A stretch of 64,000 nt of DNA from NCBI GenBank assembly GCA_000437355.1, contig FR899764.1, positions 24,884-88,883 on the forward strand. The letters are read 5' to 3'. The notes beneath the pieces were generated by a model, which searched no databases, was not told the origin of the DNA, and saw only the letters and a list, made by a program, of their open reading frames with translations. This document shows, one piece after another, positions 1 through 64,000 of the stretch (position 1 is the stretch's first letter; each line of letters starts with the position of its first letter). Made by a program: the position numbers and the translations under genes. Source of the stretch: Firmicutes bacterium CAG:460 (lineage in GTDB: Bacteria; Bacillota_I; Bacilli_A; RF39; UBA660).

Positions 1-140
1 AGTAATAAAATATCTCCATTTTTTAAAGTATTCTTCATACTATCACCATCAACTCTAACTGGAGTTATTATAAACGTTCTAATTAATACCACTACTAATA
101 CAATTACAATATATGGTATTATCTCTTTTATTATCTTCAT
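1..140 (-). CDS. lepB: Type I signal peptidase, N-terminal part (gene runs off the window start)
   Basis: Not in the ORF track because it meets the window edge. Reverse-strand ATG at 138-140 follows GGAGAAAT. Translation is MKIIKEIIPYIVIVLVVVLIRTFIITPVRVDGDSMKNTLKNGDILL: a TM anchor plus the GDSM-x-TL catalytic-Ser box of P-type signal peptidases. Confidence 0.7.
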   Translation of the reverse strand, partial: MKIIKEIIPYIVIVLVVVLIRTFIITPVRVDGDSMKNTLKNGDILL

Positions 141-161
141 ATTTCTCCTTTAAACGAAAGA

Positions 162-186
162 AAGGAAAGAATTAACTTCTTTCCTT
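162..186 (-). terminator. Hairpin at the rplS 3' end (intrinsic terminator candidate)
   Basis: Perfect 10-bp arms aaggaaagaa (162-171) and ttctttcctt (177-186). A T-rich tract follows on the minus strand. Confidence 0.45.
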
Positions 187-513
187 AACTTTATATTCTT
201 TACGCATTCCTTTGATAAAGTTAAGTTTTGCACGACGAACTTTACCTTTTTTGATTACAACAATTTTGTCAATTGTTGGGGCATTTACTGGGAATATTCT
301 TTCTACACCAACAGTACCACTTTTTTTACGAACTGTAAATGTTTCAGAAACTCCTCCACCTCTTTTAGCGATTACTAATCCTTCAAAAGATTGGATTCTT
401 TCCTTTTTTCCTTCTTTTACCCAAACATCAACTCTAACTGTGTCCCCAACTCTAAATTCTGGAACATCTTTACGAATATGTTTTTCAGCAATTTTGTCAA
501 CTAAATTTGCCAT
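172..513 (-). CDS. rplS: 50S ribosomal protein L19
   Basis: 113 aa. Full-length match to the L19 pattern (FRVGDTVRV...ERIQSFEGLVIA...GVERIFP). Confidence 0.97.
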   Translation of the reverse strand: MANLVDKIAEKHIRKDVPEFRVGDTVRVDVWVKEGKKERIQSFEGLVIAKRGGGVSETFTVRKKSGTVGVERIFPVNAPTIDKIVVIKKGKVRRAKLNFIKGMRKEYKVKERS

Positions 514-621
514 TTTTTACCTCCTTATTTTATTACCTATAATCATATAAAATATTTATAGCGGATTATATACCTTTTTTGGGTCAACAATATATTATCA
601 TAAATTTCTAAACTATGCAAG

Positions 622-1674
622 CTAAAATAAACGAATTAGGTCTTGAATTGTTATATAAAACATTAAAAGTAGTAATAATATAAATCCAATTGTATGACAT
701 ATATTTTCAAATTTAGCATTAACTGGTTTTCTTCTTATAGTTTCAACTATTAGGAAGAATACTCTACCTCCATCAAATGCTGGGAATGGTAAGATATTAA
801 TAAATCCAACATTAATTGATAAGAATGAGACTAGATAAATCATATAATTTAAACCTAAAGCTACTCCATCATCTACAACTTTATACATTCCAACTGGTCC
901 AGATAAAGCACTCGTAGAAATCTTGCCTGTTAAAAGGCCTCCAACTGTTAACCACATTGATTTAACAATACTACCAAATTTTTGAAAGGCGTATTCAATT
1001 GATGCAAAGAACCCTGTTGCTTTATAACTTTCTACTTCAATACCAAAGACTTGTTTTTCGTTGCCATCAGCATCTTTTTCAACTTTTGGAACTACTTTAT
1101 AAGTATCCTTGCTTCCATCTTCATGTTTTACTTCAAATGTATAATAATCATTTTTATTTTTCATAACTAGTATTATTTGAGCAACATCCCAGGTTGATAC
1201 TTTATGGTCATTAATAGCAATAATTGTATCTCCAACTTTAATTCCAGCTTCAGCCATTGGATAATTTTCTACTGCATTTTTAACCACTGGTTTTAGAGTT
1301 GTTCCACCCCAGATTAAGCTACTTATAAATAAAAGTACTATTGCTAAAATAAAATTATTTACGACCCCAGCAACTAAAATTATTAATCTTTGCCACCAAG
1401 GTTTATTGCACATATAATCTTCTTTTTTGATTTTTTCATCGGCATCTTCATAAACTTCACCAGCCATGGAAACAAAACCACCGATTGGAAAAGCTCTGAT
1501 ATTATAATCTATTTTATCTTTTCCTTTATGAGTATGAATAATTGGTCCCATTCCAATTGAAAATTCATAAATATGAACTTTAAACTTTTTAGCCCAGATG
1601 AAATGTCCAAATTCATGAACTAAAATAATTATTCCTAAAATAAATATTAATATAAGTATTGATACAATCCACAT
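622..1674 (-). CDS. rseP: RIP (site-2) zinc metalloprotease RseP/YluC family
   Basis: HEFGHF zinc motif in the first TM segment, a central PDZ-like region, and a C-terminal LPFPAFDGG motif. Confidence 0.9.
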   Translation of the reverse strand: MWIVSILILIFILGIIILVHEFGHFIWAKKFKVHIYEFSIGMGPIIHTHKGKDKIDYNIRAFPIGGFVSMAGEVYEDADEKIKKEDYMCNKPWWQRLIILVAGVVNNFILAIVLLFISSLIWGGTTLKPVVKNAVENYPMAEAGIKVGDTIIAINDHKVSTWDVAQIILVMKNKNDYYTFEVKHEDGSKDTYKVVPKVEKDADGNEKQVFGIEVESYKATGFFASIEYAFQKFGSIVKSMWLTVGGLLTGKISTSALSGPVGMYKVVDDGVALGLNYMIYLVSFLSINVGFINILPFPAFDGGRVFFLIVETIRRKPVNAKFENICHTIGFILLLLLMFYITIQDLIRLF

Positions 1675-1687
1675 AATTTAAGCCTCC

Positions 1688-2473
1688 TTAAAACATAAGT
1701 AAAAATATGTATGTAATAAAAACAAATATACTACTATCAAGTCTATCTAAAATACCACCGTGTCCTGGCATTATATTTGAATAATCTTTAATACCATTTT
1801 CTCTTTTAATTCTACTCATTATCAAATCTCCGATTTGACCTACAATTGATAAAACAATCGTAATAATAACAACCTTTAATGTAATACTACCAATTAAAAA
1901 TCTATAAAGAATAATACCTGATACAGAACCTAAAACTAATCCACCGATGGAACCTTCCCAAGTTTTATTTGGACTAATACTTACACACATTTTAGTTTTG
2001 CCAAATTTTGAACCTATAAGGTAAGCAAAAATATCATTAACCATTGGTATTATTAGTAAGAATAAGAATGTATTTAGACTTCTTAATCTAATTGTTAAAA
2101 AGGCATTAAATACTAATCCTAAAAATAAAATTGCACCTAGTAAAAAGAAAGCATCTTTACTACTATATTCCTCTTCTTTATAAAATACTGTTGGTACAAT
2201 CATAAATAAACTAATCATAGCTATTATTTGATAAGTAAATCCTTTATAAATTGAAGTTCCATCATTACATAGTATTAAAGTTAACAACGATATTAAACCT
2301 AAAAATACCATCATATTAGGAATTTTTCCATGAGATGCAGGTAAATCAATTATTTCTTTATACCCTAAAGCTGCAATTACACAAATTCCTAGAGTATAAT
2401 ATATTCCCCCTAAAGCTATTAAAGGGACTACTATTATTAATGCTACTATAGCACTTATTATTCTTGTTTTCAT
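1688..2473 (-). CDS. cdsA: Phosphatidate cytidylyltransferase
   Basis: Polytopic membrane protein with the C-terminal CdsA signature (SRIKRENGIKDYSNIMPGHGGILDRLDS). The cdsA-rseP order is conserved. Confidence 0.9.
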   Translation of the reverse strand: MKTRIISAIVALIIVVPLIALGGIYYTLGICVIAALGYKEIIDLPASHGKIPNMMVFLGLISLLTLILCNDGTSIYKGFTYQIIAMISLFMIVPTVFYKEEEYSSKDAFFLLGAILFLGLVFNAFLTIRLRSLNTFLFLLIIPMVNDIFAYLIGSKFGKTKMCVSISPNKTWEGSIGGLVLGSVSGIILYRFLIGSITLKVVIITIVLSIVGQIGDLIMSRIKRENGIKDYSNIMPGHGGILDRLDSSIFVFITYIFLLMF

Positions 2474-2560
2474 ATATCCTCCGTTATTTAAATTATTTTT
2501 CTATATTAAATTATACCTAAAAATATTGTTAATGTAAACCATTTTAGCATATTATTTAAC

Positions 2561-2938
2561 ATGAATGATGTCGAAAAAAAACTAAAAAGATTAAAAAATG
2601 AAGATATAATTTGGATTATATATTTTTTTATTGTAGTTTTTGCACTTTATTCTAATAAATTAGACAGAGATTATTTATTAAAAAAAGATAAAGAAGCATA
2701 TAAAAGAGAAAAAAGTATTAATATTACAATTTTCTTTGTAGCTTTCTTTATCTATTTGTATTTTTTACTTCTTTTAACTGAAGATATTGGTAGTATGGAA
2801 AAGAATTTTAATGATGAAAATTATAGGTCAACATTCATTCAACTTATTGCAGCGATTTTATTTTTAATCGGTGGTGCCATCTATTTAATTAATGAAATTG
2901 TAAGAAAAGATGATGCCTTAGATGTTGGTTTAATATAA
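2561..2938 (+). CDS. Hypothetical membrane protein
   Basis: 125-aa ORF with three predicted hydrophobic helices. No recognisable family. Confidence 0.5.
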   Translation: MNDVEKKLKRLKNEDIIWIIYFFIVVFALYSNKLDRDYLLKKDKEAYKREKSINITIFFVAFFIYLYFLLLLTEDIGSMEKNFNDENYRSTFIQLIAAILFLIGGAIYLINEIVRKDDALDVGLI

Positions 2939-4120
2939 TTATCTGGTAAAATAACGATAAGTCTTATGTAATTCTAAATTTGTTTTAGTAATACTTGCAA
3001 GACTTGTTACGGTTACCACTTGATAACCATCAGCATAAAGATATGGTAATAAATACTCTATAGCATCAACACTAGACTCATGAATATCATGAAATAAAAT
3101 TATACTTCCATCATTAGATTTTTCTAAAACATATTCTTTTAAATATTCTTTATTTTTATGTCTCCAATCTTCGGTATCAACATTCCATAATATAAATGTT
3201 GCATCAAGACTTTCTTTGATATTTTCATTAATACTTCCATATGGTGGTCTTATTAAATGAAAAGTATCACCAGTAATACTTTGTAAAACTTCATTACTTT
3301 TAGTAAATTCTTCTTTTATATCTTCTAATTTTTCTCTTTTAAAACTTTTATGATTATATGAGTGATACCCAATTTCCATTTTGTTATCATATACTTTTTT
3401 TACTTCATCTTTATATATAGATAATTTCTTACCTAACATAAAAAATGTAGCACGAGCTTTATTATCATTTAAAATATCCACTAACCTACTTGTGTAAGGT
3501 CCCGGTCCATCATCAAATGTTAATGCCACTATTTTTTTGTTTAAATCTATTTTATTACCATCTTCTTTTTCATATGTTTTATCTAACTTAACTGTTATAT
3601 CCATACATTCTTTTATTTCATTAAAATTAACATGTAAAGATAATTCTTCATTTATAAATGGTTCTATCAGATAATCATAATAATAAATTATTAACTCATT
3701 TTCTTTTACATAATAAGCATTAGTTTTATCATTTTTACTTAAGACATCTGCTATAAATTTGGGATATTTTAAATAAAGCAATTCTGTTACTTTATCCCAG
3801 AAGTCTACTACTTTTTCTGGTTTTATAATATTTTCAATACTTACTTCTTCTCCAGTTTTAAAATTAAATAACTTTGATATATATCTATCATCTTCTAAGC
3901 TAACTACATTTACATATTTATAATCTATTTCTCTTTCTTCTACTAAGTTACGTATACTTTTTACATAATCATTTATTATGTTATTTTTTTCATTTAAATT
4001 TGTAACAGGCACAGCATAAGAAAAGACTTTAAATGAAGAAAAGGCCATAGGTATTACTATGACGATTAAACTTAAGAATATTACACTTTTCTTTAATTTT
4101 AATTTTTTTCTTTTCTTCAT
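2939..4120 (-). CDS. Polysaccharide deacetylase (NodB/CE4 domain), membrane-anchored
   Basis: N-terminal TM segment. The C-terminal half has NodB motifs TFDDGP, HSYNH and RPPYG. Confidence 0.85.
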   Translation of the reverse strand: MKKRKKLKLKKSVIFLSLIVIVIPMAFSSFKVFSYAVPVTNLNEKNNIINDYVKSIRNLVEEREIDYKYVNVVSLEDDRYISKLFNFKTGEEVSIENIIKPEKVVDFWDKVTELLYLKYPKFIADVLSKNDKTNAYYVKENELIIYYYDYLIEPFINEELSLHVNFNEIKECMDITVKLDKTYEKEDGNKIDLNKKIVALTFDDGPGPYTSRLVDILNDNKARATFFMLGKKLSIYKDEVKKVYDNKMEIGYHSYNHKSFKREKLEDIKEEFTKSNEVLQSITGDTFHLIRPPYGSINENIKESLDATFILWNVDTEDWRHKNKEYLKEYVLEKSNDGSIILFHDIHESSVDAIEYLLPYLYADGYQVVTVTSLASITKTNLELHKTYRYFTR

Positions 4121-4134
4121 TATGTTGCTCCTTA

Positions 4135-5502
4135 TTAGATATTTTTTATATTTTTCTTTTTAAATACAATAAATGATGCTACAATCATAATAAAAAAATA
4201 TACTAAACATACAATAATTGCATGTTTTATACTTGGTCCGTATGGATTTGTTCCCCCAAATAAATAATAATTAAATTCCCAGTTAGTTGTTACAAAATAA
4301 TTTAAGAATTTAAATTTATCCATAGTTGCAAACATATTGACTATTTGTGAACCAATCACTCCAGCGAAAGTAATCACTATTGCAAGGGCTGTGTTACCAA
4401 TAATTGTTGATACTGCAAAAGCTAGAGTTACAAGTAGTATTATTTGTGGAAGTGTTGCTGCAGTATATAATAATACATATTTAAATAAGCTCATTACTTC
4501 CAATGATTTTGTTGCTAAATTATATTCTACAACATGATGGCTTAGAGAACCAAAACCTAGGAATAAACCACCAATAAATATTTGCATTAAGTACGCAATA
4601 ACTATAAAACAAAGAGTTGAAATAATTACAGTTATAAATTTAGCAAGTAAAATACTACTTCTTTTATAGGGAGTTATTAGCAATGATTTAATTGTTCCTT
4701 TGTTATATTCTTCACTTACTATAGCTCCAGCAATCATAACACCAAACACAAGGATTAGGAAGATATATTCACTATAAAAGTTAGTCATTAAATATCTTAA
4801 ATCACTTGTATTATTAATATCCTCTTTATTTTCTAAAATATACCTACTTTTATAATACCCTTTTACAGCTTCTTCTAAGTCTGATTTAGTTGTTTTATTA
4901 GTAGTAGTTTCATAAGTTTTAACAGAACTTGCTGAATTTCTAACACTATTAATAGCATCATTTATATAATCATTTCCATAACTCACATTTTCTTTTAATC
5001 GATATTCATACATTTCTATTGCTACTTTAGTTACAAAAATATTATTTTCTAATTCTTTTTTGTCTTTATCACTTGCATATTTTAAACTTTCTTCCAAACT
5101 TTGTAAGTTTTCTTTTTCTTCAGCTAAATCTTTATTTACAAAGTATTTCCAATCATCTTTAGAAATTGCTTCTTTAGCTTCATTATAAACTTTAGTAATA
5201 TTTTCATCTTGGTCATTATAATAATAATTTGATATTATATTATACATATCATCCATTACATAATATTGCCATGTTTTATCATCATACTTTGTGTATAATG
5301 CATTCATTTCTTCACTTATTTTGGCATCAATACCACTTGAATTAGTTCCATCAAAATAATTTTCAGTATAACTATAATAAATATTATTTTTACTCATTAT
5401 AAATGATACTAAAACCATAAATAAAGCTGTTATAATTATAACAATATAGGTACTTTTCTTATGTAATATTTTAAATAATTCATTTTTAATTAATTTAAAC
5501 AT
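4135..5502 (-). CDS. ABC-2 type exporter permease with a large extracytoplasmic loop
   Basis: N-terminal TM segment, a ~200-aa hydrophilic loop, then a 5-TM ABC-2-like C-terminus. Overlaps the upstream ATPase gene. Confidence 0.7.
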   Translation of the reverse strand: MFKLIKNELFKILHKKSTYIVIIITALFMVLVSFIMSKNNIYYSYTENYFDGTNSSGIDAKISEEMNALYTKYDDKTWQYYVMDDMYNIISNYYYNDQDENITKVYNEAKEAISKDDWKYFVNKDLAEEKENLQSLEESLKYASDKDKKELENNIFVTKVAIEMYEYRLKENVSYGNDYINDAINSVRNSASSVKTYETTTNKTTKSDLEEAVKGYYKSRYILENKEDINNTSDLRYLMTNFYSEYIFLILVFGVMIAGAIVSEEYNKGTIKSLLITPYKRSSILLAKFITVIISTLCFIVIAYLMQIFIGGLFLGFGSLSHHVVEYNLATKSLEVMSLFKYVLLYTAATLPQIILLVTLAFAVSTIIGNTALAIVITFAGVIGSQIVNMFATMDKFKFLNYFVTTNWEFNYYLFGGTNPYGPSIKHAIIVCLVYFFIMIVASFIVFKKKNIKNI

Positions 5503-6385
5503 TTTTCTTACCTCCAGTCTTCTTTAAGAAAGCTTCTTCTAGAGTTAATTCTTGCATTTTTACTTCATAAACATCAATATTTTCTTTAACTAACTTTTTA
5601 ACTATTTTAGCAATACTTTCTTTATCTCCATTAAAACTAAACTTAGTTTTACTTACTTCATATATACCTTCAATATCTAGTTTTTCAGTAGAACTTACCG
5701 TAAAGACGTATTTATTATCATTATTTTTAAATTCTTTTACTTCACTTGTTTCAATAATTGTACCATTATCTATTATGAGAACTTTATTACAGAAGCTTTC
5801 TAGTTCTGCTAAGTTATGACTGGATATTAAAATACCCATTCCTTCTTTAGCTAGTTTTTTTAAAAGATTTCTTAAATCTTTAATTCCTTCAGGGTCTAAA
5901 CCATTAGTTGGTTCATCTAATATTAAGATGTTTGGTTTATTAATTAGAGCTCTGGCAATTCCTAGTCTTTGACGCATTCCTAAAGAATATTTGCTAACTT
6001 TATCATGAATTCTAGTTTCTAAATCAACAAGTTTAACAATATCTTTAATAGCTTCATCACTAATATTTTTGTACATATTTGCAGTTAGTTTTAAGTTATC
6101 CCAACCACTTAAGTACATGTAAGTATCAGGATTTTCAACAATTGCTCCGACTTTTTCAATGGCTTTAACAAAGTCCTTTTTAATATCATAACCATTGATA
6201 TTAACACTTCCTTTATCAATTCCTTGTAATCCTAATATTAGTTTTATGGTAGTTGTTTTACCACTTCCATTCGGACCAATAAAAGCTAATATATCACCTT
6301 CATCAAGTTCAAATGAAACATTTTTTAATATTTGTTTTTTTCCAAAACTTTTGCATAAGTCTTGACATTCCAATAATTTTTTCAT
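5495..6385 (-). CDS. ABC transporter ATP-binding protein
   Basis: Walker A GPNGSGKTT, signature YSLGMRQR, Walker B ILILDEP. The start is moved to the ATG at 6385, which has an AAAGGAAAG SD. The track ORF extends to 6406. Confidence 0.9.
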   Translation of the reverse strand: MKKLLECQDLCKSFGKKQILKNVSFELDEGDILAFIGPNGSGKTTTIKLILGLQGIDKGSVNINGYDIKKDFVKAIEKVGAIVENPDTYMYLSGWDNLKLTANMYKNISDEAIKDIVKLVDLETRIHDKVSKYSLGMRQRLGIARALINKPNILILDEPTNGLDPEGIKDLRNLLKKLAKEGMGILISSHNLAELESFCNKVLIIDNGTIIETSEVKEFKNNDNKYVFTVSSTEKLDIEGIYEVSKTKFSFNGDKESIAKIVKKLVKENIDVYEVKMQELTLEEAFLKKTGGKKNV

Positions 6386-6418
6386 GTTAATCTTTCCTTT
6401 CATCAATTATTCTACCAT

Positions 6419-6467
6419 AAAAAAAAAGATATGTATATATACTTTACGTATACTTTACATATCTTTT
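6419..6467 (-). terminator. Intrinsic terminator after the xerC-like gene
   Basis: 12-bp arms aaaagatatgta (6424-6435) and tacatatctttt (6456-6467). A run of at least 9 T follows on the minus strand. Confidence 0.6.
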
Positions 6468-7329
6468 ATCTTTTAAAACTTTTTAAATAAACATCTTTTA
6501 ATCTATCACTTGAAACATGAGTGTAAATTCCAGTTGTACTTAGATTGGCATGCCCTAAAAGTTCTTTCACAGTTTTAATATCTGCTCCATTATTAAGTAA
6601 ATGTGTAGCAAAAGTATGTCTTAAAGTGTGCGGTGTAACATGAGTTTTAATTGATATATGTTTCATAATATCTTTTACAATTAATTCAACTTCACTGATT
6701 GTTAATTTATCACCATTTTTATTTTCAAATAAATATTTATTACACTTTCTTTTACTTAAGTAACTCTTCATATAATTACTTGCATAATCTCCATAATATA
6801 CAATACGTTCCTTACTTCCTTTACCCATTATTCTTATCGTATTATTGGTAAAATCTATATCTTTTATTTTAATATTTATTATTTCACTAACACGACAACC
6901 AGTTGAATAAAACATTTCTATTAGTAATCTTCTTTCTAATCCTTCAATAGTTGATGTATCAATTGAATTAAGTAATTCTTCCATTTCATTATAATTTAAA
7001 TAGTTAGGTAATTTCTTTTCTAACTTAGGATTTTTAACATTTTTAAATATATTACTACTTACTTTGCCTTCATCAAGTAAATAATTATAAAATGTTCTTA
7101 ATGTACTTATTCTTCTAGAAATAGTACTATTTTTTAACTTACAACTATCTAAATACTTTAAATAATCTCTTACATCTTCATTATTTATATTTAAATAATT
7201 CTTCTTACTTTTTTCTAAAAATCTAAAAAAATCAGTTAAATCTAACTGATAACTTTTTATAGTAAGTTCTGAATAATTAAGTTCATTTTTTAAGAAACCA
7301 AAGAATTTATCTACTTGTACCTCTTTCAT
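6466..7329 (-). CDS. xerC: Tyrosine recombinase XerC/XerD family
   Basis: N-terminal SAM-like core-binding domain plus catalytic residues (CRVSE..., HTLRHTFATHLL, LGHANLSTTGIYTH). Start chosen at ATG 7329 with a GGGGGA SD. Confidence 0.85.
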   Translation of the reverse strand: MKEVQVDKFFGFLKNELNYSELTIKSYQLDLTDFFRFLEKSKKNYLNINNEDVRDYLKYLDSCKLKNSTISRRISTLRTFYNYLLDEGKVSSNIFKNVKNPKLEKKLPNYLNYNEMEELLNSIDTSTIEGLERRLLIEMFYSTGCRVSEIINIKIKDIDFTNNTIRIMGKGSKERIVYYGDYASNYMKSYLSKRKCNKYLFENKNGDKLTISEVELIVKDIMKHISIKTHVTPHTLRHTFATHLLNNGADIKTVKELLGHANLSTTGIYTHVSSDRLKDVYLKSFKR

Positions 7330-7678
7330 TATTTCTATCCCCCACAACTTTTTTTAGTTCATCAAACTTTATTCTTAAATCTTCAAGTTCTCTTTCGGCT
7401 TGAATTTTATCTTGTCTTAACTCCATTACTTCTTGATGAAATGTATTTGGATTTTTCATCTTTTCATCGCAAAAGTTAATATCATGAACTAATTCAACTA
7501 TTCTTATATTCATTTTATTTAGTTCATCAGCAATTAACATAGTAATATCAGCATCACTTAGAGGGTTCATTAAAGCAACTTCTTCATCTGTTAAGCCATC
7601 TGTTTCCTCTTTGTGTAACATTCTATATTCTTCTACTAGTATCCCTTGATATTCTTTCTTTTTTGCTTCAAAATCCAT
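7307..7678 (-). CDS. Hypothetical acidic coiled-coil protein
   Basis: Track ORF trimmed to the internal ATG (MDFEAKKKEY...), which overlaps the upstream stop (TAATG). No recognisable family. Confidence 0.5.
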   Translation of the reverse strand: MDFEAKKKEYQGILVEEYRMLHKEETDGLTDEEVALMNPLSDADITMLIADELNKMNIRIVELVHDINFCDEKMKNPNTFHQEVMELRQDKIQAERELEDLRIKFDELKKVVGDRNNERGTSR

Positions 7679-8328
7679 TACTCCTCCGCCTTTTCTATAC
7701 GTATTAATCCATTTAATACTTTTTCTAAATTGCCATCTTGACTTTCTTTTAAATTTACATATGTTACTTTGGCATCCCATTTTTCTGTTATTTCATTAGT
7801 TGTAGATATTTCTCTACTTTTAGTAATGTAATATCTTCCTAGTCCTTCAGTTATATCAAAACCACTTATTTCATTGTTTTTACCATCTTTAATTGTGACA
7901 TATTTTAAACCTTCAATTTCTTTTACTTCATTTCCATCTGGGTCATATACATTTAGTAAAAGTTCTGGAGTTTTACTAGCAGTGGAGTATGTTAAACTAT
8001 TATCACTTATTTCTAAGTATAAATTATATTTTAACTTAGATACTTCTGTACCATTTTCTCTTTTTAAAAATACACTTGCATATGTTTCACCGGTTAAGTT
8101 ATCCATACCTTCAGTAAAGTTTTCAGTAGTTGGATTTATATATATCGGCGAACCAATATCAAACATAATGTAATTTAATGTTGCTGCTTCAACATCAACT
8201 TTTGGAGAAACTCTCGATACTTTTATATAGGTAAAATGAGCATAAGTTGCTCCGATTACCAGCACAGTTAGCGCTATAACGTAAATAATTAATATAATAT
8301 TTGTAGCTTTTTTGCTCACTTTTATCAC
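7678..8328 (-). CDS. Secreted/anchored protein, short paralog of the 8352-9944 product (TasA/camelysin-like signal region)
   Basis: N-terminal TM ends in IGATYAHFTY. Residues ~40-210 align with the N-terminal domain of the neighbouring protein (ENF..G..N.TG, YNLYL.IS.N..TY, PE.LL, ISG.DIT, REI.TT). The start may instead be the GTG at 8319 with an AAGGTGA SD. Confidence 0.6.
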   Translation of the reverse strand: MIKVSKKATNIILIIYVIALTVLVIGATYAHFTYIKVSRVSPKVDVEAATLNYIMFDIGSPIYINPTTENFTEGMDNLTGETYASVFLKRENGTEVSKLKYNLYLEISDNSLTYSTASKTPELLLNVYDPDGNEVKEIEGLKYVTIKDGKNNEISGFDITEGLGRYYITKSREISTTNEITEKWDAKVTYVNLKESQDGNLEKVLNGLIRIEKAEE

Positions 8329-8351
8329 CTTTCTTATTATTTATATAATTT

Positions 8352-9944
8352 TTAATTTATACGAATTGGATTAGATTGAGTTCCATCACCACTAGCATAG
8401 GTTACTGAAGATGCAAGACTGAAGGTCGGGCGCACGCCACGAGCGGATTCGCCCACAAGGCCGCTATTCATGTTACCATTTTCGGACACAGAATACGCAA
8501 TGTCCGAACCGTTCGCATTACGGAAAATAGTCCATTCAATAAATCCCATGTGCATCCAGTTTTGTGACCATATTGTTGTACCATTCACACTTCCATAATA
8601 CTTGATTAATGTAGTTGTCCATGCTTCTGGAACTGCGCCAAATCCATAATCACTTACATACATTAAACCTACTTTTGCACTATATGTTGTTGCATTATCT
8701 GTTGTATTTGTTGTTACTGGATTTACTACCTCATTTTGATATGCTGTTTCTGGCACTACAAGTTGTATATTTTCAGATGTATTTCCGCCGACTTTCCACG
8801 TCGTTGTTGCTATCTTATTTACCCATGTACTTCCTATATTGTTTATGAAATTCGTATTTAAGTTTGTTTTGTTCAATAAAGAATTACTCCATGTATTATT
8901 GTAGTTTGATGTATCTGCTTTATAATTCCAATAATATCTATTTATTGTTGTCAAACTTCCTTTGTAGTAAGATGAATCTGGTGTTCCTGAACCATAATAA
9001 TCTCCATCTGTTCCTAGTAATGCACTGGTTGCATAATCATATTTGATTAGTTTTACTAATTGTTTTCCACTTACTCCATGATAATTATCTCCAAATACTC
9101 CGATTATTCTATAGAGGTTATCTGTTGGGCATGGCGTTTCTGTTGAGCCAAAACACACAAAATTATTTACCATTTCACTTGCTCCGGCATATCTATATGA
9201 ATTATCACCTGCTCCATTGGTTAAATTTGAGTTATGATAGTATAATGAATTTTCCCCTTGAGTTCCTGTGTATTGTGATATCACGTATTCTGCTAATGTT
9301 GGTAATTTATATTCTTCTTTTTGGATTAACATCTTGCCACTAAAAGTATTGCCGGCATTTTTTGACTGGTCTGCATTATAGTTAATAAATGTTACTGTTA
9401 TGTTCCAATTTTCTGTTTTGGTACTGGTTGTAGTTATTTCTCTATTACTAAAAAGTTCGATTAATCCTGTTTTATTTGTGATATCATAACCTGATATAGA
9501 GTTTCCTTTGCCATCGGTTACTGTTTTATAAGTAAGTGATGTAATGTTAGTTACAGGATTTGTTCCATCAGTTATGGTAAGTAATATTTCTGGAGTATTT
9601 TCATTTTGAGTATATGTAAAAGTATTTTCAGAAATATTTAAATACAAATTATAATGGTCTGTTGCTGTGTTTGTTTTATTATTGGCAGTAAGAATAGCTT
9701 TAGCAAAAGTACTTCCAGTTTGATTACCTACTCCACTTGCAAAGTTTTCTTGATTTAAAGAAAAACTTATTGGGTCTCCGGTTTCAAAAGAAAAAACATC
9801 GACAGTGTAAGTTTTAACAGTTGCAGAAGTTTGAGCAGAAGTATCTCCTTGAGCTGCAAAATAAGCAAATGATGCCCCGATTACTAAAATAGCAAGGGTA
9901 ACTATGGCAATAATACTTAATATTATTTGTTTTTTATTTTGCAT
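8352..9944 (-). CDS. Secreted two-domain protein with a TasA/camelysin-like (SipW-type) signal, a shared N-domain and a C-terminal WxxRxx...GVRP-type domain
   Basis: Good SD (GAAGGTGAG). The signal LVIGASFAYFAAQ resembles the G-x-x-AYF-[ST]-D class. The C-terminus EWTIFRNANG...ARGVRPTFSL resembles the YWLRS...GVRPAL motif of a widespread Firmicute domain of unknown function. Confidence 0.65.
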   Translation of the reverse strand: MQNKKQIILSIIAIVTLAILVIGASFAYFAAQGDTSAQTSATVKTYTVDVFSFETGDPISFSLNQENFASGVGNQTGSTFAKAILTANNKTNTATDHYNLYLNISENTFTYTQNENTPEILLTITDGTNPVTNITSLTYKTVTDGKGNSISGYDITNKTGLIELFSNREITTTSTKTENWNITVTFINYNADQSKNAGNTFSGKMLIQKEEYKLPTLAEYVISQYTGTQGENSLYYHNSNLTNGAGDNSYRYAGASEMVNNFVCFGSTETPCPTDNLYRIIGVFGDNYHGVSGKQLVKLIKYDYATSALLGTDGDYYGSGTPDSSYYKGSLTTINRYYWNYKADTSNYNNTWSNSLLNKTNLNTNFINNIGSTWVNKIATTTWKVGGNTSENIQLVVPETAYQNEVVNPVTTNTTDNATTYSAKVGLMYVSDYGFGAVPEAWTTTLIKYYGSVNGTTIWSQNWMHMGFIEWTIFRNANGSDIAYSVSENGNMNSGLVGESARGVRPTFSLASSVTYASGDGTQSNPIRIN

Positions 9945-10049
9945 TGATACTCACCTTCTTACCTTAATTATTATTATATAATAAAATGGTATTTTATTCA
10001 ATAAAAATTTTTATATTTTATAGCAATTCTTCTAACTTTTAAAATTTTA

Positions 10050-11006
10050 TTAATTTAAAAAGTTCATAACTAAATCAATCATTACTTCTTTTTCTTTTGG
10101 ATTTGACTGTGCAATAAGTAATGTTAAAGAAGCTAAAGTATTATTATCAACAACATGATTATTATCTTTATATAGGATATCATAAAAGTTTAAAAAATAG
10201 ATAAATAACGTTGCTGCGATTCTTTTATTTCCATCAACAAAAACATGATTTTTTACAATCATATATAGGAAATTAGCTGCTTTTTCTTCAACACTTTTAT
10301 ATACATCTACTCCATCAAATGTTTGATAAATATTACCAATAATTGCTTCTAAACCTTTATTTCTTTCAATTGCAAATATATCACTTTCTTCATTAAATCT
10401 TAATTTGTTAATTATCTTTATACAATCGTCATATTTTATTTGTTTTTCACTATTACTTCCTTTAGGTTTTTCTAAAGATTTGTGGTCATAATCATCTAGT
10501 AGGTCTAAGGCTTTAGAATATTTTCCAATTACTTTTAAAATTTCTTTTGCATCACTATTTTCAAATTTTTCATCTACTCTATTAGCTATGTCAATTAACT
10601 TAACTGCCTTTTCTAAATACTCTAATCTTCTTTGATTTATAGCATAACCTTTTAACATATAATCTTTTAAAATTTTATTTGCCCATTTTCTAAAAACAAT
10701 ACCATTTTGTGATTTAACACGATAACCAACACTTATAATCATATCGAGGTTATAGTAATCTATATCTCTAGTTTGAGTTTTGTTTGCTAAAGCACCATGT
10801 GTTGTGGTATGTGCAAATTTTGCACATACCTCTTTTTCATTTAATTCTTTTTCTTTATAAATGTTGTTAATATGTCTTTTTATTACCGTTCTATCTCTAT
10901 CAAATAATGTTGATAATTGTTCCAAAGATAACCATACAGTTTCATCCTTCATATTTACTTCTAATTTAACATTTTGATTTTCAAATAAAATTATTTCATT
11001 TTTCAT
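10050..11006 (-). CDS. RhuM-family N-terminal domain fused to a Doc/Fic-type domain
   Basis: The N-terminus matches the RhuM pattern (YNLDMIISVGYRVKSQNGIVFRKWA). The C-terminus carries the Doc-type motif HVFVDGNKRIAA. Start chosen at ATG 11006, downstream of GGAGG. Confidence 0.8.
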   Translation of the reverse strand: MKNEIILFENQNVKLEVNMKDETVWLSLEQLSTLFDRDRTVIKRHINNIYKEKELNEKEVCAKFAHTTTHGALANKTQTRDIDYYNLDMIISVGYRVKSQNGIVFRKWANKILKDYMLKGYAINQRRLEYLEKAVKLIDIANRVDEKFENSDAKEILKVIGKYSKALDLLDDYDHKSLEKPKGSNSEKQIKYDDCIKIINKLRFNEESDIFAIERNKGLEAIIGNIYQTFDGVDVYKSVEEKAANFLYMIVKNHVFVDGNKRIAATLFIYFLNFYDILYKDNNHVVDNNTLASLTLLIAQSNPKEKEVMIDLVMNFLN

Positions 11007-11071
11007 AAACACTTAACCTCCGAATTTTTTTGTACCCCAAATTTTCTTTTTATTTTCATAATCATAAAACT

Positions 11072-11117
11072 AATTTTAGTATATCACAAATTTAGTATTT
11101 AGCAAAATTTAGTATTT
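11072..11117. promoter_or_regulatory. Three direct 13-bp repeats upstream of the RhuM-Doc gene (operator/iteron candidate)
   Basis: AATTTTAGTATAT (11072-11084), AAATTTAGTATTT (11088-11100) and AAATTTAGTATTT (11105-11117), at 16-17 bp spacing. Confidence 0.35.
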
Positions 11118-11168
11118 AAAAAACGTAGAAAGTTATTAACACTATCTACATTTTATTAACATAAACAC

Positions 11169-11762
11169 TTAATTATCATTTTTTGAAAATAAACATCCAC
11201 AATAATCTTGGCGATATAAGTTATATTCTTTGGAATATTCTATTGATTTTTTATAACCATCACCTTTTTTAAAGTCACTAAATAAGTATTTTATATTATA
11301 TTTATCTTGTAAAATACTTCCTAATATATTTATTTGTTTACTATTTTTATATGGACTTACTGTTAGGGTTGTTCCAAAATAATCATAATTTAACTCTTTG
11401 GCTTTTTTGGCAGTTGCTTCAAGTCTTATTCTAAAACAAACTGGACATCTAGCTTGTCCTTCTTTTTCTTGTTCTAAACCCACTACACTATTTCTAAAAA
11501 TATTATTATCATAATCACAATCTAAAAAATTAATATTTTCATGTTTAAATTCTTTTATAAATCTAATTTGTTCATTTTTTCTTTTTAAATATTCTTCGTA
11601 TGGTTCAATATTTGGATTATAATAAAATACTGTTATATTAAAATATGGTGCTAAAAAACTAAGCACTTGAGTAGAACATGGTCCACAACAACTATGAAGT
11701 AATAATTTTGGTTTATAATCTAATTCTTTTATTAATTTAATTAATTCATTCTGATAATTCAT
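11169..11762 (-). CDS. queH: Epoxyqueuosine reductase QueH
   Basis: LLLHSCCGPCS N-terminal cysteine motif and C-terminal YCGC, typical of the QueH (DUF208) family. Confidence 0.85.
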   Translation of the reverse strand: MNYQNELIKLIKELDYKPKLLLHSCCGPCSTQVLSFLAPYFNITVFYYNPNIEPYEEYLKRKNEQIRFIKEFKHENINFLDCDYDNNIFRNSVVGLEQEKEGQARCPVCFRIRLEATAKKAKELNYDYFGTTLTVSPYKNSKQINILGSILQDKYNIKYLFSDFKKGDGYKKSIEYSKEYNLYRQDYCGCLFSKNDN

Positions 11763-12492
11763 CTTTTGTTTCTTCCTTTTCTTTTAATAAATCAAATGGT
11801 TGAAATACAACTCCTTTACTTGTACTATCTAAATTTAATATTCCTTTTTTATTTTCATCTAATGTTGTATATATCTCTTCATATTTATTTAAATTATTCA
11901 TATTTGCTAAGTTAATATATACATAATTACCATCATTCATTCTAAGTAAAAATCTATTTTTATCTATTACTTTTTCATTCTTTATATCTGGTGAATATTC
12001 TATTTCACTGACATGTTTTAAAATATCTATTTTAATATTACTTAATTTTTTTATTAAATTATCATAAATATCACTCGGTGTATAATTAATAAGTATAGGT
12101 ATATTTAAAGTATTTTTTATATTATCTATTTTACTTCCATCTTCAAAAACATATACTTTTTCTAAAGCATTATAAAATAATACATTTTGTTCAGTTACTG
12201 TTATTAAAAGAGTTCCATTTAAATATTTGTTTATTTTAACACTCTTTATAGCTTTATTTTCTAAGATATTGTTTTTTACTTTTTTAGTATTTAAACTAAA
12301 TATTTTATTATAACTTTTTATATTTCCATCTTTAATTATATTGTTATCTGTAATAGTATTATTTCCTTTTATAACAATACTTTTTATAGGTAAATTAAAA
12401 CAATAATAAAAAGCCATTATAAATAAATATAATGTTAGTAATATTACTAATAATGCTTTTTTATTTAGTCTCTTTTTTACCTTCTTTTCCAT
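11746..12492 (-). CDS. divIB: Cell division protein DivIB/FtsQ (POTRA domain)
   Basis: Single N-terminal TM, then a POTRA-like IKSIVIKGNNTITDNNI segment. Position is downstream of murG-murB. Confidence 0.7.
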   Translation of the reverse strand: MEKKVKKRLNKKALLVILLTLYLFIMAFYYCFNLPIKSIVIKGNNTITDNNIIKDGNIKSYNKIFSLNTKKVKNNILENKAIKSVKINKYLNGTLLITVTEQNVLFYNALEKVYVFEDGSKIDNIKNTLNIPILINYTPSDIYDNLIKKLSNIKIDILKHVSEIEYSPDIKNEKVIDKNRFLLRMNDGNYVYINLANMNNLNKYEEIYTTLDENKKGILNLDSTSKGVVFQPFDLLKEKEETKDELSE

Positions 12493-12496
12493 TATT

Positions 12497-13354
12497 TCAC
12501 CACTTTACTATTATTTGTTCTAGTTCTAAATCAATATTCTTTTGGTTCTTTACTTCTTCTTTTACTTTATTTATTAAATCTTTTATATCTTTACTTGTGG
12601 CATTATTTTCATTAATAATAAAATTTGCATGTTTATTACTTACTTTTGCACCACCTACTGAAATATTTTTTAAGTTACATTCATCAATTAATTTACCTGC
12701 TGATAAGCCATTTGGATTTTTAAATACTGAACCTGCTGATGGATATTCTAAAGGTTGGCTATTTTTTCTTTTTTCTAAATTTTCTTTTATATTATCCCAG
12801 GCTTTTTTAGTATCTCCTTTTTCTAATTTGAATATGGCACCGATAATAATTATATTACTATTTTTAAATTCTGTATTACGATATTCATACTTAATATTTG
12901 TTTTATTCATAAGGGTCACTAAATTATTTTTTAATACTAAAACAGCTTTTAAATCATCAAATATTTCTGTACCATTTGCTCCGGCATTACCAATTATTGC
13001 TCCCCCAAGTAAACCGGGAATACCATAAAGATTTGCAAAATTTATATAACCATTATCTAATGTTTTTTTAACAAATTCATTTAATGATAAGCCAGCACAA
13101 GCAAAAACAAATTGGTTTTTTATTAGAAATGTATTTAATTTATCAAGTTTAATAATAGCACCATCAAAATCTTCATCTGGGAGTAAAACATTCGAACCAC
13201 CACCGAGAATATAATACTTAATATTTTTATTATTTAATTCATTTAAAACATTCATTAATTCTTCTAAATCATTTGGTTTAATTAAATATTTAGCACTGCC
13301 ACCGATATGATACGTATTTAATTTTTTTAAATCAACATTTTCTTCATATTTCAT
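12497..13354 (-). CDS. murB: UDP-N-acetylenolpyruvoylglucosamine reductase
   Basis: FAD-binding N-terminus (GGGSNVLL) and C-terminal MurB motifs (PSAGSVFKNP, GGAKVSNKHANFIIN). Confidence 0.93.
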   Translation of the reverse strand: MKYEENVDLKKLNTYHIGGSAKYLIKPNDLEELMNVLNELNNKNIKYYILGGGSNVLLPDEDFDGAIIKLDKLNTFLIKNQFVFACAGLSLNEFVKKTLDNGYINFANLYGIPGLLGGAIIGNAGANGTEIFDDLKAVLVLKNNLVTLMNKTNIKYEYRNTEFKNSNIIIIGAIFKLEKGDTKKAWDNIKENLEKRKNSQPLEYPSAGSVFKNPNGLSAGKLIDECNLKNISVGGAKVSNKHANFIINENNATSKDIKDLINKVKEEVKNQKNIDLELEQIIVKW

Positions 13355-14433
13355 TTTATTAATTCCTTTATCTCATCATAAATTATACTCGAAGATTCTT
13401 TAGTATTCAAGGCTTCTAAATTATTTTTAAATTCATTATATAATTTATCATTGTATACAAGTTCATTTACCATGACTTTAATAATGTTATCATTTAAGTT
13501 TTTTTCTTCAATTAATTCAGCGACTTTTAAATTTACTAAATCTAAGGCATTATAATATTGATGATTATTTGCAACATATGGGCTTGGTATTAAAATACTT
13601 GGAACTTTTAAAGATAATATTTCTGATATAGTTGATGCTCCAGCTCTGGAAATAATTAAATAGGCATCTTTCATTATACTTGCTAAGTTATCATAATATG
13701 GTACAACTTTAACATTTTTAGAAAAATTGGCATCACGTATAAATTCTTCATAATAATTATTTCCTGTTATGTATAAAACTTTGTATGACTCATTATCAAT
13801 ACTACATAAAAAGGATTTGAACTTGTTGTTTAATGTCTCACTACCTAGAGAACCTGCAACTATAATAATTAATTTATCTGTTGGTTTAAAACCTAAAGTT
13901 ACTTTTGATGTTTTTTTAATTGCTAAGGCATTTTCTCCACATGGGTTACCAGTATAAACAACCTTTTTAGCATTTTTAAAATAACTTTCACTATTTTTAA
14001 ATGATATACCCACTAAATCAACTAGTTTAGATAAATGAATATTTGATTTACCTGGGATACTGTTTTGTTCATGGATAAATGTTTTAATTCCTAACTTTTT
14101 GGCTGCTTTAATAACTGGATATGTTACATAACCTCCACAACCAATAACAACATCTGGCTTAAATTCTTCCATTATTTTTGTACATTTATTAATAGCTTTG
14201 TTAATTAAAAAGATATTTTTAAAATCTCTAGCTATATTAGTTTTACTAAAACCATATATTTCTAATGCTTCATATCTAATATTCATTTTAGGTACAATAT
14301 CTTTTTCCATTCTATTATGAGTACCAATATATAAAACTTCTAAATTACTTTCACGTTCTTGAAACTTTTTTATTATTGCTAAGGCCGGATAAATGTGACC
14401 ACCAGTACCTCCAGCTGATACAATTATCTTCAT
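13351..14433 (-). CDS. murG: Undecaprenyldiphospho-muramoylpentapeptide beta-N-acetylglucosaminyltransferase
   Basis: GGTGGHIYPALA N-terminal motif and a GT28 C-terminal domain (RAGASTISE). Confidence 0.93.
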   Translation of the reverse strand: MKIIVSAGGTGGHIYPALAIIKKFQERESNLEVLYIGTHNRMEKDIVPKMNIRYEALEIYGFSKTNIARDFKNIFLINKAINKCTKIMEEFKPDVVIGCGGYVTYPVIKAAKKLGIKTFIHEQNSIPGKSNIHLSKLVDLVGISFKNSESYFKNAKKVVYTGNPCGENALAIKKTSKVTLGFKPTDKLIIIVAGSLGSETLNNKFKSFLCSIDNESYKVLYITGNNYYEEFIRDANFSKNVKVVPYYDNLASIMKDAYLIISRAGASTISEILSLKVPSILIPSPYVANNHQYYNALDLVNLKVAELIEEKNLNDNIIKVMVNELVYNDKLYNEFKNNLEALNTKESSSIIYDEIKELIK

Positions 14434-14479
14434 TTATTAATCACCTACTACAATTATACACTAAAATTTATATTTTTTA

Positions 14480-15070
14480 TTAACTTTTTTGCAATTTATT
14501 ATCATCTATTATATATTTTACATCTTTTTTTAACTTAATTGTGCCATAAATTATTACTTCAATACCTCTTTTTGTAAAATTTTTAATTAATTTATCTGTT
14601 GTAATACCATCAAGTAAACATATAAAATCTAAATCATAATCACTTTTACTATTTAAAATGTAATTTAAAACTCCATACTTATAATTGGAATTTAAATCTC
14701 TTAGTTCTAAAATAACATTATTATGAAAAGACATTATATAAAAGTTTCTTTTATATTTATTTAGTAATTTTAATAATTTTTTCTTATTTATATCTCTTTC
14801 TTTTATTTCTAAAAGTATTATTTTATCTGTTTCTATCTTAAGTAAATCTTCAAGTAAAGAAATATTTTTTAAATCTTTAAAATATGTATTTCTAACTAAA
14901 GCTCCATTATATAAAGAATTATGATAAATAATAAATTTATTATCAAGTGTTGTTCTTATGTCACACTCAATTCCAATATATTTGTTACTTTCTAAACCAT
15001 TTTTTAAAGCTTCATAAGAATTATCTTTTACATCTTTACTCCATAATCCTCGATGTGCAATTAGTTTCAT
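14480..15070 (-). CDS. Glycerophosphodiester phosphodiesterase family protein
   Basis: N-terminal IAHRG motif and ECD...T pattern of GDPD enzymes. Shorter than the canonical enzyme. Confidence 0.65.
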   Translation of the reverse strand: MKLIAHRGLWSKDVKDNSYEALKNGLESNKYIGIECDIRTTLDNKFIIYHNSLYNGALVRNTYFKDLKNISLLEDLLKIETDKIILLEIKERDINKKKLLKLLNKYKRNFYIMSFHNNVILELRDLNSNYKYGVLNYILNSKSDYDLDFICLLDGITTDKLIKNFTKRGIEVIIYGTIKLKKDVKYIIDDNKLQKS

Positions 15071-15377
15071 TAAAAAAACACCCTAGTTAATTATACTTGA
15101 GTGTTTAGTTTAAAATGCTATCATAACAGAAATATATATTAGTAATAAAACAACACTTATTACTGATATACCTGTTAAATTAATTTTTCTATCTTTCATG
15201 ATATTAATTTTATCAAAAACTAAATTGGTTTTCAAGATATTTTAATCGATTTTGACATTTGGTTGTCATTAACCTTTTAATTTTGCGACATTTTTATATT
15301 TTTAAATTCTAACTTGTTACTAATTGCAAAATATTAATGCTTTTTACACCAAATCGAAAATTTTATTAATTTTTGTG

Positions 15378-15668
15378 TTATTTCTCCACTTTTTGCCATT
15401 TTGCTTCAAGAGTAATATTCTTTTTAATTGGTGTGTTAAAATCAAACTTTTCTCCATCCAAATACCAACCTAGAAATTCATATTCTTCATTTGTTGGAGC
15501 CGTTGGTTCACTAATAGTTTGTCCAACACGTACAGATACGGGAGCAACTCCAGCCCCAATCTTAGCAACAAATGAAACTGTCACATTTCTAAAATATGCT
15601 AAGTATAAAAATACTCCGATTGCTGCGCATGATGCAAATATTAAAATTAAACTAGTTTTATTTTTCAT
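15378..15668 (-). CDS. Small membrane-anchored protein with one Listeria/Bacteroides-type (InlB B-repeat-like) repeat
   Basis: N-terminal TM, then EYEFLGWYLDGEKFDFNTPIKKNITLEAKW, the characteristic repeat. Confidence 0.6.
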   Translation of the reverse strand: MKNKTSLILIFASCAAIGVFLYLAYFRNVTVSFVAKIGAGVAPVSVRVGQTISEPTAPTNEEYEFLGWYLDGEKFDFNTPIKKNITLEAKWQKVEK

Positions 15669-15670
15669 AA

Positions 15671-16081
15671 TTATCTTCCCTTTCCTATTTCTTCTGTTAA
15701 TTCCATTACATGTACTTTTTTTAATTCTAATTCTAAAATATATAATTTTTTAACATATTTTTCTAATATTTCTTTTTTTAATCCTTTTTTCCTTAAAGAT
15801 AGGAGATACTCTTTTATACGATTTATTTCTGTATATGCCACCAAGACATCGTCACTAGTAGTATCATCATTAGAAACTAAAGCATAAATTATTTTTAATA
15901 GTTTTTCATATTCTTTATTTAATTTATGTTCCCAGAGAGGATTTAACATTTCATTATCTAAGACTGTTACTTCAATGCTTTCTTTATATCCTTTTTTAGG
16001 ACTAAATTTGTAACTAAATTTTTCTTGATATAATAAAACTTCATGGTCTTTCTTAGTATTTTTTAAAATATAATTAGTCAT
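15671..16081 (-). CDS. Hypothetical protein (overlaps the trmD stop)
   Basis: 136-aa ORF translationally coupled to trmD. No recognisable family. Confidence 0.5.
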   Translation of the reverse strand: MTNYILKNTKKDHEVLLYQEKFSYKFSPKKGYKESIEVTVLDNEMLNPLWEHKLNKEYEKLLKIIYALVSNDDTTSDDVLVAYTEINRIKEYLLSLRKKGLKKEILEKYVKKLYILELELKKVHVMELTEEIGKGR

Positions 16082-16748
16082 TGTTATCCTCCATTAAGTC
16101 TGGTCTTAAAGCTTTGGTTTTTTCTATTCTAGAAGTGGCGCGATATTCATTTATCTTTTGGTGATTTCCACTCGTTAAGACATCTGGAACTTTTAAACCA
16201 CGATATTCTGCAGGTTTAGTATAGGTAGGATAATCTAAGAGTGAATCATTAAATGATTCATCAAGAAGACTTTTATTAGTTATTACTCCAGGGATTAGTC
16301 TCGTAATAGAATCTGTTATAGCCATCGCTGGTATTTCTCCCCCCGTTAAAATATAATCTCCGATTGAAATAACTTCATCAACTCTAGTTTTGATTCTTTC
16401 ATCATAACCTTCATAATGACCACAGATAATAATTAAATGTTTATGCTCTAATAATCTTTTAGCAACACTTTGCTTATATTTTGTTCCTTCTGGACTTAAT
16501 AAAATTATGTAAGCATCACTCGTATCAAGACTATCTAAACATTCAAATATTGGTTCACACCTTAAAATCATACCTGAACCTCCACCATATGGAGTATCAT
16601 CAACTTGTTTATTATTTAAAGGAGAATAATCCCTGAAATTAATTAAATTTATAGTTACTTTTTCTTTTTCTATGGCTCTTTTGATTATTGATGTATTAAT
16701 AAAGCCTTCAAACATCTCTGGAAATAGTGTTAAAATATCTATTTTCAT
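16074..16748 (-). CDS. trmD: tRNA (guanine37-N1)-methyltransferase
   Basis: Full-length TrmD pattern (DILTLFPEMF, DDTPYGGGSGM, CGHYEGYDERI, GDYILTGGE). Confidence 0.96.
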   Translation of the reverse strand: MKIDILTLFPEMFEGFINTSIIKRAIEKEKVTINLINFRDYSPLNNKQVDDTPYGGGSGMILRCEPIFECLDSLDTSDAYIILLSPEGTKYKQSVAKRLLEHKHLIIICGHYEGYDERIKTRVDEVISIGDYILTGGEIPAMAITDSITRLIPGVITNKSLLDESFNDSLLDYPTYTKPAEYRGLKVPDVLTSGNHQKINEYRATSRIEKTKALRPDLMEDNND

Positions 16749-16757
16749 ATACCCTCC

Positions 16758-17258
16758 TTAAAAATTTAGTTCTTTAGCATTTTTAGTATATAATATTTTT
16801 TTATCTAAATCAAATCTTTTTACATAATTATCTATTAGTGGAATATAAAATTCTTTTGTTCCCTTTACTTTTATTAAAACATTTATGCCATTTACAACTT
16901 CAATTATTTTACCTAATTTTGTATCATCTTCATCTACTACTTCACTATTTATTAAATCTTTATAAAGAAATTCATCTTTTGAAAGATTTAAATCTAATCT
17001 TTTAATATAAATATTAAAACCAACATATTTTAAAATATCATTTATATTATTTAAATTATCTATTTTAAGTAAAACATAAATTTTATGATAACGAATGCTA
17101 CTGATGATATGTTCTGTATTATTTATAAGAACTTTATTACCAACTTTATATGCTTTATCACAATATTCAAAATCACTGATTACTTTGAGTTCTCCTTTTA
17201 TACCAAAAGTACTAACTGTTTTTCCTATATAAATCATTTCATTCATGGTATACCTCAT
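16758..17258 (-). CDS. rimM: 16S rRNA processing protein RimM
   Basis: IGKTVSTFGIKGELKV N-terminal motif. Position is immediately upstream of trmD. Confidence 0.85.
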   Translation of the reverse strand: MRYTMNEMIYIGKTVSTFGIKGELKVISDFEYCDKAYKVGNKVLINNTEHIISSIRYHKIYVLLKIDNLNNINDILKYVGFNIYIKRLDLNLSKDEFLYKDLINSEVVDEDDTKLGKIIEVVNGINVLIKVKGTKEFYIPLIDNYVKRFDLDKKILYTKNAKELNF

Positions 17259-17949
17259 ACATTATGATACTTGCAGCAACTCCAGCATTTAGAGATTCAC
17301 ACGTATCCATCATCTTTATATTTATAAATTCATCACACATATTTTTAGTTTCATCTTTCATACCACTACCTTCATTACCAATCACAATAGCAATATTTTC
17401 TTTTTTTATATTTCTTACATCAAATCCCTTTTTTACGTCTGTACCAATTACTTTATAACCAATATTTTTTAGAGTTGGAATTATTTCACTCAAATTTCTT
17501 CTTATAATATTTAAATTAAATATCATACCTTCGGTAGCTCGCACTACTTTAGGATTATAAAAATCTACACAATCATTACTTAAAATGATAGTATTTATAT
17601 TAAATGCAGTGGCACTTCTTATGATTGTTCCTAAATTTCCTGGGTCTTGCAAATTATCTAATATTAAAACATTACCATTAATACTATCTTCAGGAATAAA
17701 ATTAACTACAGCGATATTATAACTTATTGATTGTTGGTCACTTATTTTTTCCATTATTTCTTTAGTTACAAAATAATCTGCATTTTCATCTACACAACTT
17801 ATAATATATTCAATTAAATTATTTTTTCTTGCTTCATTAATTAAATGGTCACCTTCTACAATAAACTTTCTTTCTTTATCACGTACCTTTTTAGTTTTTA
17901 AGGAAACCCAATACTTAACTAAATCATTATGCATACTTGTTATTTTCAT
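17239..17949 (-). CDS. TrmH/SpoU-family RNA 2'-O-methyltransferase
   Basis: SpoU motifs LQDPGNLGTIIRSA, IVIGNEGSGM and ESLNAGVA. Confidence 0.85.
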   Translation of the reverse strand: MKITSMHNDLVKYWVSLKTKKVRDKERKFIVEGDHLINEARKNNLIEYIISCVDENADYFVTKEIMEKISDQQSISYNIAVVNFIPEDSINGNVLILDNLQDPGNLGTIIRSATAFNINTIILSNDCVDFYNPKVVRATEGMIFNLNIIRRNLSEIIPTLKNIGYKVIGTDVKKGFDVRNIKKENIAIVIGNEGSGMKDETKNMCDEFINIKMMDTCESLNAGVAASIIMYEVYHE

Positions 17950-18581
17950 CCTTTTAACCTCTTTCTTGCTTCTTTATAATTCGGATATGCAAGTCCCACT
18001 AGATGCCAAAAATTTTTACTGTGATTTGCTTCAAAAAAATGACATAATTCATGAATGATAACATAATCTAATAAGTCAATATCTTTTTTTAATAGTTCAG
18101 TATTTAAAGTAACTGTTTTCTTACTTGGATTACATACTCCCCATCTAGTTAGCATACTTCTAAACTTTAAAGTAAACTCTGGTAAATTAGAAAAACATTT
18201 TTTTGCAATTTCTACCTCAGATGTAAATACTCTTTGGACTTCAGTTTTGTAAAACAATTCTAAAGCTTTCATTGATGGAGCATAAACTGTATCACCATCA
18301 AATCTTATACCTATTTCTGTCTCTTTTATTTCAATAAAATATTTTTCCCCTAAGTATAAGAATAACTCATTATCCTTAGAATTTTCATATGCCTTGTCAT
18401 ACATTTTTAAAATACTTTCTTCATTTTTTTCTATCATTTTTAAAATATTTTCTATTCCTAAATATATTGGACATGTTACATATATTTTTAAATCATTTTT
18501 AACTCTGAAGTAAATATTTTTATTATTTTTTCTAATTATTACAACTTCTATTTCTTTTCCATTACTTGCTTTGTATGTCAT
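17946..18581 (-). CDS. YgjP-like (DUF45/M48 family) metal-dependent hydrolase
   Basis: HELCHF zinc motif followed by NHSKNFW, typical of this family. Confidence 0.75.
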
Positions 18582-18945
18582 TTTTTAATATATCCCTTAT
18601 TTCTTCTAGAGTTTTTAACTCAGCACTTTTAGCTGGTTCTGGTTTTTTTTCTTCCTTTTTATGAGTAACTTTATTAACAGCTTTTACCACAATAAATAAA
18701 CAAAATGCCACAATTAAAAAGTCAATTACGCTTTGAATGAAAGCCCCATACATAATTTTTGTATCGCGAAAAGTTATGGAAAGGCTAGAAAAATCAACAC
18801 CACCAACGATTAACCCTATTACGGGGGTAAATATATTATTAACTAAACTAGTTACAATTGATGAGAATGCTCCACCTACTATAACCCCAACTGCTAAATC
18901 TAAAACATTTCCTCTAGCAATAAACTTTTTAAATTCTTTTAACAT
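18562..18945 (-). CDS. mscL: Large-conductance mechanosensitive channel
   Basis: [27 protein letters not shown] is the canonical MscL N-terminus. Two TM segments. Confidence 0.95.
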
Positions 18946-19010
18946 ACTACCACTTCCTTATAAGGATATTATACAAAAAAAAGACAGATTAATCTATCCT
19001 TTTTAGTAAA

Positions 19011-19502
19011 TTATCTTTGAATAATCATAAATTCAAATAAAAATAAGAATGTTGCACCGATTTTCATTGGTATTTTATACTTGGTGCACTCTTTAATTGC
19101 TATTAATTTATCTGAGGCCGATACTAACCATGTTTCTTTATACTTAGGAAACCTTAACGTTGCCGGAAACATATGATTATAAATTATATCTTCTTGCATT
19201 TTATTGATATTAAATTCTCTTTTAGCATTTTCTAAAGCTGTTTTTGGGTGACCTTTAAAACTAGAGTCTTCTCTATTATGAAAAAAATCATGAAGTAAAG
19301 CTGCTCTTGTTGTTTCTTTAATTGTATTTATTTTAAATAATTTACATAAATTAAATGTAAGTTTTGCAACACTTAAAGAATGGTCTAATCTAGAAATACC
19401 ATGATGATATTCATATCTTAAAGATATAACTTCTTCATTTTTTAATATATCACTAATTAAATTGTTAAATTCAACTTGTTTTTTTATTTTCATATATACC
19501 AC
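19011..19502 (-). CDS. HD-domain phosphohydrolase
   Basis: H...HD pattern (RLDHSLSV ... ALLHDFFH). Confidence 0.7.
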   Translation of the reverse strand: MVYMKIKKQVEFNNLISDILKNEEVISLRYEYHHGISRLDHSLSVAKLTFNLCKLFKINTIKETTRAALLHDFFHNREDSSFKGHPKTALENAKREFNINKMQEDIIYNHMFPATLRFPKYKETWLVSASDKLIAIKECTKYKIPMKIGATFLFLFEFMIIQR

Positions 19503-19515
19503 TTAATACATTATA

Positions 19516-20025
19516 TTACTTAATATCTTTATCTTCAAGCATTTTTAGTATTTTCTTTTGATTTGCTTGTAAATCTTTCATTTGTTCGTGTAAAACTTCT
19601 AGTATAAGTTCGCTTTTTAAATCTGTTTTATAGTCATTTAAGCTTCTTAAACTATCCTTTTTAGCTGCTCTATTTTGACTCATCATAATAACTGGGGCTT
19701 GTAATGCTGCAATACATGATAAAATTAAATTAAGTAAAATAAATGGATATTCATCAAATTTCACAATCATAATAGTGTTTATAATCATCCATAAAATTAG
19801 GAATAAACAAAAAACAATAATAAAGCCCCATGAACCAGCTATTTCTGTTACTTTATCTGCAAGTTTATCTCCCATTGTTCTTCTTTCATCTTCTTCTTTA
19901 TCAGAATCAATCGCTGTTGGATTATCAAGTAACATTTCAATTAATTCATCTTCATCTGTTACATCAAAATCTCTATTTAATAATTGTTTTACTAATTTTT
20001 CTTTTCTACTATTTTTCTCCATCAT
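19516..20025 (-). CDS. DUF1003-family membrane protein
   Basis: FDEYPFILLNLILSCIAALQAPVIMMSQNR core, characteristic of DUF1003. Confidence 0.75.
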   Translation of the reverse strand: MMEKNSRKEKLVKQLLNRDFDVTDEDELIEMLLDNPTAIDSDKEEDERRTMGDKLADKVTEIAGSWGFIIVFCLFLILWMIINTIMIVKFDEYPFILLNLILSCIAALQAPVIMMSQNRAAKKDSLRSLNDYKTDLKSELILEVLHEQMKDLQANQKKILKMLEDKDIK

Positions 20026-20650
20026 TAAGCCTCCATCTGTAATGTCCTAGAATTTCATTTTTAAATAATCCATCATACTCATATGCTTGATACATATGTT
20101 GATGTAATATATAATTTTCATTCTTACTATTTACCTTATCACTAACTATGGCAATATGTTTTTTATATACTACAATATCACCTGGATTAAAATCAGAATC
20201 ATTTGGTAATTTTAAAACATTTCTGTCTAAATAAACTTTTATATTTCTAACTCTTCGAAAATCTATATTTTCATCACCAACATCTTCATCATATTCATCT
20301 TTATTATTTTTAATATCTTCATCAATTAATGTTTTAAAATCATATCCAGCATTTTTTAACGCATACCAAATTATATCTGTACAAACACGATATTCATCAG
20401 TTGGATATCCTCCATCATAATATTTACTTTTATATTTTGGTTTTGTACTTATAAATTCTTTGGCACCATTTAATATGTCTGTATAATCATCTAAACCATC
20501 CGAATCATAATCTATATCACTTTTTATTACTTCTTCATATTTTGGTTTTATAAACTTATCTTTTACATCAGTTTTAAAAAATGCAATTATTCCGAGAAGA
20601 AGAATTAAAAATAAAACTAACATATTTCCAAATCTTAAAAAAAACTTCAA
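20009..20650 (-). CDS. DUF1287-family protein, membrane-anchored
   Basis: VCTDIIWYALKNAGYDFKTLIDEDI ... NIDFRRVRNIKVYL resembles the DUF1287 core. Confidence 0.6.
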   Translation of the reverse strand: MKFFLRFGNMLVLFLILLLGIIAFFKTDVKDKFIKPKYEEVIKSDIDYDSDGLDDYTDILNGAKEFISTKPKYKSKYYDGGYPTDEYRVCTDIIWYALKNAGYDFKTLIDEDIKNNKDEYDEDVGDENIDFRRVRNIKVYLDRNVLKLPNDSDFNPGDIVVYKKHIAIVSDKVNSKNENYILHQHMYQAYEYDGLFKNEILGHYRWRLNDGEK

Positions 20651-20710
20651 ATTCTATCACCGTTTTCATTATAACACTTTATCTTTTATAAATAAAGATA
20701 TAAAAGAAAA

Positions 20711-20731
20711 AAGCTTCCGATTTGGAAGTTT
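20711..20731 (-). terminator. Intrinsic terminator after the pilin gene
   Basis: aagcttcc / ggaagttt arms. A T-run follows on the minus strand. Confidence 0.6.
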
Positions 20732-21244
20732 TTAATCACCGGATTCTGTTGGGAATTTTGTAGCTTTTCCATCTGTACATGTTGCTATAGCAGTATCAAT
20801 TGTTGCTTTAACATAGTCTTTTACATTTGTAGGTTTAACATCTTCAGAAATTCCAGCATTTACAACCATTAAATTTCCATTACCCATAGTTATTGCATAT
20901 TCGTATGTATTTGTAGTTGCATCTTTCTTATGTACATAGATAACACCACTATAATCACTACCACCAGTAAAATCTCCACTAGTTCTAAGTTGAGCAATTG
21001 TTACACATTTAGTTTCCGTTCCAATTGGAAATGTGTCTGTGCCATTGATAGTAGCATCTAACCAATATGATGATGCTGCATCTAATGCCTCATTAGCTTC
21101 CATTGAGAAGACTTGTCTTCTTGCTTGGTTCATTCTTGGAATAACTGCCATTGATGCCATTAAGATTATAATAGCTAAAACTACGATAACTGCTAGTAAT
21201 TCGATTAAAGTAAAACCACTTACATTTTTAATATCTTTTTTCAT
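20732..21244 (-). CDS. Type IV pilin / pseudopilin (prepilin-type N-terminal cleavage/methylation domain)
   Basis: Class III signal KNVSG|FTLIELLAVIVVLAIIIL with the invariant Glu at +5. Confidence 0.85.
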   Translation of the reverse strand: MKKDIKNVSGFTLIELLAVIVVLAIIILMASMAVIPRMNQARRQVFSMEANEALDAASSYWLDATINGTDTFPIGTETKCVTIAQLRTSGDFTGGSDYSGVIYVHKKDATTNTYEYAITMGNGNLMVVNAGISEDVKPTNVKDYVKATIDTAIATCTDGKATKFPTESGD

Positions 21245-21354
21245 TAATAGACTCCTCTCTACTCTTAAATAATACTATAATTATGTTCTTTAGTCAATAC
21301 AGAAATTTATATAAAATGTAAATTTTTCTTTATTTTAATTATGTGTATTTAAAT

Positions 21355-21576
21355 TTACTTTAATACATTTAATACTGAACTTATTAAATCCATGTTATCC
21401 ATAAGGCTTTCTAACTTATCTGTTGTTCTTTCTTTATATTTTTCTTTCATGTCAGAATTAAACTTTTTAAAATCGATTGTTCCTCGGTTTAAATACTTAA
21501 AATAATATGAGTTTTGTTTTAAAAGTTCAAAAGATTTAGGATTTTGACGAAATAAAATTTGTGTTTGTAGTTCCAT
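21355..21576 (-). CDS. YlbE-like small protein
   Basis: 73 aa. Position directly downstream of a YlbD-like gene and loose similarity to the Bacillus YlbE layout. Confidence 0.35.
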   Translation of the reverse strand: MELQTQILFRQNPKSFELLKQNSYYFKYLNRGTIDFKKFNSDMKEKYKERTTDKLESLMDNMDLISSVLNVLK

Positions 21577-21948
21577 TTAATCCTCAAAGAACTTATTTAA
21601 AGGTCGTGGAGAAACTGGTCCTTTAGTTAGATTTTCCGCAATATTTGGAGTAGGATTTTTCTTTGTTAAATCAGAGACAAAATCAATAGCTTTTTGGGCA
21701 GTGTTAATATGGCTTTTAATAGAATCCACATTAACATTTTTAACCATATTAGTTATTTTAGAAATACTATCTTCTACTCCGCTTCTGTCCCTTAAAATAT
21801 ATTTGTTCCAGATAGATTCATCAGTACCATATAAATCATATAATTCATAAAATTTTTGCCATGTCATTTCACCATTTTGGACATACTTTATAAGTTCTGG
21901 CTTTGTTCTTACAAAATTTTTAAATTCTTCTTGTTTCATATAAATCAC
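21577..21948 (-). CDS. YlbD-like (putative coat) protein
   Basis: N-terminal EEFKNFVRTKPELIKYVQNGEMTWQKFYELYDLYGTDESIW resembles Bacillus YlbD. Confidence 0.45.
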   Translation of the reverse strand: MIYMKQEEFKNFVRTKPELIKYVQNGEMTWQKFYELYDLYGTDESIWNKYILRDRSGVEDSISKITNMVKNVNVDSIKSHINTAQKAIDFVSDLTKKNPTPNIAENLTKGPVSPRPLNKFFED

Positions 21949-22029
21949 CAGTATAATTTTATGTTTTTTATTAAGATAAATGAACTATTTATAATTATTT
22001 TAAGAAATAAAACATATAGAGGTTTTAAA

Positions 22030-22218
22030 ATGATAAAAATTGATGACAAAAAGATAATTGTTTCTTTTTTTGATGAGTTAAAAAAAGTTTTAGAAGAATA
22101 TAACACATATAATTATTTTTTTTTAATGAATGAAATTAGTATTACAGAAGATATATTTATTGGACTTAATGTTTTAACTATATTACTTTCATTTTCTGCT
22201 CCATCACTATCAGGATAA
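22030..22218 (+). CDS. Hypothetical small protein
   Basis: Internal ATG of track ORF 21856-22218, preceded by AGAGG with 7-nt spacing. 62 aa with a hydrophobic C-terminus. Confidence 0.3.
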   Translation: MIKIDDKKIIVSFFDELKKVLEEYNTYNYFFLMNEISITEDIFIGLNVLTILLSFSAPSLSG

Positions 22219-22327
22219 TATATGCAAATGTAAAAAATATGAAAAGTTGTACTAATAATAATATAAATTAAATATAGTTAAAGAAAATAAATAACTCTCA
22301 AATCCTTATTTATTTGAGAGTTTATTA

Positions 22328-24817
22328 TTATATTTTAAAGTCATCTATAAATGCATCAAATGATAATTGTTCTTCTTTTTTAGTTGATTTTATTTCTTCA
22401 ACTTCTTTTGGTTCTTCAGTTGTTGTTTTAGTTAAATCAACTAATTCTTTTTTCAAGGCAAATAAATCATAATTAAATTTAACTTGGCTTCCAGTTGATG
22501 CAATATCCATGATTGGAATATCACTATTTTTAAGTTCATGAATATCTGTATCTATTTTATAAAGGTTAACATCTTTTGTTTCAGTTAGATAAGCAAATAA
22601 GATTTTATAATCTTTTGTTTTAGCTTTTTTAAATAACATATTACCTTTTTTAGCCCTAGATATTGGAGTTATATCTGATAACTTTAATCTTTTAATAGTT
22701 TTGTAATTTGTATAAATATTTAAGTATTCTTCATTTTTTATTGGACTTGCATAAATACAATAGTCATCTTTTAAATTTATACCTTTTACCCCACTTGCTT
22801 TAGAACCTACGACTGGGATTTCATTTGTATTAAATCTTAGGGCTAGACCATTATTTGTTACAAATAATACTTCTTCTTTAGAAATATCAGCATTGATTAA
22901 TTCATCATTATCCTTTAACTTAATTGCTGTCATTGGTTTTGAATATCTTGTTACTTCAAAGTCCTTAAGGGCAACTTGTTTTGTTAAACCATTCTTAGTA
23001 AATAAAGTTACATTTTTGTTTTTATCTTTAAGTACTAAACTAGCAATTATTTTTTCTTGTTCTTTAATCATAATGGTATTACTTATATGTTTTCCTAAAT
23101 CTTTCCATTTTGTTTCAGGAATTATATGAATTGGAACATATAAATAATTTCCTAAATTGGTAAATAACAATAATGAATCTTTAGTTGATGCCAAGAATCT
23201 ACCTGTTACAAAGTCTCCAGGTTTTAGAGTTGTTTCTTCTTCAGATGTTTTGAAACTCTTTTGGCTTACTCTTTTTACATAACCATCATTTGTTACTACC
23301 ACGATGACTTTTTCATCTGGTATCATTTCTTTAGCATCTACTTTTATATCAACAATTTCATCTCTGATCTCAGTTTTACGAGGAACAGCATAATTTTTCT
23401 TAATTTCTCTTAGTTCTGATTTCATAACATTTTTTAGTTCTGTTTCATTATTTAATATTTTATTGCATTCCTCGATTAAATTTTTTAGTTTTTCACATTC
23501 TTCTTCTAGAACTACAATATCCGTATTTGTTAATCTATAAAGTTGTAATGTTACAATTGCTTCAGCTTGTTCTTCAGTAAATTTATATTTATTAACTAAA
23601 TTAACTTTGGCATCACTTTTATTTTTACTAGCACGGATTAACGCTATTACTTCATCAAGAATTGATATAGCTTTTATTAAACCTGTTGCAATATTATAAT
23701 TTTTGGTGTAATACGCTAAGTCAAATTCAGTTCTTTTAGTTATAACTTCGCGTTTGTGGGCTATGTAAGCATCTAAAATTTCTAAAATACCCAAAGTCTT
23801 CGGAGTTCTATTTACAATTGCTACACAGTTATAGTTATAAGATATTTGTAAATCAGTATTTTTAAGTAAATATTTCATGATAACATCTTTATTAGCATTA
23901 GCTTTTAAATCTATAGCAATTCTTATACCTGTTCTGTCTGTTTCATCACGGACCTCAGATATTCCTTCAACCTTTTTATCTATTCTAAGGCCTTCAATTT
24001 TAGCAACACAAGCTTGTTTATTAACTTCAAAAGGTATTTCGGTAATGATTATTTGTTCTTTACCTTTTTCTTTAACAAATTCATATTTAGCTTGAACAAT
24101 TATTCTGCCTCGACCTGTTTTAAAAGCATCAATTATTCCTTGTTTTCCGAATGCTATACCACCGGTTGGAAAATCTGGACCTTTTACTATTTCTAAAATT
24201 GTATCTAAATAACAATTTGGTGAGTCAATTCTTTTAATTGTGGCATCAATTATTTCACCTAAGTTATGTGGTGGAATATTTGTTGCGTATCCAGCTGAAA
24301 TACCACTCGTTCCATTTACAAGCAAATTAGGAAATTTGGCAGGTAATACAGTTGGTTCTAGAAATCTATCATCAAAGTTTGGAGCCCATGAAACTGTTGA
24401 TTTATCTAAATCTTTTAAAAGTTCACCACTTATTTTGGCTAATCTTGCTTCAGTATAACGGTATGCTGCAGGTCCATCACCATCCATTGAACCATTATTT
24501 CCATGGATATCTACGAGAATATGATTTTGTTTCCACCATTGTGACATACGCACCATTGCATCATAAACTGATGAGTCACCGTGAGGATGGAATTTTCCTA
24601 GAACATCACCAACAGTGGCAGCACATTTTATATAGCCTTTTTCTGCAGTATTTCCTGCTTTATACATAGCGTATAAAATTCTTCTTTGAACTGGTTTTAA
24701 GCCATCTCTGACATCTGGAATAGCTCTATCTTGAATAATTTCTTTGGCATAAGCTGCAAATCGTAAAGACATTATTTCTTCTAAGCTATAATCTTCAATT
24801 TTTTTAACTATATCCAT
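22328..24817 (-). CDS. parC: DNA topoisomerase IV subunit A
   Basis: Type IIA subunit A motifs (RDGLKPVQRRILYAM, HPHGDSSVYDAMVRM, catalytic AAYRYTEARL). I saw no GyrA-box (QRRGGKG-like) in the C-terminal domain, and the gene is paired with parE away from any dnaA/recF context. Confidence 0.85.
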   Translation of the reverse strand: MDIVKKIEDYSLEEIMSLRFAAYAKEIIQDRAIPDVRDGLKPVQRRILYAMYKAGNTAEKGYIKCAATVGDVLGKFHPHGDSSVYDAMVRMSQWWKQNHILVDIHGNNGSMDGDGPAAYRYTEARLAKISGELLKDLDKSTVSWAPNFDDRFLEPTVLPAKFPNLLVNGTSGISAGYATNIPPHNLGEIIDATIKRIDSPNCYLDTILEIVKGPDFPTGGIAFGKQGIIDAFKTGRGRIIVQAKYEFVKEKGKEQIIITEIPFEVNKQACVAKIEGLRIDKKVEGISEVRDETDRTGIRIAIDLKANANKDVIMKYLLKNTDLQISYNYNCVAIVNRTPKTLGILEILDAYIAHKREVITKRTEFDLAYYTKNYNIATGLIKAISILDEVIALIRASKNKSDAKVNLVNKYKFTEEQAEAIVTLQLYRLTNTDIVVLEEECEKLKNLIEECNKILNNETELKNVMKSELREIKKNYAVPRKTEIRDEIVDIKVDAKEMIPDEKVIVVVTNDGYVKRVSQKSFKTSEEETTLKPGDFVTGRFLASTKDSLLLFTNLGNYLYVPIHIIPETKWKDLGKHISNTIMIKEQEKIIASLVLKDKNKNVTLFTKNGLTKQVALKDFEVTRYSKPMTAIKLKDNDELINADISKEEVLFVTNNGLALRFNTNEIPVVGSKASGVKGINLKDDYCIYASPIKNEEYLNIYTNYKTIKRLKLSDITPISRAKKGNMLFKKAKTKDYKILFAYLTETKDVNLYKIDTDIHELKNSDIPIMDIASTGSQVKFNYDLFALKKELVDLTKTTTEEPKEVEEIKSTKKEEQLSFDAFIDDFKI

Positions 24818-24827
24818 TTAAACCTCC

Positions 24828-26735
24828 TTACTCTGCCCTATAACTATCTTCGAGTGTAAACTCAACATTTTCATTTATCCATTCTTTACGAGGCTCTACC
24901 TTATCTCCCATTAAGACTTGGACACGTTTTTCTGCTAGGGCTGCATCAGTAATTCTTACTCTAATTAAACTTCTTGTTTCAGGGTCCATTGTTGTTTCCC
25001 AAAGTTGGTCAGGGTTCATTTCCCCTAAACCTTTATATCTTTGAATACTATATTTTCCGGTATTGTTTAATTTTATTTCATTTAATTCATCATCACTATA
25101 CGCATAAAATTTCTTCTTACCATAATCCAATTTATAAAGTGGTGGCATGGCAATATAAAGTTTACCATTTTCTATTAAACCACGCATGTATCTATAAAAG
25201 AATGTAAGTAAAAGTATTTGAATATGGGCTCCATCAACATCGGCATCGGTCATAATTATTACTTTATCATAATTAGATTCAGAGGCATCAAATTCTTGAC
25301 CAATACCTGCACCGATAGTATGAATTAATGTATTTATTTCTTCATTTTTTATAAGTTCATCTAAAGATGCTTTTTCACTATTTATAACTTTACCACGAAG
25401 AGGTAATATTGCTTGGAACTTTCTATCTCTTCCACCTTTAGCAGAACCACCGGCAGAATCTCCTTCGACAATAAATAACTCATTTATTTTAGGATTCTTA
25501 CTTTGAGCTGGTGCAAGTTTCATTGATAAATTCTTTTCAATTTTACTTTTATTTTTACCATTTCTAGCATCTTCTCTAGCTTTTCTAGCAGCTTCTCGTG
25601 CCACTTTACTTTTCATGGCTTTTTCTAGAATAGTTGATGCTACTTCTTTATTTTCTTCTAGAAAGAATTTTAAAGATTCATAAGTTATACTTTCTGTTAC
25701 ACTTCTTGCTTCTGGTGTACCTAATTTTCCTTTAGTTTGTCCTTCGAATTGTAATAATTCTTCTGGTATTTTTAAACTTATAACTGCTGATAGGCCTTCA
25801 CGAACATCTGAACCATCAAGGGTGCCATCTTTAGCTTTAAAGATATTATTGTTTTTAGCATAATCATTAAATGCTTTAGTAATACCAGTTTTAAAACCCA
25901 CTTCATGAGTTCCTCCATCAGAAGTTTTAACATTATTTACAAATGATAAAATATTTTCATTATATGTATCTGTATATTGCATTGCTACATCAACTTCAAT
26001 TTTACTTTTTGTATTACCAAAATTAATTACTTTATGTAAAGTGTTTTTACCTTCATTCATGTATTCGATAAAACTAGTTAAACCATTTTCATAATGAAAT
26101 TTTGCTTGGTGTCCATCTTCTTCATCGATAACCTCGATTGTAAGGCCACTTAGTAAAAAAGCTGACTCTTGCATTCTTTCACAAATTGTTGTATATGAAA
26201 AATTACAATTTTTAAATATTGTATCATCCGGCAAAAATTTAACAATTGTTCCGGTTTTATTACTTTTACCTACGGTATGAAGTGGAGTTTTAACATGTCC
26301 TCCATTTTCAAATTCAATTGAAGAAATAAGGCCATCACGATAAATAACTACTTGCATTTCTTTTGATAAGGCATTAACTACACTAGCCCCTACACCATGA
26401 AGACCTCCGGAAACTTTATAACCAGCTTCAGTAAATTTACCACCGGCATGAAGTATTGTATAAATAACTTCTGGTGTACTTTTTCCAGATGCATGCATTC
26501 CAATTGGAACTCCACGTCCATTGTCCGCTACTGTTATACTTTTATCTTTATTTATAATTACTTTAATATAATTACCATATCCATTTATTACTTCATCTAT
26601 TGCATTATCTACAATTTCCCAGACTAAATGATGCATACCTCTTTTATCAGTTGATCCAATATACATCCCTGGTCTTTTTCGAACTGCTTCTAGACCTTCA
26701 AGAATTTTAATCGATGACTCATCATAATTTGCCAT
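24828..26735 (-). CDS. parE: DNA topoisomerase IV subunit B
   Basis: GHKL ATPase and Toprim motifs (LEAVRKRPGMYIG, GGLHGVGASVVNALS, EGDSAGGSAK, PLRGKVIN). Start chosen at ATG 26735 (MANYDESS...). Confidence 0.88.
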   Translation of the reverse strand: MANYDESSIKILEGLEAVRKRPGMYIGSTDKRGMHHLVWEIVDNAIDEVINGYGNYIKVIINKDKSITVADNGRGVPIGMHASGKSTPEVIYTILHAGGKFTEAGYKVSGGLHGVGASVVNALSKEMQVVIYRDGLISSIEFENGGHVKTPLHTVGKSNKTGTIVKFLPDDTIFKNCNFSYTTICERMQESAFLLSGLTIEVIDEEDGHQAKFHYENGLTSFIEYMNEGKNTLHKVINFGNTKSKIEVDVAMQYTDTYNENILSFVNNVKTSDGGTHEVGFKTGITKAFNDYAKNNNIFKAKDGTLDGSDVREGLSAVISLKIPEELLQFEGQTKGKLGTPEARSVTESITYESLKFFLEENKEVASTILEKAMKSKVAREAARKAREDARNGKNKSKIEKNLSMKLAPAQSKNPKINELFIVEGDSAGGSAKGGRDRKFQAILPLRGKVINSEKASLDELIKNEEINTLIHTIGAGIGQEFDASESNYDKVIIMTDADVDGAHIQILLLTFFYRYMRGLIENGKLYIAMPPLYKLDYGKKKFYAYSDDELNEIKLNNTGKYSIQRYKGLGEMNPDQLWETTMDPETRSLIRVRITDAALAEKRVQVLMGDKVEPRKEWINENVEFTLEDSYRAE

Positions 26736-26851
26736 ATTCCTTATCACTTCCTAGACCATTATAACAGGAAATCAACAAAAAAATCAACTTTAATCTCGAT
26801 TTTACTTAATTTTAAGAAAAAAAAGTTTAGATTTTTTTCATTATCTAAACA

Positions 26852-27370
26852 TTAAAATGTTATCCAGAATCTCTGAATATAATTATTTGTTATCTCATCA
26901 TAAAATTCTTTTTCAAAAATTCCACCATTTGCTTCAATTACTTTTCTTGATGCAATGTTATCTTTTAAACAAGTAATTAAGACTTTATTTACTTTATATT
27001 CATTTTTTAATTTTTCAAGTGCTAATTTTAAAGCTTCGGTTGCATAACCCTTATTTCTTTCTTCAAGCTTTATATAATATGCAATATGACCTAATCTAGA
27101 AAAGTAATTGTCATTTAAAGTATGCCTTATATCAATTGTTCCTACAACTTTTTCTTTTTCATTTAATATAAACTGTACGGTTGCAGGAACATCCCTACTT
27201 GAAATATTAATACCTTTACTACGATTTTCTAATCTAATTAACATATCTTCATATTTTTCATTTTCACGATATGCATTACCCATTTCAGATATATCATCAT
27301 TTCTTAAAGCGCTTTTTACTAAATCATAATATTGTTCTTTTAATTCTAAATTTGGAAATACTAATTTCAT
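26852..27370 (-). CDS. GNAT-family N-acetyltransferase
   Basis: Acetyl-CoA binding segment RNKGYATEALKLALE. Start moved to MKLVFPN, which has a GAGG SD. Confidence 0.75.
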   Translation of the reverse strand: MKLVFPNLELKEQYYDLVKSALRNDDISEMGNAYRENEKYEDMLIRLENRSKGINISSRDVPATVQFILNEKEKVVGTIDIRHTLNDNYFSRLGHIAYYIKLEERNKGYATEALKLALEKLKNEYKVNKVLITCLKDNIASRKVIEANGGIFEKEFYDEITNNYIQRFWITF

Positions 27371-27444
27371 TACAACCTCGCTCATAAATTTTGATTATAT
27401 TTTATATTTTATTTTTTAAAATGTCAAGTTATTTTCCAATAAAA

Positions 27445-27462
27445 AAGGGCTTTTCAGCCCTT
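27445..27462 (-). terminator. Intrinsic terminator after the ABC permease gene
   Basis: aagggc / gccctt arms flanked by A/T runs (bidirectional shape). Confidence 0.6.
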
Positions 27463-28738
27463 AGTTTTTCATTGATTTAAATACTCTGTTCCATACCTTA
27501 TCTGTTGAATAGTTTAAGATACCATTTTTATATACTTTTAATCCTTTTTTAAGAAGAATGTATATAAATAAAACCATTATAATTATTGATATAAATATTT
27601 CAAATACTGATATTTCTCCGATTATATATAATGTTGGTGTTAAGAATGCTGATAAGAATGGGATGTAGGATAATACATGTATTAAAGTTGAACCACTAAA
27701 CATTGATGCAGTGATTGATAAATAATAACCTACTACTGAGATAAGCATTACTGGTGATTGTAATTGATTAAAGTCTTCAATATTTACTGTCATTGATGCA
27801 AGTATTCCAGATAATACAGAATAAGCAAAGAATGATAAAAGCATTAATATTAAAGTTGTTGGTATAAGAATTAATAATTTGTCAGTTAGAATTGATAAAT
27901 CTATGTTTCCTGCAATGCTACTTATAAAACTTAATGGAGATGTTCCTGTTAATAATTTATTTATAAGTAAGCCAACGCCTGCAAAAACTATTAGTAGTAG
28001 CCCTTGAGTAATAACAAATATATTGCTTGCTAAAACTTTAGAAAATAAATGCATTTTAGGACTAACATTTGATATTATAATTTCCATACTTCTTGTTGTT
28101 TTTTCTTCACAGATTTCTCCCCCGACCATTTGAACTAGGAATACTACTAGCATAAAGAATGGTAATATTATAGTTGGAAATACACTAGTCATAACAATAT
28201 TCATATTTTCATCAATACTAGCATTATCACTAAGAATTGTTCTTTCTACTTTAGCTGGTGCAGAAATATTTGCGAGTATTTCAGGATTTACATTAGATTT
28301 AATCATACCTAAAGTAGATTTTGATGCATTAATGGCACTAGTTATTTCTTGATAAATACCATTATCTATTGTTTCATTACTAATTATTTCACTAGTTAGA
28401 AATTCTCTGTCATTTTCATTTAAAATAACTATTATTTCAGAATTTTCTAAATCTTTTGTTAATTCATCTTTTGTTTTTGATGTTTGTTCTATTTTTATTA
28501 AGTTATCTTCATCTAAAGCATCTAAAGTTGTTTCAAAATAATTAAATGTATTAGAGTTATCTATAACATAAACTGTTAAGTTATCAGAAAAGTCTCCCCC
28601 GAAAAACTTAATTATAGAATTTATATTAATGATACCAATAACTGCTAGAGCTAAAATTATATTAGTTATTAAAAACCATTTTGAACCAATCTTTTTCTTT
28701 AAACTAACACGGGTTAAATACCAAAATTTCTTACTCAT
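27461..28738 (-). CDS. ABC-2 exporter permease (NatB/YhaP-like)
   Basis: N-terminal TM, a ~150-aa external loop and a 5-TM C-terminus. Start at ATG 28738 after GGAGG. Overlaps the ATPase gene stop. Confidence 0.75.
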   Translation of the reverse strand: MSKKFWYLTRVSLKKKIGSKWFLITNIILALAVIGIININSIIKFFGGDFSDNLTVYVIDNSNTFNYFETTLDALDEDNLIKIEQTSKTKDELTKDLENSEIIVILNENDREFLTSEIISNETIDNGIYQEITSAINASKSTLGMIKSNVNPEILANISAPAKVERTILSDNASIDENMNIVMTSVFPTIILPFFMLVVFLVQMVGGEICEEKTTRSMEIIISNVSPKMHLFSKVLASNIFVITQGLLLIVFAGVGLLINKLLTGTSPLSFISSIAGNIDLSILTDKLLILIPTTLILMLLSFFAYSVLSGILASMTVNIEDFNQLQSPVMLISVVGYYLSITASMFSGSTLIHVLSYIPFLSAFLTPTLYIIGEISVFEIFISIIIMVLFIYILLKKGLKVYKNGILNYSTDKVWNRVFKSMKN

Positions 28739-29627
28739 TTTTACCTCCGACATAATGAATAAATATTTCATTTAATGGAGCATCTGCTACAACATATTTA
28801 GAAATATTTGCATTTTTTATACAATCAAATACTTTTGGAGCAACATCAACATTTTCAATATGAACAACTATTTCATTGGCTTTTTTGTCAATACTTGTTA
28901 CACCTTTTATTTTAGAAATATCACTTACTTTGATGTTTTCTCCTTTTATTAAAACATTTTTCTTGGCATAATTTTCTTTTATTTCATCAAGGCTACCATT
29001 TAAAATAGCTTTACCATGTACTAAAATAATTAATTGTTCACAGAAGTCTTCAATATATTCCATTTGGTGTGATGAAAATATGATTGAGCATCCTTTTTGT
29101 TGTAATTCTTTGACAGCACTTTTTAATAAACCAACATTTATTGGATCAAGTCCAGTGAATGGTTCATCAAGTATAAGTAGTTTTGGTTCATTTATAACTG
29201 CAGATATAAACTGAATTTTTTGTTGATTTCCTTTTGATAGTTCTTTTATTTTTTTAAATTTATAATCTGTTATTTCAAATTTTTCTAACCAATAATCTAA
29301 TTTTTTATCAATGTCTTTTTCATCCATGCCTTTTAAAACACCATAGTATTCAATCATTTCTTTAACAGTTAGTTTCGTAAGTAAGCTTCGTTCTTCAGTA
29401 ACAAAACCTATCTTATCAGTTTCTTTGTAATCAATTTTTTTCCCATTTAAAGTAATTTTACCTTTATCTGGTTCAAGTAATCCCATAATCATTCTAAATG
29501 TTGTGGTTTTACCTGCACCATTTTCACCGAGTAGACCAAAGATTTCTCCATCTTTAACAGTAAAAGATAAGTCATCAACCGCTACAAGGCTTCCATATGT
29601 TTTTCTAACATTTTCTAACTTTAACAT
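28731..29627 (-). CDS. ABC transporter ATP-binding protein (NatA-like)
   Basis: Walker A GENGAGKTT, signature LSKGNQQK, Walker B LLILDEP. Start at ATG 29627 with a GAGG SD. Confidence 0.9.
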   Translation of the reverse strand: MLKLENVRKTYGSLVAVDDLSFTVKDGEIFGLLGENGAGKTTTFRMIMGLLEPDKGKITLNGKKIDYKETDKIGFVTEERSLLTKLTVKEMIEYYGVLKGMDEKDIDKKLDYWLEKFEITDYKFKKIKELSKGNQQKIQFISAVINEPKLLILDEPFTGLDPINVGLLKSAVKELQQKGCSIIFSSHQMEYIEDFCEQLIILVHGKAILNGSLDEIKENYAKKNVLIKGENIKVSDISKIKGVTSIDKKANEIVVHIENVDVAPKVFDCIKNANISKYVVADAPLNEIFIHYVGGKNE

Positions 29628-29692
29628 ATTAACCTCATTTCTTAACAACATTATAATACAAAATGTCCGGAAAAAAAAGAGGTTTCCCTCTT

Positions 29693-29815
29693 TTAATAGA
29701 ATGCTCCACCCCAGATTATAGCAAGTAAGATAAATAGTATTAAAACTATAAATGCATAGCTAGCTGTAAAATTGTTTCCTCCGGTATTGTCGCAATCTTT
29801 TTTACAACAACTCAT
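29693..29815 (-). CDS. YjcZ-like tiny transmembrane (sporulation-associated) protein, 40 aa
   Basis: Below the ORF-track size cutoff. Translation is MSCCKKDCDNTGGNNFTASYAFIVLILFILLAIIWGGAFY. AAGGAGG lies 8 nt upstream. The FxLIVLLFILL core is typical of the family. Confidence 0.6.
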   Translation of the reverse strand: MSCCKKDCDNTGGNNFTASYAFIVLILFILLAIIWGGAFY

Positions 29816-29843
29816 TGTTTAACCTCCTTATATATTTAAAAAT

Positions 29844-29930
29844 TTAAATGAAAGCCCCTACTATGATGATTAAAAGAATGAATAGTACTAAAATTATAGC
29901 AGCTCCAAGGCCATTTCCACAGTGACTCAT
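29844..29930 (-). CDS. YjcZ-like tiny transmembrane protein, 28 aa
   Basis: Below the ORF-track cutoff. Translation is MSHCGNGLGAAIILVLFILLIIIVGAFI. AGGAGGAAAG lies upstream. Confidence 0.55.
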   Translation of the reverse strand: MSHCGNGLGAAIILVLFILLIIIVGAFI

Positions 29931-30065
29931 AAAACTTTCCTCCTTTATTTTGTCTTTTCACTAGTATTTTATGGTATATTTTTTATTGTGTGAGGGCAAA
30001 AAATACTTAAAATCGTTGTAAATTAAGAAAATAATTGTTATAATACCTAAAGAGGAGAGATAAAA

Positions 30066-31106
30066 ATGAAGAAAAAAATATTTGCGTTATGTGCAATAAT
30101 GTTACTTGCTAGTGGTTGTGGCAAAGTACCAAAGTTAGACAATGGAAAGGAAGCTATCGTAAGTTTTAAAAATGGTGATAAAATTAGTGTAGATGATTTT
30201 TATAGTAAATTAAAAGATGAAATGGGACTTAATACCTTAATTACTATGATTGATACATATATTTGTGAAACTGAATTTAAAGATTATAAAGATACAGCAA
30301 CTAAAAATGCCCAAGCTTATATTGATGCATTTATTGAACAATATGGTGGAAAAGATAAGTTGTTAGCAGCTTTACAAAAACAAACTAGTTATCAAACTAT
30401 TGAAGCTTATCAAAATTATTTATATTTAGCTAATTTACAAAGTCATGCTATTGAAGAATATGCTAAAACAAAAATTACTGATAAAGAAATTGAAGCATAT
30501 TACAAAGATGAAGCTATTGGAGATATGGAAATTAATCATATTTTAATTACTTCTGATGTTAAAGATGGGGCAACAACTGATGAAAAGAAAAAAGCTGAAG
30601 AAGCAGCTAAGAAAACTGTTAATGAAATAATTGAAAAATTAAATACTGCTAAGAAAAATAAAGAAGATATTACTGAAGCATTTACTAAACTTGCTAAAGA
30701 ATATTCTAAAGATGATGCCACTAAAGATAAAGGTGGTGCTCTAGGTAAAGTTAACTTTGGTGACTTAGATAGTAAATATGATGAATTGTTAAATGCTGCT
30801 AAAAAACTTAAAGATGGTGAATATTCAACTAGTGTTATAACTACTGAACTTGGATATCATGTTATTCTAAAAGTTAAATCTTATGAAAAAGATACTTTAG
30901 AAAATTTAAAAGATAAAATTGTTGAAACTTTAGCAGAAAAATATATTTCTAAAAATCAAAATAGTGTTGGACTTAATGCATTACAACATTATCGTAAAGA
31001 ATATGGTATGGAAATTCAAGATGATGAAATTAAGAAACAATATTCAAATTATCTTCAAAATGCCTTAGCATCTATTGCAAGTGCAAATAGTTCAACAACA
31101 AAATAA
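30066..31106 (+). CDS. prsA: Foldase lipoprotein PrsA (parvulin-type peptidylprolyl isomerase)
   Basis: Lipobox LLASGC. Parvulin core INHILI...GGALG...ELGYHVI. Consensus promoter upstream (TTGTAA, 17 nt, TATAAT). Confidence 0.85.
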   Translation: MKKKIFALCAIMLLASGCGKVPKLDNGKEAIVSFKNGDKISVDDFYSKLKDEMGLNTLITMIDTYICETEFKDYKDTATKNAQAYIDAFIEQYGGKDKLLAALQKQTSYQTIEAYQNYLYLANLQSHAIEEYAKTKITDKEIEAYYKDEAIGDMEINHILITSDVKDGATTDEKKKAEEAAKKTVNEIIEKLNTAKKNKEDITEAFTKLAKEYSKDDATKDKGGALGKVNFGDLDSKYDELLNAAKKLKDGEYSTSVITTELGYHVILKVKSYEKDTLENLKDKIVETLAEKYISKNQNSVGLNALQHYRKEYGMEIQDDEIKKQYSNYLQNALASIASANSSTTK

Positions 31107-31107
31107 A

Positions 31108-31128
31108 AAGCACACGAAGTGCTTTTTT
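31108..31128 (+). terminator. Intrinsic terminator (prsA; also faces the convergent coat gene)
   Basis: aaagcac / gtgcttt arms followed by TTTT. Confidence 0.7.
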
Positions 31129-31140
31129 AGTTTTCTTTAA

Positions 31141-31581
31141 TTAGCAAAGACAATCAACATATGTGTCTGATAGACATCTAATACAACATAAGCAATCGCA
31201 ATCCATTGTAAAGAATACATTTGTAGCAACATATGGATAAACACTAGTTTCATCAGTGTTGTCAGCAAGAACTCTAAATGTACAGCAGTTTCCTTCAATC
31301 TTTTCTACTCTAAATACATTAGAACATGTAGCTGAAGAACCTGTACAAGTAGCTGTTGAATCTTTAGTGATTGGCATGCTCCATGGAGTACCATTTCCAC
31401 CACAAGTATAAAGCATTACTGGTCTAGTATTACATATTAAGCAATTAGTACCGCCACCTAAAACTGGTCTATCGCAAGTTTGTAAGCAATTATCTGGACA
31501 TGCATTTTCTTGTAACACTAAAATGACACATAGTATTTCATTTATGCAGTTTCCTTCTGATGATTTACTTTCTCTATTCAT
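31141..31581 (-). CDS. Cysteine-rich spore coat protein, CotY/CotZ (ExsY) family
   Basis: Cysteine pattern and blocks CINEILCVILVLQENAC, RPVMLYT and FRVEKIEGNCCTFRVL match the CotZ/CotY architecture. Confidence 0.7.
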   Translation of the reverse strand: MNRESKSSEGNCINEILCVILVLQENACPDNCLQTCDRPVLGGGTNCLICNTRPVMLYTCGGNGTPWSMPITKDSTATCTGSSATCSNVFRVEKIEGNCCTFRVLADNTDETSVYPYVATNVFFTMDCDCLCCIRCLSDTYVDCLC

Positions 31582-31688
31582 AAACTTTCACCCTTTCATG
31601 TACTTTCATTATTAATTTATGAAAATATTTCAAATTAGTGTATGCTTTTTACTTTTACTTTTTTAAAAAATATAGTATAATTAGTTAG

Positions 31689-32015
31689 GTGATTATTTTG
31701 AAAACATGGATTGAATATATTATTATTGCAGTTATCTTAATTATAATATCATTAGTAATTGTAAAATTATCTAAAAGAGATTTTAAAGCTGAAGCTAATA
31801 AACTTATAACTTATTTAGGTGGTAAAGATAATATTATTAATGCTGAATGTAATATGTCAAGACTTAAAGTTATCTTAAAAGATGTTAGTTTAGCTAATAA
31901 AGATGGAATTCAAAAACTTGGTGCTAAAGGAATTGTAGAAATTGATAACCAATTAAAAATTATATTTGATAAAAATGCTAAACAATTAAAAAAGTATATC
32001 GAAGAAATTCTCTAA
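31689..32015 (+). CDS. Membrane-anchored PTS EIIB-like domain protein
   Basis: N-terminal TM, then LITYLGGKDNIINAECNMSRLKVILKD, which matches the glucose-family EIIB fold with its Cys. The start codon is uncertain (GTG 31689 or TTG 31698). Confidence 0.6.
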   Translation: MIILKTWIEYIIIAVILIIISLVIVKLSKRDFKAEANKLITYLGGKDNIINAECNMSRLKVILKDVSLANKDGIQKLGAKGIVEIDNQLKIIFDKNAKQLKKYIEEIL

Positions 32016-32028
32016 GATATACTTTTTT

Positions 32029-32319
32029 TTAAAGCTTTTCAATATCAAGAATATCAGTGATTTTAATTAATTTATTATCAATTGTTAGTAAATTAATATT
32101 TGTTTTACCTACGATTTCTTCTTCATGAATACCATCATCCATAGTAATTCTTACCCTACTTTTATAAACATGATTTAGTGAACCAAATATTTCATTAATC
32201 TTTTTATTTATATCTTTAGGATTATAACTTTTTACAGCTCTATCACTACGATATAAATCTTGATAATTATTTAATTTTTTGTTTATGGGACTTGCAAACA
32301 CATTAGGTAATTTGTTCAT
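32029..32319 (-). CDS. Hypothetical protein
   Basis: Track ORF trimmed to MNKLPNVF, preceded by GAGGTG. Confidence 0.5.
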   Translation of the reverse strand: MNKLPNVFASPINKKLNNYQDLYRSDRAVKSYNPKDINKKINEIFGSLNHVYKSRVRITMDDGIHEEEIVGKTNINLLTIDNKLIKITDILDIEKL

Positions 32320-32376
32320 TTTCACACCTCTAGTATATTTTATGATAAATAGGAAAAAAATACACATACTATTTTT

Positions 32377-33480
32377 ATGAAGAAGATTTTAGATAATAAA
32401 TTACTTTTCTTTATTCCGTTACTAATAATTATGATTATTAGTTTTTTAGATATGTATAATGCTAAATATTTAAGTAGTTTATATAATAATAATTTAGTAA
32501 AACAAATAATTTGGTATTTTTTAGGTTTTATAATATTTATTTTATTTAAAAGAATTAATAATAAAACAATATTTAAATATGCAAATGTTTTATATATTTT
32601 TTCTTTACTATTACTTTTATATGTTTTACTTTTTGGTAAGGTTATTAATGGTGCAAGAGCTTGGATTAATATTAAAGGATTTTCTTTTCAACCAAGTGAA
32701 CTTGCTAAATTAAGTCTTGCTATAATGCTTAGTAAAATAGCTGTTTCTTTTAATAATACCGGAGTAAAATCAGAAACAATATTTATATTAAAAGTTATTT
32801 TGGTAACACTAATACCTTCAATTTTAGTTTTTCTAGAACCTGATAGCGGAGCCATTATATTTTTTCTTATTGAAGCTTTTATGATTATTCTTTTTAGTAA
32901 AGTTCATAAATTTTGGTTTGTTATTTTATTTTCTTTATTAGGTATTGGTATTGGTGCTTTTATAACTCTTTATTTATTTAATAAAGATATATTAATTAGT
33001 TTAATTGGTACTAGTTTCTTTTATAGAGTTGAAAGACTTATCACTTTTAAAACTATGAGTAGTTATCAACTTGAAAATGCTTTGATTGCCATGGGGTCTT
33101 CATCATTATTTGGAACTGGCTTGGGTAATGTTTCAATTTATATTCCAGAAGCTCCGACAGATTTTGTATTTGCATTTACTATAAGTAATTTTGGTTACTT
33201 TACAGGATTTTTAATTCTTATATGTTATCTTTTTATGGATATATTTTTAATTAATAAAATTTGTCATATGAAAAAAAATACTATAAAATATATCTTAATA
33301 TCTTTTACAAGTATTTTTATATTTGGACAAATAATTAATATAGGAATGAACCTTGGCCTTGTTCCTATTATTGGTATTCCACTACCTTTTTTAAGTTATG
33401 GCGGTTCAACTTTAATTATTTATTTTCTTTTCTTAAGCATAGTTTTTGCAAATGAAAAACCATATCGAAGTATGGTTTAA
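32377..33480 (+). CDS. SEDS-family peptidoglycan polymerase (FtsW/RodA/SpoVE)
   Basis: 10-TM protein with SEDS motifs (FQPSELAKL, EPDSGA, PLPFLSYGGS). Confidence 0.88.
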   Translation: MKKILDNKLLFFIPLLIIMIISFLDMYNAKYLSSLYNNNLVKQIIWYFLGFIIFILFKRINNKTIFKYANVLYIFSLLLLLYVLLFGKVINGARAWINIKGFSFQPSELAKLSLAIMLSKIAVSFNNTGVKSETIFILKVILVTLIPSILVFLEPDSGAIIFFLIEAFMIILFSKVHKFWFVILFSLLGIGIGAFITLYLFNKDILISLIGTSFFYRVERLITFKTMSSYQLENALIAMGSSSLFGTGLGNVSIYIPEAPTDFVFAFTISNFGYFTGFLILICYLFMDIFLINKICHMKKNTIKYILISFTSIFIFGQIINIGMNLGLVPIIGIPLPFLSYGGSTLIIYFLFLSIVFANEKPYRSMV

Positions 33481-33692
33481 TAATAATATACTCTAGGGAT
33501 TGGTTGATAGTAACTATATGAACTATTGTAATATGGAACTCCAGGTGTATATGGCATATTTCCTCCTTGTGGAGCCACATTATAAATTGGTCTTGGTCTA
33601 CTTAAACCAACTGCTGCTCCCCCTGCTAAACCTCCTAGCAAAAATGGCACAACAAATCCTCGGTTTGTATTTTGGTAATAATTTGGATACAT
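33477..33692 (-). CDS. Small Tyr/Pro/Gly-rich protein with one TM segment
   Basis: 71-aa ORF. Low-complexity YY/PY-rich ends flank a Gly-rich hydrophobic segment. Composition resembles small coat/cortex-associated proteins. Confidence 0.4.
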   Translation of the reverse strand: MYPNYYQNTNRGFVVPFLLGGLAGGAAVGLSRPRPIYNVAPQGGNMPYTPGVPYYNSSYSYYQPIPRVYYY

Positions 33693-33737
33693 AACTCTCT
33701 CCTCTCATAATTAATTTATGAAAGTTAAACTTTTTAA

Positions 33738-33992
33738 CTAATTACTTTTACCCAAAATAATTTTTTTACCCTTTCTTACTAAATTTAAATTTGTTTTAGT
33801 ATTTATACTTTTTATAGCACTATCAACTAAATCCATGTATTCTTGATCTGTAAAAATATTTACATCTTCTATTTTTATAATGTCCATAGTTTTATTATCT
33901 AATATTAAAAATTCATAAACCAACTCTAGAGCAATCTTTTCTTGCATTTGTTTTTTTGCAAGTGTATGGCTTAAATCTAAGTATTCTTTCAT
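33738..33992 (-). CDS. Hypothetical protein
   Basis: 84-aa ORF divergent from the XRE regulator gene. Confidence 0.45.
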   Translation of the reverse strand: MKEYLDLSHTLAKKQMQEKIALELVYEFLILDNKTMDIIKIEDVNIFTDQEYMDLVDSAIKSINTKTNLNLVRKGKKIILGKSN

Positions 33993-34100
33993 CTAATCAC
34001 ACTCTTTCTATTTAAATTATACCAAATATTTTCGTATTTGTCTGTAAAAATATGCATATTTGTCTTTTTAATGGGAAAATTAAACTGGTGAGTGAAATTA

Positions 34101-34550
34101 ATGGAAAACGACAAATTATTTGAGTTAAGAGAATATAATAATCTAACTCAAAGGGATATCGGGGAAATTCTCGGTGTTCGTCAACAAACATATGCCGAAT
34201 GGGAGAAAGGAAAAAAGATTATCCCTTTAAAACATTTAGTTACTTTAGCAAAGTACTATAATGTTAGTTTAGATTACTTAACTGGGCTATCCAAAAAGAA
34301 AGATATTTTTTATAAATTTGTTACTCTAGATAAAAAGGAAATAGGAAAAAGAATTATTTATGTTAGGTCTTTATACAATATTAAACAAAAAGACTTAGCA
34401 AATATCCTTAATACTTCTCCATCCACAATTTGTGCTTACGAAAAAGGTAATACTTTAATTCTTACAGCATTTTTGTATCAAATTGCTAAAGAGTATAAAA
34501 TATCTATTGATTGGTTAGTCGGAGCTAGTCCTGTTGTAAAAAGGCACTAG
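34101..34550 (+). CDS. Transcriptional regulator with two XRE-type HTH domains
   Basis: Two copies of the LTQRDIGEILGV..QTY..WEKG / IKQKDLANILNTSPSTICAYEKG pattern. ATG 34101 lies 8 nt after GGTGAG. Confidence 0.8.
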   Translation: MENDKLFELREYNNLTQRDIGEILGVRQQTYAEWEKGKKIIPLKHLVTLAKYYNVSLDYLTGLSKKKDIFYKFVTLDKKEIGKRIIYVRSLYNIKQKDLANILNTSPSTICAYEKGNTLILTAFLYQIAKEYKISIDWLVGASPVVKRH

Positions 34551-34628
34551 CTTTTTTCTTTCTATTTGTCTTATTCCTACCTTCCTTAAGTTAATTATAG
34601 CAAATTTTTTTAAAAAGAAAAAGACTTA

Positions 34629-35870
34629 TTACATAAGTCCCATAAAATAATTCTTTTTACCTTTTTTAATTAGTAAAACTTTGCCTTCAATAGCATCTTT
34701 TGTTGTAACAACTTTTTCTAAATCAGTTGATTTCTGATTATTGATACTTATTGCTCCAGTTGTAATCATTTCTCTGGCTTCTCTTTTACTTGAAACAATT
34801 TTGTTATCCACTAATAAGTCTATTAGTAAAGTGTTATCTTTAACATCAAATCTAGGTACATCTTTGATACTTTCAATTATTTCATCTGCTGTTAATTCCC
34901 AGATTTTATCAGAGAATAATGATTCAGAAATGTGTAAAGCTTTTTTGTATTCTTCTTCTCCATGTAAGAATGTAATTATTTCTTTTGCTAATGCTTTTTG
35001 AGCTTTTCTTTCTTCTGGATGTTCATTTAAGCTTTTTTCTAGTTCTTCTATTTCTTCTTTAGTTAAGAATGTTAATTTTTTTAAGTATTCAATAACTTTA
35101 TCATCTTCTGCATTAATGAAGTATTGGTATAACTCATATGAACTAGTTTTGTTAATATCTAACCATAATGCTTCACCAGATTCACTTTTACCAAATTTAG
35201 AACCATCACTTCTAGTTACTAGAGGTACTGTAAATCCATAACATTTTACATCTGCACCATGAACTTTCCTTATAAGTTCTAGTCCTGATGTGATATTTCC
35301 CCATTGGTCTTGTCCTCCAACTTGCATTGTTACTCCGTGTTCTTCATATAACTTTAAGAAGTCAATTGATTGAAGTAACATGTATGAAAATTCAGTATAC
35401 GTAATACCAATATCTAATCTCCTTTTTACTGTGTCTTTGGCAAGCATGTAATTAATATTAAAGAATTTACCATAATCTCTAAGATAATCGATTGCTTTCA
35501 TTTCACATAGCCAATCTGCATTATTAACAATTTCAATTTTTCCCCCAAGGATAGTACTAATTTGATTTTGAATGCATTTTATATTGTGAGCAACAGCTTC
35601 TTTACTAATCATTGGTCTTTCAACATTTGGTTTAGGGTCTCCGATTAGTCCTGTCCCTCCTCCCGCAATGATTATTGGGGTATGTCCACCTTCCATTAAT
35701 CTTTTTGATGTAGCAATTACAGTACAGTAATGCCCAATATGTAGTGAATCTCCAGTTGGGTCAACACCTATATAAAACTTTAAGCCTCCTTTGTTAATGG
35801 CTTCTTCAACATCTGGACTAGTTATATCATTTACTAATCCTCTCCATTTTAGTTCTTCAAATAATGTCAT
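34629..35870 (-). CDS. tyrS: Tyrosine--tRNA ligase
   Basis: HIGH (SLHIGH) and KMSKS-like (KFGKS) motifs and a C-terminal S4 domain. Start at ATG 35870 after GGAGGGAG. The track ORF extension overlaps the T-box terminator. Confidence 0.95.
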   Translation of the reverse strand: MTLFEELKWRGLVNDITSPDVEEAINKGGLKFYIGVDPTGDSLHIGHYCTVIATSKRLMEGGHTPIIIAGGGTGLIGDPKPNVERPMISKEAVAHNIKCIQNQISTILGGKIEIVNNADWLCEMKAIDYLRDYGKFFNINYMLAKDTVKRRLDIGITYTEFSYMLLQSIDFLKLYEEHGVTMQVGGQDQWGNITSGLELIRKVHGADVKCYGFTVPLVTRSDGSKFGKSESGEALWLDINKTSSYELYQYFINAEDDKVIEYLKKLTFLTKEEIEELEKSLNEHPEERKAQKALAKEIITFLHGEEEYKKALHISESLFSDKIWELTADEIIESIKDVPRFDVKDNTLLIDLLVDNKIVSSKREAREMITTGAISINNQKSTDLEKVVTTKDAIEGKVLLIKKGKKNYFMGLM

Positions 35871-36010
35871 AATATCTCCCTCCAAAAATAAAAAGAATGA
35901 TACCCCAAGGAGTGCAATTTGCACGGTACCATCCTTTATTTAACTTAATTTATCTTAACGCGATTTAACGGTTCAGCTCCAGAGTCGTAAATTCCTTCAT
36001 CACTGATTGG
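35871..36010 (-). promoter_or_regulatory. T-box leader (tRNA-Tyr-sensing transcription attenuator) of tyrS
   Basis: On the minus strand there is an extended -10 (GTGCTATAAT, 36015-36024). A UAC triplet sits in GGAAUUUACGAC, and the T-box sequence is AAAGGAUGGUACCGUG. A 12-bp terminator helix (AAGGAUGGUACC / GGGGUAUCAUUCUU) is followed by UUUUUAUUUUU. Confidence 0.8.
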
Positions 36011-36045
36011 GTCAATTATAGCACTTTAAAAATTTTAATGCAACC

Positions 36046-36693
36046 CTATTTTATTAAATTTTCTAAATTTTTAGGTAATTTTATTTCAATTTCTATGTTT
36101 TTATTAGTAATTGGATGTAAAAACTCTAATCTATAAGCTTGCAAACATAAAGGCATTCTTTCTTTATTACCATACTTTTTATCTCCCACTATTGGATGCT
36201 TAATATTTGCAAGTTGAACTCTAATTTGATTTTTTCTACCTGTTTTAATTTCAATATTTAATAAAGTGTATTTTTTATTATATTCCATGACTTCAAAATT
36301 TGTTATTGCTAATATTCCTTTTTTCTTATCTTTAGTTATTATAACATCATGAGTTTTTGTTTCTAACAAATAATTTTCTAAATGATTATTTTCTTTAACT
36401 ATTCCATTTACTACTGCATAGTAATATCTTTTAACTTTTGTCCAATTTGTTTGCAAAATGCTTTTTACTTTTTCATTTTTAGCAAAGATTATTAAACCAG
36501 ATGTGTCTTTATCTAATCTATGAACTATAAATATTTTGTTTTTAGGATTTTGTTTTTTTACATATTCTTTAACTTCATCATATAAATTTTTATCATTTCT
36601 ATTATCTCTAGATATTGTTAAAATACCACTGGGTTTGTTAATAATAATTAAATATTTGTCTTCATATATTATATCTAGTTTCTTTTTTTGCAT
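36046..36693 (-). CDS. RluA-family pseudouridine synthase
   Basis: Catalytic HRLDKDTSGLIIFAK motif and C-terminal GRKNQIRVQL. Confidence 0.88.
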   Translation of the reverse strand: MQKKKLDIIYEDKYLIIINKPSGILTISRDNRNDKNLYDEVKEYVKKQNPKNKIFIVHRLDKDTSGLIIFAKNEKVKSILQTNWTKVKRYYYAVVNGIVKENNHLENYLLETKTHDVIITKDKKKGILAITNFEVMEYNKKYTLLNIEIKTGRKNQIRVQLANIKHPIVGDKKYGNKERMPLCLQAYRLEFLHPITNKNIEIEIKLPKNLENLIK

Positions 36694-36783
36694 ATAAAAT
36701 CACCTGCAAAAACATTATATCAAATTTATTATGAATATCAAAATAGTTTTAAAAAAGTGTGTTTCAAAGAGTGTTTGACAAAA

Positions 36784-36806
36784 TAAAAAAGCCTGTAAAT
36801 ACAGAC
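36784..36806 (-). terminator. Terminator that would follow tRNA-Ala in the uninterrupted (phage-free) locus
   Basis: Minus strand reads GUCUGU-auuu-ACAGGC followed by UUUUUU. It lies just outside the left prophage junction. Confidence 0.5.
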
Positions 36807-36819
36807 TTTAAATTCCATT

Positions 36820-36833
36820 TGGTGGAGAATGTG
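36820..36833. repeat. Left att core (lysis-proximal junction)
   Basis: TGGTGGAGAATGTG. With the adjacent phage-side bases it forms the perfect dyad TGGTGGA-GAATGTG-TCCACCA. Confidence 0.85.
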
Positions 36834-36877
36834 TCCACCAAATAAGCCCTTTATTTCCTTATTATAAGGCTTTTTTA

Positions 36878-36904
36878 TTTTTTTACCGCCATTTTTTACC
36901 GCCA
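36878..36904. repeat. Tandem arm-type repeats TTTTTACCGCC(A) x2, left arm
   Basis: tttttttaccgcca / ttttttaccgcca. The same motif recurs at 63438-63462 in the same orientation. Confidence 0.6.
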
Positions 36905-36980
36905 TTTCATTTATTGAAGGAAAATATAAAAAAAATGAATGCTTTTAACATATTTTTTTCAAAGAATTAAAACACAAAAA

Positions 36981-37008
36981 AAGACTCAGCCAATTTTGAC
37001 TGAGTCTT
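36981..37008 (-). terminator. Intrinsic terminator after the endolysin gene
   Basis: 9-bp perfect arms aagactcag / ctgagtctt. A T7 run follows on the minus strand. Confidence 0.7.
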
Positions 37009-37010
37009 AA

Positions 37011-37859
37011 TTAATATTTAAATCCATACTTAACTAGCATTTTTAATGTGATAGGTCCTACACAACCGTCTTGTTCAAGTCCTGTTCTTTTTTGAAATTC
37101 TTTTATAGATTTTTGAATATTAGGTCCATAATAATTTCCTAAAGCTGCTTTTGATGTATAAGCTGGGAATGTTTTATACATGAAGTTAGCTATTTTTTCA
37201 ACATTACTACCCCTATCTCCCAATTTGATATATCCTCTAGCTCCTAGGAAGTTATCTGACGCATTAGGTTTTGTTGGTTCTGGTTTAACATCTTTTTTTT
37301 CTAATTTTGCTTTTACTTCATTTCTAAACCAATCCATATTTTTGTTGAATTTCTTTAACCAGTGATCGCAGTCTGCGTGGTTTGAACCATAGCCTTTAAG
37401 ATAAGATTCATGATGACTAACAATATTATCTACAGATATGTTATATTCCTTGCACAAATAAGCACAAAAATCTATAGCAACTCCAAAAGCATCATTGAAA
37501 TACTTTTCATCTTTCAATGCATCCTCACATATTTCAAATTGTATATGTGTGTAGTTGTAACTTCCTTTTTTACCACTTGCACACCCCCACGGCATATAAT
37601 CGAATGGTAGTGTTTGATAACATCTAACTATTCCATTTTTGTCTTTACCAATGAAAGCATTAACACAAGCGTTAACACCGCTTCTATTCCAATCATTGTT
37701 ATATTGATTTTTTCCTAAAATACCATCATCAGGTTGAACATATCTTTTTAGATATGGATTGTTAGCACCAGTTGAATGTACCACAATTCCTTTGGGCACC
37801 ATTTTTGATGCTTTCTTATAACATGAATTATTAACTAATATACATTTTTTTATTTCCAT
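37011..37859 (-). CDS. Endolysin: N-acetylmuramoyl-L-alanine amidase domain plus C-terminal peptidoglycan-binding domain
   Basis: N-terminal amidase-like region (GIVVHSTGANNP). The C-terminus KEFQKRTGLEQDGCVGPITLKML is the classic PG-binding repeat. Position is next to the holin. Confidence 0.8.
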   Translation of the reverse strand: MEIKKCILVNNSCYKKASKMVPKGIVVHSTGANNPYLKRYVQPDDGILGKNQYNNDWNRSGVNACVNAFIGKDKNGIVRCYQTLPFDYMPWGCASGKKGSYNYTHIQFEICEDALKDEKYFNDAFGVAIDFCAYLCKEYNISVDNIVSHHESYLKGYGSNHADCDHWLKKFNKNMDWFRNEVKAKLEKKDVKPEPTKPNASDNFLGARGYIKLGDRGSNVEKIANFMYKTFPAYTSKAALGNYYGPNIQKSIKEFQKRTGLEQDGCVGPITLKMLVKYGFKY

Positions 37860-37864
37860 GTTTC

Positions 37865-38116
37865 CTATTCTCCTTTCAATAAGTCATTTAAATTTTTTCC
37901 TAGGTCATATGCACCGCCAGTAAGTAAACCAGCTACTACAATAGAACCATTAAAGTCTTTAGTCATAATAAAGTTAATTACTGCTACAATAATTCCAATT
38001 AATAAATTTTGTACTGGAATTAATTTATTATTGAACTTTGGATGTTTTTTAGCAATAACACCACAAATGTAAGTAACTAATATTGTAACTAAAGTCATAA
38101 TTGTTTGAATATCCAT
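37865..38116 (-). CDS. Holin (phi LC3-like small two/three-TM holin)
   Basis: 83 aa with TM segments and a charged C-terminus, immediately upstream of the endolysin. Confidence 0.6.
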   Translation of the reverse strand: MDIQTIMTLVTILVTYICGVIAKKHPKFNNKLIPVQNLLIGIIVAVINFIMTKDFNGSIVVAGLLTGGAYDLGKNLNDLLKGE

Positions 38117-38131
38117 TTCTTCTCCTCCTTC

Positions 38132-38455
38132 CTATATTTTTTCTTTTTTCAGCAATTGTTCCCAATGCTCATGAATATAAGAATTGCCACCCAATATAGT
38201 GTATTTATCATATAATTCATGTGCGTTAAGTCTTTGAATTTGACTTTTTGGAACATTGTGCTCTACGTCTGAGATAAAATTTGTCAAATCCGTTTTAATT
38301 GATTGTAGTTCCAAATCATCAATTCTTTTTACTAACGGATTTAATGTTTTATCTATTTGTTTGCTAAACATACTAAAAATATATTTAATTGAACTTATAA
38401 AACCAACTAAAAAAGCAAGTGCAGTTGCTACTTGCCCTAACGTTATATTTTCCAT
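38132..38455 (-). CDS. Lysis-cassette membrane protein (N-terminal TM; holin-accessory candidate)
   Basis: 107 aa with a single N-terminal TM. Position is between the RBP-like genes and the holin. Confidence 0.4.
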   Translation of the reverse strand: MENITLGQVATALAFLVGFISSIKYIFSMFSKQIDKTLNPLVKRIDDLELQSIKTDLTNFISDVEHNVPKSQIQRLNAHELYDKYTILGGNSYIHEHWEQLLKKEKI

Positions 38456-38468
38456 TTCTATCCTTTCT

Positions 38469-38909
38469 TTAATTTTTTGTATAATTCAAAATTACATAAA
38501 ACCACCAATCGGCTCCCCAACCACCATTCGAATACATTTTTATTACACCTTCGCTCTTTTCTAACCAAATATCGCATTTATCAGTCAAACTTCCATCATA
38601 GCCAACCATAGGCATAGTAACTACTCTCCCAGCCTCGGAAATGACAAAAGCATTTTCAATCCATATTTGATCTACTGAATCAATTCCGTAATTCGTAGAT
38701 TGAACTGTATTAACTGACAAGCCCACTATTACTACAACTTTTCTATATAAATCTTTGTTCATCCATTTGCCAATTTTTGTTTCAGTAGTAGAATAATTAG
38801 TTATATTATTAAATTCGTTTTCTACATTAGTTTGCATTAAATTTAAGTTATCTGCATTAATAGGAATTGCTCCCGTTTCTCCTTTGTTTTTAAAATTAAG
38901 TTTTTCCAT
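38469..38909 (-). CDS. Tail fibre/receptor-binding-like protein, paralog 3
   Basis: N-terminus FKNKGETGAIPINADNLN is shared with the two upstream genes. The C-terminus is unique. Confidence 0.5.
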   Translation of the reverse strand: MEKLNFKNKGETGAIPINADNLNLMQTNVENEFNNITNYSTTETKIGKWMNKDLYRKVVVIVGLSVNTVQSTNYGIDSVDQIWIENAFVISEAGRVVTMPMVGYDGSLTDKCDIWLEKSEGVIKMYSNGGWGADWWFYVILNYTKN

Positions 38910-38930
38910 TTAAAATGGTTATTTAGTTTT

Positions 38931-39398
38931 TTATGCTATTCTTTTCCAAATTGCAAAAACTTGATATGGTTGTAAGGTATTATGTGCTTGACCAGTAGCA
39001 CTAATATTCATATTTGTTTGACCATCTTTGACACCACCTGTTCCAACAACAGATGAGGAAATAACAACATCAGTTCCACCTGAAATATTACCATAATTTA
39101 CAGGGATTTTTTTCGGTAATTCATAAACTGTTAACGTATGTGCTTTTTCTCCACCCGTTTTGCCAATTGTCTTAAAATCATTATCAGAACTATCAATACC
39201 AACAATTGCCTTACCAATACCAGTTCTTTCCCAAGTAAAGCCCAAATAATTACTATGGTCGTCATTATCATAGAAGATTTCGACTTTTCCGACAGGACAC
39301 ATCAAATTTAAAACTTCTTGAAAATTATAATTTAAGTTTTCGGCACTTAGTGGAATAGCCCCACTTTCACCTTTATTTTTAAATATTCTTAAAGCCAT
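38931..39398 (-). CDS. Tail fibre/receptor-binding-like protein, paralog 2, with a phage tail-collar-like C-terminus
   Basis: N-terminus FKNKGESGAIPLSAENLN. The C-terminus GGEKAHTLTVYELP...GQAHNTLQPYQVF matches the tail-collar pattern (G..HTLT..E.P...H.N.QPY). Confidence 0.6.
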   Translation of the reverse strand: MALRIFKNKGESGAIPLSAENLNYNFQEVLNLMCPVGKVEIFYDNDDHSNYLGFTWERTGIGKAIVGIDSSDNDFKTIGKTGGEKAHTLTVYELPKKIPVNYGNISGGTDVVISSSVVGTGGVKDGQTNMNISATGQAHNTLQPYQVFAIWKRIA

Positions 39399-39419
39399 AT
39401 AATCGGCTTTTCATTACTC

Positions 39420-39863
39420 TTATTTCCACTTACCTATTGCAAATATTGAAACTACGAATTTGGCTGAATCATGTCTGCCTATTCTACCCATTCCGATATT
39501 CTGAATACTGGAAGTGGTTATGACAGGAAAATCCCAGTCGACTCGCCAACCAGCACCTTGTTTAAACTTTAAATCAATTAGTACTTCTGGTGGCTCTTGA
39601 AAAACTTGAGGAAAACTAATCGGGGTTGCATAATTTCCAACATATACTCCACTATTGCCCCAGTTTTCTGTAACAGCTAAAGTAATAGTTACATTTTGAT
39701 ATGTAATCATAGTGCCATCGTTGAATTTAATCCATCTTCCTGTTTCATTACTGCCACTCTCACTTATGTTTCTATTGTCTAAATCGGTAAAGTTGAAATT
39801 TATATTTTCTGCAGTCAAAGGTATTGCACCAGCTTCGCCTTTATTTGAAAAAGTTTTTAGCAT
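39420..39863 (-). CDS. Tail fibre/receptor-binding-like protein, paralog 1
   Basis: Start moved to ATG 39863 (MLKTFSNKGEAGAIPLTAENIN) behind GAGGTG. The track ORF begins at an upstream TTG inside the hairpin. Confidence 0.5.
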   Translation of the reverse strand: MLKTFSNKGEAGAIPLTAENINFNFTDLDNRNISESGSNETGRWIKFNDGTMITYQNVTITLAVTENWGNSGVYVGNYATPISFPQVFQEPPEVLIDLKFKQGAGWRVDWDFPVITTSSIQNIGMGRIGRHDSAKFVVSIFAIGKWK

Positions 39864-39878
39864 AATGCACCTCGAACA

Positions 39879-39908
39879 GAAAAAGAGCAATGAATTAAGC
39901 CATTGCCC
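39879..39908 (-). terminator. Terminator/attenuator hairpin between the leader ORF and the first RBP-like gene
   Basis: Minus strand reads GGGCAAUG-gcuuaauu-CAUUGCUC followed by UUUUUC. The leader-ORF stop codon (39895-39897) lies in the loop. Confidence 0.5.
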
Positions 39909-40071
39909 CCTTTCTTCTTAGAGATGCGATTAAAACTAAATAACCGCACCTCCCTTCGCAAGGTATAAAGTACCTTTGTTTGTTTGTTTGTTTGTTTGTT
40001 TGTAAGATTATCGCATTCTTACGTATACTTGTCAATACTTTTGAACAAACATTTTTTAGTTTTTTTCTCAT
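39895..40071 (-). CDS. 58-aa leader-like ORF containing the (CAAA)7 repeat
   Basis: ATG 40071 lies 9 nt after AGGAGG. Translation is MRKKLKNVCSKVLTSIRKNAIILQTNKQTNKQRYFIPCEGRCGYLVLIASLRRKGAMA. Coding status is uncertain. Confidence 0.3.
   Translation of the reverse strand: MRKKLKNVCSKVLTSIRKNAIILQTNKQTNKQRYFIPCEGRCGYLVLIASLRRKGAMA
39975..40002. repeat. Tetranucleotide simple sequence repeat (TTTG)7, which is (CAAA)7 on the gene strand
   Basis: Seven perfect tandem units read directly from the sequence. Confidence 0.95.
40007..40035 (-). promoter_or_regulatory. Near-consensus sigma-A-type promoter firing into the SSR
   Basis: On the minus strand: TTGACA (40030-40035), a 17-nt spacer, then GATAAT (40007-40012). 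The predicted start falls at the first repeat units. Confidence 0.45.
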
Positions 40072-40087
40072 ATTTTTTATCCTCCTT

Positions 40088-42727
40088 CTATGAGATATTT
40101 TCACTCGTATAACCATATATGTATAATTGTGCCAACACACATCCTGTATCGGCATAACTATCATCTGAATTGTAGGAACTTTGTAATTTTATTGAATAAG
40201 TTCCTGTATTTTGTATTAAATTAGTTATATCAATTGAAGTCGCTTCTTTTATGCCTGATGATGCCCCAGTAAAGCCGCTACTGCCAAAACAATTTGAAAT
40301 TTCCGAATAAGATCCAGAAATAGTGAATTTTTGCATAGTCCAATCAATATCTCTATAAAAATTACCATTATTTATATAAGCTTTTATATTTTTACTATAT
40401 CCAGTAACTTTATTTCCACTTGAGTCATAGGAATTTTGAGTCGGTATATGTCTTAAATAAATAAAGGCTTTTTTGGGTTTGAAATTACTAGGTATCATAA
40501 ATTCTAAAACCATTGCATTCGCCACTGTTTTAAAATTACTATTTTGATCTACATAAGTTTCAAAGCCAAGCGGCACAAATCCCGATGAGCCAGCAAATTG
40601 TTGTCCCCAAAGATTACCATTTACTATCATTACTGACATCATGCCATCTCCGCCAACAACTTTTCCACCAGCTGGAAGATACACATTACCACTTAATGAT
40701 GCATTTTTTGCTTCAATAGAACCATCAGTAAGTATTTTAAAATATTCATTTGCTGTTACTAAGCCTTCAAATTTAATTTTATTAGCTTTAATTGCTGCCT
40801 CTTCACTAGATAAATTAATTGCTGCTATTACTTCATTTTCATCAACCTTTTTTGATACTTCTAAATTTATTCTATCTTCACTTTGTGTAATACTGTTATG
40901 CATTTCTACTTTTGTAGCAAATGTATCCGTATAATCACTTTTAATAACATATTTACAAGAATATGTTAAGTTTGCATCGTAAAATGATTGTAACCAAATT
41001 TTGTTGTACCCTTCACTTAGAGAAATTATCAAATCCTCGTATTCTTCGATTATTTCATTTTCCAGTGCAAATTTTGTTCCATCAGCATCAATTCCCACAC
41101 GCCTAATTATTTTGGTCTTACCTTCACAAACAATGAACTCATCATAGACATTTGTATCTAAATAATTTAAATAATTGATCGGCAAGTGTATCATACTTTG
41201 CTCATTACTTGAATTTTGAATAATCAAATAACTATCAAGCAGATACAAATCATTTGCAGGATATAAGTCATCTGCAGGATAAAGTAAACTCATTTGTCCA
41301 CTTATTGAAAAATTAAGCAAATCACCTTCAAAGGCATTTGTTAGTTCTAAATATCCTGTTGCAGTGATATTTCTAGTTAAATCGGTCATTGTATTAACCT
41401 TCATTATTAACTCTGTATATCCTTCTATTAAATTTGTATTTATTTTTCCCGAATTGATAAAATCTGCATTAAAATTACCATCTATTGTCCAAGCATTTTT
41501 AAAATCACCTTCATAACCATTATCAGAAAATGCAATACCTCCCAAGCCAAGACGCAAAACATACTTTGCCTCTTCTTTAGGAAGTACATCCAAAATTAAG
41601 ATTTCATTATCATCTATATAGACATGGCCCAATTTATTTAAAGTATTAATAATATCTTTTTGTTTTTTTAAAGTATCATTATTTTTTAATAACTGGTCAT
41701 TTATTTGACTAACACTTTCTTTAAATGAAGATATTTTTTGAATGATATCCTTTTTATAGTTTCCAAAAACAAGACTTTCAGTTTTTTTTAATTTATGATC
41801 ATAAACATATTCTTGAACCTCCGTCTGTAAATTAACAAGAGGATGTTTTACCATAATCTTATCATTAATATCATAGTTTTCAGAAATATTTGTAGTTATT
41901 TCATATGAAACTTTAGGATATTTGTTATTATTTAAATATTCTGTTGCTTTTTCTCTCAATTCCGATATCAAATCTTCTTGAGAAATTTCAATTTCATTTC
42001 CATCTTCATCATAATTCTCTAAATCCGAAGTAAATTCTACAGTTTTTGAATATGGAATCTTATACTTTATATCTGATTCAATATATTTTTCAGGTAATTT
42101 TAACCCATCTGGTCCAACAGGATACAATTCAGTAACTACATCACTCCAATCTTCAACAATCGATAAATCTTCTAAATTCTTTTGATAAACTAGCATTTCT
42201 CCAACATTTTTTCCTAAATTATCTGACAGAATTATGTTCCAATTATCAGCATCAAAACATCCACCCCATCTCTCTTCAATTATTACCCAAGCTTCATAAA
42301 GAGATTTCAATTGAAAATAGGCAGTTGCTAATTTAGTAATGTTAGAAGAATAAGAAAAAGGACTTTTCTTATTAGTCCTATTATTTATGTATTCTAAAGC
42401 ATTAAGAGCATTTTTATTAATTGGTCGCACATCATCTAACATATAATTTTGTGAATCAAACATAACATGGTATGCTGTAAATCGAATTGTTTTACTATTT
42501 TTAGTTGGATCTCCAATTCTAAATGCTTGAGGATTAAGTTTTGATTTTGACTTAATAACACACAAATCATCTTTTACAATATATTTTGCATATTTTATTG
42601 ATACCTCAACCTCTATGTACCAACCATTTAAGGATTTTTTCTTATATTCTTTTATTTCTACTGGCTTTATTGCAATCTTTCCATTATTAGCAAACGATTT
42701 TACATCACCGTCATATATTTTTATCAT
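40088..42727 (-). CDS. Tail-associated (Tal-like) minor structural protein / prophage tail endopeptidase family
   Basis: ~880 aa directly after Dit and TMP. The N-terminal ~350 aa look like the siphovirus Tal/minor structural N-terminal region. Start at ATG 42727 overlaps the Dit stop. Confidence 0.65.
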   Translation of the reverse strand: MIKIYDGDVKSFANNGKIAIKPVEIKEYKKKSLNGWYIEVEVSIKYAKYIVKDDLCVIKSKSKLNPQAFRIGDPTKNSKTIRFTAYHVMFDSQNYMLDDVRPINKNALNALEYINNRTNKKSPFSYSSNITKLATAYFQLKSLYEAWVIIEERWGGCFDADNWNIILSDNLGKNVGEMLVYQKNLEDLSIVEDWSDVVTELYPVGPDGLKLPEKYIESDIKYKIPYSKTVEFTSDLENYDEDGNEIEISQEDLISELREKATEYLNNNKYPKVSYEITTNISENYDINDKIMVKHPLVNLQTEVQEYVYDHKLKKTESLVFGNYKKDIIQKISSFKESVSQINDQLLKNNDTLKKQKDIINTLNKLGHVYIDDNEILILDVLPKEEAKYVLRLGLGGIAFSDNGYEGDFKNAWTIDGNFNADFINSGKINTNLIEGYTELIMKVNTMTDLTRNITATGYLELTNAFEGDLLNFSISGQMSLLYPADDLYPANDLYLLDSYLIIQNSSNEQSMIHLPINYLNYLDTNVYDEFIVCEGKTKIIRRVGIDADGTKFALENEIIEEYEDLIISLSEGYNKIWLQSFYDANLTYSCKYVIKSDYTDTFATKVEMHNSITQSEDRINLEVSKKVDENEVIAAINLSSEEAAIKANKIKFEGLVTANEYFKILTDGSIEAKNASLSGNVYLPAGGKVVGGDGMMSVMIVNGNLWGQQFAGSSGFVPLGFETYVDQNSNFKTVANAMVLEFMIPSNFKPKKAFIYLRHIPTQNSYDSSGNKVTGYSKNIKAYINNGNFYRDIDWTMQKFTISGSYSEISNCFGSSGFTGASSGIKEATSIDITNLIQNTGTYSIKLQSSYNSDDSYADTGCVLAQLYIYGYTSENIS

Positions 42728-43386
42728 TAAATCCACCTGTCCTTTTTCAGAACTTGAATTTGACAATCACCACTATTTGTTACAATTTGATTTTCCCCAG
42801 GATCAAGTTTTGGAAATTCAAATCCTATTTCTAAGTTTTCATTTCTAAAATATCCATCATAATAGGCATTACAATCTAAACAATCAACAATTACATATGA
42901 CTCATCAGTTGGAAAACTATACTTAAATCGTACGTTATTAATAGTTAAATCAACTGTATCAGAATCACCTTTTATTATTTTGATTAATGGTTGTGAAAAA
43001 ACATTACCTTCATTAGTAATTGTATTGCTACACTCTATATAACTATCAGCCTTCTTATACCAAAATGGGCTTCTTTTAAAACTAACATCAATAGTTTTTA
43101 TTGTTGCAGATCTTTGAGGTTTAATTTCATTAAAAAAATACGCAGTACTAACTTTATCTTTATACTCTAAAGTCCCTTCACCATCTAGCCATTTATAAAT
43201 ACTTGACAATTTAGAAGAATCCATAACATAAAGTTTTAAACTACTTTCTATATTTGCATAGCTGCTTACATAAAAACTACCATTAGAATTTTCTTCATAG
43301 CTTAACGCAGCTTTTGGTATTAAATTATCTTCTTCTTCACAAATTACTTTCATTTCATCTGAAGAAATATTATTAAATTTAAACAT
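42727..43386 (-). CDS. Distal tail protein (Dit; siphovirus tail component)
   Basis: 219 aa immediately downstream of the tape measure gene. N-terminus MFKFNNISSDEM is typical of phage tail family proteins. Confidence 0.65.
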   Translation of the reverse strand: MFKFNNISSDEMKVICEEEDNLIPKAALSYEENSNGSFYVSSYANIESSLKLYVMDSSKLSSIYKWLDGEGTLEYKDKVSTAYFFNEIKPQRSATIKTIDVSFKRSPFWYKKADSYIECSNTITNEGNVFSQPLIKIIKGDSDTVDLTINNVRFKYSFPTDESYVIVDCLDCNAYYDGYFRNENLEIGFEFPKLDPGENQIVTNSGDCQIQVLKKDRWI

Positions 43387-43387
43387 T

Positions 43388-45784
43388 TTAAATCACCTCA
43401 TTCAATCTATCATCAATGAACCTAATAAAACCATCTCTATCCAATTTTAATTTACAACTATTTAATGCTTTTAAAAATAATTTGAACAATTTTTCATAAT
43501 CTAAAATATTAAAATCATTGTTATTTTTGTTTAATGGAACAACTTTCGGATTTCCACCATTATTTGTTAATATTTCTGGTCCTGCTTCTCCAACGATTGC
43601 TGTACCTCTTAACAACTCCCCACCAGAAGCTAAATAAGCAATTGATTTTATAGTCGGTATATTAAATCCTTTACCTGCTAAACTACCAAGCCAGTCCCAA
43701 TCTGGAATTTTAATTTTATTTATACCTTCAATAATCTTATTTAAACCAGATATCATTAAATTAATAGCAGAAATAATCATGTTTAAAGGTGAAACAGCTA
43801 TTGAATACAATAAATCAAAAACCCCTTTAAAAATTGATTTAACACCTTCCCAAGCCATTTTCCAATCGCCAGTAAATACACCTTTAATAAAAGTAATAAT
43901 TCCTTTAAATATTTCCTTAAAAGCATTTATAAAATTTTCAATATTTGCATAGACACCATTTAGCAAATTTCCAATTAAACCAAATGTTTCTGTCCAGTCA
44001 GTAGAAAACAAATTTTTAAAAAATTCAGTAATATTATTCCAAATAGCAGATATATTATCTGCTAAATTTCTTGTCCAAGAACAAATATCATCCCAATTTT
44101 TATAAATTAAATACCCAATTCCAACAACAGCCGCAGCAACAGCTGCTATAATTAAAATAACTGGGTTAAATCCTGCGGTAAATCCAGCAACAGCTGTTTT
44201 AGCACCACTTAATAATGGACCTAAAAATTTAAATGCACTTATTAAAGATGAAATACCAGTTCCAATTTTACCTATGACTATTAATAATGGGCCCAAAGCA
44301 ATAATCAATCCAGTTACTATTAACAGTATCTTTTGTTGTGTAGGAGACAATTCACTTAATTTAGTAAGTAAAGTCTGAATTAGACTAAGTATTGATTTTA
44401 TAAAAGGAAAAACATATTGTGATAATTGAATAGCAATCCCTTCTAATTGAGATTTTATAATTGTTAATTGTCCTTTAGCATTATCAATCATTATTTCAGA
44501 CATTTTTTTTGCAGCACCATCGCAATCATTAATAGCATTTGTCAACTTTTCAAAATCTGCATCGCTTGAATTAACTATTGCTAAAAAACCAGACATTGCT
44601 GTTGTACCAGCAACTGTTTTTGCTAACGATGTTTTCTGTTGATCTGTTAATTTACTCAACTTTATTCTTGCATCATTCATAATATCGCCAAAGTCTCTCA
44701 TTTTGCCGTTTTGATCGAATATTTTTACTCCTAAACTTTCCATTTCATCTCTTGCTCCAGAAGTATTAGTTGCTAAACGCTGTAAAATACCTCTTAAAGA
44801 TGTTCCAGCTTGAGAACTTTTTACACCAGCATTTGCCATTAATCCTAAAGCAGTAGCAGTATCTTCAACACTTATATTTAATGCCCCAGCAATAGGACCA
44901 ACATATTTCATGGCTTCTCCAAGAGTTTCAACAGTCGAATTACTATTTGTAACAGTTTTAGCAAATACATCTGCATAATGAGTAGACTGATCTGCTGCAT
45001 AACCTAAAGCAGTTAAACCATCGGTTACAATATCAGATACCATAGCTAAATCTTCTCCAGATGCTGCAGCTAAATACATAATTCCTTCCAAACCATCTAA
45101 CATATCTTGTGTTTTCCATCCAGCAAGTGCCATATAATACATAGCATTAGCTGATTCTGTTGCAGTAAATTTTGTTGTTGCTCCCATGTACTCAGCTTTT
45201 TCTTTTAGTTTTTGGAAATCATCCCCAGTAGCACCCGAAATTGCCTTTACACTTGACATTGCTTCTTCAAAATCAGCTGCAGTTTTTAATCCAGCTACTC
45301 CTATACCACCAACAACTGCAGAAACTATACTAAGTTTTTTTCCGGTTGATGTTATTTTTTCTGATGAACTATTCAATTTATCTGCAAAGTCTTCAATATT
45401 GGCAGTTCCCGCTTTTATGGAATTTGCAACCTCATCACTTTGATTCTTATACCTTTCTAAAGATGTTTGAGCTTGTGTCAAGGCTATTCTCTTTTTTTCA
45501 ATAGCCTGTTCATCTCTATTTTCAGCATTTTCTAATTCTTTTAATTGTTCTTCCAAAATTGTTACTTTTTTTGTTTGAGAATCAATTGCATTACCCAAAT
45601 ATTCATATTTATCCTTTAGCTTATCCATACTCGTAGTATTTTTATCATACTGAGCTTGAGTAAGTTTAAAGTTTTCATAATTTTGTTTTAATTCATTATT
45701 AGTTGATTTTAAAGATCTAACGAAATCGGCTGTACCATCAGCCTTAAAAACCAGACCAACCCTTTTTAAATCATTACTTGCCAT
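43388..45784 (-). CDS. Tail tape measure protein
   Basis: 798 aa. Coiled-coil N-terminus, the conserved TMP core (ATTKFTATESANAMYYMALAGW...) and Gly/Ala-rich hydrophobic segments. Confidence 0.9.
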   Translation of the reverse strand: MASNDLKRVGLVFKADGTADFVRSLKSTNNELKQNYENFKLTQAQYDKNTTSMDKLKDKYEYLGNAIDSQTKKVTILEEQLKELENAENRDEQAIEKKRIALTQAQTSLERYKNQSDEVANSIKAGTANIEDFADKLNSSSEKITSTGKKLSIVSAVVGGIGVAGLKTAADFEEAMSSVKAISGATGDDFQKLKEKAEYMGATTKFTATESANAMYYMALAGWKTQDMLDGLEGIMYLAAASGEDLAMVSDIVTDGLTALGYAADQSTHYADVFAKTVTNSNSTVETLGEAMKYVGPIAGALNISVEDTATALGLMANAGVKSSQAGTSLRGILQRLATNTSGARDEMESLGVKIFDQNGKMRDFGDIMNDARIKLSKLTDQQKTSLAKTVAGTTAMSGFLAIVNSSDADFEKLTNAINDCDGAAKKMSEIMIDNAKGQLTIIKSQLEGIAIQLSQYVFPFIKSILSLIQTLLTKLSELSPTQQKILLIVTGLIIALGPLLIVIGKIGTGISSLISAFKFLGPLLSGAKTAVAGFTAGFNPVILIIAAVAAAVVGIGYLIYKNWDDICSWTRNLADNISAIWNNITEFFKNLFSTDWTETFGLIGNLLNGVYANIENFINAFKEIFKGIITFIKGVFTGDWKMAWEGVKSIFKGVFDLLYSIAVSPLNMIISAINLMISGLNKIIEGINKIKIPDWDWLGSLAGKGFNIPTIKSIAYLASGGELLRGTAIVGEAGPEILTNNGGNPKVVPLNKNNNDFNILDYEKLFKLFLKALNSCKLKLDRDGFIRFIDDRLNEVI

Positions 45785-46252
45785 AAAGTGCTTTCATTCT
45801 TTCTTCGTGTTGTTCTAATAATTCATAATAAACTTGAGGATCAAGTCTCATTACATCGTCAGGAGATAATCCCAATCTTGTTCCATTATAAATTATTTTT
45901 GGCTTATTTATTTTAAATGTTTCTTTTTGGTCTTTTTGTTCAAATAAGTTTGGTCTTTTTTTTTAAATTCGTTAAATTCGTTTTCATTTTTCTTAATAAA
46001 TTCTAAAATTTGTTTTAAAGCCTTTAAATCTATTAATTTTATAGCTTCTTCATATGTTACTTTTTTCTCATAGTTAGCATTAATTACAGCATAACAAAAG
46101 TAATTTGAAATTTTTATTTCATGTGTATGAGAACGCATATCTTTTTTCAAAGCTTTCATACCACCTGGATATTCTTCTAAATATTCGAGAACTAAAAAAC
46201 TCCATTCGAGTTTAATATTGTCTCCATTTTTTAATTTTAATATATTATTCAT
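45774..46252 (-). CDS. Tail assembly chaperone frameshift product (gpGT-like, -1 PRF)
   Basis: A9 run (T-run 45956-45964 on the plus strand). The -1 frame stays open for ~60 codons (KKRPNLFEQKDQKETFKINKPKIIYNGTRLGLSPDDVMRLDPQVYYELLEQHEERMKALYGK) and stops at 45774-45776, overlapping the TMP start. Confidence 0.6.
45908..46252 (-). CDS. Tail assembly chaperone (gpG-like)
   Basis: 114-aa ORF between the major tail and TMP genes. Contains the slippery A-run near its 3' end. Confidence 0.65.
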   Translation of the reverse strand: MNNILKLKNGDNIKLEWSFLVLEYLEEYPGGMKALKKDMRSHTHEIKISNYFCYAVINANYEKKVTYEEAIKLIDLKALKQILEFIKKNENEFNEFKKKDQTYLNKKTKKKHLK

Positions 46253-46274
46253 GTTTTCCTCCTATAACAAAAAA

Positions 46275-46298
46275 GACACCAGGTTAAGTCCCTGGTGT
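46275..46298 (-). terminator. Hairpin plus T-run after the major tail gene (partial terminator)
   Basis: ACACCAGG-gacuuaa-CCUGGUGU followed by UUUUUU on the minus strand. The stop codon lies in the loop. Confidence 0.5.
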
Positions 46299-46907
46299 TA
46301 TTATTTTATCTAAATCAGCAGCAGAAGTAATAACTTGTGCAAAGAACTTATCTTCAGTCATTCCTTCAGGATATGAAGCCATTTCTGAATCTAAATAAAC
46401 ATACTTATTATTAGAACCGTCAAAAGAGTATGCTGTAATATTCACTGTAGATGTTTGTTCACTATATGATGTATCACTTGTAGACACTTCTTCACTATTT
46501 TCTGTTAATTTACATTTTGGATACCATTTAAGTGCTATCTTACCATCTTTTTTTATAACTGGATATCCACATGCAAAGTATGGTCTTGATGCTGAAGCGC
46601 CTCCCATAACTAATCCATTAGTATTAACTTTTTCACCTTTTGCAGTTGCTAAATCTGATGGATCAAAAGCTATAACCTCAACCTCTAAACCAATTGATGA
46701 TGTTTGTGAAACTTGATCATAATCTTCTCCAGAAGCACGAACTGTTGTTGTTTCACTTTCTGGGGTTACATTAACTTTTTTAATAATTGGAGATTTAACT
46801 ATTGTTTCATATGTTGATAAATCAAATTCTCCATTTTCATCTGGAGTGTTAAACGCATAATAAAACGCTCCAACTGTTTCTATAATTTTAGGCTTTTTTA
46901 CCTTCAT
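46284..46907 (-). CDS. Major tail protein
   Basis: 207 aa. Position (after the gp10-like gene, before the chaperone) and size fit siphovirus major tail proteins. Confidence 0.65.
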   Translation of the reverse strand: MKVKKPKIIETVGAFYYAFNTPDENGEFDLSTYETIVKSPIIKKVNVTPESETTTVRASGEDYDQVSQTSSIGLEVEVIAFDPSDLATAKGEKVNTNGLVMGGASASRPYFACGYPVIKKDGKIALKWYPKCKLTENSEEVSTSDTSYSEQTSTVNITAYSFDGSNNKYVYLDSEMASYPEGMTEDKFFAQVITSAADLDKIITPGT

Positions 46908-46920
46908 GTTTTTTTCCTCC

Positions 46921-47271
46921 TCAATATATTTTTTTAATCATTTTATTATAATATTTCTCTTTATTTTTATTAAATAAAGGTTCGAGATGAGATTGTTTTT
47001 TCATAAACTTAGTTCCATTTTCAACTAATGGTCCATAATAAACTCCCCATCCCACTTCTATTTGTCCCTTTTTGTGTTTGGATTTTTCATAAGAAAAAGA
47101 ATCAACCAAATGAGTATGCTTTGAACTATTAATATTAGATTTTGGTTTTGGTAACTTTAATGCATCATCAACAAATTCTTTTGCACCAATTTCTAATATT
47201 TCTTCTACATTATCAACATTTTTTAAGATATCTTTTAATTCGTTTTGCAATTCATTGAACCCGTCAAACAT
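46921..47271 (-). CDS. HK97 gp10-family tail-completion/neck protein
   Basis: EIGAKEFVDDALKLPKPKS...VYYGPLVENGT resembles the HK97 gp10 pattern. Confidence 0.55.
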   Translation of the reverse strand: MFDGFNELQNELKDILKNVDNVEEILEIGAKEFVDDALKLPKPKSNINSSKHTHLVDSFSYEKSKHKKGQIEVGWGVYYGPLVENGTKFMKKQSHLEPLFNKNKEKYYNKMIKKIY

Positions 47272-47602
47272 TAATTATATCTTCCAAAACATCCAAAGAA
47301 AAATAAGAATGCCAATGGCGATTCTTAGCAATATATTCGTGATAAACTTGAACAGGATAATTTTGTTCAAGCAATAATTTAATCAATTCTAACAATTTTT
47401 CACTTCTTGGTTTACCAGAAATAAACGATATCTGATAAGTAACAGTAAAAGAATAAGAACTTGAACTTGCTGGCAATGGAGTCCAAACATAATCCCAAAA
47501 GTTAATATGCTCAAATGAATCAGCATCATCATCCGACAAAATAGCTTCATTAAACGGAATATCAAGTTTTTGTAATGTCTCAATTAATTCCTTCTTTGTC
47601 AT
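47264..47602 (-). CDS. Head-tail joining module protein (unassigned)
   Basis: 112-aa ORF in the neck module. Overlapping starts and stops with its neighbours. Confidence 0.4.
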   Translation of the reverse strand: MTKKELIETLQKLDIPFNEAILSDDDADSFEHINFWDYVWTPLPASSSSYSFTVTYQISFISGKPRSEKLLELIKLLLEQNYPVQVYHEYIAKNRHWHSYFSLDVLEDIINV

Positions 47603-47984
47603 TATTTTCCTCCTTTATGATTGGATTTTTATAAGTTGTTAATGTTAATCGAGTTTGTAAAAATCCCTCTTCATTTCTAAAATGATAAGCATTATAAACT
47701 TTATAAAATAAAGTATTTTCTTTTAGCACGCACAATGGTGTAATACTTTTATCTTGAGGTATTAATACTTTTTTCGAAATATCAATATCTCTCGAATTCA
47801 TTTCATATTTCAAAACATCTCCAAAACTAAGTTCAGAATAAGTTATCTTTTTATTTCTAGTTTTCAAATACTCTGTAGGATAAACAGTTTTATCTTGCAA
47901 TATATCAAATATTTCAAATTGTCCATCACGATAAGTCGGAGTCTTTGTTATATTTAATTTGTAAGTCATACAAATCTCCTGCAT
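47580..47984 (-). CDS. Head closure / head-tail adaptor protein
   Basis: Size and position after the gp6-like connector. Confidence 0.45.
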   Translation of the reverse strand: MQEICMTYKLNITKTPTYRDGQFEIFDILQDKTVYPTEYLKTRNKKITYSELSFGDVLKYEMNSRDIDISKKVLIPQDKSITPLCVLKENTLFYKVYNAYHFRNEEGFLQTRLTLTTYKNPIIKEENNDKEGIN

Positions 47985-48204
47985 AAATTTCTCTGAATTC
48001 AGCTAAACGAAAAGTTGAAGCATATAAATAATAACTTTTAATGAAAGATCTTGCAGTTAAATCATTTACATAATCAATTTTTTTCCCAACCTTTGCATTT
48101 GTATCATAAATAGCCTCTTTTACAATTGTTAGAATTGTTTCATCTTTAACAAAATAAGGGACATTTTGTTCGTCCCTTATCTCTTGCATTAAATCTTTTT
48201 CCAT
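47926..48204 (-). CDS. gp6-like head-tail connector protein
   Basis: 92 aa. Position downstream of the capsid gene. Confidence 0.45.
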   Translation of the reverse strand: MEKDLMQEIRDEQNVPYFVKDETILTIVKEAIYDTNAKVGKKIDYVNDLTARSFIKSYYLYASTFRLAEFREIYAGDLYDLQIKYNKDSDLS

Positions 48205-48206
48205 AA

Positions 48207-48488
48207 TTATATATTATTGCTGTTTTTCTTATTAGAATGCTTAGTTTTATCAATATTATCAATTTCTTCATTTTCTTCTTCAAAATCAAGAATAACAATA
48301 TTTAACATTTTAACTTCATCTTCAGTTAATTCACGAATTACAGGTTCTTTAAAATTATTAGTATCAGATTTTAGTTCTAAAGCTCTTTCTTCATCTATTT
48401 CTTTTAAGCAATAAGGATAAAAATCATTTTCATTATAAATATGATTGCTATCTTTTAAATCTCTAAATTTTTTTATAACTATATACAT
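48207..48488 (-). CDS. Hypothetical phage head-module protein
   Basis: 93-aa ORF directly after the major capsid gene. Confidence 0.4.
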   Translation of the reverse strand: MYIVIKKFRDLKDSNHIYNENDFYPYCLKEIDEERALELKSDTNNFKEPVIRELTEDEVKMLNIVILDFEEENEEIDNIDKTKHSNKKNSNNI

Positions 48489-48489
48489 A

Positions 48490-49656
48490 TTAAACTCCTG
48501 GTGTTTGGTTTGTTGATGATGATGTTGCTGGAGTACTATTTACTTCCTTATAAACTGGAATATATTCTTCTAGTTTAGTTACATCAAATGGAACAGCTAC
48601 TGAATCATCAACTGCTTTACCATTTGCATAAATTTTTGCAATAATTACATCAGCATCATCTAACGCTTTTGTTTGATCATACTCATTTATTTGCATGCTA
48701 CTAATACCCATTGTATATTTTCCTGGAATAGTAAATATTGCTTTTCCTTGAGTATTTTGCGTTGATGTAATAACAGTTAAATTTTTATAAGAACTGATAT
48801 TCCTTCCTTCTCTATCATATAAAGCTGGAGCAACATAGTCAGCTTCATCTGCTGGATTACATATTAAGAATATTTTATCATAGACTCTTTTTCCACTATT
48901 AGAAAGTGTTTTTTTAACTGTTGCTAGTCCTTTAGGTGTAAAATTAGTAATTGTACTTAAAACAGTTTTTGCTGCGTGAGTTCCATTTGATTCAACAGTA
49001 TTCGTTTTATTATAAATACCAATTGGAGCCCCTACACCATTACCATTTAAATATCCAGCTTCAAGGCCTTCATTAATTGTTTGAGTTAAAATAGCAATAA
49101 AATATTTATCAATAAATTCATAAGATAATTCTCTTATAGCTTTTGGAATAATTAAATAAGCAGATAGTTTATCAACATCTAAATTTAATCCAGTTATCGT
49201 TGCTGATAATTGTGCAGAAAGTGCAGCATCTAATTTACCCCATGCAAATGTACCAGATTTTTCTGAAGATAACCATTTTTTCACTCCAGCTGGAGCAAAA
49301 TCAATAAGACCACTAGTAATCAATTCAGAACTTTCTTTTACATTTTCTAGCATAACATTAATAATGCTAGTTGGAATAATATCAATTTGTGATGCAGTAA
49401 TTGCTTGCTTAACATCCTTTAATTTTTCATAAAAATCTTTTTCATTTTGACTAAGATTTCTTAATCCTAACTTACTCTTTAAATTAACATCATTATTTAA
49501 AGTTTCTTGTTGGCTAATTAATTCATTTACCAACTCTTCATTTTTGGCAGTTATGATTTTATCCATAACATCGACAATAGCACTAGCTTTGTCATTAGAT
49601 TTTTGAAGAATTTCTAAAGCTTCTTCACGAACTTTTTCCATATTTTTTGAAAACAT
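48490..49656 (-). CDS. Major capsid protein, HK97 family
   Basis: ~388 aa with an N-terminal coiled-coil delta-like region followed by a capsid fold region. Follows the prohead protease. Confidence 0.8.
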   Translation of the reverse strand: MFSKNMEKVREEALEILQKSNDKASAIVDVMDKIITAKNEELVNELISQQETLNNDVNLKSKLGLRNLSQNEKDFYEKLKDVKQAITASQIDIIPTSIINVMLENVKESSELITSGLIDFAPAGVKKWLSSEKSGTFAWGKLDAALSAQLSATITGLNLDVDKLSAYLIIPKAIRELSYEFIDKYFIAILTQTINEGLEAGYLNGNGVGAPIGIYNKTNTVESNGTHAAKTVLSTITNFTPKGLATVKKTLSNSGKRVYDKIFLICNPADEADYVAPALYDREGRNISSYKNLTVITSTQNTQGKAIFTIPGKYTMGISSMQINEYDQTKALDDADVIIAKIYANGKAVDDSVAVPFDVTKLEEYIPVYKEVNSTPATSSSTNQTPGV

Positions 49657-49673
49657 TTTTTCATTCCTCCTAT

Positions 49674-50402
49674 TTAAAAAAAATCTTGCCATGGATCAGC
49701 AGATTTTTCTGTTATATTTTCTTTAATTTTTTTATTCAATTTATAATTTTCATTTTCTAACATTTGAATTTTATCTACTAATTTTTTTACAAAATTAGAT
49801 TCAATAGATTGTTTTGCTGCATCATCTTTATTCAAAGTTGTTGCAAAACCATATTCAAATGCTTGAGTTGAATTAATCCAGGTTTCTTTATCCATCATAT
49901 CTTTCAACTGTTCTTTAGATAATTTTGTTTTACTTGCATAAATTTCTAAAGAAGGAGATGTAATGATTTCTAAATCTTCCGCAGCTTTTTTCAGTGCATT
50001 ACTATCACCTTCGGCAATACTCCATGCATTATGAATCATAATTAATCCTGATTCTGGAACAATTCTTTCTTTACCAGCCATAAATATTACTGATGCTGCA
50101 GAACAAGCAAAACCATCAACTTTTGTTATGACATTTAATCCACAATCATTTAACAATGAATATATTGCCAATGCTTCTGAAACACTACCACCATAAGAAT
50201 TGATTCTTACTGTAAGATTTGGTGTATCTACTTCTTTTAATGCTTCTGAAAAAGACAAAGCATCTGTCCTTGCTGGATCATCACAATCTAACCATCTTTC
50301 AAATAAATCTGGCTTTCTAATATCTCCATAAATATACAAATCTGTGTTATTATCATCAGTTTTTATGAATTGCATATACTTATTATTTTTCATCGTTATC
50401 AC
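49674..50402 (-). CDS. Prohead (head maturation) serine protease, ClpP/S49-like
   Basis: INSYGGSV...GFACSAASVIFMAG...MIHNAW matches Clp-type phage proteases. Confidence 0.8.
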   Translation of the reverse strand: MITMKNNKYMQFIKTDDNNTDLYIYGDIRKPDLFERWLDCDDPARTDALSFSEALKEVDTPNLTVRINSYGGSVSEALAIYSLLNDCGLNVITKVDGFACSAASVIFMAGKERIVPESGLIMIHNAWSIAEGDSNALKKAAEDLEIITSPSLEIYASKTKLSKEQLKDMMDKETWINSTQAFEYGFATTLNKDDAAKQSIESNFVKKLVDKIQMLENENYKLNKKIKENITEKSADPWQDFF

Positions 50403-51555
50403 CTCCCTTCATTGAACCATAATTTTTAGTAACATATGATTCATCAGCCCATGGCTCTAAAATCCTATCCAAATCCAAAAATTTTCTTATATCATTCTGA
50501 GTAAATCCATTTGAAAATAATTTGTCAATTGATGTTGCATTGCTAATAGCATCATGATATATAAGACTATATCTATTAAATCTTATATAACCATCTTTAA
50601 ATGCTTTTTCTTTAAATATAGCACTATTTAATTCATCTTCAATTTGAACTAAAATAGGCATTATACAATAACTAATAAAATCTTCATCTGATGAAGATTT
50701 TTCTGTCTTTGTCTTATTAAAAATATCTTGTGGAATATCAAATACAGCAGCAACCTCATTACTCCATTTATCTAATAACTGAATGTAGTCATTAGAGCTT
50801 TTTCTTTCTCCATTATCAACTTTAGTAACATTTACTTTTTCAGATAACAAAACAGCACCATCATTTTCATCAAATAAACTATTTAATATTTTACTTTTGT
50901 ATTCATCATAACTAATTTCTTTTTTTGCTATAGTATCATATATAGCTGGTTGAGAACCGGGAATCTTCATAAAATACTTTAAAGAATTTGATATTATATA
51001 TTGTTTTCTTGCTGTTTCAATTAGAGGGCCATAATCAGCATAAAAGCTTTGAAGAAACTTTTGGATCTTCTTACTTGTTACTTTCAAATGAATGACATCA
51101 CTAGCTTTAAAAGTTTTATTAATCGAAAGTATATTTCCGTTAGGCAATTTTAATTTTATATTAGAATATGTATTCTCCGATATTATATTATTGGTATAAA
51201 CAAAATCATCAACCAGATATAGTTTATTATTTATTTCAATAATTAATGCTTCGCCCTCAGTCAAATATTTGTGAATAACATTATATTTAAAATTAGTTGA
51301 GTTTTCGTTGGCATTTGGTCTTACATTCATAACATATCGCAACTCACCATCATCTTCTTTGAACTTTTTAGTATTTAAATCGTATTTATAAATATCTAAT
51401 TTGATTTTTGAAATATAAGAAGCTATTATATCAACAGCTTTTTCAAGAGACTTATGATAAATTGATTGTTGTTTTTGTTTTTGACTTAAAAGATAGTCAA
51501 AAAAATCTATCACTTCAGTCGTTTTTGAATTCTTTATGAAATTAAACTTAAACAT
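50383..51555 (-). CDS. Portal protein (HK97 family)
   Basis: 390 aa between terL and the protease gene. Confidence 0.75.
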   Translation of the reverse strand: MFKFNFIKNSKTTEVIDFFDYLLSQKQKQQSIYHKSLEKAVDIIASYISKIKLDIYKYDLNTKKFKEDDGELRYVMNVRPNANENSTNFKYNVIHKYLTEGEALIIEINNKLYLVDDFVYTNNIISENTYSNIKLKLPNGNILSINKTFKASDVIHLKVTSKKIQKFLQSFYADYGPLIETARKQYIISNSLKYFMKIPGSQPAIYDTIAKKEISYDEYKSKILNSLFDENDGAVLLSEKVNVTKVDNGERKSSNDYIQLLDKWSNEVAAVFDIPQDIFNKTKTEKSSSDEDFISYCIMPILVQIEDELNSAIFKEKAFKDGYIRFNRYSLIYHDAISNATSIDKLFSNGFTQNDIRKFLDLDRILEPWADESYVTKNYGSMKGGDNDEK

Positions 51556-51570
51556 TTTTTCACCTCCTAA

Positions 51571-53229
51571 CTAAATATAAATTATTTCCTCCTCTAATAA
51601 ATCACTTTGAGAAAAAGCTCCGACAAATGCCATAAATGGATCATTTTTTCTTAGTTTTGGTTCTATTTTCTCATATTTTTTATTGCCATCTCGACAATCC
51701 TTTATGGAAGTATTATTGATTGCCCATCTCATTAATGCCGAATTTCCAATATTAACATTTCCTTGAGTAAATTCTAATTCGATTTTTGGGGCAACAATAG
51801 CTGCCATACTAGCTGGATATCTAACCATTCGTATTAATCCGTCTGGATTTGTTTTAGATTCTATATCAGTTATTCCTTTATTAGCAAAAGCTTGTTTTAA
51901 CAATTGAAATCTATAACTATCCAATACAATTTTTACAATTCTATATTTTCCTACTAAATTAATAACTTCATTTACTATAAATTCCGCATCAATTGAGGTA
52001 TTAACAATTTCATAATCTTGAAAACCATTTTGACCATAATTTTTAAATGGAAACTTTATGTCTTTAAAAAATTTATTTTTACTAGATATGAAAGTTTTAC
52101 ATCGCCATATGTATTCTCCCTTTATTTTAAATAAAACTCCTACTGATGCAAAATCATTAAATGAAGCAAAATCTATTCCGATTATTGCTTTTTTACCATT
52201 CAGATCCGGGCAATCTCTTACAATTTTATTTTTTATATCTTTAAAGGAAGATTTTAATATGGTTTCCCAATCTAAAACACAATCTTCAGAAAATTGTTGA
52301 GGCAAATTCATTCTTTTAGCAAGAAATTCATTTCGTTTTGAAGGACTTATTTTTTGTTCATAGTAGTCCGTTTCAATAGCATCCCTTAAAATTGGCATAT
52401 AGTCTATACTAGGATTTGCCTGAATCCATTTTTTGGGATTATCAACTAAATCTTCGGAATCAAGTTTACAAATAAATGGAAAATATTTAATAGTGTTATC
52501 CTCACCATTTAGAATTGTTTTACATGTATCTTTCAATTCATCCAACGGACCTTCTCTTGTTTGTCCATCGGATGTAATTATAATTACTCTACCATGTTTC
52601 TTTTTTCCAATCCCACTTATATTTGTATTAGCATTTTTTTCATTTTGGTAAGCATGATATTCATTCATAATTACCATGCCAGGTTTCTTACCATCTGCAG
52701 TAGTGGAATTAGATGTTAAAAATCTAAATTTTGACAAAGTAGCTCGATTAAGTATTTCAGTCTTATTCCAATAAAAATGCTTTAACATTTTATTTTTATT
52801 TTGCTCAAGCATATTATAAGCTACTAGAAAACTATCTTTTGCTTGACTTTCACTAGTAGCAATAACATCCACATCATAACTAGGAATATTATATAATTCA
52901 CTAGTAAAATACAAAGCAATTGGTATAATCCATCCATCTTTACCATTTCCTCTTCCCATCATAATTACAAATGTTCTAAAAACTACATTATCGTCTTTAT
53001 ATAAAAACATAAATGCAGTTACAAATTTTTGATAAGGATAAAATGGGTAAAACCATAATTCACAGAACTTTAAACATCTATAATATCCATCCGCATCAAA
53101 AACAATGTCAGTTCTCTTTAATGTAGGCTTAACTATATTTTCTATTAACAGAATGCGTTCTTCATTAAAAAGTTCTTTATTGTTTTCATAATAATCCAAA
53201 TAATCATAGATCTCTTTGCAATAGATCAT
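51571..53229 (-). CDS. terL: Terminase large subunit
   Basis: 552 aa. Walker A-like MMGRGNGKDG, an ATPase and a C-terminal nuclease region. Position after terS. Confidence 0.85.
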   Translation of the reverse strand: MIYCKEIYDYLDYYENNKELFNEERILLIENIVKPTLKRTDIVFDADGYYRCLKFCELWFYPFYPYQKFVTAFMFLYKDDNVVFRTFVIMMGRGNGKDGWIIPIALYFTSELYNIPSYDVDVIATSESQAKDSFLVAYNMLEQNKNKMLKHFYWNKTEILNRATLSKFRFLTSNSTTADGKKPGMVIMNEYHAYQNEKNANTNISGIGKKKHGRVIIITSDGQTREGPLDELKDTCKTILNGEDNTIKYFPFICKLDSEDLVDNPKKWIQANPSIDYMPILRDAIETDYYEQKISPSKRNEFLAKRMNLPQQFSEDCVLDWETILKSSFKDIKNKIVRDCPDLNGKKAIIGIDFASFNDFASVGVLFKIKGEYIWRCKTFISSKNKFFKDIKFPFKNYGQNGFQDYEIVNTSIDAEFIVNEVINLVGKYRIVKIVLDSYRFQLLKQAFANKGITDIESKTNPDGLIRMVRYPASMAAIVAPKIELEFTQGNVNIGNSALMRWAINNTSIKDCRDGNKKYEKIEPKLRKNDPFMAFVGAFSQSDLLEEEIIYI

Positions 53230-53572
53230 TGGCGTCTACTTTTCCTTTACCAACTGGACTAGGAATAGATGGTTCTTGTAAATTCAAATCACTAAGTATT
53301 TTTAACATTTGAGCATTTACTTTAATAAGATTTTGTACCGATTCGTTAGGCTTAGTACTAGATATTCCATTACCATTGGTTGTTTCGTATCTTAGTCCTG
53401 AACTTTTTATGTCTTTTTGCAATTTATATTTAAGTTCCCAAAAATAAATATAATCTTCAATAAGATCATAATAATATTTACCTAATTTTCCATTAGTAAA
53501 AAGTTGATTACTTAAATCGGTATATATCAACTCTTTAATTTCTTTTTTAGACAATTTATCACTTTTTGACAT
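53204..53572 (-). CDS. terS: Terminase small subunit (P27-like)
   Basis: Start at ATG 53572 (MSKSDKLSKKEIKEL) after GGGGTGG. The track N-terminal extension covers a noncoding GC-rich element. Confidence 0.6.
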   Translation of the reverse strand: MSKSDKLSKKEIKELIYTDLSNQLFTNGKLGKYYYDLIEDYIYFWELKYKLQKDIKSSGLRYETTNGNGISSTKPNESVQNLIKVNAQMLKILSDLNLQEPSIPSPVGKGKVDANDLLQRDL

Positions 53573-53639
53573 TTTTACCACCCCATTTTTAAATAGATAC
53601 CCCTTATCACATACGAAAAAGTCGTTTTTTTTGAACAGT

Positions 53640-53700
53640 CGTGACCACAACCCCGTTCTCCTTAGCAGGGATTCTCCCTTATTTTTTGACGGGGGGTCTT
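53640..53700. other. GC-rich dyad element in the hnh-terS intergenic region (cos-site candidate)
   Basis: CCCCGT (53651-53656) pairs with ACGGGG (53689-53694). These enclose AGGGAttcTCCCT and a G6 run. The location matches the cos position in HNH-dependent cos phages. Confidence 0.4.
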
Positions 53701-53730
53701 TCAATAAAAAAATGATAAACAATTCATTAT

Positions 53731-54069
53731 TTACCATTTTTCTTCATTTTTATATCTTTTTTTAGTATTATTTAATTGTTTTTTTCTTTCTTCTATGATT
53801 TCATGAGCTTCAAAAGAAAGCGATATTAGATTATTCATATCTAATGCTAAGTCAGGTCTTTCTTTTAATGGTTTAATATGATGCACATATTTCGCTCTCT
53901 TCAATAATATCTTTTCTGGAAAATGCTTTCCATCATTCCATCTACCTAAAAAAAATTGACATTCATAATGATCTCTTTTGAGTACTTTCTCTCGTATTAT
54001 CTTCCAATCAGTAGAATTATAAAAAAGTTTCGAATTACCTTTTCTTATTTCATCTTGCCAATCATACAC
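53731..54069 (-). CDS. HNH endonuclease (terminase-associated)
   Basis: YECQF...HHIKPL...NLISLSFEAHEIIE HNH motif, adjacent to terS. Confidence 0.8.
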   Translation of the reverse strand: MYDWQDEIRKGNSKLFYNSTDWKIIREKVLKRDHYECQFFLGRWNDGKHFPEKILLKRAKYVHHIKPLKERPDLALDMNNLISLSFEAHEIIEERKKQLNNTKKRYKNEEKW

Positions 54070-54228
54070 TCTTCTGCGTTTTCTTCTTTATGTCATCACT
54101 CAACACCTCACAAAAAAAGAATCAGATATCTTTTCGACTATCTAATTCATTTTATCATATTCTATCATATTATTTTTGTATTGTAAATTTCAATGTTTTC
54201 GCTATCATTTTCGCATAGACATTTAAAT

Positions 54229-54801
54229 TTAAGAAAGCAATGAGTCAATAAATAAACCTGGAAACAATTCGATTTTAATATGATTTACTGCATCATCTAA
54301 CTTTCTATAACATGTTGAGATATCATAATTTAATTCTAAAGAAATTGAATTCATATTGTTTTTATCTAAATAAAATTTTTTAATGATGTTTCTTTCAATT
54401 TCAGATAAATCATTTATTATTTCTAAAACACTTGCTTTAAATTCTGTTATTTTTGCAATAGTCTGATACAAATCTATTATTCTATTATTTATAACATCCA
54501 AATTATTCGTAGGTAAACCAAAACTTGATTCAACACTAGATATTTTAAATTTTGGTGAATCTATTTTATTTTTCGCCTTCTGTAATCTCTTTATTTCTTT
54601 TTGATAGTTTGAAATAGCTTTATCTAATCTTGACATATTCTTTAATAAATTCTTTGTTGCATAAAATGGATCCTGAACAGGTTTAATTATTTTCAAATTA
54701 ACTAGTTCTTTAATTATAAATGATGATACATCTTTTTTTAAAATATAATCTTTTTTTATTTTATTTTTTAATTCTTCATTTTCTTTTTCAATATTATTCA
54801 T
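54229..54801 (-). CDS. Late-gene transcriptional regulator candidate (sigma region-4-like / ArpU-RinA-like)
   Basis: The C-terminus LSEIERNIIKKFYLDKNNMNSISLELNYDISTCYRKLDDAV resembles a sigma-70 region 4 HTH. It is the last early gene before the packaging module. Confidence 0.4.
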   Translation of the reverse strand: MNNIEKENEELKNKIKKDYILKKDVSSFIIKELVNLKIIKPVQDPFYATKNLLKNMSRLDKAISNYQKEIKRLQKAKNKIDSPKFKISSVESSFGLPTNNLDVINNRIIDLYQTIAKITEFKASVLEIINDLSEIERNIIKKFYLDKNNMNSISLELNYDISTCYRKLDDAVNHIKIELFPGLFIDSLLS

Positions 54802-55022
54802 TCTTTCTCCTTCTTATAATTTAAAAATAAAATGCTAAATAAAGTTATCCACAACATTCTAAATATTATTGCTAATAATCCGAAAAAGATTAAAACAATT
54901 ATATTATGCACTATATTATTTATTTTTAATTTCTTTATTATTAATTCCATTATTAACAGTAGTAATAAAGTTATTAATGCATAATCAGCTAGATTATAAC
55001 TTTGGTTCGCAACTACAATCAT
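54798..55022 (-). CDS. Small phage membrane protein
   Basis: 74 aa, two hydrophobic helices. Confidence 0.4.
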   Translation of the reverse strand: MIVVANQSYNLADYALITLLLLLIMELIIKKLKINNIVHNIIVLIFFGLLAIIFRMLWITLFSILFLNYKKEKE

Positions 55023-55192
55023 TATTTATTCACCACTTTTTTCATCTCCCTTTTTTCATTATTAAAAACTTTACAAAGTCCCATAAACTGACAAGTTTTC
55101 ATATATAGTCTTTTTCATATACTTTTCTTTGATTTTTATTAACAAAGATTATATTTTTATTTTTAAAAAACTTGCATTAATTTTTATTTTCG

Positions 55193-55420
55193 TTATTTAG
55201 CCTTTATTGACGTTGGAACTTGTATAAACAATATACTAAACAAAGCTAACCACCATTTTTCAAAAAATATAGCAAGTCCACCCCAAATTAACATATTAAT
55301 GATATTTGCAAACATACATATTATATATATCTTCATTGCATACTTTTCTAATTTTTGTAAATCCACATTATAATCCAACATTATTATCACCTTCAATCTA
55401 TATCTCTTTTCTCTAACCAT
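55193..55420 (-). CDS. Small phage membrane protein
   Basis: 75 aa, two hydrophobic helices. Confidence 0.4.
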   Translation of the reverse strand: MVREKRYRLKVIIMLDYNVDLQKLEKYAMKIYIICMFANIINMLIWGGLAIFFEKWWLALFSILFIQVPTSIKAK

Positions 55421-55659
55421 TTATATAATTTTTTTAAATCTTCTTTTGTTTCGATTCTAAAAGATTTATCTTTTCCACTTTGTCTAGTTTTTAAATAAAA
55501 TATAATTCCATCTCTTGTGTCTAAAGTAAACCATAATTTAAAATCTAAATATTTTGGCATTTTTCTATTTTCCATAAATGCTGAACAATTTTTCCAGGAA
55601 TTATGTTCCATTATATAATCAATTAAATCTTTTAAATCTTGACTATTCATTACTATCAC
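55393..55659 (-). CDS. Hypothetical phage protein
   Basis: 88-aa ORF in the co-directional early operon. Confidence 0.45.
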   Translation of the reverse strand: MIVMNSQDLKDLIDYIMEHNSWKNCSAFMENRKMPKYLDFKLWFTLDTRDGIIFYLKTRQSGKDKSFRIETKEDLKKLYKWLEKRDID

Positions 55660-56041
55660 CTTTTTCTAACAAACAAGCATATTTATTTGATATTCTAACT
55701 AATTCATTAATTTTCTTTTGTAATATATCATTTGGATAACAATATTTATCATCTAATTCTTCTATCCTTTCTGGTTCTTTATATTTAATATCTGTATCAT
55801 GTTTTGTTGATACCACATAACACTCTAAAGTATCATCATTCCAAAAGTGTCTGTCATATAATTCTGCTGTATTTTGATATTCTTCTGAATGATTTAATAC
55901 AAATATATCTTCACAAATAGTTGTTATAGTTCCGAAATAAATTTTATTATTATATTCTCCCAAAACATATAATCTTCCGTATTCATCTTCCTTAGCCTGT
56001 TCCAACATTTTTATAAATTTTTCTTTATTCATCATTATCAC
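55643..56041 (-). CDS. Hypothetical phage protein
   Basis: 132-aa ORF in the co-directional early operon. Confidence 0.45.
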   Translation of the reverse strand: MIMMNKEKFIKMLEQAKEDEYGRLYVLGEYNNKIYFGTITTICEDIFVLNHSEEYQNTAELYDRHFWNDDTLECYVVSTKHDTDIKYKEPERIEELDDKYCYPNDILQKKINELVRISNKYACLLEKGDSNE

Positions 56042-56062
56042 TTCCTTACTATAATTTTTGCA

Positions 56063-56935
56063 TTATATCAACTTCTTTATTTTTTTGTAATCGTAATATG
56101 CAGATTGACAACCAATTGCCATATCAATTAAATAATAATCTTCGTCTACTTTCATTATATCTACTGACCAAATGCCAGATAATCCATCTTTAGTTTTTTT
56201 ATTATAAGGGATTAAGTTTTTTTCAATAAGTTCAATAACTCTATCTTTGTTATTTTCAAATTCAGATTCTAAATATAATTTCATATAATCAAATATTATT
56301 TTATCTGTTTTATTTAAATGCTTATAACAATACTCGTAATCCCAATAATTTACAATATATAAAACTCGATTTGAATCAAAATCAACAAATACCCTATATT
56401 CTGATCTTAAAGGTAACCCGTTATAAATTGTAGGAACTGTATTGTAATCATATTCAATAACTTCTCGAATAACCATTTCTGAGGTTCCATCAGCATCAAA
56501 ACACATTCCTGTATATTGTATATTTAAGAATTTTCCAGGAATATCATAATAATTGCTAAAACAATCATTAGCATTAAATTTGTTACTAAAAGCTCCATTC
56601 TTAATATTATATAATCGACCTTTTTTAATTTCTTTATTACTTTCTAATTTTTCTTTTAAAATTAATAATGCTTTTTCTCTACTATCTTCCTCTTCCATTG
56701 ATTCTAATATTTTCCATTCCTCAAATGAAAATTTAAAAATCCATGCCTTAACCATTTTTATTCCGCAATCTTTTACTTTAGGATACCAATACGAAAAATT
56801 GTTAGGATTATTTATTTCATCTTTATAATGCTCTTCTCTCAATTTTTCAAAATCAACATTCTCAAATATATGAGGAATAGTTCTTTCTTTTTCTTTATTC
56901 ATAAATTCCTTTCTACGATAATCTAATACAAACAA
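56063..56935 (-). CDS. Phage ATP-grasp-like protein
   Basis: Blocks LYNIKNGAFSNKF, EMVIREVIEY, GLPLRSEYRVFVDF, YIVNYWDY and WSVDIMKVDEDYYLIDMA resemble the phage-associated ATP-grasp (R2K-type) layout. Confidence 0.4.
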   Translation of the reverse strand: MFVLDYRRKEFMNKEKERTIPHIFENVDFEKLREEHYKDEINNPNNFSYWYPKVKDCGIKMVKAWIFKFSFEEWKILESMEEEDSREKALLILKEKLESNKEIKKGRLYNIKNGAFSNKFNANDCFSNYYDIPGKFLNIQYTGMCFDADGTSEMVIREVIEYDYNTVPTIYNGLPLRSEYRVFVDFDSNRVLYIVNYWDYEYCYKHLNKTDKIIFDYMKLYLESEFENNKDRVIELIEKNLIPYNKKTKDGLSGIWSVDIMKVDEDYYLIDMAIGCQSAYYDYKKIKKLI

Positions 56936-57116
56936 ATCCTTTATTATATTTGTCTTTTACTTTTTCAAATCTTTTTAAATATGATGGACTAGCATAAAAT
57001 TCTATTGTTTCAGGTTTCACATTACACTTTTCCGCTAATTCTTTTGCTGTACCTATATCTATAAATTTATCACCTTTATAGATTGCATATTCTATAATCT
57101 TTTTTTTAATCAACAA
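56913..57116 (-). CDS. Hypothetical phage protein
   Basis: 67-aa ORF. Possible HTH (IGTAKELAEKCNVKPETI). Confidence 0.4.
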   Translation of the reverse strand: MLIKKKIIEYAIYKGDKFIDIGTAKELAEKCNVKPETIEFYASPSYLKRFEKVKDKYNKGFVCIRLS

Positions 57117-57322
57117 TCATCACCTTCATAATTTATGCATTTTTTAAGAAAATCATAATTCTTATTAGTTAAAATGATAACAGTTTCGAAAACCTCTTTT
57201 GTTAGATTCCAGACTGCTCCAAATGTATTTTCAATATCAATCCCTTTGAATGCACATTCATTTGCAAATTTATAAAGTTCTTTTTCATAATCTGATAATT
57301 CTTTACTATTCATAACTATCAT
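57110..57322 (-). CDS. Hypothetical phage protein
   Basis: 70-aa ORF. Confidence 0.4.
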   Translation of the reverse strand: MIVMNSKELSDYEKELYKFANECAFKGIDIENTFGAVWNLTKEVFETVIILTNKNYDFLKKCINYEGDDC

Positions 57323-57653
57323 TCCTTTCCAGTTCTTGTATTAGATTTATAATTTTTTCAATAAATTCTTTATTATCATGGGTAGAATTGATTTTCAAAA
57401 TTTTAAAATGATCCTTTAACTTATTCCATTTCTTTTTATAATCATTAATTTCACAAAGCTCATTTCGTAATTCTATGACATCATCTTCTCTACGATTGTT
57501 GCTTCTTTCTAAATATTTAATTCTCTTTTGCTGTTGCTCAATATCTTGTCGTAATTTATCACAGTCTTTATGCATATATACGAGTTCTCTTGCTAATTCT
57601 CCTTTTGAAAAATTATCTTTATAGCCTTGTTTGTCAAATATTCCTAATCTCAT
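57306..57653 (-). CDS. Hypothetical coiled-coil phage protein
   Basis: 115-aa ORF overlapping the recombinase gene stop. Confidence 0.45.
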   Translation of the reverse strand: MRLGIFDKQGYKDNFSKGELARELVYMHKDCDKLRQDIEQQQKRIKYLERSNNRREDDVIELRNELCEINDYKKKWNKLKDHFKILKINSTHDNKEFIEKIINLIQELERNDSYE

Positions 57654-58318
57654 CTTTTTTTTGCACCACCAATATAAATCGACTCACGATCTTCTTCAAC
57701 ATCATTCATATCCCACATTACATAAAACATTGTAATCGATGGATCTTCGTGGTTATACATTCTTTGAAGGGTTACGAGCTTACCACCATTTTTAATAAAT
57801 TGATATCCAAATGTTTTTCTTAAACTATGAAGTTCAAATCTAAAATCAATTCCACAAGCATTAATTACTTTTGCGAATATTGTTTGTCTACAATTTTGTC
57901 TAGTAATTGGATAAATCACCTCTTTAGTAACTCCGTTATAAGTATCTTTTTTCTTTTGTCCCATAAACAAGTAACTGTTGCTATTTAATTTGTATTTTGC
58001 TACATACTGCATTATTTCATTATGCAAATCTTTATTCATTCTGAAATGTTGCCATTTACCAGTCTTATTTTCCTTTATTGAAACATAACCTTTTTCAACA
58101 TCTTTTACTTTCAGCTGAAGTAAATCCTCTGCTCTGAAAGCGGTGTTAAAACCAATTAGAAATAACATGTAATTTCTGTCTGCTTGATATTTTTTTATAG
58201 GTGTTTTAGCACTCGCAGCTTGAAATCGTAGATAATCCATTACTCTTTTAAGAAGCTTTTCATCTTTAATTGGCAGTGTTTTTCCTTTACCACCACTAGT
58301 TTTAATTCTTCTAGTCAT
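57650..58318 (-). CDS. Minimal tyrosine recombinase (catalytic domain only), second recombinase of the prophage
   Basis: 222 aa. Candidate catalytic residues in FRAEDLL (Arg), HSLRKTFG (His-x-x-Arg), YNH and MFYV (Tyr). No long N-terminal arm-binding domain. Confidence 0.7.
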   Translation of the reverse strand: MTRRIKTSGGKGKTLPIKDEKLLKRVMDYLRFQAASAKTPIKKYQADRNYMLFLIGFNTAFRAEDLLQLKVKDVEKGYVSIKENKTGKWQHFRMNKDLHNEIMQYVAKYKLNSNSYLFMGQKKKDTYNGVTKEVIYPITRQNCRQTIFAKVINACGIDFRFELHSLRKTFGYQFIKNGGKLVTLQRMYNHEDPSITMFYVMWDMNDVEEDRESIYIGGAKKR

Positions 58319-58331
58319 TTTTTATCCTTTC

Positions 58332-58433
58332 TTTGTCCACTAATCTGAGGAAATCATTATCATAGAATAAGGGATGATGTATAATGAAAAGACTGATAAG
58401 ACGTTTAATAATTTCCTCAACTTAGTGGACAAA
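58332..58433. repeat. Imperfect inverted repeat (28-bp arms, 25/28) enclosing a 46-bp segment, directly upstream of the small recombinase gene
   Basis: Left arm TTTGTCCACTAATCTGAGGAAATCATTA (58332-58359). Right arm reverse complement TTTGTCCACTAAGTTGAGGAAATTATTA (58406-58433). The loop holds a plus-strand TTATCA, 17 nt, TATAAT (58357-58385). Confidence 0.85.
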
Positions 58434-58441
58434 TTTTTAAT

Positions 58442-58684
58442 TTAGTCCTCTTTGTATTCAACTAGTTTTTTTCTAATTAAATCACTTACATCTTCTGCTT
58501 CAACATTGTACCCCATTAAATGACCATTTTCTTCATGATATTTTTTAATAGATGCATCTTTTAAGATTTCAATAAAAGCAAAAGTATCATCGTTTTTAAG
58601 TAATTTTGTATAACCTCCTAAGGTATCTTTATACCCGAGTTTTTCTAGTTCCTTCAATTTTTTTAAATCTCTAAATACATACAT
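58442..58684 (-). CDS. Hypothetical phage protein
   Basis: 80-aa ORF. Confidence 0.45.
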   Translation of the reverse strand: MYVFRDLKKLKELEKLGYKDTLGGYTKLLKNDDTFAFIEILKDASIKKYHEENGHLMGYNVEAEDVSDLIRKKLVEYKED

Positions 58685-58889
58685 CTTTTTTTACCTCCGC
58701 ATAGCACTTTTCGCAAACATTGATTTCTTTTACAATTTCTTTACCATAAGTTGTAATAAGTCTCTTTCTAGTTCCATTTCCAACTTCATATTGATATACT
58801 TTATCTCTAAAACCGATTGGATATTTATATAGTTTTTCACCTGGTGCTGTAGTTCTTTTACACTTCTCACATTTAAACATTTTAATCAA
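58671..58889 (-). CDS. Zinc-ribbon phage protein
   Basis: Paired CxxC motifs (CEKCKRT ... CEKCYAE). Confidence 0.5.
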   Translation of the reverse strand: MIKMFKCEKCKRTTAPGEKLYKYPIGFRDKVYQYEVGNGTRKRLITTYGKEIVKEINVCEKCYAEVKKDVCI

Positions 58890-58895
58890 TCCCTT

Positions 58896-59114
58896 CTAAT
58901 CTTTTTTAAATCTTTTTATTGCTTCTTCTAAGTCGGATATATATTCATTTCCGCAAAATCCACAATTATCTTTTCTTCCTAACAACTGTCTTGTAATAAC
59001 ATATTTTTCAAAATTATTAGGTACAAAGAAAAGGTATTTTCCTTCTTTTTGCTTTATCAAATAACATTCGCCTAAACCTGGATTAATAACTTTTTCATAT
59101 AACTTTAATTTCAT
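58896..59114 (-). CDS. Hypothetical phage protein
   Basis: 72-aa ORF. Confidence 0.45.
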   Translation of the reverse strand: MKLKLYEKVINPGLGECYLIKQKEGKYLFFVPNNFEKYVITRQLLGRKDNCGFCGNEYISDLEEAIKRFKKD

Positions 59115-59392
59115 ACTTCCTCCTTAATATCTTCTAATTTTGTGTTTTCCGGATAACCTAAAACAAATAACAATGCTTTTATTTGCCCATCTTCATATAC
59201 TTTCATTGTTCCATTTGATGGGGCTTTAATAAGATATTTCAACTCTCTAATAATTTCATGTCGTGATTTAATAGCTCCATATTTTTCATATAATAATCTA
59301 TTTTGTTGTTCTAATGACAAGACTTTAGCTTTTAACTTTAATATTTCACGTTCTTTATCATCAGTCTTCGGAATTTCCCCGTAAAGCATCAA
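59111..59392 (-). CDS. Hypothetical phage protein
   Basis: 93-aa ORF. Confidence 0.45.
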   Translation of the reverse strand: MMLYGEIPKTDDKEREILKLKAKVLSLEQQNRLLYEKYGAIKSRHEIIRELKYLIKAPSNGTMKVYEDGQIKALLFVLGYPENTKLEDIKEEV

Positions 59393-59849
59393 TTTCTTTC
59401 AACGTCCTTCTAACAGAATTTTTTTGAACTCTTGGAGCTTTCATTTTTTGAGTTGTTCCTTTACAACTTCTTATTTTTTTTACTTTAAGAACTTTTTCAC
59501 TTTTTTCAAGTTCTTCAATTGTTCTTTTTAATGCATTTATTATTCTTTGCATACCACCACGAGCTGAATTAGATAGTCTTAATTTCTTTTCTAGTTCCAA
59601 TATTTTGTCATCTTTTTCACGATTAAGATTTGTTTTAAAATTAATTAATTCTTCAAATTTTTTGCCACTATTTTTCAAATTTTCTATTTGTTTTAAATAA
59701 TTATTTTCTTTTTTAGATTTGTCTTCTAAAACTCTATAATTTCTATCTTTTTCACATTTTAATGAATCCTTTAGTTTTTCAATTTCAATTTTTGCTAAAC
59801 TCAATTCACCTTTTAATTTATTGTATTTTTTACCACTAACTAGTATCAT
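59361..59849 (-). CDS. Hypothetical coiled-coil phage protein
   Basis: 162-aa ORF, Lys/Glu-rich. Confidence 0.45.
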   Translation of the reverse strand: MILVSGKKYNKLKGELSLAKIEIEKLKDSLKCEKDRNYRVLEDKSKKENNYLKQIENLKNSGKKFEELINFKTNLNREKDDKILELEKKLRLSNSARGGMQRIINALKRTIEELEKSEKVLKVKKIRSCKGTTQKMKAPRVQKNSVRRTLKEIDALRGNSED

Positions 59850-59851
59850 TT

Positions 59852-60544
59852 TTAATCAGCTCCTTTACTATGTAACCAGTCAAAGTTTAAAACTTCTTTT
59901 TGCTCATCGGTTAACTCAATTTCTGAATTATTTAATGAACTTATAACACCTGATTTAAAATTTTCAACCTTTGTTTTCCCCATGTTTTTCCAATTAGTTA
60001 AAATTCCATCAATATAACCAATTGAAACTTTTTCATTTCTCTTTGCTATTTCAATAGCTGCTTTAATTACATCAAGTTCAAATGTACTTTCCCACCTTTC
60101 GATTATTTCAAATTCATTTTGATTTATTGTTCTTTTTATTTCTTTTTCTAATAAAAGAAATAAATCATTATCATTTACATTTTCATTATCATTTACATTT
60201 TCATTTTCATTAAACTTGTTTTGTTTGTTTTTGCTTGTTTTGCTTGATTGATTGTTTTTGCAAGCATTTTTATTACCTTTAGGAGCACCGCCCCTTTGCC
60301 CAGCCATACTGCGTTTAAGAGTAATTTGATTGTATTTTTCATTGTCAACAAGCAATTGGTTGTTTATGAAATCAAAAGCCATTTCTATATCATTTTCTAA
60401 AACAACCTCATTTCCGAGTTGTTTTTCAAATAATGCTCTAAAAAGTCTTCCGAGTTGTTCATTGTTCAACTTTTTAATAATGTTATAATGAGAAAAATAA
60501 AATATTATACTGTCTTTTTCTTTCACATTTTTGTTCCCTTTCAT
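59852..60544 (-). CDS. Replication initiation/organiser protein with a C-terminal DnaD-like domain
   Basis: The C-terminus FEIIERWESTFELDVIKAAIEIAKRNEKVSIGYIDGILTNWKNMG matches the DnaD/DnaB_2 repeat. A low-complexity linker lies in the middle. Confidence 0.65.
   Translation of the reverse strand: MKGNKNVKEKDSIIFYFSHYNIIKKLNNEQLGRLFRALFEKQLGNEVVLENDIEMAFDFINNQLLVDNEKYNQITLKRSMAGQRGGAPKGNKNACKNNQSSKTSKNKQNKFNENENVNDNENVNDNDLFLLLEKEIKRTINQNEFEIIERWESTFELDVIKAAIEIAKRNEKVSIGYIDGILTNWKNMGKTKVENFKSGVISSLNNSEIELTDEQKEVLNFDWLHSKGAD
60165..60210. repeat. 18-bp tandem repeat (2.5 copies) inside the replication gene linker
   Basis: tcattatcatttacattt at 60165-60182 and 60183-60200, plus a partial copy. 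Encodes NENVND repeats. Confidence 0.8.
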
Positions 60545-60579
60545 TTAATTTTTAACCCAACCAATTGCCCCTGAAATTT

Positions 60580-60804
60580 TTATTTTATATTTTTGCTTTT
60601 AAGATAAGCATCTATATAGTCGAAGCATGTAACTGCAATAGTAGCTTCTATAAGATTTGCAACAATTCCATAAACAGTAAAAGTTCCATTAAACGCAACA
60701 GCTATTATCCAATCAGTAATAAACATGATTGTTGTTATGACGCCAAGCAGAAATATTAATGTATTTTTTAGATTAATTTTCATTTGCACTTTCCCCCTTT
60801 TCAT
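60580..60804 (-). CDS. Small phage membrane protein
   Basis: 74 aa, two TM helices. Confidence 0.45.
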   Translation of the reverse strand: MKRGKVQMKINLKNTLIFLLGVITTIMFITDWIIAVAFNGTFTVYGIVANLIEATIAVTCFDYIDAYLKSKNIK

Positions 60805-60985
60805 TTTTCATTTCAAATTGGTTATCCCAAAACTTTTTTAATATTCTTCCACTATATGTAACAATTTCTGGATATTTTTCTTTTATTTCTTCATTTAATT
60901 TATAAATCAAATCATAACATTTTGTTCTTTTATATCCTGTTTGTTTCATAATTTCTTTAACTGTATAAAATTCATTTTCTTTCAT
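60773..60985 (-). CDS. Small HTH DNA-binding protein (excisionase-like candidate)
   Basis: YTVKEIMKQTGYKRTKCYDLIYKL resembles excisionase/MerR-type HTH. First gene of the early operon after the cro-like gene. Confidence 0.45.
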   Translation of the reverse strand: MKENEFYTVKEIMKQTGYKRTKCYDLIYKLNEEIKEKYPEIVTYSGRILKKFWDNQFEMKNEKGESANEN

Positions 60986-61034
60986 ATAAAATAAGATCCT
61001 TTCTTTATATCACTTTTGTTTTGTTTTAAAAAAG

Positions 61035-61060
61035 ATTTTGTTTTAGTCTTGTCGGACTTT
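61035..61060. repeat. Left copy of the 26-bp perfect inverted repeat
   Basis: attttgttttagtcttgtcggacttt is the exact reverse complement of 62144-62169. Confidence 0.95.
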
Positions 61061-61295
61061 ATTCACATTTTGTGGATGTACTATTTAAATAAAAACAACT
61101 TAATTCACACCCAATAGCATTAGAAATATAAAATAATAATATAGCACTAATTTTACTAGCATCAGTTTCATATTTAATATAAGTTTTACGAGAAATACCA
61201 ACTTCTTTAGCAATATCATCTTGAGTTTTATTTGCTCTATTTCTTTCAGCTTTAATATTATTCGCAATAGTAATACCATTAACAGTATAATTCAT
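61059..61295 (-). CDS. Cro-like XRE-family HTH protein
   Basis: Start at ATG 61295 after GGGAGGTG. HTH KTQDDIAKEVGISRKTYIKYE. Confidence 0.75.
   Translation of the reverse strand: MNYTVNGITIANNIKAERNRANKTQDDIAKEVGISRKTYIKYETDASKISAILLFYISNAIGCELSCFYLNSTSTKCE
61064..61079. promoter_or_regulatory. Operator-like site copy 3 (inside the cro-like gene 3' end)
   Basis: CACATTTTGTGGATGT, identical over 16 bp to 61330-61345. Confidence 0.5.
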
Positions 61296-61319
61296 TTTAT
61301 CACCTCCCAACTTTACTTA

Positions 61320-61348
61320 ATTATAACTCCACATTTTGTGGATGTCAA
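61320..61348 (-). promoter_or_regulatory. Early (cro-side) promoter with perfect consensus
   Basis: On the minus strand: TTGACA (61343-61348), a 17-nt spacer, then TATAAT (61320-61325). The spacer is the palindromic operator. Confidence 0.75.
61329..61341. promoter_or_regulatory. Palindromic operator CCACATTTTGTGG
   Basis: Perfect 13-bp palindrome lying exactly in the early-promoter spacer. Confidence 0.7.
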
Positions 61349-61357
61349 TATCTTTTT

Positions 61358-61370
61358 ACACATTTTGTGT
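61358..61370. promoter_or_regulatory. Second palindromic operator ACACATTTTGTGT
   Basis: Perfect 13-bp palindrome, 29 bp centre-to-centre from the first. Confidence 0.6.
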
Positions 61371-61378
61371 ATTTTTAG

Positions 61379-61407
61379 TTGATTATAGTAAATTATAAGT
61401 GTATAAT
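61379..61407 (+). promoter_or_regulatory. Repressor-side promoter
   Basis: TTGATT (61379-61384), a 17-nt spacer, then TATAAT (61402-61407), upstream of the cI-like gene. Confidence 0.65.
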
Positions 61408-61430
61408 ACATATAGAAAGAAGTGATTTAG

Positions 61431-61664
61431 ATGAAATTGAACTTATATCTTTCTTCGAATATTAAATATTTAAGACAAGTGAGAGGAAAAACACAAGAAG
61501 ATTTAGGAAAAATATGTAATAAAAAAAACACTGCCATTAGCAATTGGGAAAATGGAATACGAGAACCAAGTGCAATAGATTTAGCAAGACTAGCAAATTA
61601 TTTCAATGTAAGTATAGATGATTTAATAATAAAAGACTTAAAAAATAATGAGGAGGAAAAATGA
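61431..61664 (+). CDS. Short cI-like XRE-family repressor (HTH only, no peptidase/oligomerisation domain)
   Basis: 77 aa. HTH KTQEDLGKICNKKNTAISNWENG. Divergent from the cro-like gene. Confidence 0.75.
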   Translation: MKLNLYLSSNIKYLRQVRGKTQEDLGKICNKKNTAISNWENGIREPSAIDLARLANYFNVSIDDLIIKDLKNNEEEK

Positions 61665-62092
61665 TAAATAAAAGCTATTTAAAAACTCTATTATTGATAA
61701 GTATTATATTTATTTTATCTGGTTGTAGCAATAATAACAAACAAGATATAAGTGAAAATCAAATAATAAGAGAAGAAATAATATGTACAGATTACAACGA
61801 AATGGCAGAATGCACACAAAAAACATTAATGTTAAATTTCAAAATTAATTATCTTTATTCAAATAGGTCAACCATACTACAAAATTATTATAATATAGAA
61901 AAATATATAAAAAATAATAATCTAGAAGATATTAATAATATTCAATATATTGGTTATATTAACGATAACAAAATTATTTCTTTTAATGTAAATAAAGAAC
62001 TTATTAGCAAAATTAAAAATAAAGAAATAATAGTCTATGATTATGAAGATGAATTAAATGAACTATGGATAAGTAATGAATTAAAAAAATAG
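61661..62092 (+). CDS. Prophage lipoprotein (superinfection-exclusion candidate)
   Basis: Lipobox FILSGC. Co-transcribed with the repressor (ATGA overlap). Confidence 0.6.
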   Translation: MINKSYLKTLLLISIIFILSGCSNNNKQDISENQIIREEIICTDYNEMAECTQKTLMLNFKINYLYSNRSTILQNYYNIEKYIKNNNLEDINNIQYIGYINDNKIISFNVNKELISKIKNKEIIVYDYEDELNELWISNELKK

Positions 62093-62103
62093 AAAAACAA
62101 AAA

Positions 62104-62127
62104 AAGCCTCGTGCTGGAACACGAAGC
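62104..62127 (-). terminator. Hairpin whose U-run is on the minus strand, lying between two plus-strand genes
   Basis: Plus strand reads A7-GCCTCGTG-ctggaa-CACGAAGC-aaaa. Only the minus-strand transcript would end in a U-run. Confidence 0.4.
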
Positions 62128-62143
62128 AAAATGAAAAATCACA

Positions 62144-62169
62144 AAAGTCCGACAAGACTAAAACAAAAT
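62144..62169. repeat. Right copy of the 26-bp perfect inverted repeat
   Basis: aaagtccgacaagactaaaacaaaat. It lies ~90 nt upstream of the integrase ATG, and a TATAAT sits at 62179-62184. Confidence 0.95.
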
Positions 62170-62259
62170 ATCAAGCGATATAATGTTTATGGATCTTTCA
62201 TATTCATTATATCACAAATGCATAAAAAAACAAAGAAAAATATACAAGGAGTGATAAAA

Positions 62260-63426
62260 ATGAATACAAAAATATATGAAAGAACTAGATGGGAAAATAT
62301 ATATAGACATAAAACAAATAAAAATTACGTAATTAGATTCAATGGTAAAGTTGAAACTAGTGTATCTAAGGATGAACGTGGCAATAAAATATTTGATTCT
62401 GAAACAGCAAGAAGAATTAGAGATAACCAAATAATTATTAATCAAAAGAAAATCCAAATTAAGCATAAAGAATTAATTGATGATCATTGGGATAGATATA
62501 TTGAGGAATGCAAGTATATGAAAAAACAAGCATATAACACTATAATAAGAAAAACAAAAGCATATAACAAATATATCAGAAGTAAAATATTAATGCCAGT
62601 CAATAAAATATCAAAAGATTATTGGGCAAAATATATTGATAAATTAGAATGTTCAGATAAACAAAAAAATCAATTAATAAAAACATTGAAAGCATTTTTA
62701 AATTGGTGTGTAGACGAAAATATCATTGTTCAAAATGAAATGAAAAAAGTAAAAAATTATAAAGTTGTAAAAGCTGAAATGAAGTACTGGTCACCTTTAG
62801 AAATTAAAACCTTCTTCACTAAAATTGATAGCTTAATAGAAACAGCCAATGACTTAACCTTTAAAAGACAATCTCTTATGATTAAAACTCTTGTCATGAT
62901 TAATTTTTGTTTAGGAGATAGAATTGGTGAAACAAGAGCTTTAACTTTTAATGATATAAATGAAAATAATATGACAATAAGAATAGCACACTCAATAAAT
63001 TATGATATAAAGTCAAAAGACTATTTATCTAATACAAAAAATTATCAATCACAACGTGATGTTCTAATAACTAATAAATTGATAACTCAAATTAAATTAT
63101 ACAAAGATTTTTTGTTAAATGAAATGAAATATAAGGTTACAGATGACTCACTAATATTCTATAATTATGAGTATGATAAACCACTATCAGATACAACAAT
63201 AAGAAATCAGTTTAAAAGATTTTGTCAATTATGTGGGGTCACTAAAATAAGATTATACGATTTAAGACATACCTACGTTGCCACGATGATGGCTGAAGGG
63301 AAAGAATTATATCAAATAAGTTCACGACTTGGACATAGCAGTTATGCAACTACTGTCAATAAATATGGTCATCTTTCAACTGAAATAAAAAAAGAAATAG
63401 CAAATACTACTGATAAATATCTATAA
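62260..63426 (+). CDS. int: Phage integrase (tyrosine recombinase)
   Basis: Start at ATG 62260 after AAGGAG. C-terminal catalytic motifs (GDRIGETRAL, LYDLRHTYVATMM, LGHSSYATTVNKYGH). Adjacent to the tRNA junction. Confidence 0.9.
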   Translation: MNTKIYERTRWENIYRHKTNKNYVIRFNGKVETSVSKDERGNKIFDSETARRIRDNQIIINQKKIQIKHKELIDDHWDRYIEECKYMKKQAYNTIIRKTKAYNKYIRSKILMPVNKISKDYWAKYIDKLECSDKQKNQLIKTLKAFLNWCVDENIIVQNEMKKVKNYKVVKAEMKYWSPLEIKTFFTKIDSLIETANDLTFKRQSLMIKTLVMINFCLGDRIGETRALTFNDINENNMTIRIAHSINYDIKSKDYLSNTKNYQSQRDVLITNKLITQIKLYKDFLLNEMKYKVTDDSLIFYNYEYDKPLSDTTIRNQFKRFCQLCGVTKIRLYDLRHTYVATMMAEGKELYQISSRLGHSSYATTVNKYGHLSTEIKKEIANTTDKYL

Positions 63427-63437
63427 AATCAGTGGTA

Positions 63438-63462
63438 TTTTTTTACCGCCTTTTTACCGTGG
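63438..63462. repeat. Tandem arm-type repeats TTTTTACCGCC / TTTTTACCGTGG, right arm
   Basis: Same motif and orientation as 36878-36904. Confidence 0.6.
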
Positions 63463-63518
63463 AATATATGAAAAATACGGAAAAAGCGGAATTTGTGGAC
63501 GGAAACAGCACTAAAAAA

Positions 63519-63540
63519 AGCCCGAAAATATGGGCTTTTG
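63519..63540 (+). terminator. Bidirectional terminator between int and tRNA-Ala
   Basis: agccc-gaaaatat-gggct flanked by A7 and T4. Confidence 0.6.
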
Positions 63541-63549
63541 ACATCTTCA

Positions 63550-63563
63550 TGGTGGAGAATGTG
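63550..63563. repeat. Right att core (int/tRNA-proximal junction)
   Basis: TGGTGGAGAATGTG, identical to 36820-36833. Confidence 0.85.
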
Positions 63564-63626
63564 GGACTCGAACCCGCGACCCCCACGGTGCAAGCGTGGT
63601 GCTCTAGCCAACTGAGCTAATTCCCC
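63550..63626 (-). tRNA. tRNA-Ala (anticodon UGC)
   Basis: Hand-folded cloverleaf: acceptor GGGGAAU/AUUCUCC with the G3:U70 Ala identity pair, anticodon loop CUUGCAC, T-loop UUCGAGU, encoded CCA. The 3' 14 nt are the att core. Confidence 0.9.
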
Positions 63627-63668
63627 AGGAACAAAATTATTTTATCATACATCGATAAAATAATCAAG

Positions 63669-63878
63669 CTATTTTTGCGGTTCTTCAATAATTTTTATCA
63701 ATCCAGCTTCAACTTCTTCAAGCGCACGCCCTAAACTCTTCTTGTTTTTATAATCACATTCCTTCATTTGATAGTGATTATTTTCAAGCATTTGCTTACT
63801 TCTGATTGATGCTACATGAACCAATTTGTACTTAGAATCTACTATATTTAGTAGCTTATCTATTGATGGATATAACAT
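63669..63878 (-). CDS. rpoZ: DNA-directed RNA polymerase subunit omega
   Basis: MLYPSIDKLLNIVDSKYKLVHVASIRSKQM matches the RpoZ N-terminus. The track ORF has a 12-codon upstream extension. Confidence 0.85.
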   Translation of the reverse strand: MLYPSIDKLLNIVDSKYKLVHVASIRSKQMLENNHYQMKECDYKNKKSLGRALEEVEAGLIKIIEEPQK

Positions 63879-64000
63879 GATATACACTCCCTTTTCATTA
63901 CTTATAATACGCATTTTATAAAGTTATTGCAAGAAAATCATAAAAATTTGACACAAATTTGACACATTATTTTATTAACTTAAGACTTTTGCTGTAATTT

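Follow-up and report, generated by a model that had tools for sequence, protein, structure and literature searches.

Frame shifts at repeat tracts give graded or on/off expression in Haemophilus influenzae, where the (CAAT)n tract of lic1 was reportedly described by Weiser, Love and Moxon in 1989. In ermC-type leaders and at ATGA stop-start junctions, the position of the ribosome on a leader ORF sets how hairpins fold and how the next start is accessed or re-initiated. The tetranucleotide-repeat contingency loci of H. influenzae have been surveyed (PMC2651432). In phages, repeat-driven phase variation of a Campylobacter phage receptor-binding protein was reported by Sorensen et al. 2021 (Cell Rep 35:109214), according to the accessible text of a 2025 phase-variation review (PMC11868660); the accessible text of PMC10877375 also cites this work. 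In a 2025 preprint, Gomez, Barrick and Waters (bioRxiv 10.1101/2025.10.21.683753) described contingency loci made of homopolymers in several phages, T2 and T4 among them; the study scanned homopolymers of at least 6 bp, found most of them in ORFs and under-represented in tail fibre genes, and mentions neither tetranucleotide repeats nor promoters. Published cases of repeat-driven phase variation in phage receptor-binding proteins exist, for intragenic homopolymers of Campylobacter phages, and the review and the preprint put out of date the view of a first-pass annotation of the present DNA, which took the mechanism to be not established for phage host-range genes. The terms translational coupling, leader, upstream ORF and untranslated are absent from the 2025 review, and no description of a repeat switch of phage receptor-binding proteins borne on an upstream ORF (uORF) was found in the literature searched.

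The locus described here lies in a 64 kb stretch of DNA (64,000 nt, called the window throughout; all coordinates are positions in it), where a repeat-bearing cassette separates a large tail gene from three small tail-tip genes. The flanking features are:

40088..42766, minus strand, gene of a large tail-tip/baseplate protein (Tal-like, 892 aa, TTG start); PF06605 Prophage_tail, E 9e-13, and PHROG tail-protein families
39857..39873, minus strand, start region of tail-tip gene 1, with GAGGTG at 39873-39868, ATG at 39863-39861 and an out-of-frame TAA at 39859-39857
39420..39863, minus strand, tail-tip gene 1 (147 aa); phrog_2712 tail fiber C-terminus, E 1e-13, and F2-pyocin side fiber, E 0.0055
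38931..39398, minus strand, tail-tip gene 2 (155 aa); PF21939 Gp10_C, E 8e-16, and PHROG tail-protein C-termini
38469..38909, minus strand, tail-tip gene 3 (146 aa); N-terminal motif common to genes 1 and 2
37011..38455, minus strand, 107-aa ORF, holin (83 aa) and amidase endolysin (282 aa), in the same direction with 5-15 nt gaps

The element is carried by a prophage, as had been supposed. Dit-like and tape-measure genes precede the Tal-like gene, which is the upstream neighbour of the leader and ends with a TAG stop at 40090-40088, and a strong terminator (37008-36981) follows the endolysin gene. The gene order after the cassette matches in related loci. A blastn search of 39400-41000 against the phages deposited in GenBank gave no match, and neither a reverse transcriptase nor an invertase is among the annotated ORFs of the tail and lysis module. 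A single GTDB genome, an uncultured Eubacteriales MAG, carries the cassette.

The protein encoded by tail-tip gene 1 has a disordered, conserved N-terminus (MLKTFSNKGEAGAIPL..AEN.N) followed by a predicted beta-sandwich tip, which was modelled by AlphaFold2 with a pLDDT of 82. Its best Foldseek matches were the C-terminus (foot) of R1/R2 pyocin fibres and H-type lectins (E 1.5e-4). The N-terminal motif is common to all three tail-tip proteins. Tail-tip gene 3 had no family match in PHROG and Pfam-type profile searches, and its C-terminus resembles the product of the gene behind the (ATAC)n cassette of a related locus, L059. The C-termini of phrog_2712 and phrog_5717 are matched by the downstream genes. 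A PDB sequence search with the three proteins returned one weak match, and the fold search was more informative. The PHROG, Gp10_C, F2-pyocin and Foldseek matches point to tail-fibre-tip-like proteins with a lectin- or pyocin-fibre-like fold, for which receptor binding is a putative function; this agrees with the receptor-binding-like label first given to these genes. The start of the first gene, an ATG at 39863 behind GAGGTG, had also been placed correctly.

The elements of the leader between the Tal-like gene and tail-tip gene 1 are:

40081..40087, minus strand, Shine-Dalgarno sequence AAGGAGG of the leader uORF, nine nt before the ATG at 40071
39895..40071, minus strand, leader uORF read from the sequence, 58 aa in the 7-unit state, with its stop TAA (39897-39895) in the P3 loop
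40007..40035, minus strand, promoter-like block TTGACA-17 nt-(TG)CGATAAT, 11/12 to consensus with an upstream TG
39975..40002, minus strand, tetranucleotide repeat (CAAA)7, which is (TTTG)7 on the plus strand (Tandem Repeats Finder)
39962..39974, minus strand, candidate hairpin P1 (GGTAC-TTTA-TACC), directly 3' of the repeat; one compensatory change in L004-type loci (CGTGC..GTGCG)
39920..39953, minus strand, predicted hairpin P2 (centroid fold; 12 pairs in the consensus fold), whose loop holds a TAG at 39938-39936
39878..39915, minus strand, predicted hairpin P3, terminator-like in the window's lineage, with core stem GCAATG/CATTGC and loop GCTTAATT

Tandem Repeats Finder called the tract with period 4, 7.2 copies and 100% matches (39975-40003). 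There is no second such tract in the 64 kb window; three units (CAAACAAACAAA) are expected 0.04 times from dinucleotide shuffles and are found only inside (CAAA)7. The first-pass annotation had counted seven perfect CAAA units at 39975-40002, as we do, and had taken them for a slipped-strand hot spot, which was upheld by comparison of public assemblies. Across 38 public cassette loci the tract has 5, 6, 7, 8, 9, 10, 11, 12, 14 or 15 units. Fifteen pairs of loci have 0-2 mismatches across ~800 nt of flanking sequence, and 10 of them differ in copy number. For example, 8, 9, 10 and 11 units were seen with zero flank mismatches, further pairs with near-identical flanks have 15 versus 8 and 14 versus 7 units, and locus L003 has 6 units between flanks identical to those of the window with its 7. 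These comparisons show that the repeat is hypermutable, mutating far faster than its surroundings, and is a hot spot of slipped-strand mutation. Assembly error was rejected as the source of the length differences, since tracts of 20-60 nt fall within read length and differences of up to 7 units occur between flank-identical contigs from different samples. Three contigs (L002, L005 and L017) break off within the tract, which is suggestive of length heterogeneity within a population. The tracts are nearly always pure, with few interruptions (L013 and a few peptide clusters). The tract has these marks of a contingency locus: perfect repetition over at least about five tetranucleotide units, fast variation in unit number and a placement at which length alters frame.

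This placement is within the leader uORF, which spans both the promoter-like block and the repeat, the latter encoding the peptide QTNKQTNKQ. A change in tract length shifts the frame of the uORF and leaves the spacing between the -35 and -10 elements unaffected. That a strong Shine-Dalgarno sequence and the ATG at 40071 open a 58-aa ORF was already recognized, and gene callers have annotated the uORF in public assemblies, at 58 aa in L001 and 43 aa in the 6-unit L003. By our recomputation, the uORF with 7 units (also 4, 10 or 13) stops in the P3 loop. With 6 units (also 3, 9 or 12) it meets the early TAG in the P2 loop, and with 8 units (also 5, 11 or 14) it is read through to the TAA at 39859-39857, which overlaps the tail-tip start (ATGCTAA). 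The stops first predicted for 6, 7 and 8 units therefore stand, and only the distance from the early TAG to the hairpin had to be corrected, from ~45 nt to 28 nt (to the GGGGG foot). All three predicted frames are present in nature. In the 31 complete loci the uORF ends in the P3 loop 12 times, runs into the tail-tip start 11 times and meets an early stop 8 times, and 56 peptide clusters, with inferred unit counts of 4-14, together represent all three frames. Frequencies of 12, 11 and 8 are about equal, which is also the neutral expectation. Since the 7-unit frame stops 34 nt upstream of the tail-tip start, the state found in the window is not the coupled one.

The uORF start is conserved. A purine-rich, Shine-Dalgarno-like element followed by ATG or GTG, opening the sole open frame through the conserved block, is present in nearly every related locus and is kept across at least four different upstream contexts (including L033, L034, L042 and L043). 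The exceptions are L038-type loci, in which an ATG overlapping the stop of the upstream gene has its Shine-Dalgarno-like element 13 nt upstream, and two sister-lineage uORFs with poor Shine-Dalgarno sites. The three end points hold in 21 of 21 distinct (CAAA)n leader variants, among them one with a 7-nt deletion (L027) and two with re-arranged leaders (L034 and L042). A functional leader peptide was rejected as an explanation: conservation 3' of the repeat is at the DNA level and extends to all three frames, and the encoded peptides are entirely different from one lineage to the next.

The same design recurs with other repeats. Its conserved core consists of the Shine-Dalgarno sequence and start codon of the uORF, a stop-free repeat whose unit is not a triplet, two hairpins and tail-tip gene 1. 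In eight leader lineages, several with a different leader sequence and four with a different repeat unit, one frame runs without a stop from the repeat as far as the tail-tip start and ends +1 to +14 nt from it, so that the coupling geometry proposed in the first-pass annotation, a stop just after the downstream start, is a recurrent feature. In hairpin-bearing lineages another frame has its stop within the loop of the first hairpin, and the remaining one stops within the loop of the last hairpin or just beyond that hairpin. The (TTAC)n lineage, with 5, 6, 8, 10, 13 or 14 units and stops at -73, -36 and +1 (an ATGA overlap), has the repeat, uORF and hairpins, and has neither the TTGACA/GATAAT block nor a U-run. 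Other sister cassettes carry (ATAC)n with 14 and 20 units, the pentanucleotide (AAGCA)10, (AAAC)8 or (AC)15, and L059 has two cassettes, one ahead of each of two tail-tip genes. Every repeat unit is stop-free in the sense frames. The gene upstream of the cassette is of at least four kinds and the tail-tip genes beside it are of many kinds, as at a recombination junction. In L047, a relative without the repeat, the same Shine-Dalgarno sequence and ATG start the tail-tip gene directly, which suggests that the cassette is an optional regulatory insert. Binding of Hfq, Rho or a small-RNA seed to the repeat as a motif was rejected, given the unrelated units of the sister lineages.

We compared this geometry with dinucleotide shuffles in the eight lineages. 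A frame open to the start codon with a stop 0-14 nt after it had P = 0.05-0.17 in each lineage. Multiplied across the eight, these values give 10^-9, which overstates the significance because the criterion was chosen post hoc and some modules are common to several lineages. For the pattern of three end points, P was 0.005-0.015 in the three lineages tested. The lineages are mosaic, with common hairpin modules, and so are not fully independent. Since loops of hairpins in AT-rich DNA easily hold TAA or TAG, two of the three end points could each arise readily when taken singly.

The leader is predicted to be strongly structured (z = -5.2 in the window and z = -4.6 in L034). For P1, the single compensatory change lends weak support to a real hairpin, and in some predicted folds this segment pairs instead with the Shine-Dalgarno sequence of tail-tip gene 1. 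P2 has a counterpart, a first hairpin whose loop contains a stop, in 7 of 8 leader lineages. In the consensus fold, Col31:48 has changed once from G-C to A-U by compensation and once to G-U on a single side, and there are several changes from G-U to G-C. The 5' arm of P2, GGGAGGTGCGGTT, contains a copy of the real ribosome-binding sequence GAGGTGC. Sequestration of the tail-tip 1 Shine-Dalgarno sequence is weakly predicted and inconsistent between variants; a conserved anti-Shine-Dalgarno helix appears in many MFE folds, with varying partners and many G-U pairs, and we did not rely on it. RNAfold extends P3 to 16 pairs (39915-39900 with 39893-39878), leaving a CTTAAT loop that contains the current uORF stop TAA. 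The core stem is followed on the minus strand by a U-rich run, TCTTTTTCT (39886-39878), so that the window does contain the terminator-like hairpin, U-run and leader stop in the loop that had been noted there, as a stem of 10-16 pairs followed by UCUUUUUCU. The stem is kept in L033 with compensatory changes (GCAATG/CATTGC to GTAGTG/CACTAC). The U-run is degraded in L009, L010, L012, L018 and L023, and L034, L042 and the (TTAC)n leaders have no good U-run and keep the rest of the design; terminator features are not conserved among relatives that otherwise retain the cassette. An Rfam gathering-score scan of the whole window found tRNA alone, and at a permissive E-value the best Rfam 15 match to the leader was the SpF25 sRNA, at 24 bits against a threshold of 48. 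With nothing near threshold, the leader corresponds to no known riboswitch or small RNA.

The promoter-like block at 40035-40007 precedes the repeat, as had been stated, and is a predicted site. Its 11/12 score is the best in the 8 kb scanned, jointly with one other site, in a region where such sites are not enriched (40 found versus 51 expected). We sought a second copy in the window with up to three mismatches and found none, so that the block is not a phage regulatory site repeated within it. The hexamers and 17-nt spacing are identical in every (CAAA)n locus carrying the block, with few spacer substitutions. The block is degenerate or absent in the TTAC, ATAC, AAGCA and L066 lineages, which keep the repeat-uORF design, and the -10 elements of L066 and of both L059 cassettes are degenerate. 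A transcript from it would begin at about the first repeat unit. The block lies downstream of the uORF start, so its transcripts would be without the uORF start codon and insensitive to frame. Since several sister lineages have neither promoter nor U-run, attenuation by promoter and terminator is not the conserved part. Of the original reading as attenuation or coupling, the coupling geometry recurs; the promoter and terminator fall outside the conserved core, as seen in (TTAC)n, L034, L042 and L009-type loci, and terminator attenuation would be a feature of the window's lineage at most.

We consider the cassette to be, with a probability of roughly 0.6, a uORF contingency switch that sets translational coupling to the tail-tip genes. 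On the late tail-gene mRNA, ribosomes would start at the strong Shine-Dalgarno sequence and ATG directly after the Tal gene and translate a short leader ORF through a hypermutable, stop-free repeat with a unit length not divisible by three. Slipped-strand mutation at DNA replication would add or remove units and so move the leader among three frames. The first (6 units here) would end in the P2 loop, ~75 nt before the tail-tip gene; the second (7 units, the state of the window) in the P3 loop, beside the tail-tip ribosome-binding site; and the third (8 units, ATGCTAA) 1-14 nt after the tail-tip start codon. We infer that the leader is translated and that the place of its stop alters tail-tip expression. 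The third frame would couple translation of tail-tip gene 1 to that of the leader by termination-reinitiation and leader unfolding, the early-stop frame would leave the leader folded and give the lowest output, and the middle frame would be intermediate. The outcome would be a heritable, reversible three-level setting for three lectin-like tail-tip proteins. In the window's lineage, where P3 resembles an intrinsic terminator, an early stop may also cut transcription into the tail-tip and lysis genes. Translation of tail-tip gene 1 could be independent of the leader, given its own well-spaced GAGGTG.

An explanation that we regard as unlikely is that the tract is hypermutable but functionless, lying in a conserved linker at the mosaic junction between tail and tail-tip-lysis genes, with the uORF and its stops as by-products of AT-rich hairpins. 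The position of the cassette at a recombination junction, with at least four upstream genes and many tail-tip genes, would be in keeping with this, as would the existence of relatives without the cassette and the near-equal frequencies of the three frames. However, shared neutral ancestry is hard to reconcile with independent lineages that have different units at the same position, and a functionless tract would not be expected to remain almost always pure and stop-free in sense in all its units, to keep its uORF start in nearly every context, or to retain the start-overlapping frame in eight lineages (P = 0.05-0.17 each).

The two remaining explanations give the tract a function other than coupling. 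In the one suggested by the first-pass annotation, which appears slightly less probable again, P3 is an intrinsic terminator, frames that run into or through it (7 or 8 units) prevent termination, and the 6-unit state switches off the tail-tip and lysis genes together in a ribosome-dependent transcription attenuation. The hairpin and U-run of the window, the P3 stem kept by compensation in L033, the small gaps between downstream genes and a terminator scan in which the sole other candidate between P3 and the end of the endolysin gene was a weak internal match would all suit such a mechanism. Yet the scan listed the P3 stem for the plus strand only and not as a minus-strand terminator, the U-run is degraded in the five L009-type variants named above and absent from the L034, L042 and (TTAC)n leaders, and loss of holin and endolysin would trap the progeny, although 8 of 31 loci are in the early-stop state. 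Least probable of all, in our estimate, is an action of the repeat by length and not by frame. Repeats in 5' untranslated regions can tune expression, as do the AGAT repeats of Moraxella catarrhalis uspA2, and with this precedent (CAAA)n could form the unstructured 5' leader of a transcript from the internal promoter (40035-40007), where the number of units would tune promoter escape, RNA stability or translation; alternatively, the region from promoter to P3 could encode a small RNA of ~125 nt whose 5' tail varies. The invariant hexamers and spacing of (CAAA)n loci carrying the block, the start of the tract where transcription would begin, and P3 with its U-run, which would end a short RNA in the window's lineage, are consistent with this. 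Against it stand the (TTAC)n lineage, with repeat, uORF and hairpins but no promoter block, the degenerate -10 elements of L066 and both L059 cassettes, and the differing units, which oppose a sequence-specific RNA or protein binding site. The leader matches no known RNA family in Rfam, and a length model leaves the conserved uORF start and frame-specific end points unexplained.

Extending the uORF switch beyond this locus is more tentative, and we put it at somewhat less than even odds that it forms a modular phase switch in temperate phages of human-gut Firmicutes. Its unit sequence would be nearly free (CAAA, TTAC, ATAC, AAGCA or AC), and it would give three heritable, reversible tail-tip levels through a stop that moves between two hairpin loops and the gene start. 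Some phages would have one switch per tail-tip gene (two in L059), and progeny with combinatorially different receptor-binding tips would amount to host-range bet-hedging with unchanged protein sequence and no dedicated enzyme. Such a switch would be relevant to temperate phages facing variable host surfaces in the human gut. If true, it would represent a class of phase variation in which the repeat lies outside both the regulated gene and its promoter. Leader ORFs of 40-80 aa are already in public data as unrelated hypothetical proteins of many lengths, the locus is already present in public read sets, and the 230-nt unit is movable onto a reporter.

The locus can be compared with several known systems. 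As in the polyG system of Campylobacter phages, for which we draw on the accessible text of PMC11868660, a phage-encoded simple repeat would switch receptor-binding proteins and produce mixed progeny. There, the repeat is a homopolymer inside the ORF of the receptor-binding protein of lytic phages and frameshifts the protein itself; here, no homopolymer within a receptor-binding protein coding sequence is involved, and a tetranucleotide (a di- or pentanucleotide in relatives) lies in a uORF, with three tip genes downstream whose protein sequence is untouched. The T2/T4 homopolymer loci are alike in using slippage-prone phage repeats as a bet-hedging device. With lic1-type loci of H. influenzae the cassette shares a perfect tetranucleotide tract that slips, a frame picked by unit number modulo 3 and the bet-hedging of surface or recognition functions. 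The lic1-type repeat is in the 5' coding region of the regulated gene itself, on a bacterial chromosome, whereas here it is in a separate upstream ORF of a temperate phage in a gut Firmicute, and what changes is the position of the stop relative to the next start. An upstream ORF that ends within a few nt of the next start, the geometry of translational coupling, is found in one of the three frames in all eight lineages. In leader-ORF attenuation and coupling of the ermC type, ribosome position is physiological, responding to antibiotic or amino-acid supply, whereas in the cassette repeat length would fix it as a heritable, genetic setting. Adsorption proteins are likewise diversified within a population by diversity-generating retroelements and by invertible tail-fibre segments of the Gin/Cin type (see PMC3521204 and PMC9881135), but these need a reverse transcriptase or an invertase and change the protein sequence, whereas here expression alone would change. 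If the switch works as proposed, it would be a third route to adsorption-protein diversity beside retroelements and invertases, one that needs only repeat slippage in a uORF, with translational coupling as the readout.

All of the elements listed in the first-pass annotation were found within a 224-nt gap on the minus (gene) strand, between the Tal-like tail gene (40088-42766), a large tail-tip/baseplate gene, and the first of three small fibre-tip-like genes. The leader stops were placed by frame reconstruction.

Nine nt 5' of ATG 40071, minus strand: Shine-Dalgarno site AAGGAGG
ATG 40071, end 39895, minus strand: 58-aa leader ORF
40035-40007, minus strand: promoter-like TTGACA-17 nt-(TG)CGATAAT, score 11 of 12
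40002-39975, minus strand: repeat (CAAA)7, perfect units
39920-39953, minus strand: first hairpin (P2), with a stop-bearing loop
39938-39936, minus strand: leader stop TAG
39878-39915, minus strand: last hairpin (P3), with the TAA of the leader ORF in its loop, then TCTTTTTCT
39897-39895, minus strand: leader stop TAA in the hairpin loop
39863, minus strand: ATG of the first tail-tip gene, preceded by GAGGTG
39859-39857, minus strand: leader stop TAA overlapping the start of the next gene (ATGCTAA)

The (CAAA)7 tract is the sole one of its kind across the 64 kb, and in shuffles even three CAAA units are expected only 0.04 times. The promoter-like site tied with one other as the best in 8 kb, and promoter-like sites overall were not enriched in the 8 kb scanned. 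Its spacer (40011-40026, minus strand) forms a perfect palindrome, GCATTC-GTAA-GAATGC, in most related public loci (the block in L004-L044), and is broken at two positions in the window (GTATAC-GTAA-GAATGC); the palindrome could be an operator, or an RNA hairpin with a GNRA loop. The 5' arm of P2 (39953-39945, minus strand) carries GAGGTGC, an exact second copy of the tail-tip ribosome-binding sequence (39873-39867, minus strand). Because the copies are exact, the 3' arm of P2 could pair with either, and the minimum-free-energy and centroid folds of the leader differ exactly in which copy is paired.

A prophage of ~26.7 kb has its tail and lysis end here, with the gene order tape measure, Dit, Tal, cassette, three small genes, a 107-aa ORF, holin, amidase endolysin and a strong terminator, beyond which lie host rluA and tyrS. 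Candidate prophage ends are marked by a partial copy of a tRNA 3' end (TGGTGGAGAATGTG) near 36812 (36810-36830), a 15-nt direct repeat (TATTTTTTTACCGCC) at 36876 and 63436, the first copy within a 13-nt tandem duplication (region 36876-36907), and the tRNA-Ala region at the far end:

63550-63626, minus strand: tRNA-Ala(tgc), candidate prophage end
62131-63426, plus strand: 431-aa ORF adjoining tRNA-Ala, a putative integrase by size and position

A 25-aa N-terminus is common to the three small proteins, whose C-terminal domains differ from one another and have matches to the C-termini of tail-fibre families, to Gp10_C and to an F2-pyocin side fibre. Modelled with AlphaFold2 (pLDDT 82), the first protein is similar to the receptor-binding foot of R-type pyocin fibres and to H-type lectins. 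Given these fibre-end matches and the modelled fold, "receptor-binding-like" seems a fair label. Between the tail-tip array and holin, the 107-aa ORF (38132-38455, minus strand) is conserved, with PHROG matches of unknown function only; a 74-75-aa ORF replaces it in related loci. The early region of the prophage contains imperfect 6- and 18-nt tandem repeats (60165-60258, plus coordinates; TCATTT, ~2.6 copies of the 18-mer), followed by 4.9 copies of a 9-nt repeat, CTTGTTTTG.

The first-pass annotation had proposed that repeat number sets the leader frame, giving repeat-length-dependent attenuation or coupling. Its frame logic proved correct when we rebuilt the region with 0-14 units: unit number modulo 3 selects one of the three leader stops. 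The window, with 7 units and the stop in the P3 loop, represents the middle state.

Among loci with the exact 147-aa first tail-tip protein, one was identical with 7 units, and one had identical flanks but 6 units; in a third the contig breaks within the tract. With the 58-aa leader peptide as query, 56 clusters of 43-80 aa were retrieved, which are the same DNA in all three frames, with inferred unit numbers of 4-14. Scanning public DNA for the promoter-repeat junction identified 36 further loci, from human-gut metagenomes, IMG/VR and one Eubacteriales MAG. Unit counts in (CAAA)n loci were 5, 6, 7, 8, 9, 10, 11, 12, 14 and 15, and tract length differed in 10 of 15 locus pairs with 0-2 mismatches over ~800 nt flanks. 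Since unit counts differ amid near-identical flanks, the tract is hypermutable, evolving orders of magnitude faster than the DNA around it.

In every (CAAA)n locus bearing the promoter block, the hexamers, the 17-nt spacing, the extended -10 with its upstream bases (GAATGCGATAAT) and the repeat start are identical, with a few substitutions in the remaining spacer. Sequence farther upstream derives from at least four different genes. In nearly every locus, the sole frame open through the promoter block retains a Shine-Dalgarno-like site and an ATG or GTG start; in L038-type loci the ATG overlaps the stop of the upstream gene instead. The sequence 3' of the repeat is conserved as nucleic acid, not protein, and forms two or three hairpins (z = -5.2 for the window and -4.6 for L034) with a few compensatory changes. 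In 21/21 distinct leader variants, including a 7-nt deletion variant and loci L034 and L042 with different sequence or hairpin order, the first stops fall in the first hairpin loop, in the last hairpin loop and just past the tail-tip start codon (P = 0.005-0.015 for each of three lineages in dinucleotide shuffles, for a criterion chosen after seeing the data). In L034-L037 (~6205-9400) and L042, the cassette lies behind a DUF859 gene, not Tal, and is followed by arrays of three to six small genes that are tail-tip-like and carry another N-terminal motif (..EPFYPIPYYAVGD..); the L042 leader has its hairpin modules in changed order.

We scanned IMG/VR loci encoding relatives of the first tail-tip protein for repeats. 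The same layout is built from different repeats in other phages. One lineage (L048-L051, L093 and L062, on the same contigs as L096-L101; cassette ~1328-1485 in L048) has 5, 6, 8, 10, 13 or 14 TTAC units amid near-identical flanks, in the order TAGGAGG-7 nt-ATG, seven codons, repeat, two hairpins, AAGAGGTG and ATG. Its frames stop at -73, -36 and +1 (ATGA overlap), and it has neither the TTGACA/GATAAT (sigma-70-like) block nor a U-run after the second hairpin. Elsewhere (ATAC)14 or 20, (AAGCA)10, (AAAC)8 and (AC)15 each lie within a short upstream ORF (uORF), with Shine-Dalgarno sites ranging from TAGGAGG in locus L066 to poor ones ahead of the (AAGCA)n- and (AC)n-bearing uORFs, and each has one frame ending 1-5 nt past the downstream start. 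The phage contig L059 (the same contig as L095) has two cassettes, (ATAC)14 and (AAGCA)10 (1172-1390 and 2252-2460), each ahead of its own tail-tip-like gene, the second starting with TTG; independent switching of each tip would be allowed. A frame that remains open as far as the start codon and stops within 14 nt of it had P = 0.05-0.17 in shuffles for each of eight lineages; the product, 10^-9, overstates significance because some modules are common to several lineages and the test was picked once the data had been seen. One relative, L047 (2440-2520), lacks the repeat cassette, and its tail-tip gene begins immediately at the Shine-Dalgarno site and ATG (AGAAAGGAATGATGAAAATGG) that in other loci open the uORF. 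The cassette is therefore an optional insert, and L047 suggests that it was inserted behind an ancestral start site.

The common denominator appears to have five parts: a putatively translated uORF, a repeat that is stop-free in sense, with a unit that is not a multiple of three, and three stops, one in a distal hairpin loop, one beside the ribosome-binding site and one overlapping the start codon. Neutral slippage in a mosaic linker would account for the even distribution of loci over the three frames (12, 11 and 8), but is at odds with recurrence with different units, tract purity, the conserved uORF start and the overlap frame. The invariant promoter would suit a length-dependent 5' leader or small RNA transcribed from within the cassette, an explanation that fails for lineages lacking the promoter, just as pure terminator attenuation fails for leaders lacking a U-run. 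Since repeat sequence, promoter and terminator are each dispensable in some lineage, a frame-dependent model is favoured.

In this frame-dependent model, the point at which a ribosome leaves the leader would depend on repeat length: the frame that overlaps the gene start would couple translation of the tail-tip gene to the leader, and the frame with the early stop would leave the leader folded. We infer that ribosomes translate the leader and that the position of its stop alters output. The tail-tip gene has a good Shine-Dalgarno site of its own, and its predicted masking is inconsistent. Because P3 in the window's lineage resembles an intrinsic terminator, a further effect on transcription entering the tail-tip and lysis genes is possible there; this cannot be the conserved function.

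In the literature searched, we found no description of a tetra-, di- or pentanucleotide repeat in a uORF read out via stop position and coupling, and the terms translational coupling, leader, upstream ORF and untranslated do not occur in a 2025 phase-variation review. Repeat-driven receptor-binding switching itself is already known. The first-pass annotation was wrong to hold that repeat-driven variation of phage host-range genes is not an established mechanism, since a polyG tract inside a receptor-binding protein gene has been shown to drive phase variation in Campylobacter phages (Sorensen 2021, as summarised in PMC11868660), and T2 and T4 are reported to carry homopolymer contingency loci (bioRxiv 10.1101/2025.10.21.683753).

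Follow-up and report, generated by a model that had tools for sequence, protein, structure and literature searches.

A long hairpin in a prophage of Firmicutes bacterium CAG:460 is probably part of the early polycistronic mRNA, where it would serve as an RNase III-type processing site or as a stability or translation element. The hairpin is encoded by an inverted repeat just upstream of the gene for a small tyrosine recombinase, in a 64,000-nt stretch of contig FR899764.1; this whole stretch is referred to here as the window. A first-pass annotation read the repeat as an invertible promoter segment and listed an RNase III-type stem, a long duplex with no U-run, among the alternatives. It is this stem that appears to fit the comparative data best. 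Calling phase variation at this site is tempting but wrong.

The recombinase gene and the early operon

The recombinase gene (57650..58318, minus strand) was annotated as encoding a 222-aa tyrosine recombinase with a catalytic domain only, and this is confirmed by Pfam, PHROGs, and an alignment to XerA. The Phage_integrase domain (PF00589) spans residues 43-201 (E = 1.1e-18, 68 bits against a cut-off of 27.1 bits), and an N-terminal core-binding domain is absent according to Pfam. In PHROGs, the protein falls into phrog_216 (E = 1.6e-39). Its catalytic residues R62, K85, H164, R167, H190, and Y199 are intact, and alignments with homologues and XerA structures show them to be invariant across 15 homologues. 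The best sequence matches among solved structures are XerA proteins; the NCBIfam models of the tyrosine-type DNA invertases FimB and FimE (PRK09870 and PRK09871) score 21.9 and 19.1 bits, below their cut-offs of 221-222 bits. Small recombinases of this kind are widespread as the "second integrase" of Firmicute phages. A k-mer search in the flanks of 53-54 non-redundant homologues revealed no conserved site, only low-complexity A/T words. A literature search on the function of the family, and on RNA-guided tyrosine recombinases, yielded nothing beyond a remark on phage phIS3501, where the role of the "second integrase" is called unclear (PMC3335513).

The prophage genes from 37.0 to 61.3 kb all lie on the minus strand. 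A consensus sigma-70 promoter on that strand (TTGACA, 17 nt, TATAAT; 12/12 matches; 61320..61348), situated in a cI/cro-like switch region, would be the source of the early transcript bearing the hairpin. From this promoter to position 58433, the minus strand holds no genuine terminator-like site; the sole match (61342-61328) is an operator-like palindrome inside the promoter itself. The gene preceding the hairpin is an 80-aa open reading frame with no assigned function (58442..58684, minus strand). It ends with a stop codon 8 nt ahead of the hairpin, and its relatives in viral contigs come from the same phage only. The hairpin sits between co-oriented genes, where it occupies the gap from this stop codon to the Shine-Dalgarno sequence of the recombinase gene.

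The att core of the prophage, TGGTGGAGAATGTG, is present at 36820-36833 and at 63550-63563, the latter copy at the 3' end of a tRNA-Ala gene. The outer part of the hairpin arm had been noted to resemble this core. A 7-nt match of TTTGTCCAC to TGTCCACCA does exist, but it is absent from the other hairpin variants, and the resemblance looks coincidental.

Sequence and fold of the inverted repeat

The two arms, at 58332-58359 and 58406-58433, are 28 nt each, complementary at 25 of 28 positions, and separated by 46 nt, exactly as annotated. Of the local inverted repeats in the 64-kb window it is the top-ranked one, and no further copy of an arm was found there at up to 3 mismatches (0.00 expected). 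Repeat search and folding agree on the elements of the gene-sense (minus) strand: a 5' arm, UUUGUCCACUAAGUUGAGGAAAUUAUUA (58406..58433), a 46-nt loop that contains CAUCAUCCCUUAUUCU and is pyrimidine-rich and G-poor (58360..58405), and a 3' arm, UAAUGAUUUCCUCAGAUUAGUGGACAAA (58332..58359), which is also identified by covariation. Read on this strand, the 3 arm mismatches seen at the DNA level become 2 U·G wobbles and 1 G·A. As RNA, the strand folds at -33.5 kcal/mol (z = -3.9; none of 200 shuffles was equally stable), which favors an RNA hairpin. The helix base is abutted by the Shine-Dalgarno sequence of the recombinase gene, GAAAGGAU, as read from the sequence (58324..58331, minus strand), and the end of the repeat lies 13 nt from the ATG (58318-58316).

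Beyond the stem, the sense strand continues with GAAAGGAUAAAAAAUG and has no U-run, again as expected of an RNA hairpin with a role other than termination. An RNA duplex that is nearly perfect over more than two helical turns and lacks a U-tract is a classic RNase III substrate and not an intrinsic terminator. An intrinsic (Rho-independent) terminator was rejected on two grounds, the missing U-run after the stem and the 46-nt loop; a canonical terminator-like site with a U-tract is present elsewhere in the prophage. In sum, a helix long enough for an RNase III-type or stability hairpin (about 20 bp or more) lies on the gene-sense strand, between co-oriented genes and with no genuine terminator-like site separating it from the early promoter.

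Several other candidates were considered. A miniature inverted-repeat transposable element (MITE) was rejected because the repeat is single copy in the window and the stems at different sites are unrelated. A protelomerase-type site was rejected because 46 bp lie between the arms and the prophage, integrated at tRNA-Ala, has a clear att core. In an Rfam 15 scan covering six related loci as well as the window region, only tRNA-Ala passed, and the hairpins themselves gave nothing beyond sub-threshold noise from miRNA-precursor models.

Covariation and strand asymmetry in the stem

We aligned ten variants of the hairpin from loci whose recombinases are 82-99% identical, a set that amounts to only six or seven independent lineages or so and is limited to that extent as support for an RNA hairpin. 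In the numbering of this alignment, A1 columns 6-33 (the 5' arm) pair with columns 83-110. Compensatory double changes occur in 19 of the 28 pairs, and 90.6% of the cells are paired; sliding the 3' partner lowers the paired cells to 42-50%, and none of 500 shuffles reaches the observed values. RNAalifold, run independently, predicts this helix too, with compensation at 17 of its 24 pairs. Loop sequences vary freely among the variants while the stem is kept, a contrast that supports a structured RNA; across variants, the helix measures 24-29 bp and the loop 27-64 nt.

The mismatches that remain are unevenly distributed between the strands. In the core helix, about 12 independent events give G·U on the sense strand and 2 give A·C; over 26 long hairpins, G·U is seen 52 times and A·C 3 times. 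The adjacent coding sequence, taken as a control for mutation bias, has no matching skew (31 minority transitions toward G·U and 34 toward A·C). Taken together, these comparisons of sequence indicate that the helix is under selection and that selection acts on the sense strand. The folded strand would then most plausibly be RNA, with single-stranded DNA as the other option, and the asymmetry would fit a single-stranded DNA hairpin of that polarity too.

The asymmetry bears directly on the proposal that the element works on the plus strand, terminating or starting transcription that runs antisense to the early operon. On that strand the hairpin is followed by TTTTTAATTT, similar T-runs come after most of the related hairpins, and a promoter-like site is present. 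However, the wobbles become A·C mismatches when read on the plus strand, so that the 12:2 ratio favors the other strand. There is no plus-strand unit to terminate, since the prophage genes in this region are all on the minus strand, and an intrinsic terminator would not typically combine a 28-bp stem with a 46-nt loop. The antisense promoter listed in the annotation rests on hexamers that occur at chance frequency. We regard a plus-strand function as very unlikely.

Covariation alone does not prove selection on RNA, as templated repair can keep the arms of a long DNA palindrome matched. The hairpin could accordingly have no dedicated function, being palindromic filler or a recombination-prone boundary between mosaic modules, with its symmetry maintained by such repair at the DNA level. 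The hairpins do lie at junctions where the gene content of related phages differs, and their stem sequences turn over fast. Against this, the hairpin persists in place although the flanking noncoding sequence has diverged, and neither a strand-specific G·U bias nor G-poor loops would be expected of a neutral DNA palindrome. On balance, an absence of function seems improbable.

One-strand asymmetry would also suit a signal in single-stranded DNA, and the hairpin might therefore belong to phage replication, as part of the origin or as an initiation signal folding in the displaced single strand. Several Firmicute phage origins are noncoding regions with inverted repeats, a likeness in favor of this idea. 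All members of the class lie about 0.1-3 kb from a DUF6291/DnaD-like replication gene, yet their position relative to it varies: upstream in three related loci (L002-L004; L numbers denote loci of related phages), and downstream in the window, L130, and L136. No iterons or direct repeats were found around the hairpin. In addition, the abutment on the Shine-Dalgarno sequence and the anti-Shine-Dalgarno-like motifs in related loops point to RNA and translation, and we consider a replication signal quite improbable.

Promoter-like hexamers and the inversion reading

The layout of an inverton, inverted repeats flanking a segment beside a recombinase gene, is seen at this locus. According to the inversion reading, the recombinase flips the 46-bp segment, and an internal promoter then points either away from or towards the recombinase and late-regulator genes. 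The reading draws on the small recombinase with its catalytic domain only, FimB/FimE-like in size and adjoining the repeat; on the weak, sub-threshold matches to the NCBIfam DNA invertase models (E ~1e-4, 22 bits against a 221-bit cut-off); and on the promoter-like match in the segment (TTATCA, 17 nt, TATAAT; 58357..58385, plus strand).

The promoter-like site is indeed present on the plus strand, with 10 of 12 matches, but such sites are no more frequent than chance. A 5.7-kb region holds 37 (40.3 +/- 6.6 in shuffles), and the AT-rich 26.7-kb prophage has 28 sites with at least 10/12 matches (34.9 +/- 5.7 in shuffles). The hexamers are not kept in L026, L130, and L136, and the spacer sequence is not conserved. 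We judge the site to be a chance match outside the function of the element.

The other evidence is equally unfavorable to inversion. A single orientation of the loop is found in about 20 independent assemblies, representing five stem variants, and in all diverged variants. Known invertible segments are far longer than 46 bp (about 74 bp from center to center), and a segment this short is unfavorable for synapsis. Arm mismatches skewed to G·U on one strand are unexpected of a duplex-DNA site, L130 carries two tandem hairpins, and most recombinase homologues with 50-77% identity have no such repeat. The annotation had itself set compensatory base changes in the stem, and homologous recombinase genes lacking an adjacent repeat, against inversion, and the comparison of homologues reveals both. 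An inverton with a promoter is thus unsupported, given the compensatory changes, the repeat-free homologues, and the one orientation, and we give it almost no credence.

Distribution of the hairpins among related phages

The repeat is seen only where the recombinase is at least 82% identical, apart from one unrelated long hairpin in L085 (53% identical); of the 53 non-redundant homologue loci, about 45 lack one. The helix is spaced 0-2 nt from the Shine-Dalgarno sequence in each of the nine recombinase-proximal variants, and in the tenth aligned hairpin (L130A/L131A), a second hairpin, B, follows instead of a Shine-Dalgarno sequence. The upstream gene differs among the related phages (80, 66, 74, or 117 aa) while the hairpin stays, and this constant abutment beside differing upstream genes argues for an RNA hairpin.

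When related phages were scanned with a covariance model built from the variants, hairpins of this kind came up in other intergenic gaps of their early operons. Examples include those of L002-L004, upstream of the gene for a DnaD-like replication protein, and those of L059 and L061, downstream of the recombinase module, and their placement away from the recombinase likewise favors a function in RNA. Where one phage carries two hairpins (L061, L130), the stem sequences are unrelated. The hairpin is no general companion of this recombinase family. A search of viral contigs with a degenerate pattern of the arms gave one new match, in L055, which lies inside a long coding region and was rejected as chance.

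This distribution weighs on the possibility that the repeat is the target of the recombinase, either as a DNA substrate made of two duplex half-sites or as a folded strand whose 24-29-bp stem forms one core site. In its favor, the repeat lies directly upstream of the gene in all close relatives, the hairpin of L085 is likewise upstream although unrelated, the catalytic residues are all kept, and the stem has the length of a dif-type core site. Conserved structure, variable sequence, and one-strand asymmetry are hallmarks of attC sites. The hairpins share such structure conservation and asymmetry. The evidence to the contrary is broader: the hairpin is missing from most of the loci encoding the family, no motif flanking the gene is shared across them, L002-L004, L059, and L061 have members of the class at a great distance from the gene, and two hairpins of one phage have unrelated stems. 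An internal dyad of the 11-6-11 type is found in neither arm, the RYYYAAC/GTTRRRY box is absent, and no extrahelical base is conserved. Moreover, 3-5 arm positions differ where the recombinases share 89-95% identity. Such fast divergence, with equivalent hairpins far from the gene, weakens the annotated alternative of a resolution site of the recombinase's own; we consider a target site of either form unlikely, with some residual weight.

The loop and the proposed mode of action

The loops of the class are G-poor (C 20% and G 8% in pooled composition) and more complementary to a Shine-Dalgarno probe than shuffled loops (p ~6.5e-5), although in the window's own loop the complementarity is not significant (33 of 200 shuffles as good). 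Two related loops contain the sequence of the 16S rRNA 3' tail, ATCACCTCCTTTCT in L002 and ATCACCTCCTTTC in L004, an unexplained lead. These loop properties of the relatives add to the case for RNA. When viral contigs were scanned for ATCACCTCCTTTCT, the top-ranked matches inspected were mostly Shine-Dalgarno sequences on the opposite strand, and none lay within a long repeat. Matches to the loop elsewhere in the window, sought as candidate targets of a guide RNA, reach at most 10-11 nt, under the shuffled expectation of 11-13 nt.

Two further candidates within the loop were discarded. Small plus-strand open reading frames (13 and 23 codons) do not keep their start codons in L062 or L059, and a candidate sense-strand promoter where the loop meets the 3' arm lacks its -10-like hexamers in L130B, L061b, L059b, and L002. 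An A-run precedes many of the hairpins, so that the opposite strand reads as a hairpin followed by a T-run, a terminator-like arrangement that counts against the mRNA reading.

For the hairpin in early mRNA, we propose the following course. The transcript would start at the consensus promoter (~61348-61320) and run leftward, and the long hairpin would form in a single strand of gene-sense polarity, most plausibly this polycistronic mRNA. It could be cut by host RNase III, or it may block exonucleases that work in the 5'-3' and 3'-5' directions. With either mode, stability and translation of the operon portion from the recombinase to the late regulator would become independent of the upstream cistrons. 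RNase III or stability control is the presumed mode of action, and cleavage by RNase III is predicted from helix length only. If the RNA reading is right, an unannotated structured element sets the cutting or stabilization of this gut phage's early operon just before the recombinase and late-regulator genes. The element is one of a small class of long hairpins, marked by pyrimidine-rich loops, which turn up repeatedly in related phages of uncultured Bacilli and for which Rfam has no family.

Two other possibilities, for which we see jointly a very small chance, are that the hairpins are attC-like folded single-stranded DNA sites of the recombinase, or that they are small RNAs released by RNase III with loops that mimic the 16S tail. 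The former would mean integron-like shuffling of early-gene cassettes by the phage, and the hairpins are found where variable modules of small early-region genes adjoin. In the latter case the loops would work in trans, with Shine-Dalgarno sequences or 16S-tail-binding factors as their targets.

Comparison with known systems

Invertons such as E. coli fimS with FimB/FimE and the promoter invertons of Bacteroides share with this locus a recombinase of about 200 aa that lacks an arm-binding domain and lies beside an inverted repeat. The known segments span ~150-300 bp or more and carry a proven promoter, whereas this one is 46 bp with a chance-level promoter match, has one orientation in assemblies, and has arms that evolve with RNA-type wobble.

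Integron attC sites with IntI, and CTX-phage attP with XerCD, are similar in their imperfect hairpins of variable sequence and conserved structure, their one-strand specificity, and their tyrosine recombinase. The hairpins described here differ in having no R/L box consensus, no extrahelical bases, and no IntI-specific insertion, and in being missing from most loci that encode the recombinase family. Their stems read (A/G/U)UUG...CAA(A/C/G/U), in opposite polarity to RYYYAAC...GTTRRRY, and the helices are near-perfect without conserved bulges. For the single-recombinase dif-type systems (XerS/difSL, XerH/difH, and archaeal XerA/dif), the likeness lies in XerA being the best structure match of the recombinase and in the site immediately upstream of the recombinase gene that is typical of XerS/difSL. 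Dif-type sites, however, are 28-31 bp with an 11-6-11 arrangement, in contrast to two 28-nt arms that are 46 nt apart and have no internal dyad.

Among Firmicute regulatory RNAs, Staphylococcus aureus RNAIII and RsaE also expose pyrimidine-rich (C- or CU-rich) loops complementary to Shine-Dalgarno sequences. Unlike these separate small RNA genes, the phage hairpins are embedded between cistrons, and the loop motif of the window is weak. The mRNA stabilizers of the ermC and aprE leaders and the REP elements are comparable as strong hairpins able to block exonucleases.

The remaining comparison is with the RNase III sites of phages, namely T7 R0.3-R18.5, the lambda N-leader and sib, and those of Bacillus phage SP82. 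T7 sites have a bulged helix with a small loop, whereas the stems here are near-perfect over 24-29 bp with pyrimidine-rich loops of 27-64 nt; cleavage is predicted here, the host belongs to the Bacilli and is an uncultured, low-GC gut bacterium, and no Rfam family covers the hairpins. What the two groups have in common is long intercistronic hairpins in early operons without a U-tract, several per genome in some relatives, with structure conserved more than sequence.

Prophage and early operon

The inverted repeat lies within the early operon of a 26.7-kb prophage bounded by two copies of a 14-bp att core, TGGTGGAGAATGTG (36820-36833 and 63550-63563), the right-hand of which overlaps the 3' end of a tRNA-Ala gene. 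The integrase gene (62131-63426, plus strand) sits at the right end, and every gene found between 37.0 and 61.3 kb is on the minus strand. A perfect consensus promoter (TTGACA, 17 nt, TATAAT) points leftward at 61348-61320. The early operon runs from a cro-like gene through a DUF6291/DnaD-like replication gene (59852-60544) and several small ORFs to the 222-aa recombinase gene (57650-58318), and on through further small ORFs and a RinA/ArpU-like regulator gene (54229-54801) to an HNH gene and large structural ORFs. No genuine terminator-like site was found on the minus strand between the consensus promoter and 58433; a match at 61342-61328 was rejected as the operator-like palindrome within that promoter.

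Other sites accompany this layout. Those at the prophage ends lie at 36820-36840, 36879-36907, 63439-63454, and 63550-63563: at the left end, the att core forms TGGTGGA-GAATGTG-TCCACCA, resembling core-type inverted binding sites, and three copies of TTTTTTACCGCC near both ends resemble arm-type integrase sites. CACATTTTGTGGATGT occurs at 61064-61079, 61330-61345, and 61359-61374 (two exact, one at 88% identity), twice around the consensus promoter in the divergent cI/cro-like region and once at the 3' end of the cro-like gene; these copies are probably operators of the lysis-lysogeny switch. The putative late regulator (54229-54801) has weak RinA/ArpU/sigma-70-like matches, below cut-offs, in its C-terminal half and a coiled-coil-like N-terminal extension (a YwqH-like match).

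The repeat itself is as the first-pass annotation described it: the arms (58332-58359 and 58406-58433) match at 25 of 28 positions around a 46-nt spacer. It occupies the 123 bp separating an 80-aa ORF, whose stop codon lies 8 nt ahead of the helix, and the recombinase gene, whose Shine-Dalgarno sequence GAAAGGAU starts right where the helix ends. It ranks strongest among local inverted repeats in the 64 kb, has no further copy within the window, and on the gene-sense (minus) strand has a predicted fold of -33.5 kcal/mol (z = -3.9).

Covariation and strand asymmetry

Ten variants of the hairpin were aligned in register, with the helix taken as 28 pairs. Standard pairs fill 90.6% of cells, a share that falls to 42-50% once the 3' partner is shifted by 1-3 columns. 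Compensatory base changes, proposed earlier as the mark of an RNA stem, are present in the homologues: 19 of the 28 pairs have changed on both sides. The observed values were reached in 0 of 500 shuffles. RNAalifold independently returned the same helix (24 pairs, 17 compensated, covariation term -7.2 kcal/mol). Between the window and the related phage locus L026, five pairs are exchanged (C-G to U-A, A-U to C-G, U-A to A-U, and twice A-U to G-C) and the loops are largely unalignable. These alignments show selection on the helix.

Deviations from Watson-Crick pairing favor one strand. Read on the gene-sense strand, the core helix has about 12 independent G·U events, 2 A·C, and about 4 others (one-sided binomial p ~0.004-0.007). 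In 26 long hairpins from these loci, 586 positions are Watson-Crick, 52 G·U, 3 A·C, and 9 other, figures that overstate the bias because part of this set was selected with G·U permitted; a scan for long hairpins gave 36 distinct ones with sense-strand wobble allowed versus 13 with antisense wobble. Mutation bias was rejected as the source, the minority transitions in the adjacent recombinase coding sequence being balanced (31 G·U-creating versus 34 A·C-creating). The folded molecule thus has mRNA polarity. Neither a cruciform nor a protein site in duplex DNA is expected to show such asymmetry; a hairpin folded from single-stranded gene-sense DNA would show it, and may be what folds.

On the plus strand, the promoter-like TTATCA, 17 nt, TATAAT is indeed present at 58357-58385, at a frequency expected by chance. 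Promoter-like sites in the region number 37 versus 40.3 +/- 6.6 in shuffles, those in the prophage scoring at least 10/12 number 28 versus 34.9 +/- 5.7 (16 of the 28 on the non-coding plus strand), and the corresponding hexamers are unrecognisable in the L026, L130, and L136 variants. Reading the repeat as a plus-strand terminator or promoter, including the antisense promoter once offered as an alternative, conflicts with the strand bias of the wobble and with a region that has no plus-strand genes. Short plus-strand ORFs that begin within the loop after an AAGGGA motif (58374-58445; 23 codons from 58374, 13 from 58384) were also rejected, as their start codons are not conserved, being ATA in L062 and L059.

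Distribution among related phages

We sampled 125 loci encoding recombinase relatives from genome, viral, and metagenome collections, and added nine by look-up of 82-87% identical proteins. A homologous hairpin directly 5' of the gene is found in the closest lineage only (recombinase 82-99% identical), in several forms: that of the window, L020, L057, L058, and L087; that of L062; that of L059, L060, and L061; that of L026, L056, L063, and L138; that of L136 and L137; and that of L130-L135, with two hairpins in tandem. The gene upstream varies between these phages (80, 66, 74, or 117 aa), and so it is the recombinase gene's 5' end that the hairpin accompanies, not the upstream neighbor. At loci with 50-77% identical recombinases the homologous hairpin is absent: the ORF ahead of the gene runs right up to it in L002 and L003, L085 (53% identity) has a long unrelated hairpin at the equivalent position, and the others have short unrelated hairpins or none. 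No conserved word flanking the recombinase gene was found in 53-54 non-redundant loci.

Two loci merit separate description. In L130 (1288-1490; L131-L135 alike), the tandem long hairpins precede a recombinase gene of 82% identity; of the two, the proximal is a homologue of the window's hairpin, and the distal differs in its outer stem. The inner GAGAGGAA/UUCCUCUC segment common to both suggests a duplication. L087 (2858-3645, contig VOFC01001802.1) appeared mosaic, with a hairpin at 96% identity beside a recombinase at 70%, an interpretation rejected because the differences consist of homopolymer indels of the sort that errors in long-read assembly typically produce; it is thus the same phage as the window's.

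The first-pass annotation's leading idea, an inverton flipping the promoter-carrying segment, fits the bare layout and fails on every other testable feature: the promoter is at chance level, about 20 assemblies and the divergence of the whole lineage show a single orientation, the segment is far below the known size range of invertible elements, the wobble favors one strand, hairpins stand in tandem in L130, and the majority of the recombinase family has no repeat.

A class of early-operon hairpins

A covariance model built on the ten variants found hairpins of the same architecture at further intergenic positions of related early operons. L061 (3825-3929) and L059 (4813-4922) each have one 3' of the recombinase module; L002, L003, and L004 have theirs directly 5' of the DnaD-like replication gene, with a second long hairpin ahead of the first. 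Stems of different members show no sequence relation, and no member has an Rfam match. The suggestion that the repeat is the recombinase's own resolution site is weakened by equivalent hairpins kilobases from the gene, by two hairpins of one phage sharing no stem sequence, and by arms that differ between near-identical enzymes; it survives only as an attC-like, structure-recognising form, which we regard as rather improbable.

Pooled over 21 hairpins, the loops are rich in pyrimidines and poor in G (C 20%, G 8%), and a Shine-Dalgarno probe pairs with them at a mean of -11.5 kcal/mol, versus -8.2 for shuffles and -4.4 for reverse complements (p ~6.5e-5). The loops of L002 (2006-2083) and L004 (771-868) include ATCACCTCCTTTCT and ATCACCTCCTTTC, the sequence of the 16S rRNA 3' end, and are otherwise dissimilar around this motif. 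The window's loop (…CAUCAUCCCUUAUUCU…) is weakly anti-Shine-Dalgarno-like, equaled by 33 of 200 shuffles; we take the motif to favor an RNA-level role for the class, and not as a trait of the window's own hairpin. The L002 and L004 motifs are partly paired to GGUG(A) on the loop's 5' side, and anti-Shine-Dalgarno-like loop motifs occur also in L059 (4813-4922), L130 (1288-1386), and L061 (3825-3929). In L040 (69-1123), four long G·U-wobble hairpins occupy about 1.1 kb, some 3 kb 5' of a 51%-identical recombinase gene; because part of the region (~780-1390) has no ORF of at least 40 aa, it may be a non-coding RNA locus.

The recombinase family

The 222-aa product is, as proposed, a catalytic-domain-only tyrosine recombinase (PF00589, 68 bits; phrog_216, E = 1.6e-39), with only about 40 residues N-terminal of the domain; among proteins of solved structure, archaeal XerA proteins are closest to it in sequence, and it scores far under the cut-offs of FimB/FimE invertase, XerC/D, and integron-integrase models. 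It is probably active, since the catalytic residues R62, K85, H164, R167, H190, and Y199 are invariant in 15 homologues, one of them a Streptococcus phage IPP67 protein of 34% identity. The family is widespread, occurring in 213 records of phages of Streptococcus, Clostridium, Bacillus, Listeria, and Thermus. IPP67 has the gene just 5' of an HNH endonuclease gene, beyond which come large ORFs annotated hypothetical; in Streptococcus prophages, it lies just upstream of an HNH gene, and the satellite prophages of Streptococcus (Javan series) have it as their last gene. The literature on the family reports no function, the sole comment found being that the role of the "second integrase" of phage phIS3501 is unclear (PMC3335513).

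A proposed structured intercistronic element

The best-supported account, and one we consider moderately probable, is that the early polycistronic mRNA carries the hairpin as a structured element. Its structure, strand, and position are directly observed. Of the original alternatives, the stem in the early transcript best fits the comparisons, and we infer that RNA is the species that folds. With 24-29 near-perfect pairs and no U-tract, the hairpin would be a cleavage substrate for RNase III, the nuclease we infer, or would alternatively block RNase J1 or 3' exonucleases. Because its position is fixed, with a stop codon a few nucleotides ahead of it and the next Shine-Dalgarno sequence right behind it, it would uncouple the fate of the downstream cistrons from that of the upstream ones.

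No phase-variable switch is indicated, and the finding is therefore of less interest than proposed. Two leads emerge: the L002 and L004 loops that reproduce the 16S rRNA 3' tail, and the substrate of the small recombinase family. The window's hairpin is of like kind to the intercistronic processing or stabilising hairpins of phage operons in T7, lambda, and SP82; together with its relatives in phages of uncultured gut Bacilli, it is a new, unannotated member of such hairpins, set apart from those of T7, lambda, and SP82 by an unusually large CU-rich loop.

Follow-up and report, generated by a model that had tools for sequence, protein, structure and literature searches.

A perfect inverted repeat around a prophage immunity module probably marks a trans-acting antisense RNA gene and its target in the early transcript

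The window, i.e. the whole stretch of 64,000 nt from Firmicutes bacterium CAG:460 that was analysed, carries a prophage with its immunity module bracketed by an inverted repeat, and we consider it probable that the two arms of this repeat represent a trans-acting kissing-loop antisense RNA and its target, by which the early, excision-side operon would be repressed. As claimed in the original prediction, ATTTTGTTTTAGTCTTGTCGGACTTT (61035–61060) is the perfect reverse complement of the sequence at 62144–62169 (26 of 26 positions), and the spacer between the two 26-bp arms is 1,083 nt. A search of the 64 kb for the 26-mer with up to 3 mismatches returned two sites only, which were the arms themselves, and the 26-mer was without a match in all of 100 shuffles that preserved dinucleotides; the repeat lies far outside chance expectation. 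The right arm ends 90 nt before the ATG of int (62260) and is followed by a plus-strand TATAAT (62179–62184); the left arm, read on the minus strand, begins inside the cro-like stop codon and leaves 49 nt to the ATG of the xis-like gene (60985), both distances being as originally given. The content ascribed to the interval was likewise correct, since a cro-like gene, divergent promoters, operators, a cI-like gene and a lipoprotein gene were all found. The switch and its surroundings are arranged as follows:

57650–58318: small tyrosine recombinase gene
61035–61060, minus strand: left arm, predicted target site AAAGUCCGACAAGACUAAAACAAAAU in the early (cro to xis-like) transcript
61059–61295, minus strand: cro-like HTH_3 gene, 78 aa from the ATG
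61064–61079: third operator copy, inside the last codons of the cro-like gene and adjoining the left arm
61320–61407: the two divergent switch promoters together
61348 to 61320, minus strand: early (lytic) promoter, TTGACA-17-TATAAT
61379–61407, plus strand: maintenance promoter, TTGATT-17-TATAAT
61330–61345 and 61359–61374: operators, CACATTTTGTGGATGT
61431–61664, plus strand: cI-like HTH_3 gene
61661–62092, plus strand: lipoprotein gene
62144–62169, minus strand: right arm, minus-strand reading AUUUUGUUUUAGUCUUGUCGGACUUU, seed of the predicted small RNA (sRNA)
62260–63426, plus strand: tyrosine integrase gene int, the upstream region of which overlaps the predicted sRNA gene and promoter on the opposite strand
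63550–63626, minus strand: tRNA-Ala, the 3′ end of which, TGGTGGAGAATGTG, is the att core

Based on the second copy of the att core at 36820–36833, the prophage extends from about 36.8 to 63.6 kb.

Next to int, the minus strand carries the signals of a discrete small RNA gene with a promoter and a terminator of its own, as judged at the level of sequence:

62206–62233, minus strand: predicted sRNA promoter, −35 TTGTTT (62233–62228) and −10 TATAAT (62211–62206)
62199 to 62098, minus strand: predicted sRNA gene, about 100 nt, matched by the covariance model with 112 bits
62096–62127, minus strand: intrinsic terminator, stem GCTTCGTGTTCCAGCACGAGGC then TTTTTTTGTT, with a hairpin (62127 to 62106) and a T-run

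The predicted promoter reads TTGTTT-16-TGaTATAAT, with the TG at 62214–62213 within the 16-nt spacer and the predicted 5′ end of the RNA 7 nt after the −10 box. This layout (TTGnTT-16/17-TGnTATAAT-7 nt) was kept in all 10 backbones for which upstream sequence was available, among them loci with unrelated integrases (L024 and L025). The terminator adjoins the right arm and is present on the minus strand only, the plus strand having no T-run; it was kept in all relatives, with stem substitutions that preserve pairing. Folding of the minus strand gave a minimum free energy of −30.5 to −31.6 kcal/mol (z, −5.6 to −6.0), as compared to −21.0 for the plus strand, and all sRNA variants shared one fold (z, −5.2 to −6.5), consisting of a closing stem, an inner hairpin, the arm hairpin with a variable hexaloop, a U-rich linker and the terminator hairpin. 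In the arm hairpin, the 4-bp stem AGUC/GACU displays the hexaloop UUGUCG, and it is this loop, between the invariant stem halves, that corresponds to the variable hexamer. In each locus, the covariance model found exactly one full-length unit of promoter, arm and terminator, always on the expected strand, and it also recovered L025, which had been left out of the training set (E = 2e-6). Since the internal helices are almost unchanging (two-sided changes in 2 of 29 pairs; effective sequence number, 1.22), the fold is backed by energy and conservation and not by covariation. The RNA of about 100 nt and both its 5′ and 3′ ends are given here as predictions. Searches of Rfam 15, with 57000–64000 at E ≤ 1 and with the whole window at the gathering score, matched only the tRNA-Ala. 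A longer integrase open reading frame (62131–63426) including the right arm was also considered; it was rejected because relatives have stop codons in the extension that runs in frame upstream of int, and indels in the arm shift the frame, indicating that the arm is non-coding.

At or near the ribosome-binding site of the first early gene, the early transcript shows extended complementarity to the predicted RNA, and the features concerned, in addition to the left arm, are:

60993–61015, minus strand: complementary blocks 2 and 3 in the xis-like leader, read from the sequence
60773–60985, minus strand: xis-like gene, the first early gene after cro, 70 aa, assigned to phrog_989 and directly downstream of the predicted target site

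The left arm is positioned between the cro-like stop codon and this ribosome-binding site. Block 2, AAGUGAUAUAA (61015–61005), complements UUAUAUCGCUU of the sRNA (62183–62173), and block 3, GGAUCUU (60999–60993), overlaps the Shine-Dalgarno sequence AAAGGA and complements AAGAUCC of the sRNA (62197–62191). The predicted duplex reaches across blocks 2 and 3 in arm types A to F, and in type G (L025) the predicted pairing runs straight into the Shine-Dalgarno sequence of the phrog_989 gene, GGUAAGGAG. In the window, the 26-nt site stops 35–40 nt short of the Shine-Dalgarno sequence, and it is the weaker pairing of blocks 2 and 3 that would have to occlude the latter. The leader is predicted to be otherwise unstructured. 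In every relative, 12 to 26 nt could pair (26 of 26 in the window), always within the leader between cro and the phrog_989 gene, and the putative target genes of L024 and L025 likewise belong to phrog_989, a family annotated as "unknown function" in PHROGs. The name xis-like, taken from the original prediction, is used here as a label, because membership in Xis, HTH_17 or Tn916-Xis was not found by Pfam, PHROGs, PDB profile or AlphaFold plus Foldseek fold comparison: the protein gave only noise against Pfam at E ≤ 10 and in the PDB sequence profile search, and its AF2 model (pLDDT, 75.5) gave best fold matches with E > 2 against PDB by Foldseek, TorI excisionase being at E = 6. A 67-aa two-helix membrane protein is encoded after the xis-like gene, and a type I toxin-antitoxin pair was considered for this reason; the protein bears no toxin marks, and the leader at which the predicted RNA is directed belongs to the first gene, so the idea was dropped.

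Conservation of the arm pair in related prophages, a point raised by the original prediction, was borne out among the related loci collected from metagenome and viral contigs, which carry seven arm types, each matched by its partner. There were five hexamer cores, i.e. TTGTCG/CGACAA, CTAGCA/TGCTAG, TTAGCC/GGCTAA, CTACCA/TGGTAG and GACCAA/TTGGTC, and two further, unrelated arm pairs, GTTTTGACTGACTT/AAGTCAGTCAAAAC and CGTTGCGTGATT/AATCACGCAACG; L024 and L025, whose arms bear no sequence relationship to the others, nevertheless have the same scaffold. When the whole locus was searched, the best complement to the sRNA arm lay between cro and the phrog_989 gene in every case. A target defined by position only was complementary in all 31 loci from which a script retrieved both motifs, and the six-base cores were complementary in 35 of 35 hexaloop-type loci (these 31 and 4 checked by eye). 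An earlier pair count and shuffle test was circular, as the targets had been picked by complement, and it was redone with targets set by position; in the earlier version, subject to that circularity, all 6 core columns paired in every distinct row with two-sided changes, and the score was reached by 0 of 500 shuffles, slid registers being 35–53% paired versus 91%. The predicted cognate duplex was the most stable one in 6 of 7 rows, in energies that ignore intramolecular structure, with type B RNA scoring slightly better on the type D target. The arm type tracks the cI/cro/operator type, and several relatives have the same integrase and the same downstream genes and differ in the module alone. 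These observations suggest that changes in the putative RNA specificity are matched in the target between module types. Outside this set, blastn of 60500–63500 against GenBank phages gave no match, and a scan of a genome collection with the cro-like protein gave one distant Oscillospiraceae locus (L008, 38% identity), in which the RNA model had no match. L026, obtained from a terminator-pattern scan, was a false positive on a GC-rich, unrelated contig.

By the mechanism that we propose, the predicted promoter, in the gap that separates the cI operon from int, would drive leftward transcription on the strand that also carries the early lytic genes, and a structured RNA of about 100 nt would be made that stops at its own terminator and offers the loop UUGUCG, within the 26-nt stretch, on a hairpin. 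Pairing would probably begin as a loop-loop kiss and then spread, and it would stop translation and/or provoke cleavage of the early transcript downstream of cro, so that leaky or incoming early transcripts would not express the excision and replication side in a resident prophage. Production of the RNA, its pairing and its repressive effect are the three steps that we infer. The same RNA probably also acts on int in cis: its gene runs antisense to the sequence upstream of int, and between the cI operon and int the plus strand has no terminator, and therefore the RNA may damp int. With its own matched loop in each module type, the RNA would be a second, type-specific immunity determinant. Tentatively, and with less confidence than for the antisense pair itself, we suggest that it may belong to an undescribed prophage sRNA family of low-GC gut bacteria that forms a lock on excision and early genes, in trans on the first early gene and in cis on int, and that a fast-evolving six-base loop code (at least 5 alleles plus two unrelated seeds) may define RNA heteroimmunity groups, which would be exchanged together with the cI/cro module.

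Identical inverted copies by themselves would be equally expected of a shared protein site or of recombination sites, and the choice among models rests on context and not on the covariation itself. The original prediction had offered a cis-regulatory reading, in which the 26-mer is a duplex-DNA site for one protein that co-regulates int and the xis-like gene. That the two copies form one system ahead of these genes still holds; they are identical and oriented alike relative to the gene that each precedes, a promoter-like −10 box comes after either copy, and matched variation is likewise expected if the same protein binds both. A protein site is nevertheless improbable. Phages of type A and of type B share an Int of 100% identity while 4 of the 6 core positions differ between them, and the xis-like protein P0003 is found unchanged beside either core, and therefore neither protein reads the core; cI and cro, the only module-specific DNA binders, have clearly different operators (sequences other than the arm in three module types, with three copies per module); the arms of L024 and L025 have no sequence in common with the others in spite of the shared scaffold; and the strand-specific terminator, the promoter and the fold would be left unexplained. 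The distance from the site to the −10-like box is also unequal (9 versus 25 nt), by which a role of the arm as −35 element of int and xis promoters was ruled out as well. A different objection applies to the RNA acting mainly as a cis-antisense on int, through convergent transcription and pairing with cI-int read-through, with the xis-side copy as a decoy or sponge; firing of the early promoter would then let the early transcript titrate the RNA and release int, i.e. regulation would run in the direction opposite to that of the antisense repression of the early operon. The overlap of the RNA gene and promoter with the int upstream region on the opposite strand, the open path from the cI operon into int, and the plus-strand TATAAT that faces the sRNA promoter are in line with this, but the complementarity that enters the phrog_989 Shine-Dalgarno sequence directly in L025 and covers that region by blocks 2 and 3 in types A to F resembles a regulated target more than a passive decoy, and the plus-strand TATAAT is missing in L025, so that it may merely be the complement of an RNA stem. 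We regard this arrangement, too, as unlikely.

The other reading in the original prediction, that the arms are crossover sites at which Int or the small tyrosine recombinase inverts the entire switch, is the one to which we give the least credence. It would suit the perfect repeat, the two tyrosine recombinases encoded by the phage, the resemblance of AGTC-N6-GACT to a recombinase core with a 6-bp overlap that is free to vary if the partners match, and one contig, L033, in which int-leader sequence is joined to the xis-like gene. However, no flipped arrangement was present in any of the about 50 related loci: the type-A junction test on related contigs gave 13 and 12 normal junctions and 0 inverted ones for either, and loci with identical integrase had the normal order in 10 of 10 distinct places (24 contigs read). 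In addition, AGTC-N6-GACT gives a symmetry of only 4 bp (types A to D and F) and the arm pairs of L024 and L025 have none; the att core bears no sequence relationship to the arm; three loci (L020, L028 and L032) keep the arm pair with no second recombinase within the 4 kb examined; and a flip would leave the conserved promoter detached from the RNA and the terminator that belong to it. In L033, the junction (ATATCACAAAAACATAAAAAAACAAAGAAAGGATCT; the reciprocal junction would be GTGATATAAAGAAAATAATGAAAG) is at AAAGAAA, outside the arms, and on our reading of the assembly graph the ending of the contig is more in keeping with a duplicated leader than with a flip; a search for this junction in viral contigs gave only two unrelated coding sequences (L036 and L037). 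The antisense-RNA model does not predict this one rearranged leader. Exchange between the two leaders, as suggested by L033, would fit arms that are a functionless leftover of an inverted leader duplication kept alike by gene conversion, and the leaders of int and the xis-like gene are indeed paralogous beyond the 26-mer, sharing the arm, GATATAA and GGATCT. Such an origin is very unlikely to account for the arms, as a hypervariable 6-nt core in conserved flanks, matched in all 35 loci and in five types, and the two unrelated arm pairs at the same positions argue for selection for matching, and the RNA scaffold is conserved beside unrelated integrases.

The antisense RNA proposed here is similar in several respects to the c4 RNA of the P1/P7 immI region. 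In the literature, c4 is described as a small phage RNA acting in trans on a complement near the ribosome-binding site of a lytic-side gene, with the complementary stretches shown in loops, RNA/target differences underlying P1/P7 heteroimmunity, and a place as second tier beside the main protein repressor (PMC12197685, PMC8198154, citing Citron & Schuster 1990). For the present RNA we likewise predict, from the sequence alone, a loop-borne trans complement near a ribosome-binding site, matched differences and a second tier. In contrast, 1) c4 is cut from the operon transcript that holds its target, whereas the predicted RNA has its own promoter and terminator, 2) c4 controls an antirepressor, whereas the target here precedes a phrog_989 gene and is about 1 kb from the RNA gene beside int, and 3) there is no sequence or Rfam relationship between the two, the host here being a low-GC Gram-positive gut bacterium. 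Plasmids, too, have structured antisense RNAs of about this size (100 nt) in which hairpin loops start the pairing (R1 CopA/CopT, ColE1 RNA I/RNA II); in these kissing-loop RNAs the loop sequence sets specificity, and loop changes make new compatibility groups. Unlike the predicted RNA, with its main target at a second locus and in a prophage switch, CopA and RNA I are encoded in cis opposite their targets and control replication. Phage antisense RNAs involved in immunity, lysis-lysogeny or superinfection exclusion include lambda OOP RNA and BTP1 STnc6030 (PMC7067206). P4 CI RNA and P22 sar RNA are further examples. OOP and STnc6030 overlap their targets, whereas the main target here would be about 1 kb away, and none of the four is known to be located beside int with a target at the boundary of cro and the early genes. 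P22 sar also overlaps its target, and P4 CI is processed from the transcript that it terminates. As for invertible switches (Hin/hix, Mu Gin, FimB/FimE and C. difficile RecV), short inverted repeats flanking promoters or genes with recombinase genes nearby are a common trait, but these systems have both orientations in populations and symmetric recombinase half-sites; here, the related contigs showed the normal order only, and the symmetry amounts to 4 bp in types A to D and F.

Should the RNA prove real, the lysis-lysogeny switch of temperate phages from Gram-positive gut bacteria would have a second, RNA-based layer, an idea for which a few phages with Gram-negative hosts (P1/P7, P4 and P22) have hitherto been the main basis. 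The natural, matched loop alleles on an otherwise identical backbone would provide a ready test of how antisense specificity evolves, and they bear on the question whether six RNA bases can set heteroimmunity. The case also calls for caution in that long perfect inverted repeats around regulatory modules need not be inversion sites; in raw sequence, a trans-antisense gene with its target is indistinguishable from a pair of inversion sites.

It was also noticed that two elements of the module, the third operator copy and the minus-strand terminator at the right arm, had been missed in the original prediction, and that the lipoprotein gene is absent in L001, L009 and L011, the modules of which are otherwise identical.

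The sequence ATTTTGTTTTAGTCTTGTCGGACTTT at 61035-61060 has its exact reverse complement at 62144-62169, with 1,083 nt between the two arms. With up to 3 mismatches allowed, the 26-mer was found at only two sites in the 64-kb window, which are the arms themselves, and none of 100 dinucleotide-preserving shuffles gave a match, confirming the perfect 26-bp inverted repeat of the original prediction; the cro-like, cI-like and lipoprotein genes, the divergent promoters and the operators that it had placed in the interval were all located between the arms. The third operator copy and the minus-strand terminator listed below were no part of that prediction. The arm is non-coding: the apparent N-terminal extension of int is interrupted in relatives by stop codons. 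Because the 3′ end of tRNA-Ala recurs at 36820, the prophage is taken to extend over approximately 36.8-63.6 kb.

Features of the switch region and its flanks (window positions)
60985..60773, minus strand: xis-like gene, 70 aa, outside the arms
61295..61059, minus strand: cro-like HTH_3 gene, between the arms
61064-61079: third operator copy, within the last codons of the cro-like gene and directly adjoining the left arm
61320-61407, both strands: divergent consensus promoters with two operator copies, CACATTTTGTGGATGT
61431-61664: cI-like HTH_3 gene, between the arms
61661-62092: lipoprotein gene (lipobox LSGC), between the arms
62127 to 62106 plus T-run: intrinsic terminator, functional on the minus strand only, directly adjoining the right arm
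62260-63426, plus strand: tyrosine integrase gene (int), outside the arms
63550-63626: tRNA-Ala, beyond int, with its 3′ end duplicated at 36820

About 50 related loci were collected by searching viral and metagenome contigs with DNA patterns, either exact or degenerate, and from xis-like protein homologues, the contigs encoding them and contigs encoding the identical integrase; no deposited phage similar to the region was found. These loci are gut-metagenome prophages, located at the same tRNA-Ala/rpoZ site or elsewhere, and they are mosaic, the same xis-like, replication and integrase genes occurring with at least five different cI/cro modules. Two immunity modules and arm types accompany an integrase that is 100% identical to the window's and sits at the same tRNA-Ala/rpoZ site, namely type A, the window's (hexamer TTGTCG), in L041, L043 and L048, and type B (CTAGCA) in L042, L044-L047, L049 and L050.

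Locus L010, which has the window's backbone and a different set of cI, cro and operators, is without the window's 26-mer and carries TATTTTGTTTTTAGTCCTAGCAGACTTTT and AAAAGTCTGCTAGGACAAAAAACAAACTA at the two arm positions. Across the set, the int-side arm reads AGTC-N6-GACT, N6 being TTGTCG, CTAGCA, TTAGCC, CTACCA or GACCAA, and the post-cro arm contains the exact complement of the int-side hexamer. With the target set by position in the xis-like leader only, the arms were complementary in 31 of the 31 loci yielding both motifs, and 4 further loci matched on inspection; the matched pair, whose conservation in related prophages had been proposed as a check, is thus kept in all 35 hexaloop loci with its sequence varying by module. 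In a pair count over distinct rows, each of the six core columns was paired in all rows and had changes on both sides, the observed score was reached by 0 of 500 shuffles, and sliding the register lowered pairing from 91% to 35-53%; the targets in this count were first chosen by complement, so the non-circular support is that of the position-defined comparisons. The architecture is also kept in two much more distant phages with arms unrelated in sequence. In L024, whose integrase is different and whose cI is LexA-like, the best complement of the arm GTTTTGACTGACTT in the 12-kb locus (14/14) falls between cro and the next gene, and in L025 the arm CGTTGCGTGATT has a complement, AATCACGCAACG, directly abutting the SD (GGTAAGGAG) of the gene after cro. 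The gene after the target is in both a member of phrog_989, as is the conserved xis-like gene of the window; its secondary-structure pattern is winged-helix-like, and none of the tests run gave support for the xis label.

In every relative, the int-side arm sits in one conserved unit on the early-gene strand, predicted to specify a small RNA (sRNA). Its promoter consists of TTGnTT, 16-17 nt and TGnTATAAT, and the first base of a stable fold follows 7 nt later. This fold begins with a closing stem, which is followed by an inner hairpin and by the arm hairpin, whose loop contains the variable hexamer; next come a U-rich linker and a GC-rich hairpin with a T-run. Folding of seven variants gave -27 to -32 kcal/mol (z -5.2 to -6.5). 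For the window's interval, the minus strand gave -31.6 kcal/mol (z -6.0) and the plus strand -21.0, a gap that fits G-U pairs existing on the minus strand only. A covariance model built from 11 variants detected a single full-length copy in each locus, in all cases on the early-gene strand, including 62098-62199 (minus) in the window and a match with an E of 2e-6 in L025, which was outside the training set; no Rfam family matched the sRNA region. The A-rich target leader has essentially no structure, except for a small hairpin presenting the complementary loop. Outside the 26-mer, the 5′ part of the sRNA complements two leader blocks, UUAUAUCGCUU pairing with AAGUGAUAUAA and AAGAUCC with GGAUCUU, the latter overlapping the SD. 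The two modules found beside an identical integrase show that modules were exchanged recently, the breakpoints lying within the sRNA and leader regions.

Identical inverted copies are predicted whether the arms are an RNA pair, sites for one shared protein or recombination sites, so that covariation alone is indecisive and the context decides. Most likely, the arms are an antisense RNA and its target, since the terminator works on the minus strand only, the promoter keeps a constant spacing to the fold, the variable bases are in the loop as a hypervariable core within a conserved scaffold, and this scaffold persists beside unrelated integrases. The earlier suggestion of a shared regulatory site for int and the xis-like gene is sound in outline, but a DNA site for one shared protein is unlikely: phages of type A and type B have a 100% identical integrase although their cores differ at 4 of 6 positions, one identical xis-like protein sequence (P0003) occurs with both arm types despite these differences, and cI and cro, as module-specific binders, have recognisable operators whose sequence is clearly other than that of the arm, with three copies in each module of types A, B and C.

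Inversion of the whole switch between the arms, the other original suggestion, was not supported. The flipped arrangement was present in none of the contigs among the related loci. The arm has 4 bp of symmetry only, and in L024 and L025 none; the att core has no relation to the arm, and three loci with the arm pair, L020, L028 and L032, are without the small second recombinase in the flanks examined. Inversion would also sever the conserved promoter from its RNA and terminator. One observation, locus L033 (positions 1-45, Logan ERR1110442_59, compared with L032 2811-2840 and 3960-4003), leaves a small opening for rearrangement between leaders. It is identical to L032 over 4,195 nt from the xis-like ATG, and upstream of this 30 nt of int-leader sequence, representing the sRNA promoter region in inverted orientation, are joined at a shared AAAGAAA to the xis-like SD, the contig ending 30 nt beyond the junction. 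Since the end lies exactly k-1 bases past the junction, with no break at the junction itself, we read L033 as the int-leader being present twice in one genome. The junction, which had no match in viral contigs, could reflect inversion, leader conversion or a chimera; our reading is conversion or duplication between two paralogous leaders rather than a flip.

Under the antisense RNA model, we infer that the prophage would use a dedicated promoter next to int to transcribe a minus-strand RNA of about 100 nt, and that the hexaloop of this RNA would kiss the complementary loop in early transcripts just past cro. Pairing would spread over 26 nt and from there, by way of the two additional blocks, toward the first early gene's SD, and translation would be blocked and/or the duplex cleaved, the sign of the effect being the least certain part. 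The early operon downstream of cro would remain silent unless the early promoter fired enough to out-titrate the RNA. A third operator copy directly before the target, within the end of the cro-like gene, was found in three module types (the window, L010 3911-3929 and L013 3919-3933) with operator sequences differing by module (CACATTTTGTGGATGT, AGTTCAAAAAAATAGAACT and ACTCCAAAATGGAGT), which points to a double lock at the DNA and RNA levels; this copy may be a roadblock or looping site at the same boundary as the RNA. Because the sRNA gene lies antisense to the sequence upstream of int, and no plus-strand terminator was found between the cI operon and int, the RNA may also restrain int.

The plasmid kissing-loop RNAs CopA/CopT and RNA I/II have their specificity in the loop, as is predicted for the RNA of the window, but unlike it they are cis-encoded. 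P22 sar and lambda OOP overlap their targets, unlike the window's RNA, which differs in the same way from STnc6030 of BTP1 (PMC7067206). The closest functional likeness to our RNA, itself a prediction from sequence, is the c4 antisense RNA of P1/P7, which is trans-acting, with complementary stretches in loops, the ribosome-binding-site region as target and matched changes underlying P1/P7 heteroimmunity (PMC12197685, PMC8198154). However, c4 is processed from its target's transcript, whereas the window's RNA has its own predicted promoter and terminator, and the two also have different locations, target genes, hosts and sequences. No similar system is described in a 2025 review of small RNAs derived from phages (PMC12197685). 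Apparently, this is an undescribed RNA layer on a prophage switch, computationally well supported, and the predicted layer comes with a natural allelic series.

The cargo between cI and int varies in relatives (lipoprotein, 411-aa exonuclease/BRCT protein, 84-aa protein or none). Between the sRNA terminator and cI genes that are otherwise near-identical, some loci have the lipoprotein gene and others lack it (window versus L001, L009 and L011), and the 411-aa or 84-aa protein occupies this position in other modules, which makes the region a cargo slot inside the immunity module. It was also noticed that the contig starts of L001, L004 and L007, which are independent assemblies, break at the same base, the TGATATAATG in the sRNA promoter, which would fit co-occurring phage variants that diverge at this mosaic boundary. 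A 9-nt inverted repeat (62177-62185 and 62205-62213, GATATAATG ... CATTATATC) places two TATAAT boxes face to face, the minus-strand one being the predicted sRNA -10 and the plus-strand one a possible int promoter, with the same bases in the sRNA stem; this could be convergent promoter interference or merely the complement of the RNA stem.

Overlapping the end of the xis-like gene is the gene (60580-60783, minus) of a 67-aa protein that is kept in relatives and has two predicted membrane helices; the protein had no family match and is a possible candidate for a toxin under antisense control. The motif TTTTTTTACCGCC lies near both prophage ends (36876-36903 and 63436-63460), beside the 14-bp att core TGGTGGAGAATGTG, and these repeats may be arm-type sites of the integrase. 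Another inverted repeat (58332-58359 and 58406-58433; 28 nt, 89% complementary, with a 46-bp spacer containing TATAAT), which may be the small recombinase's own site, is located just upstream of the small tyrosine recombinase gene (222 aa, 57650-58318); it is kept in relatives with a diverged spacer, its orientation being constant in all loci inspected.
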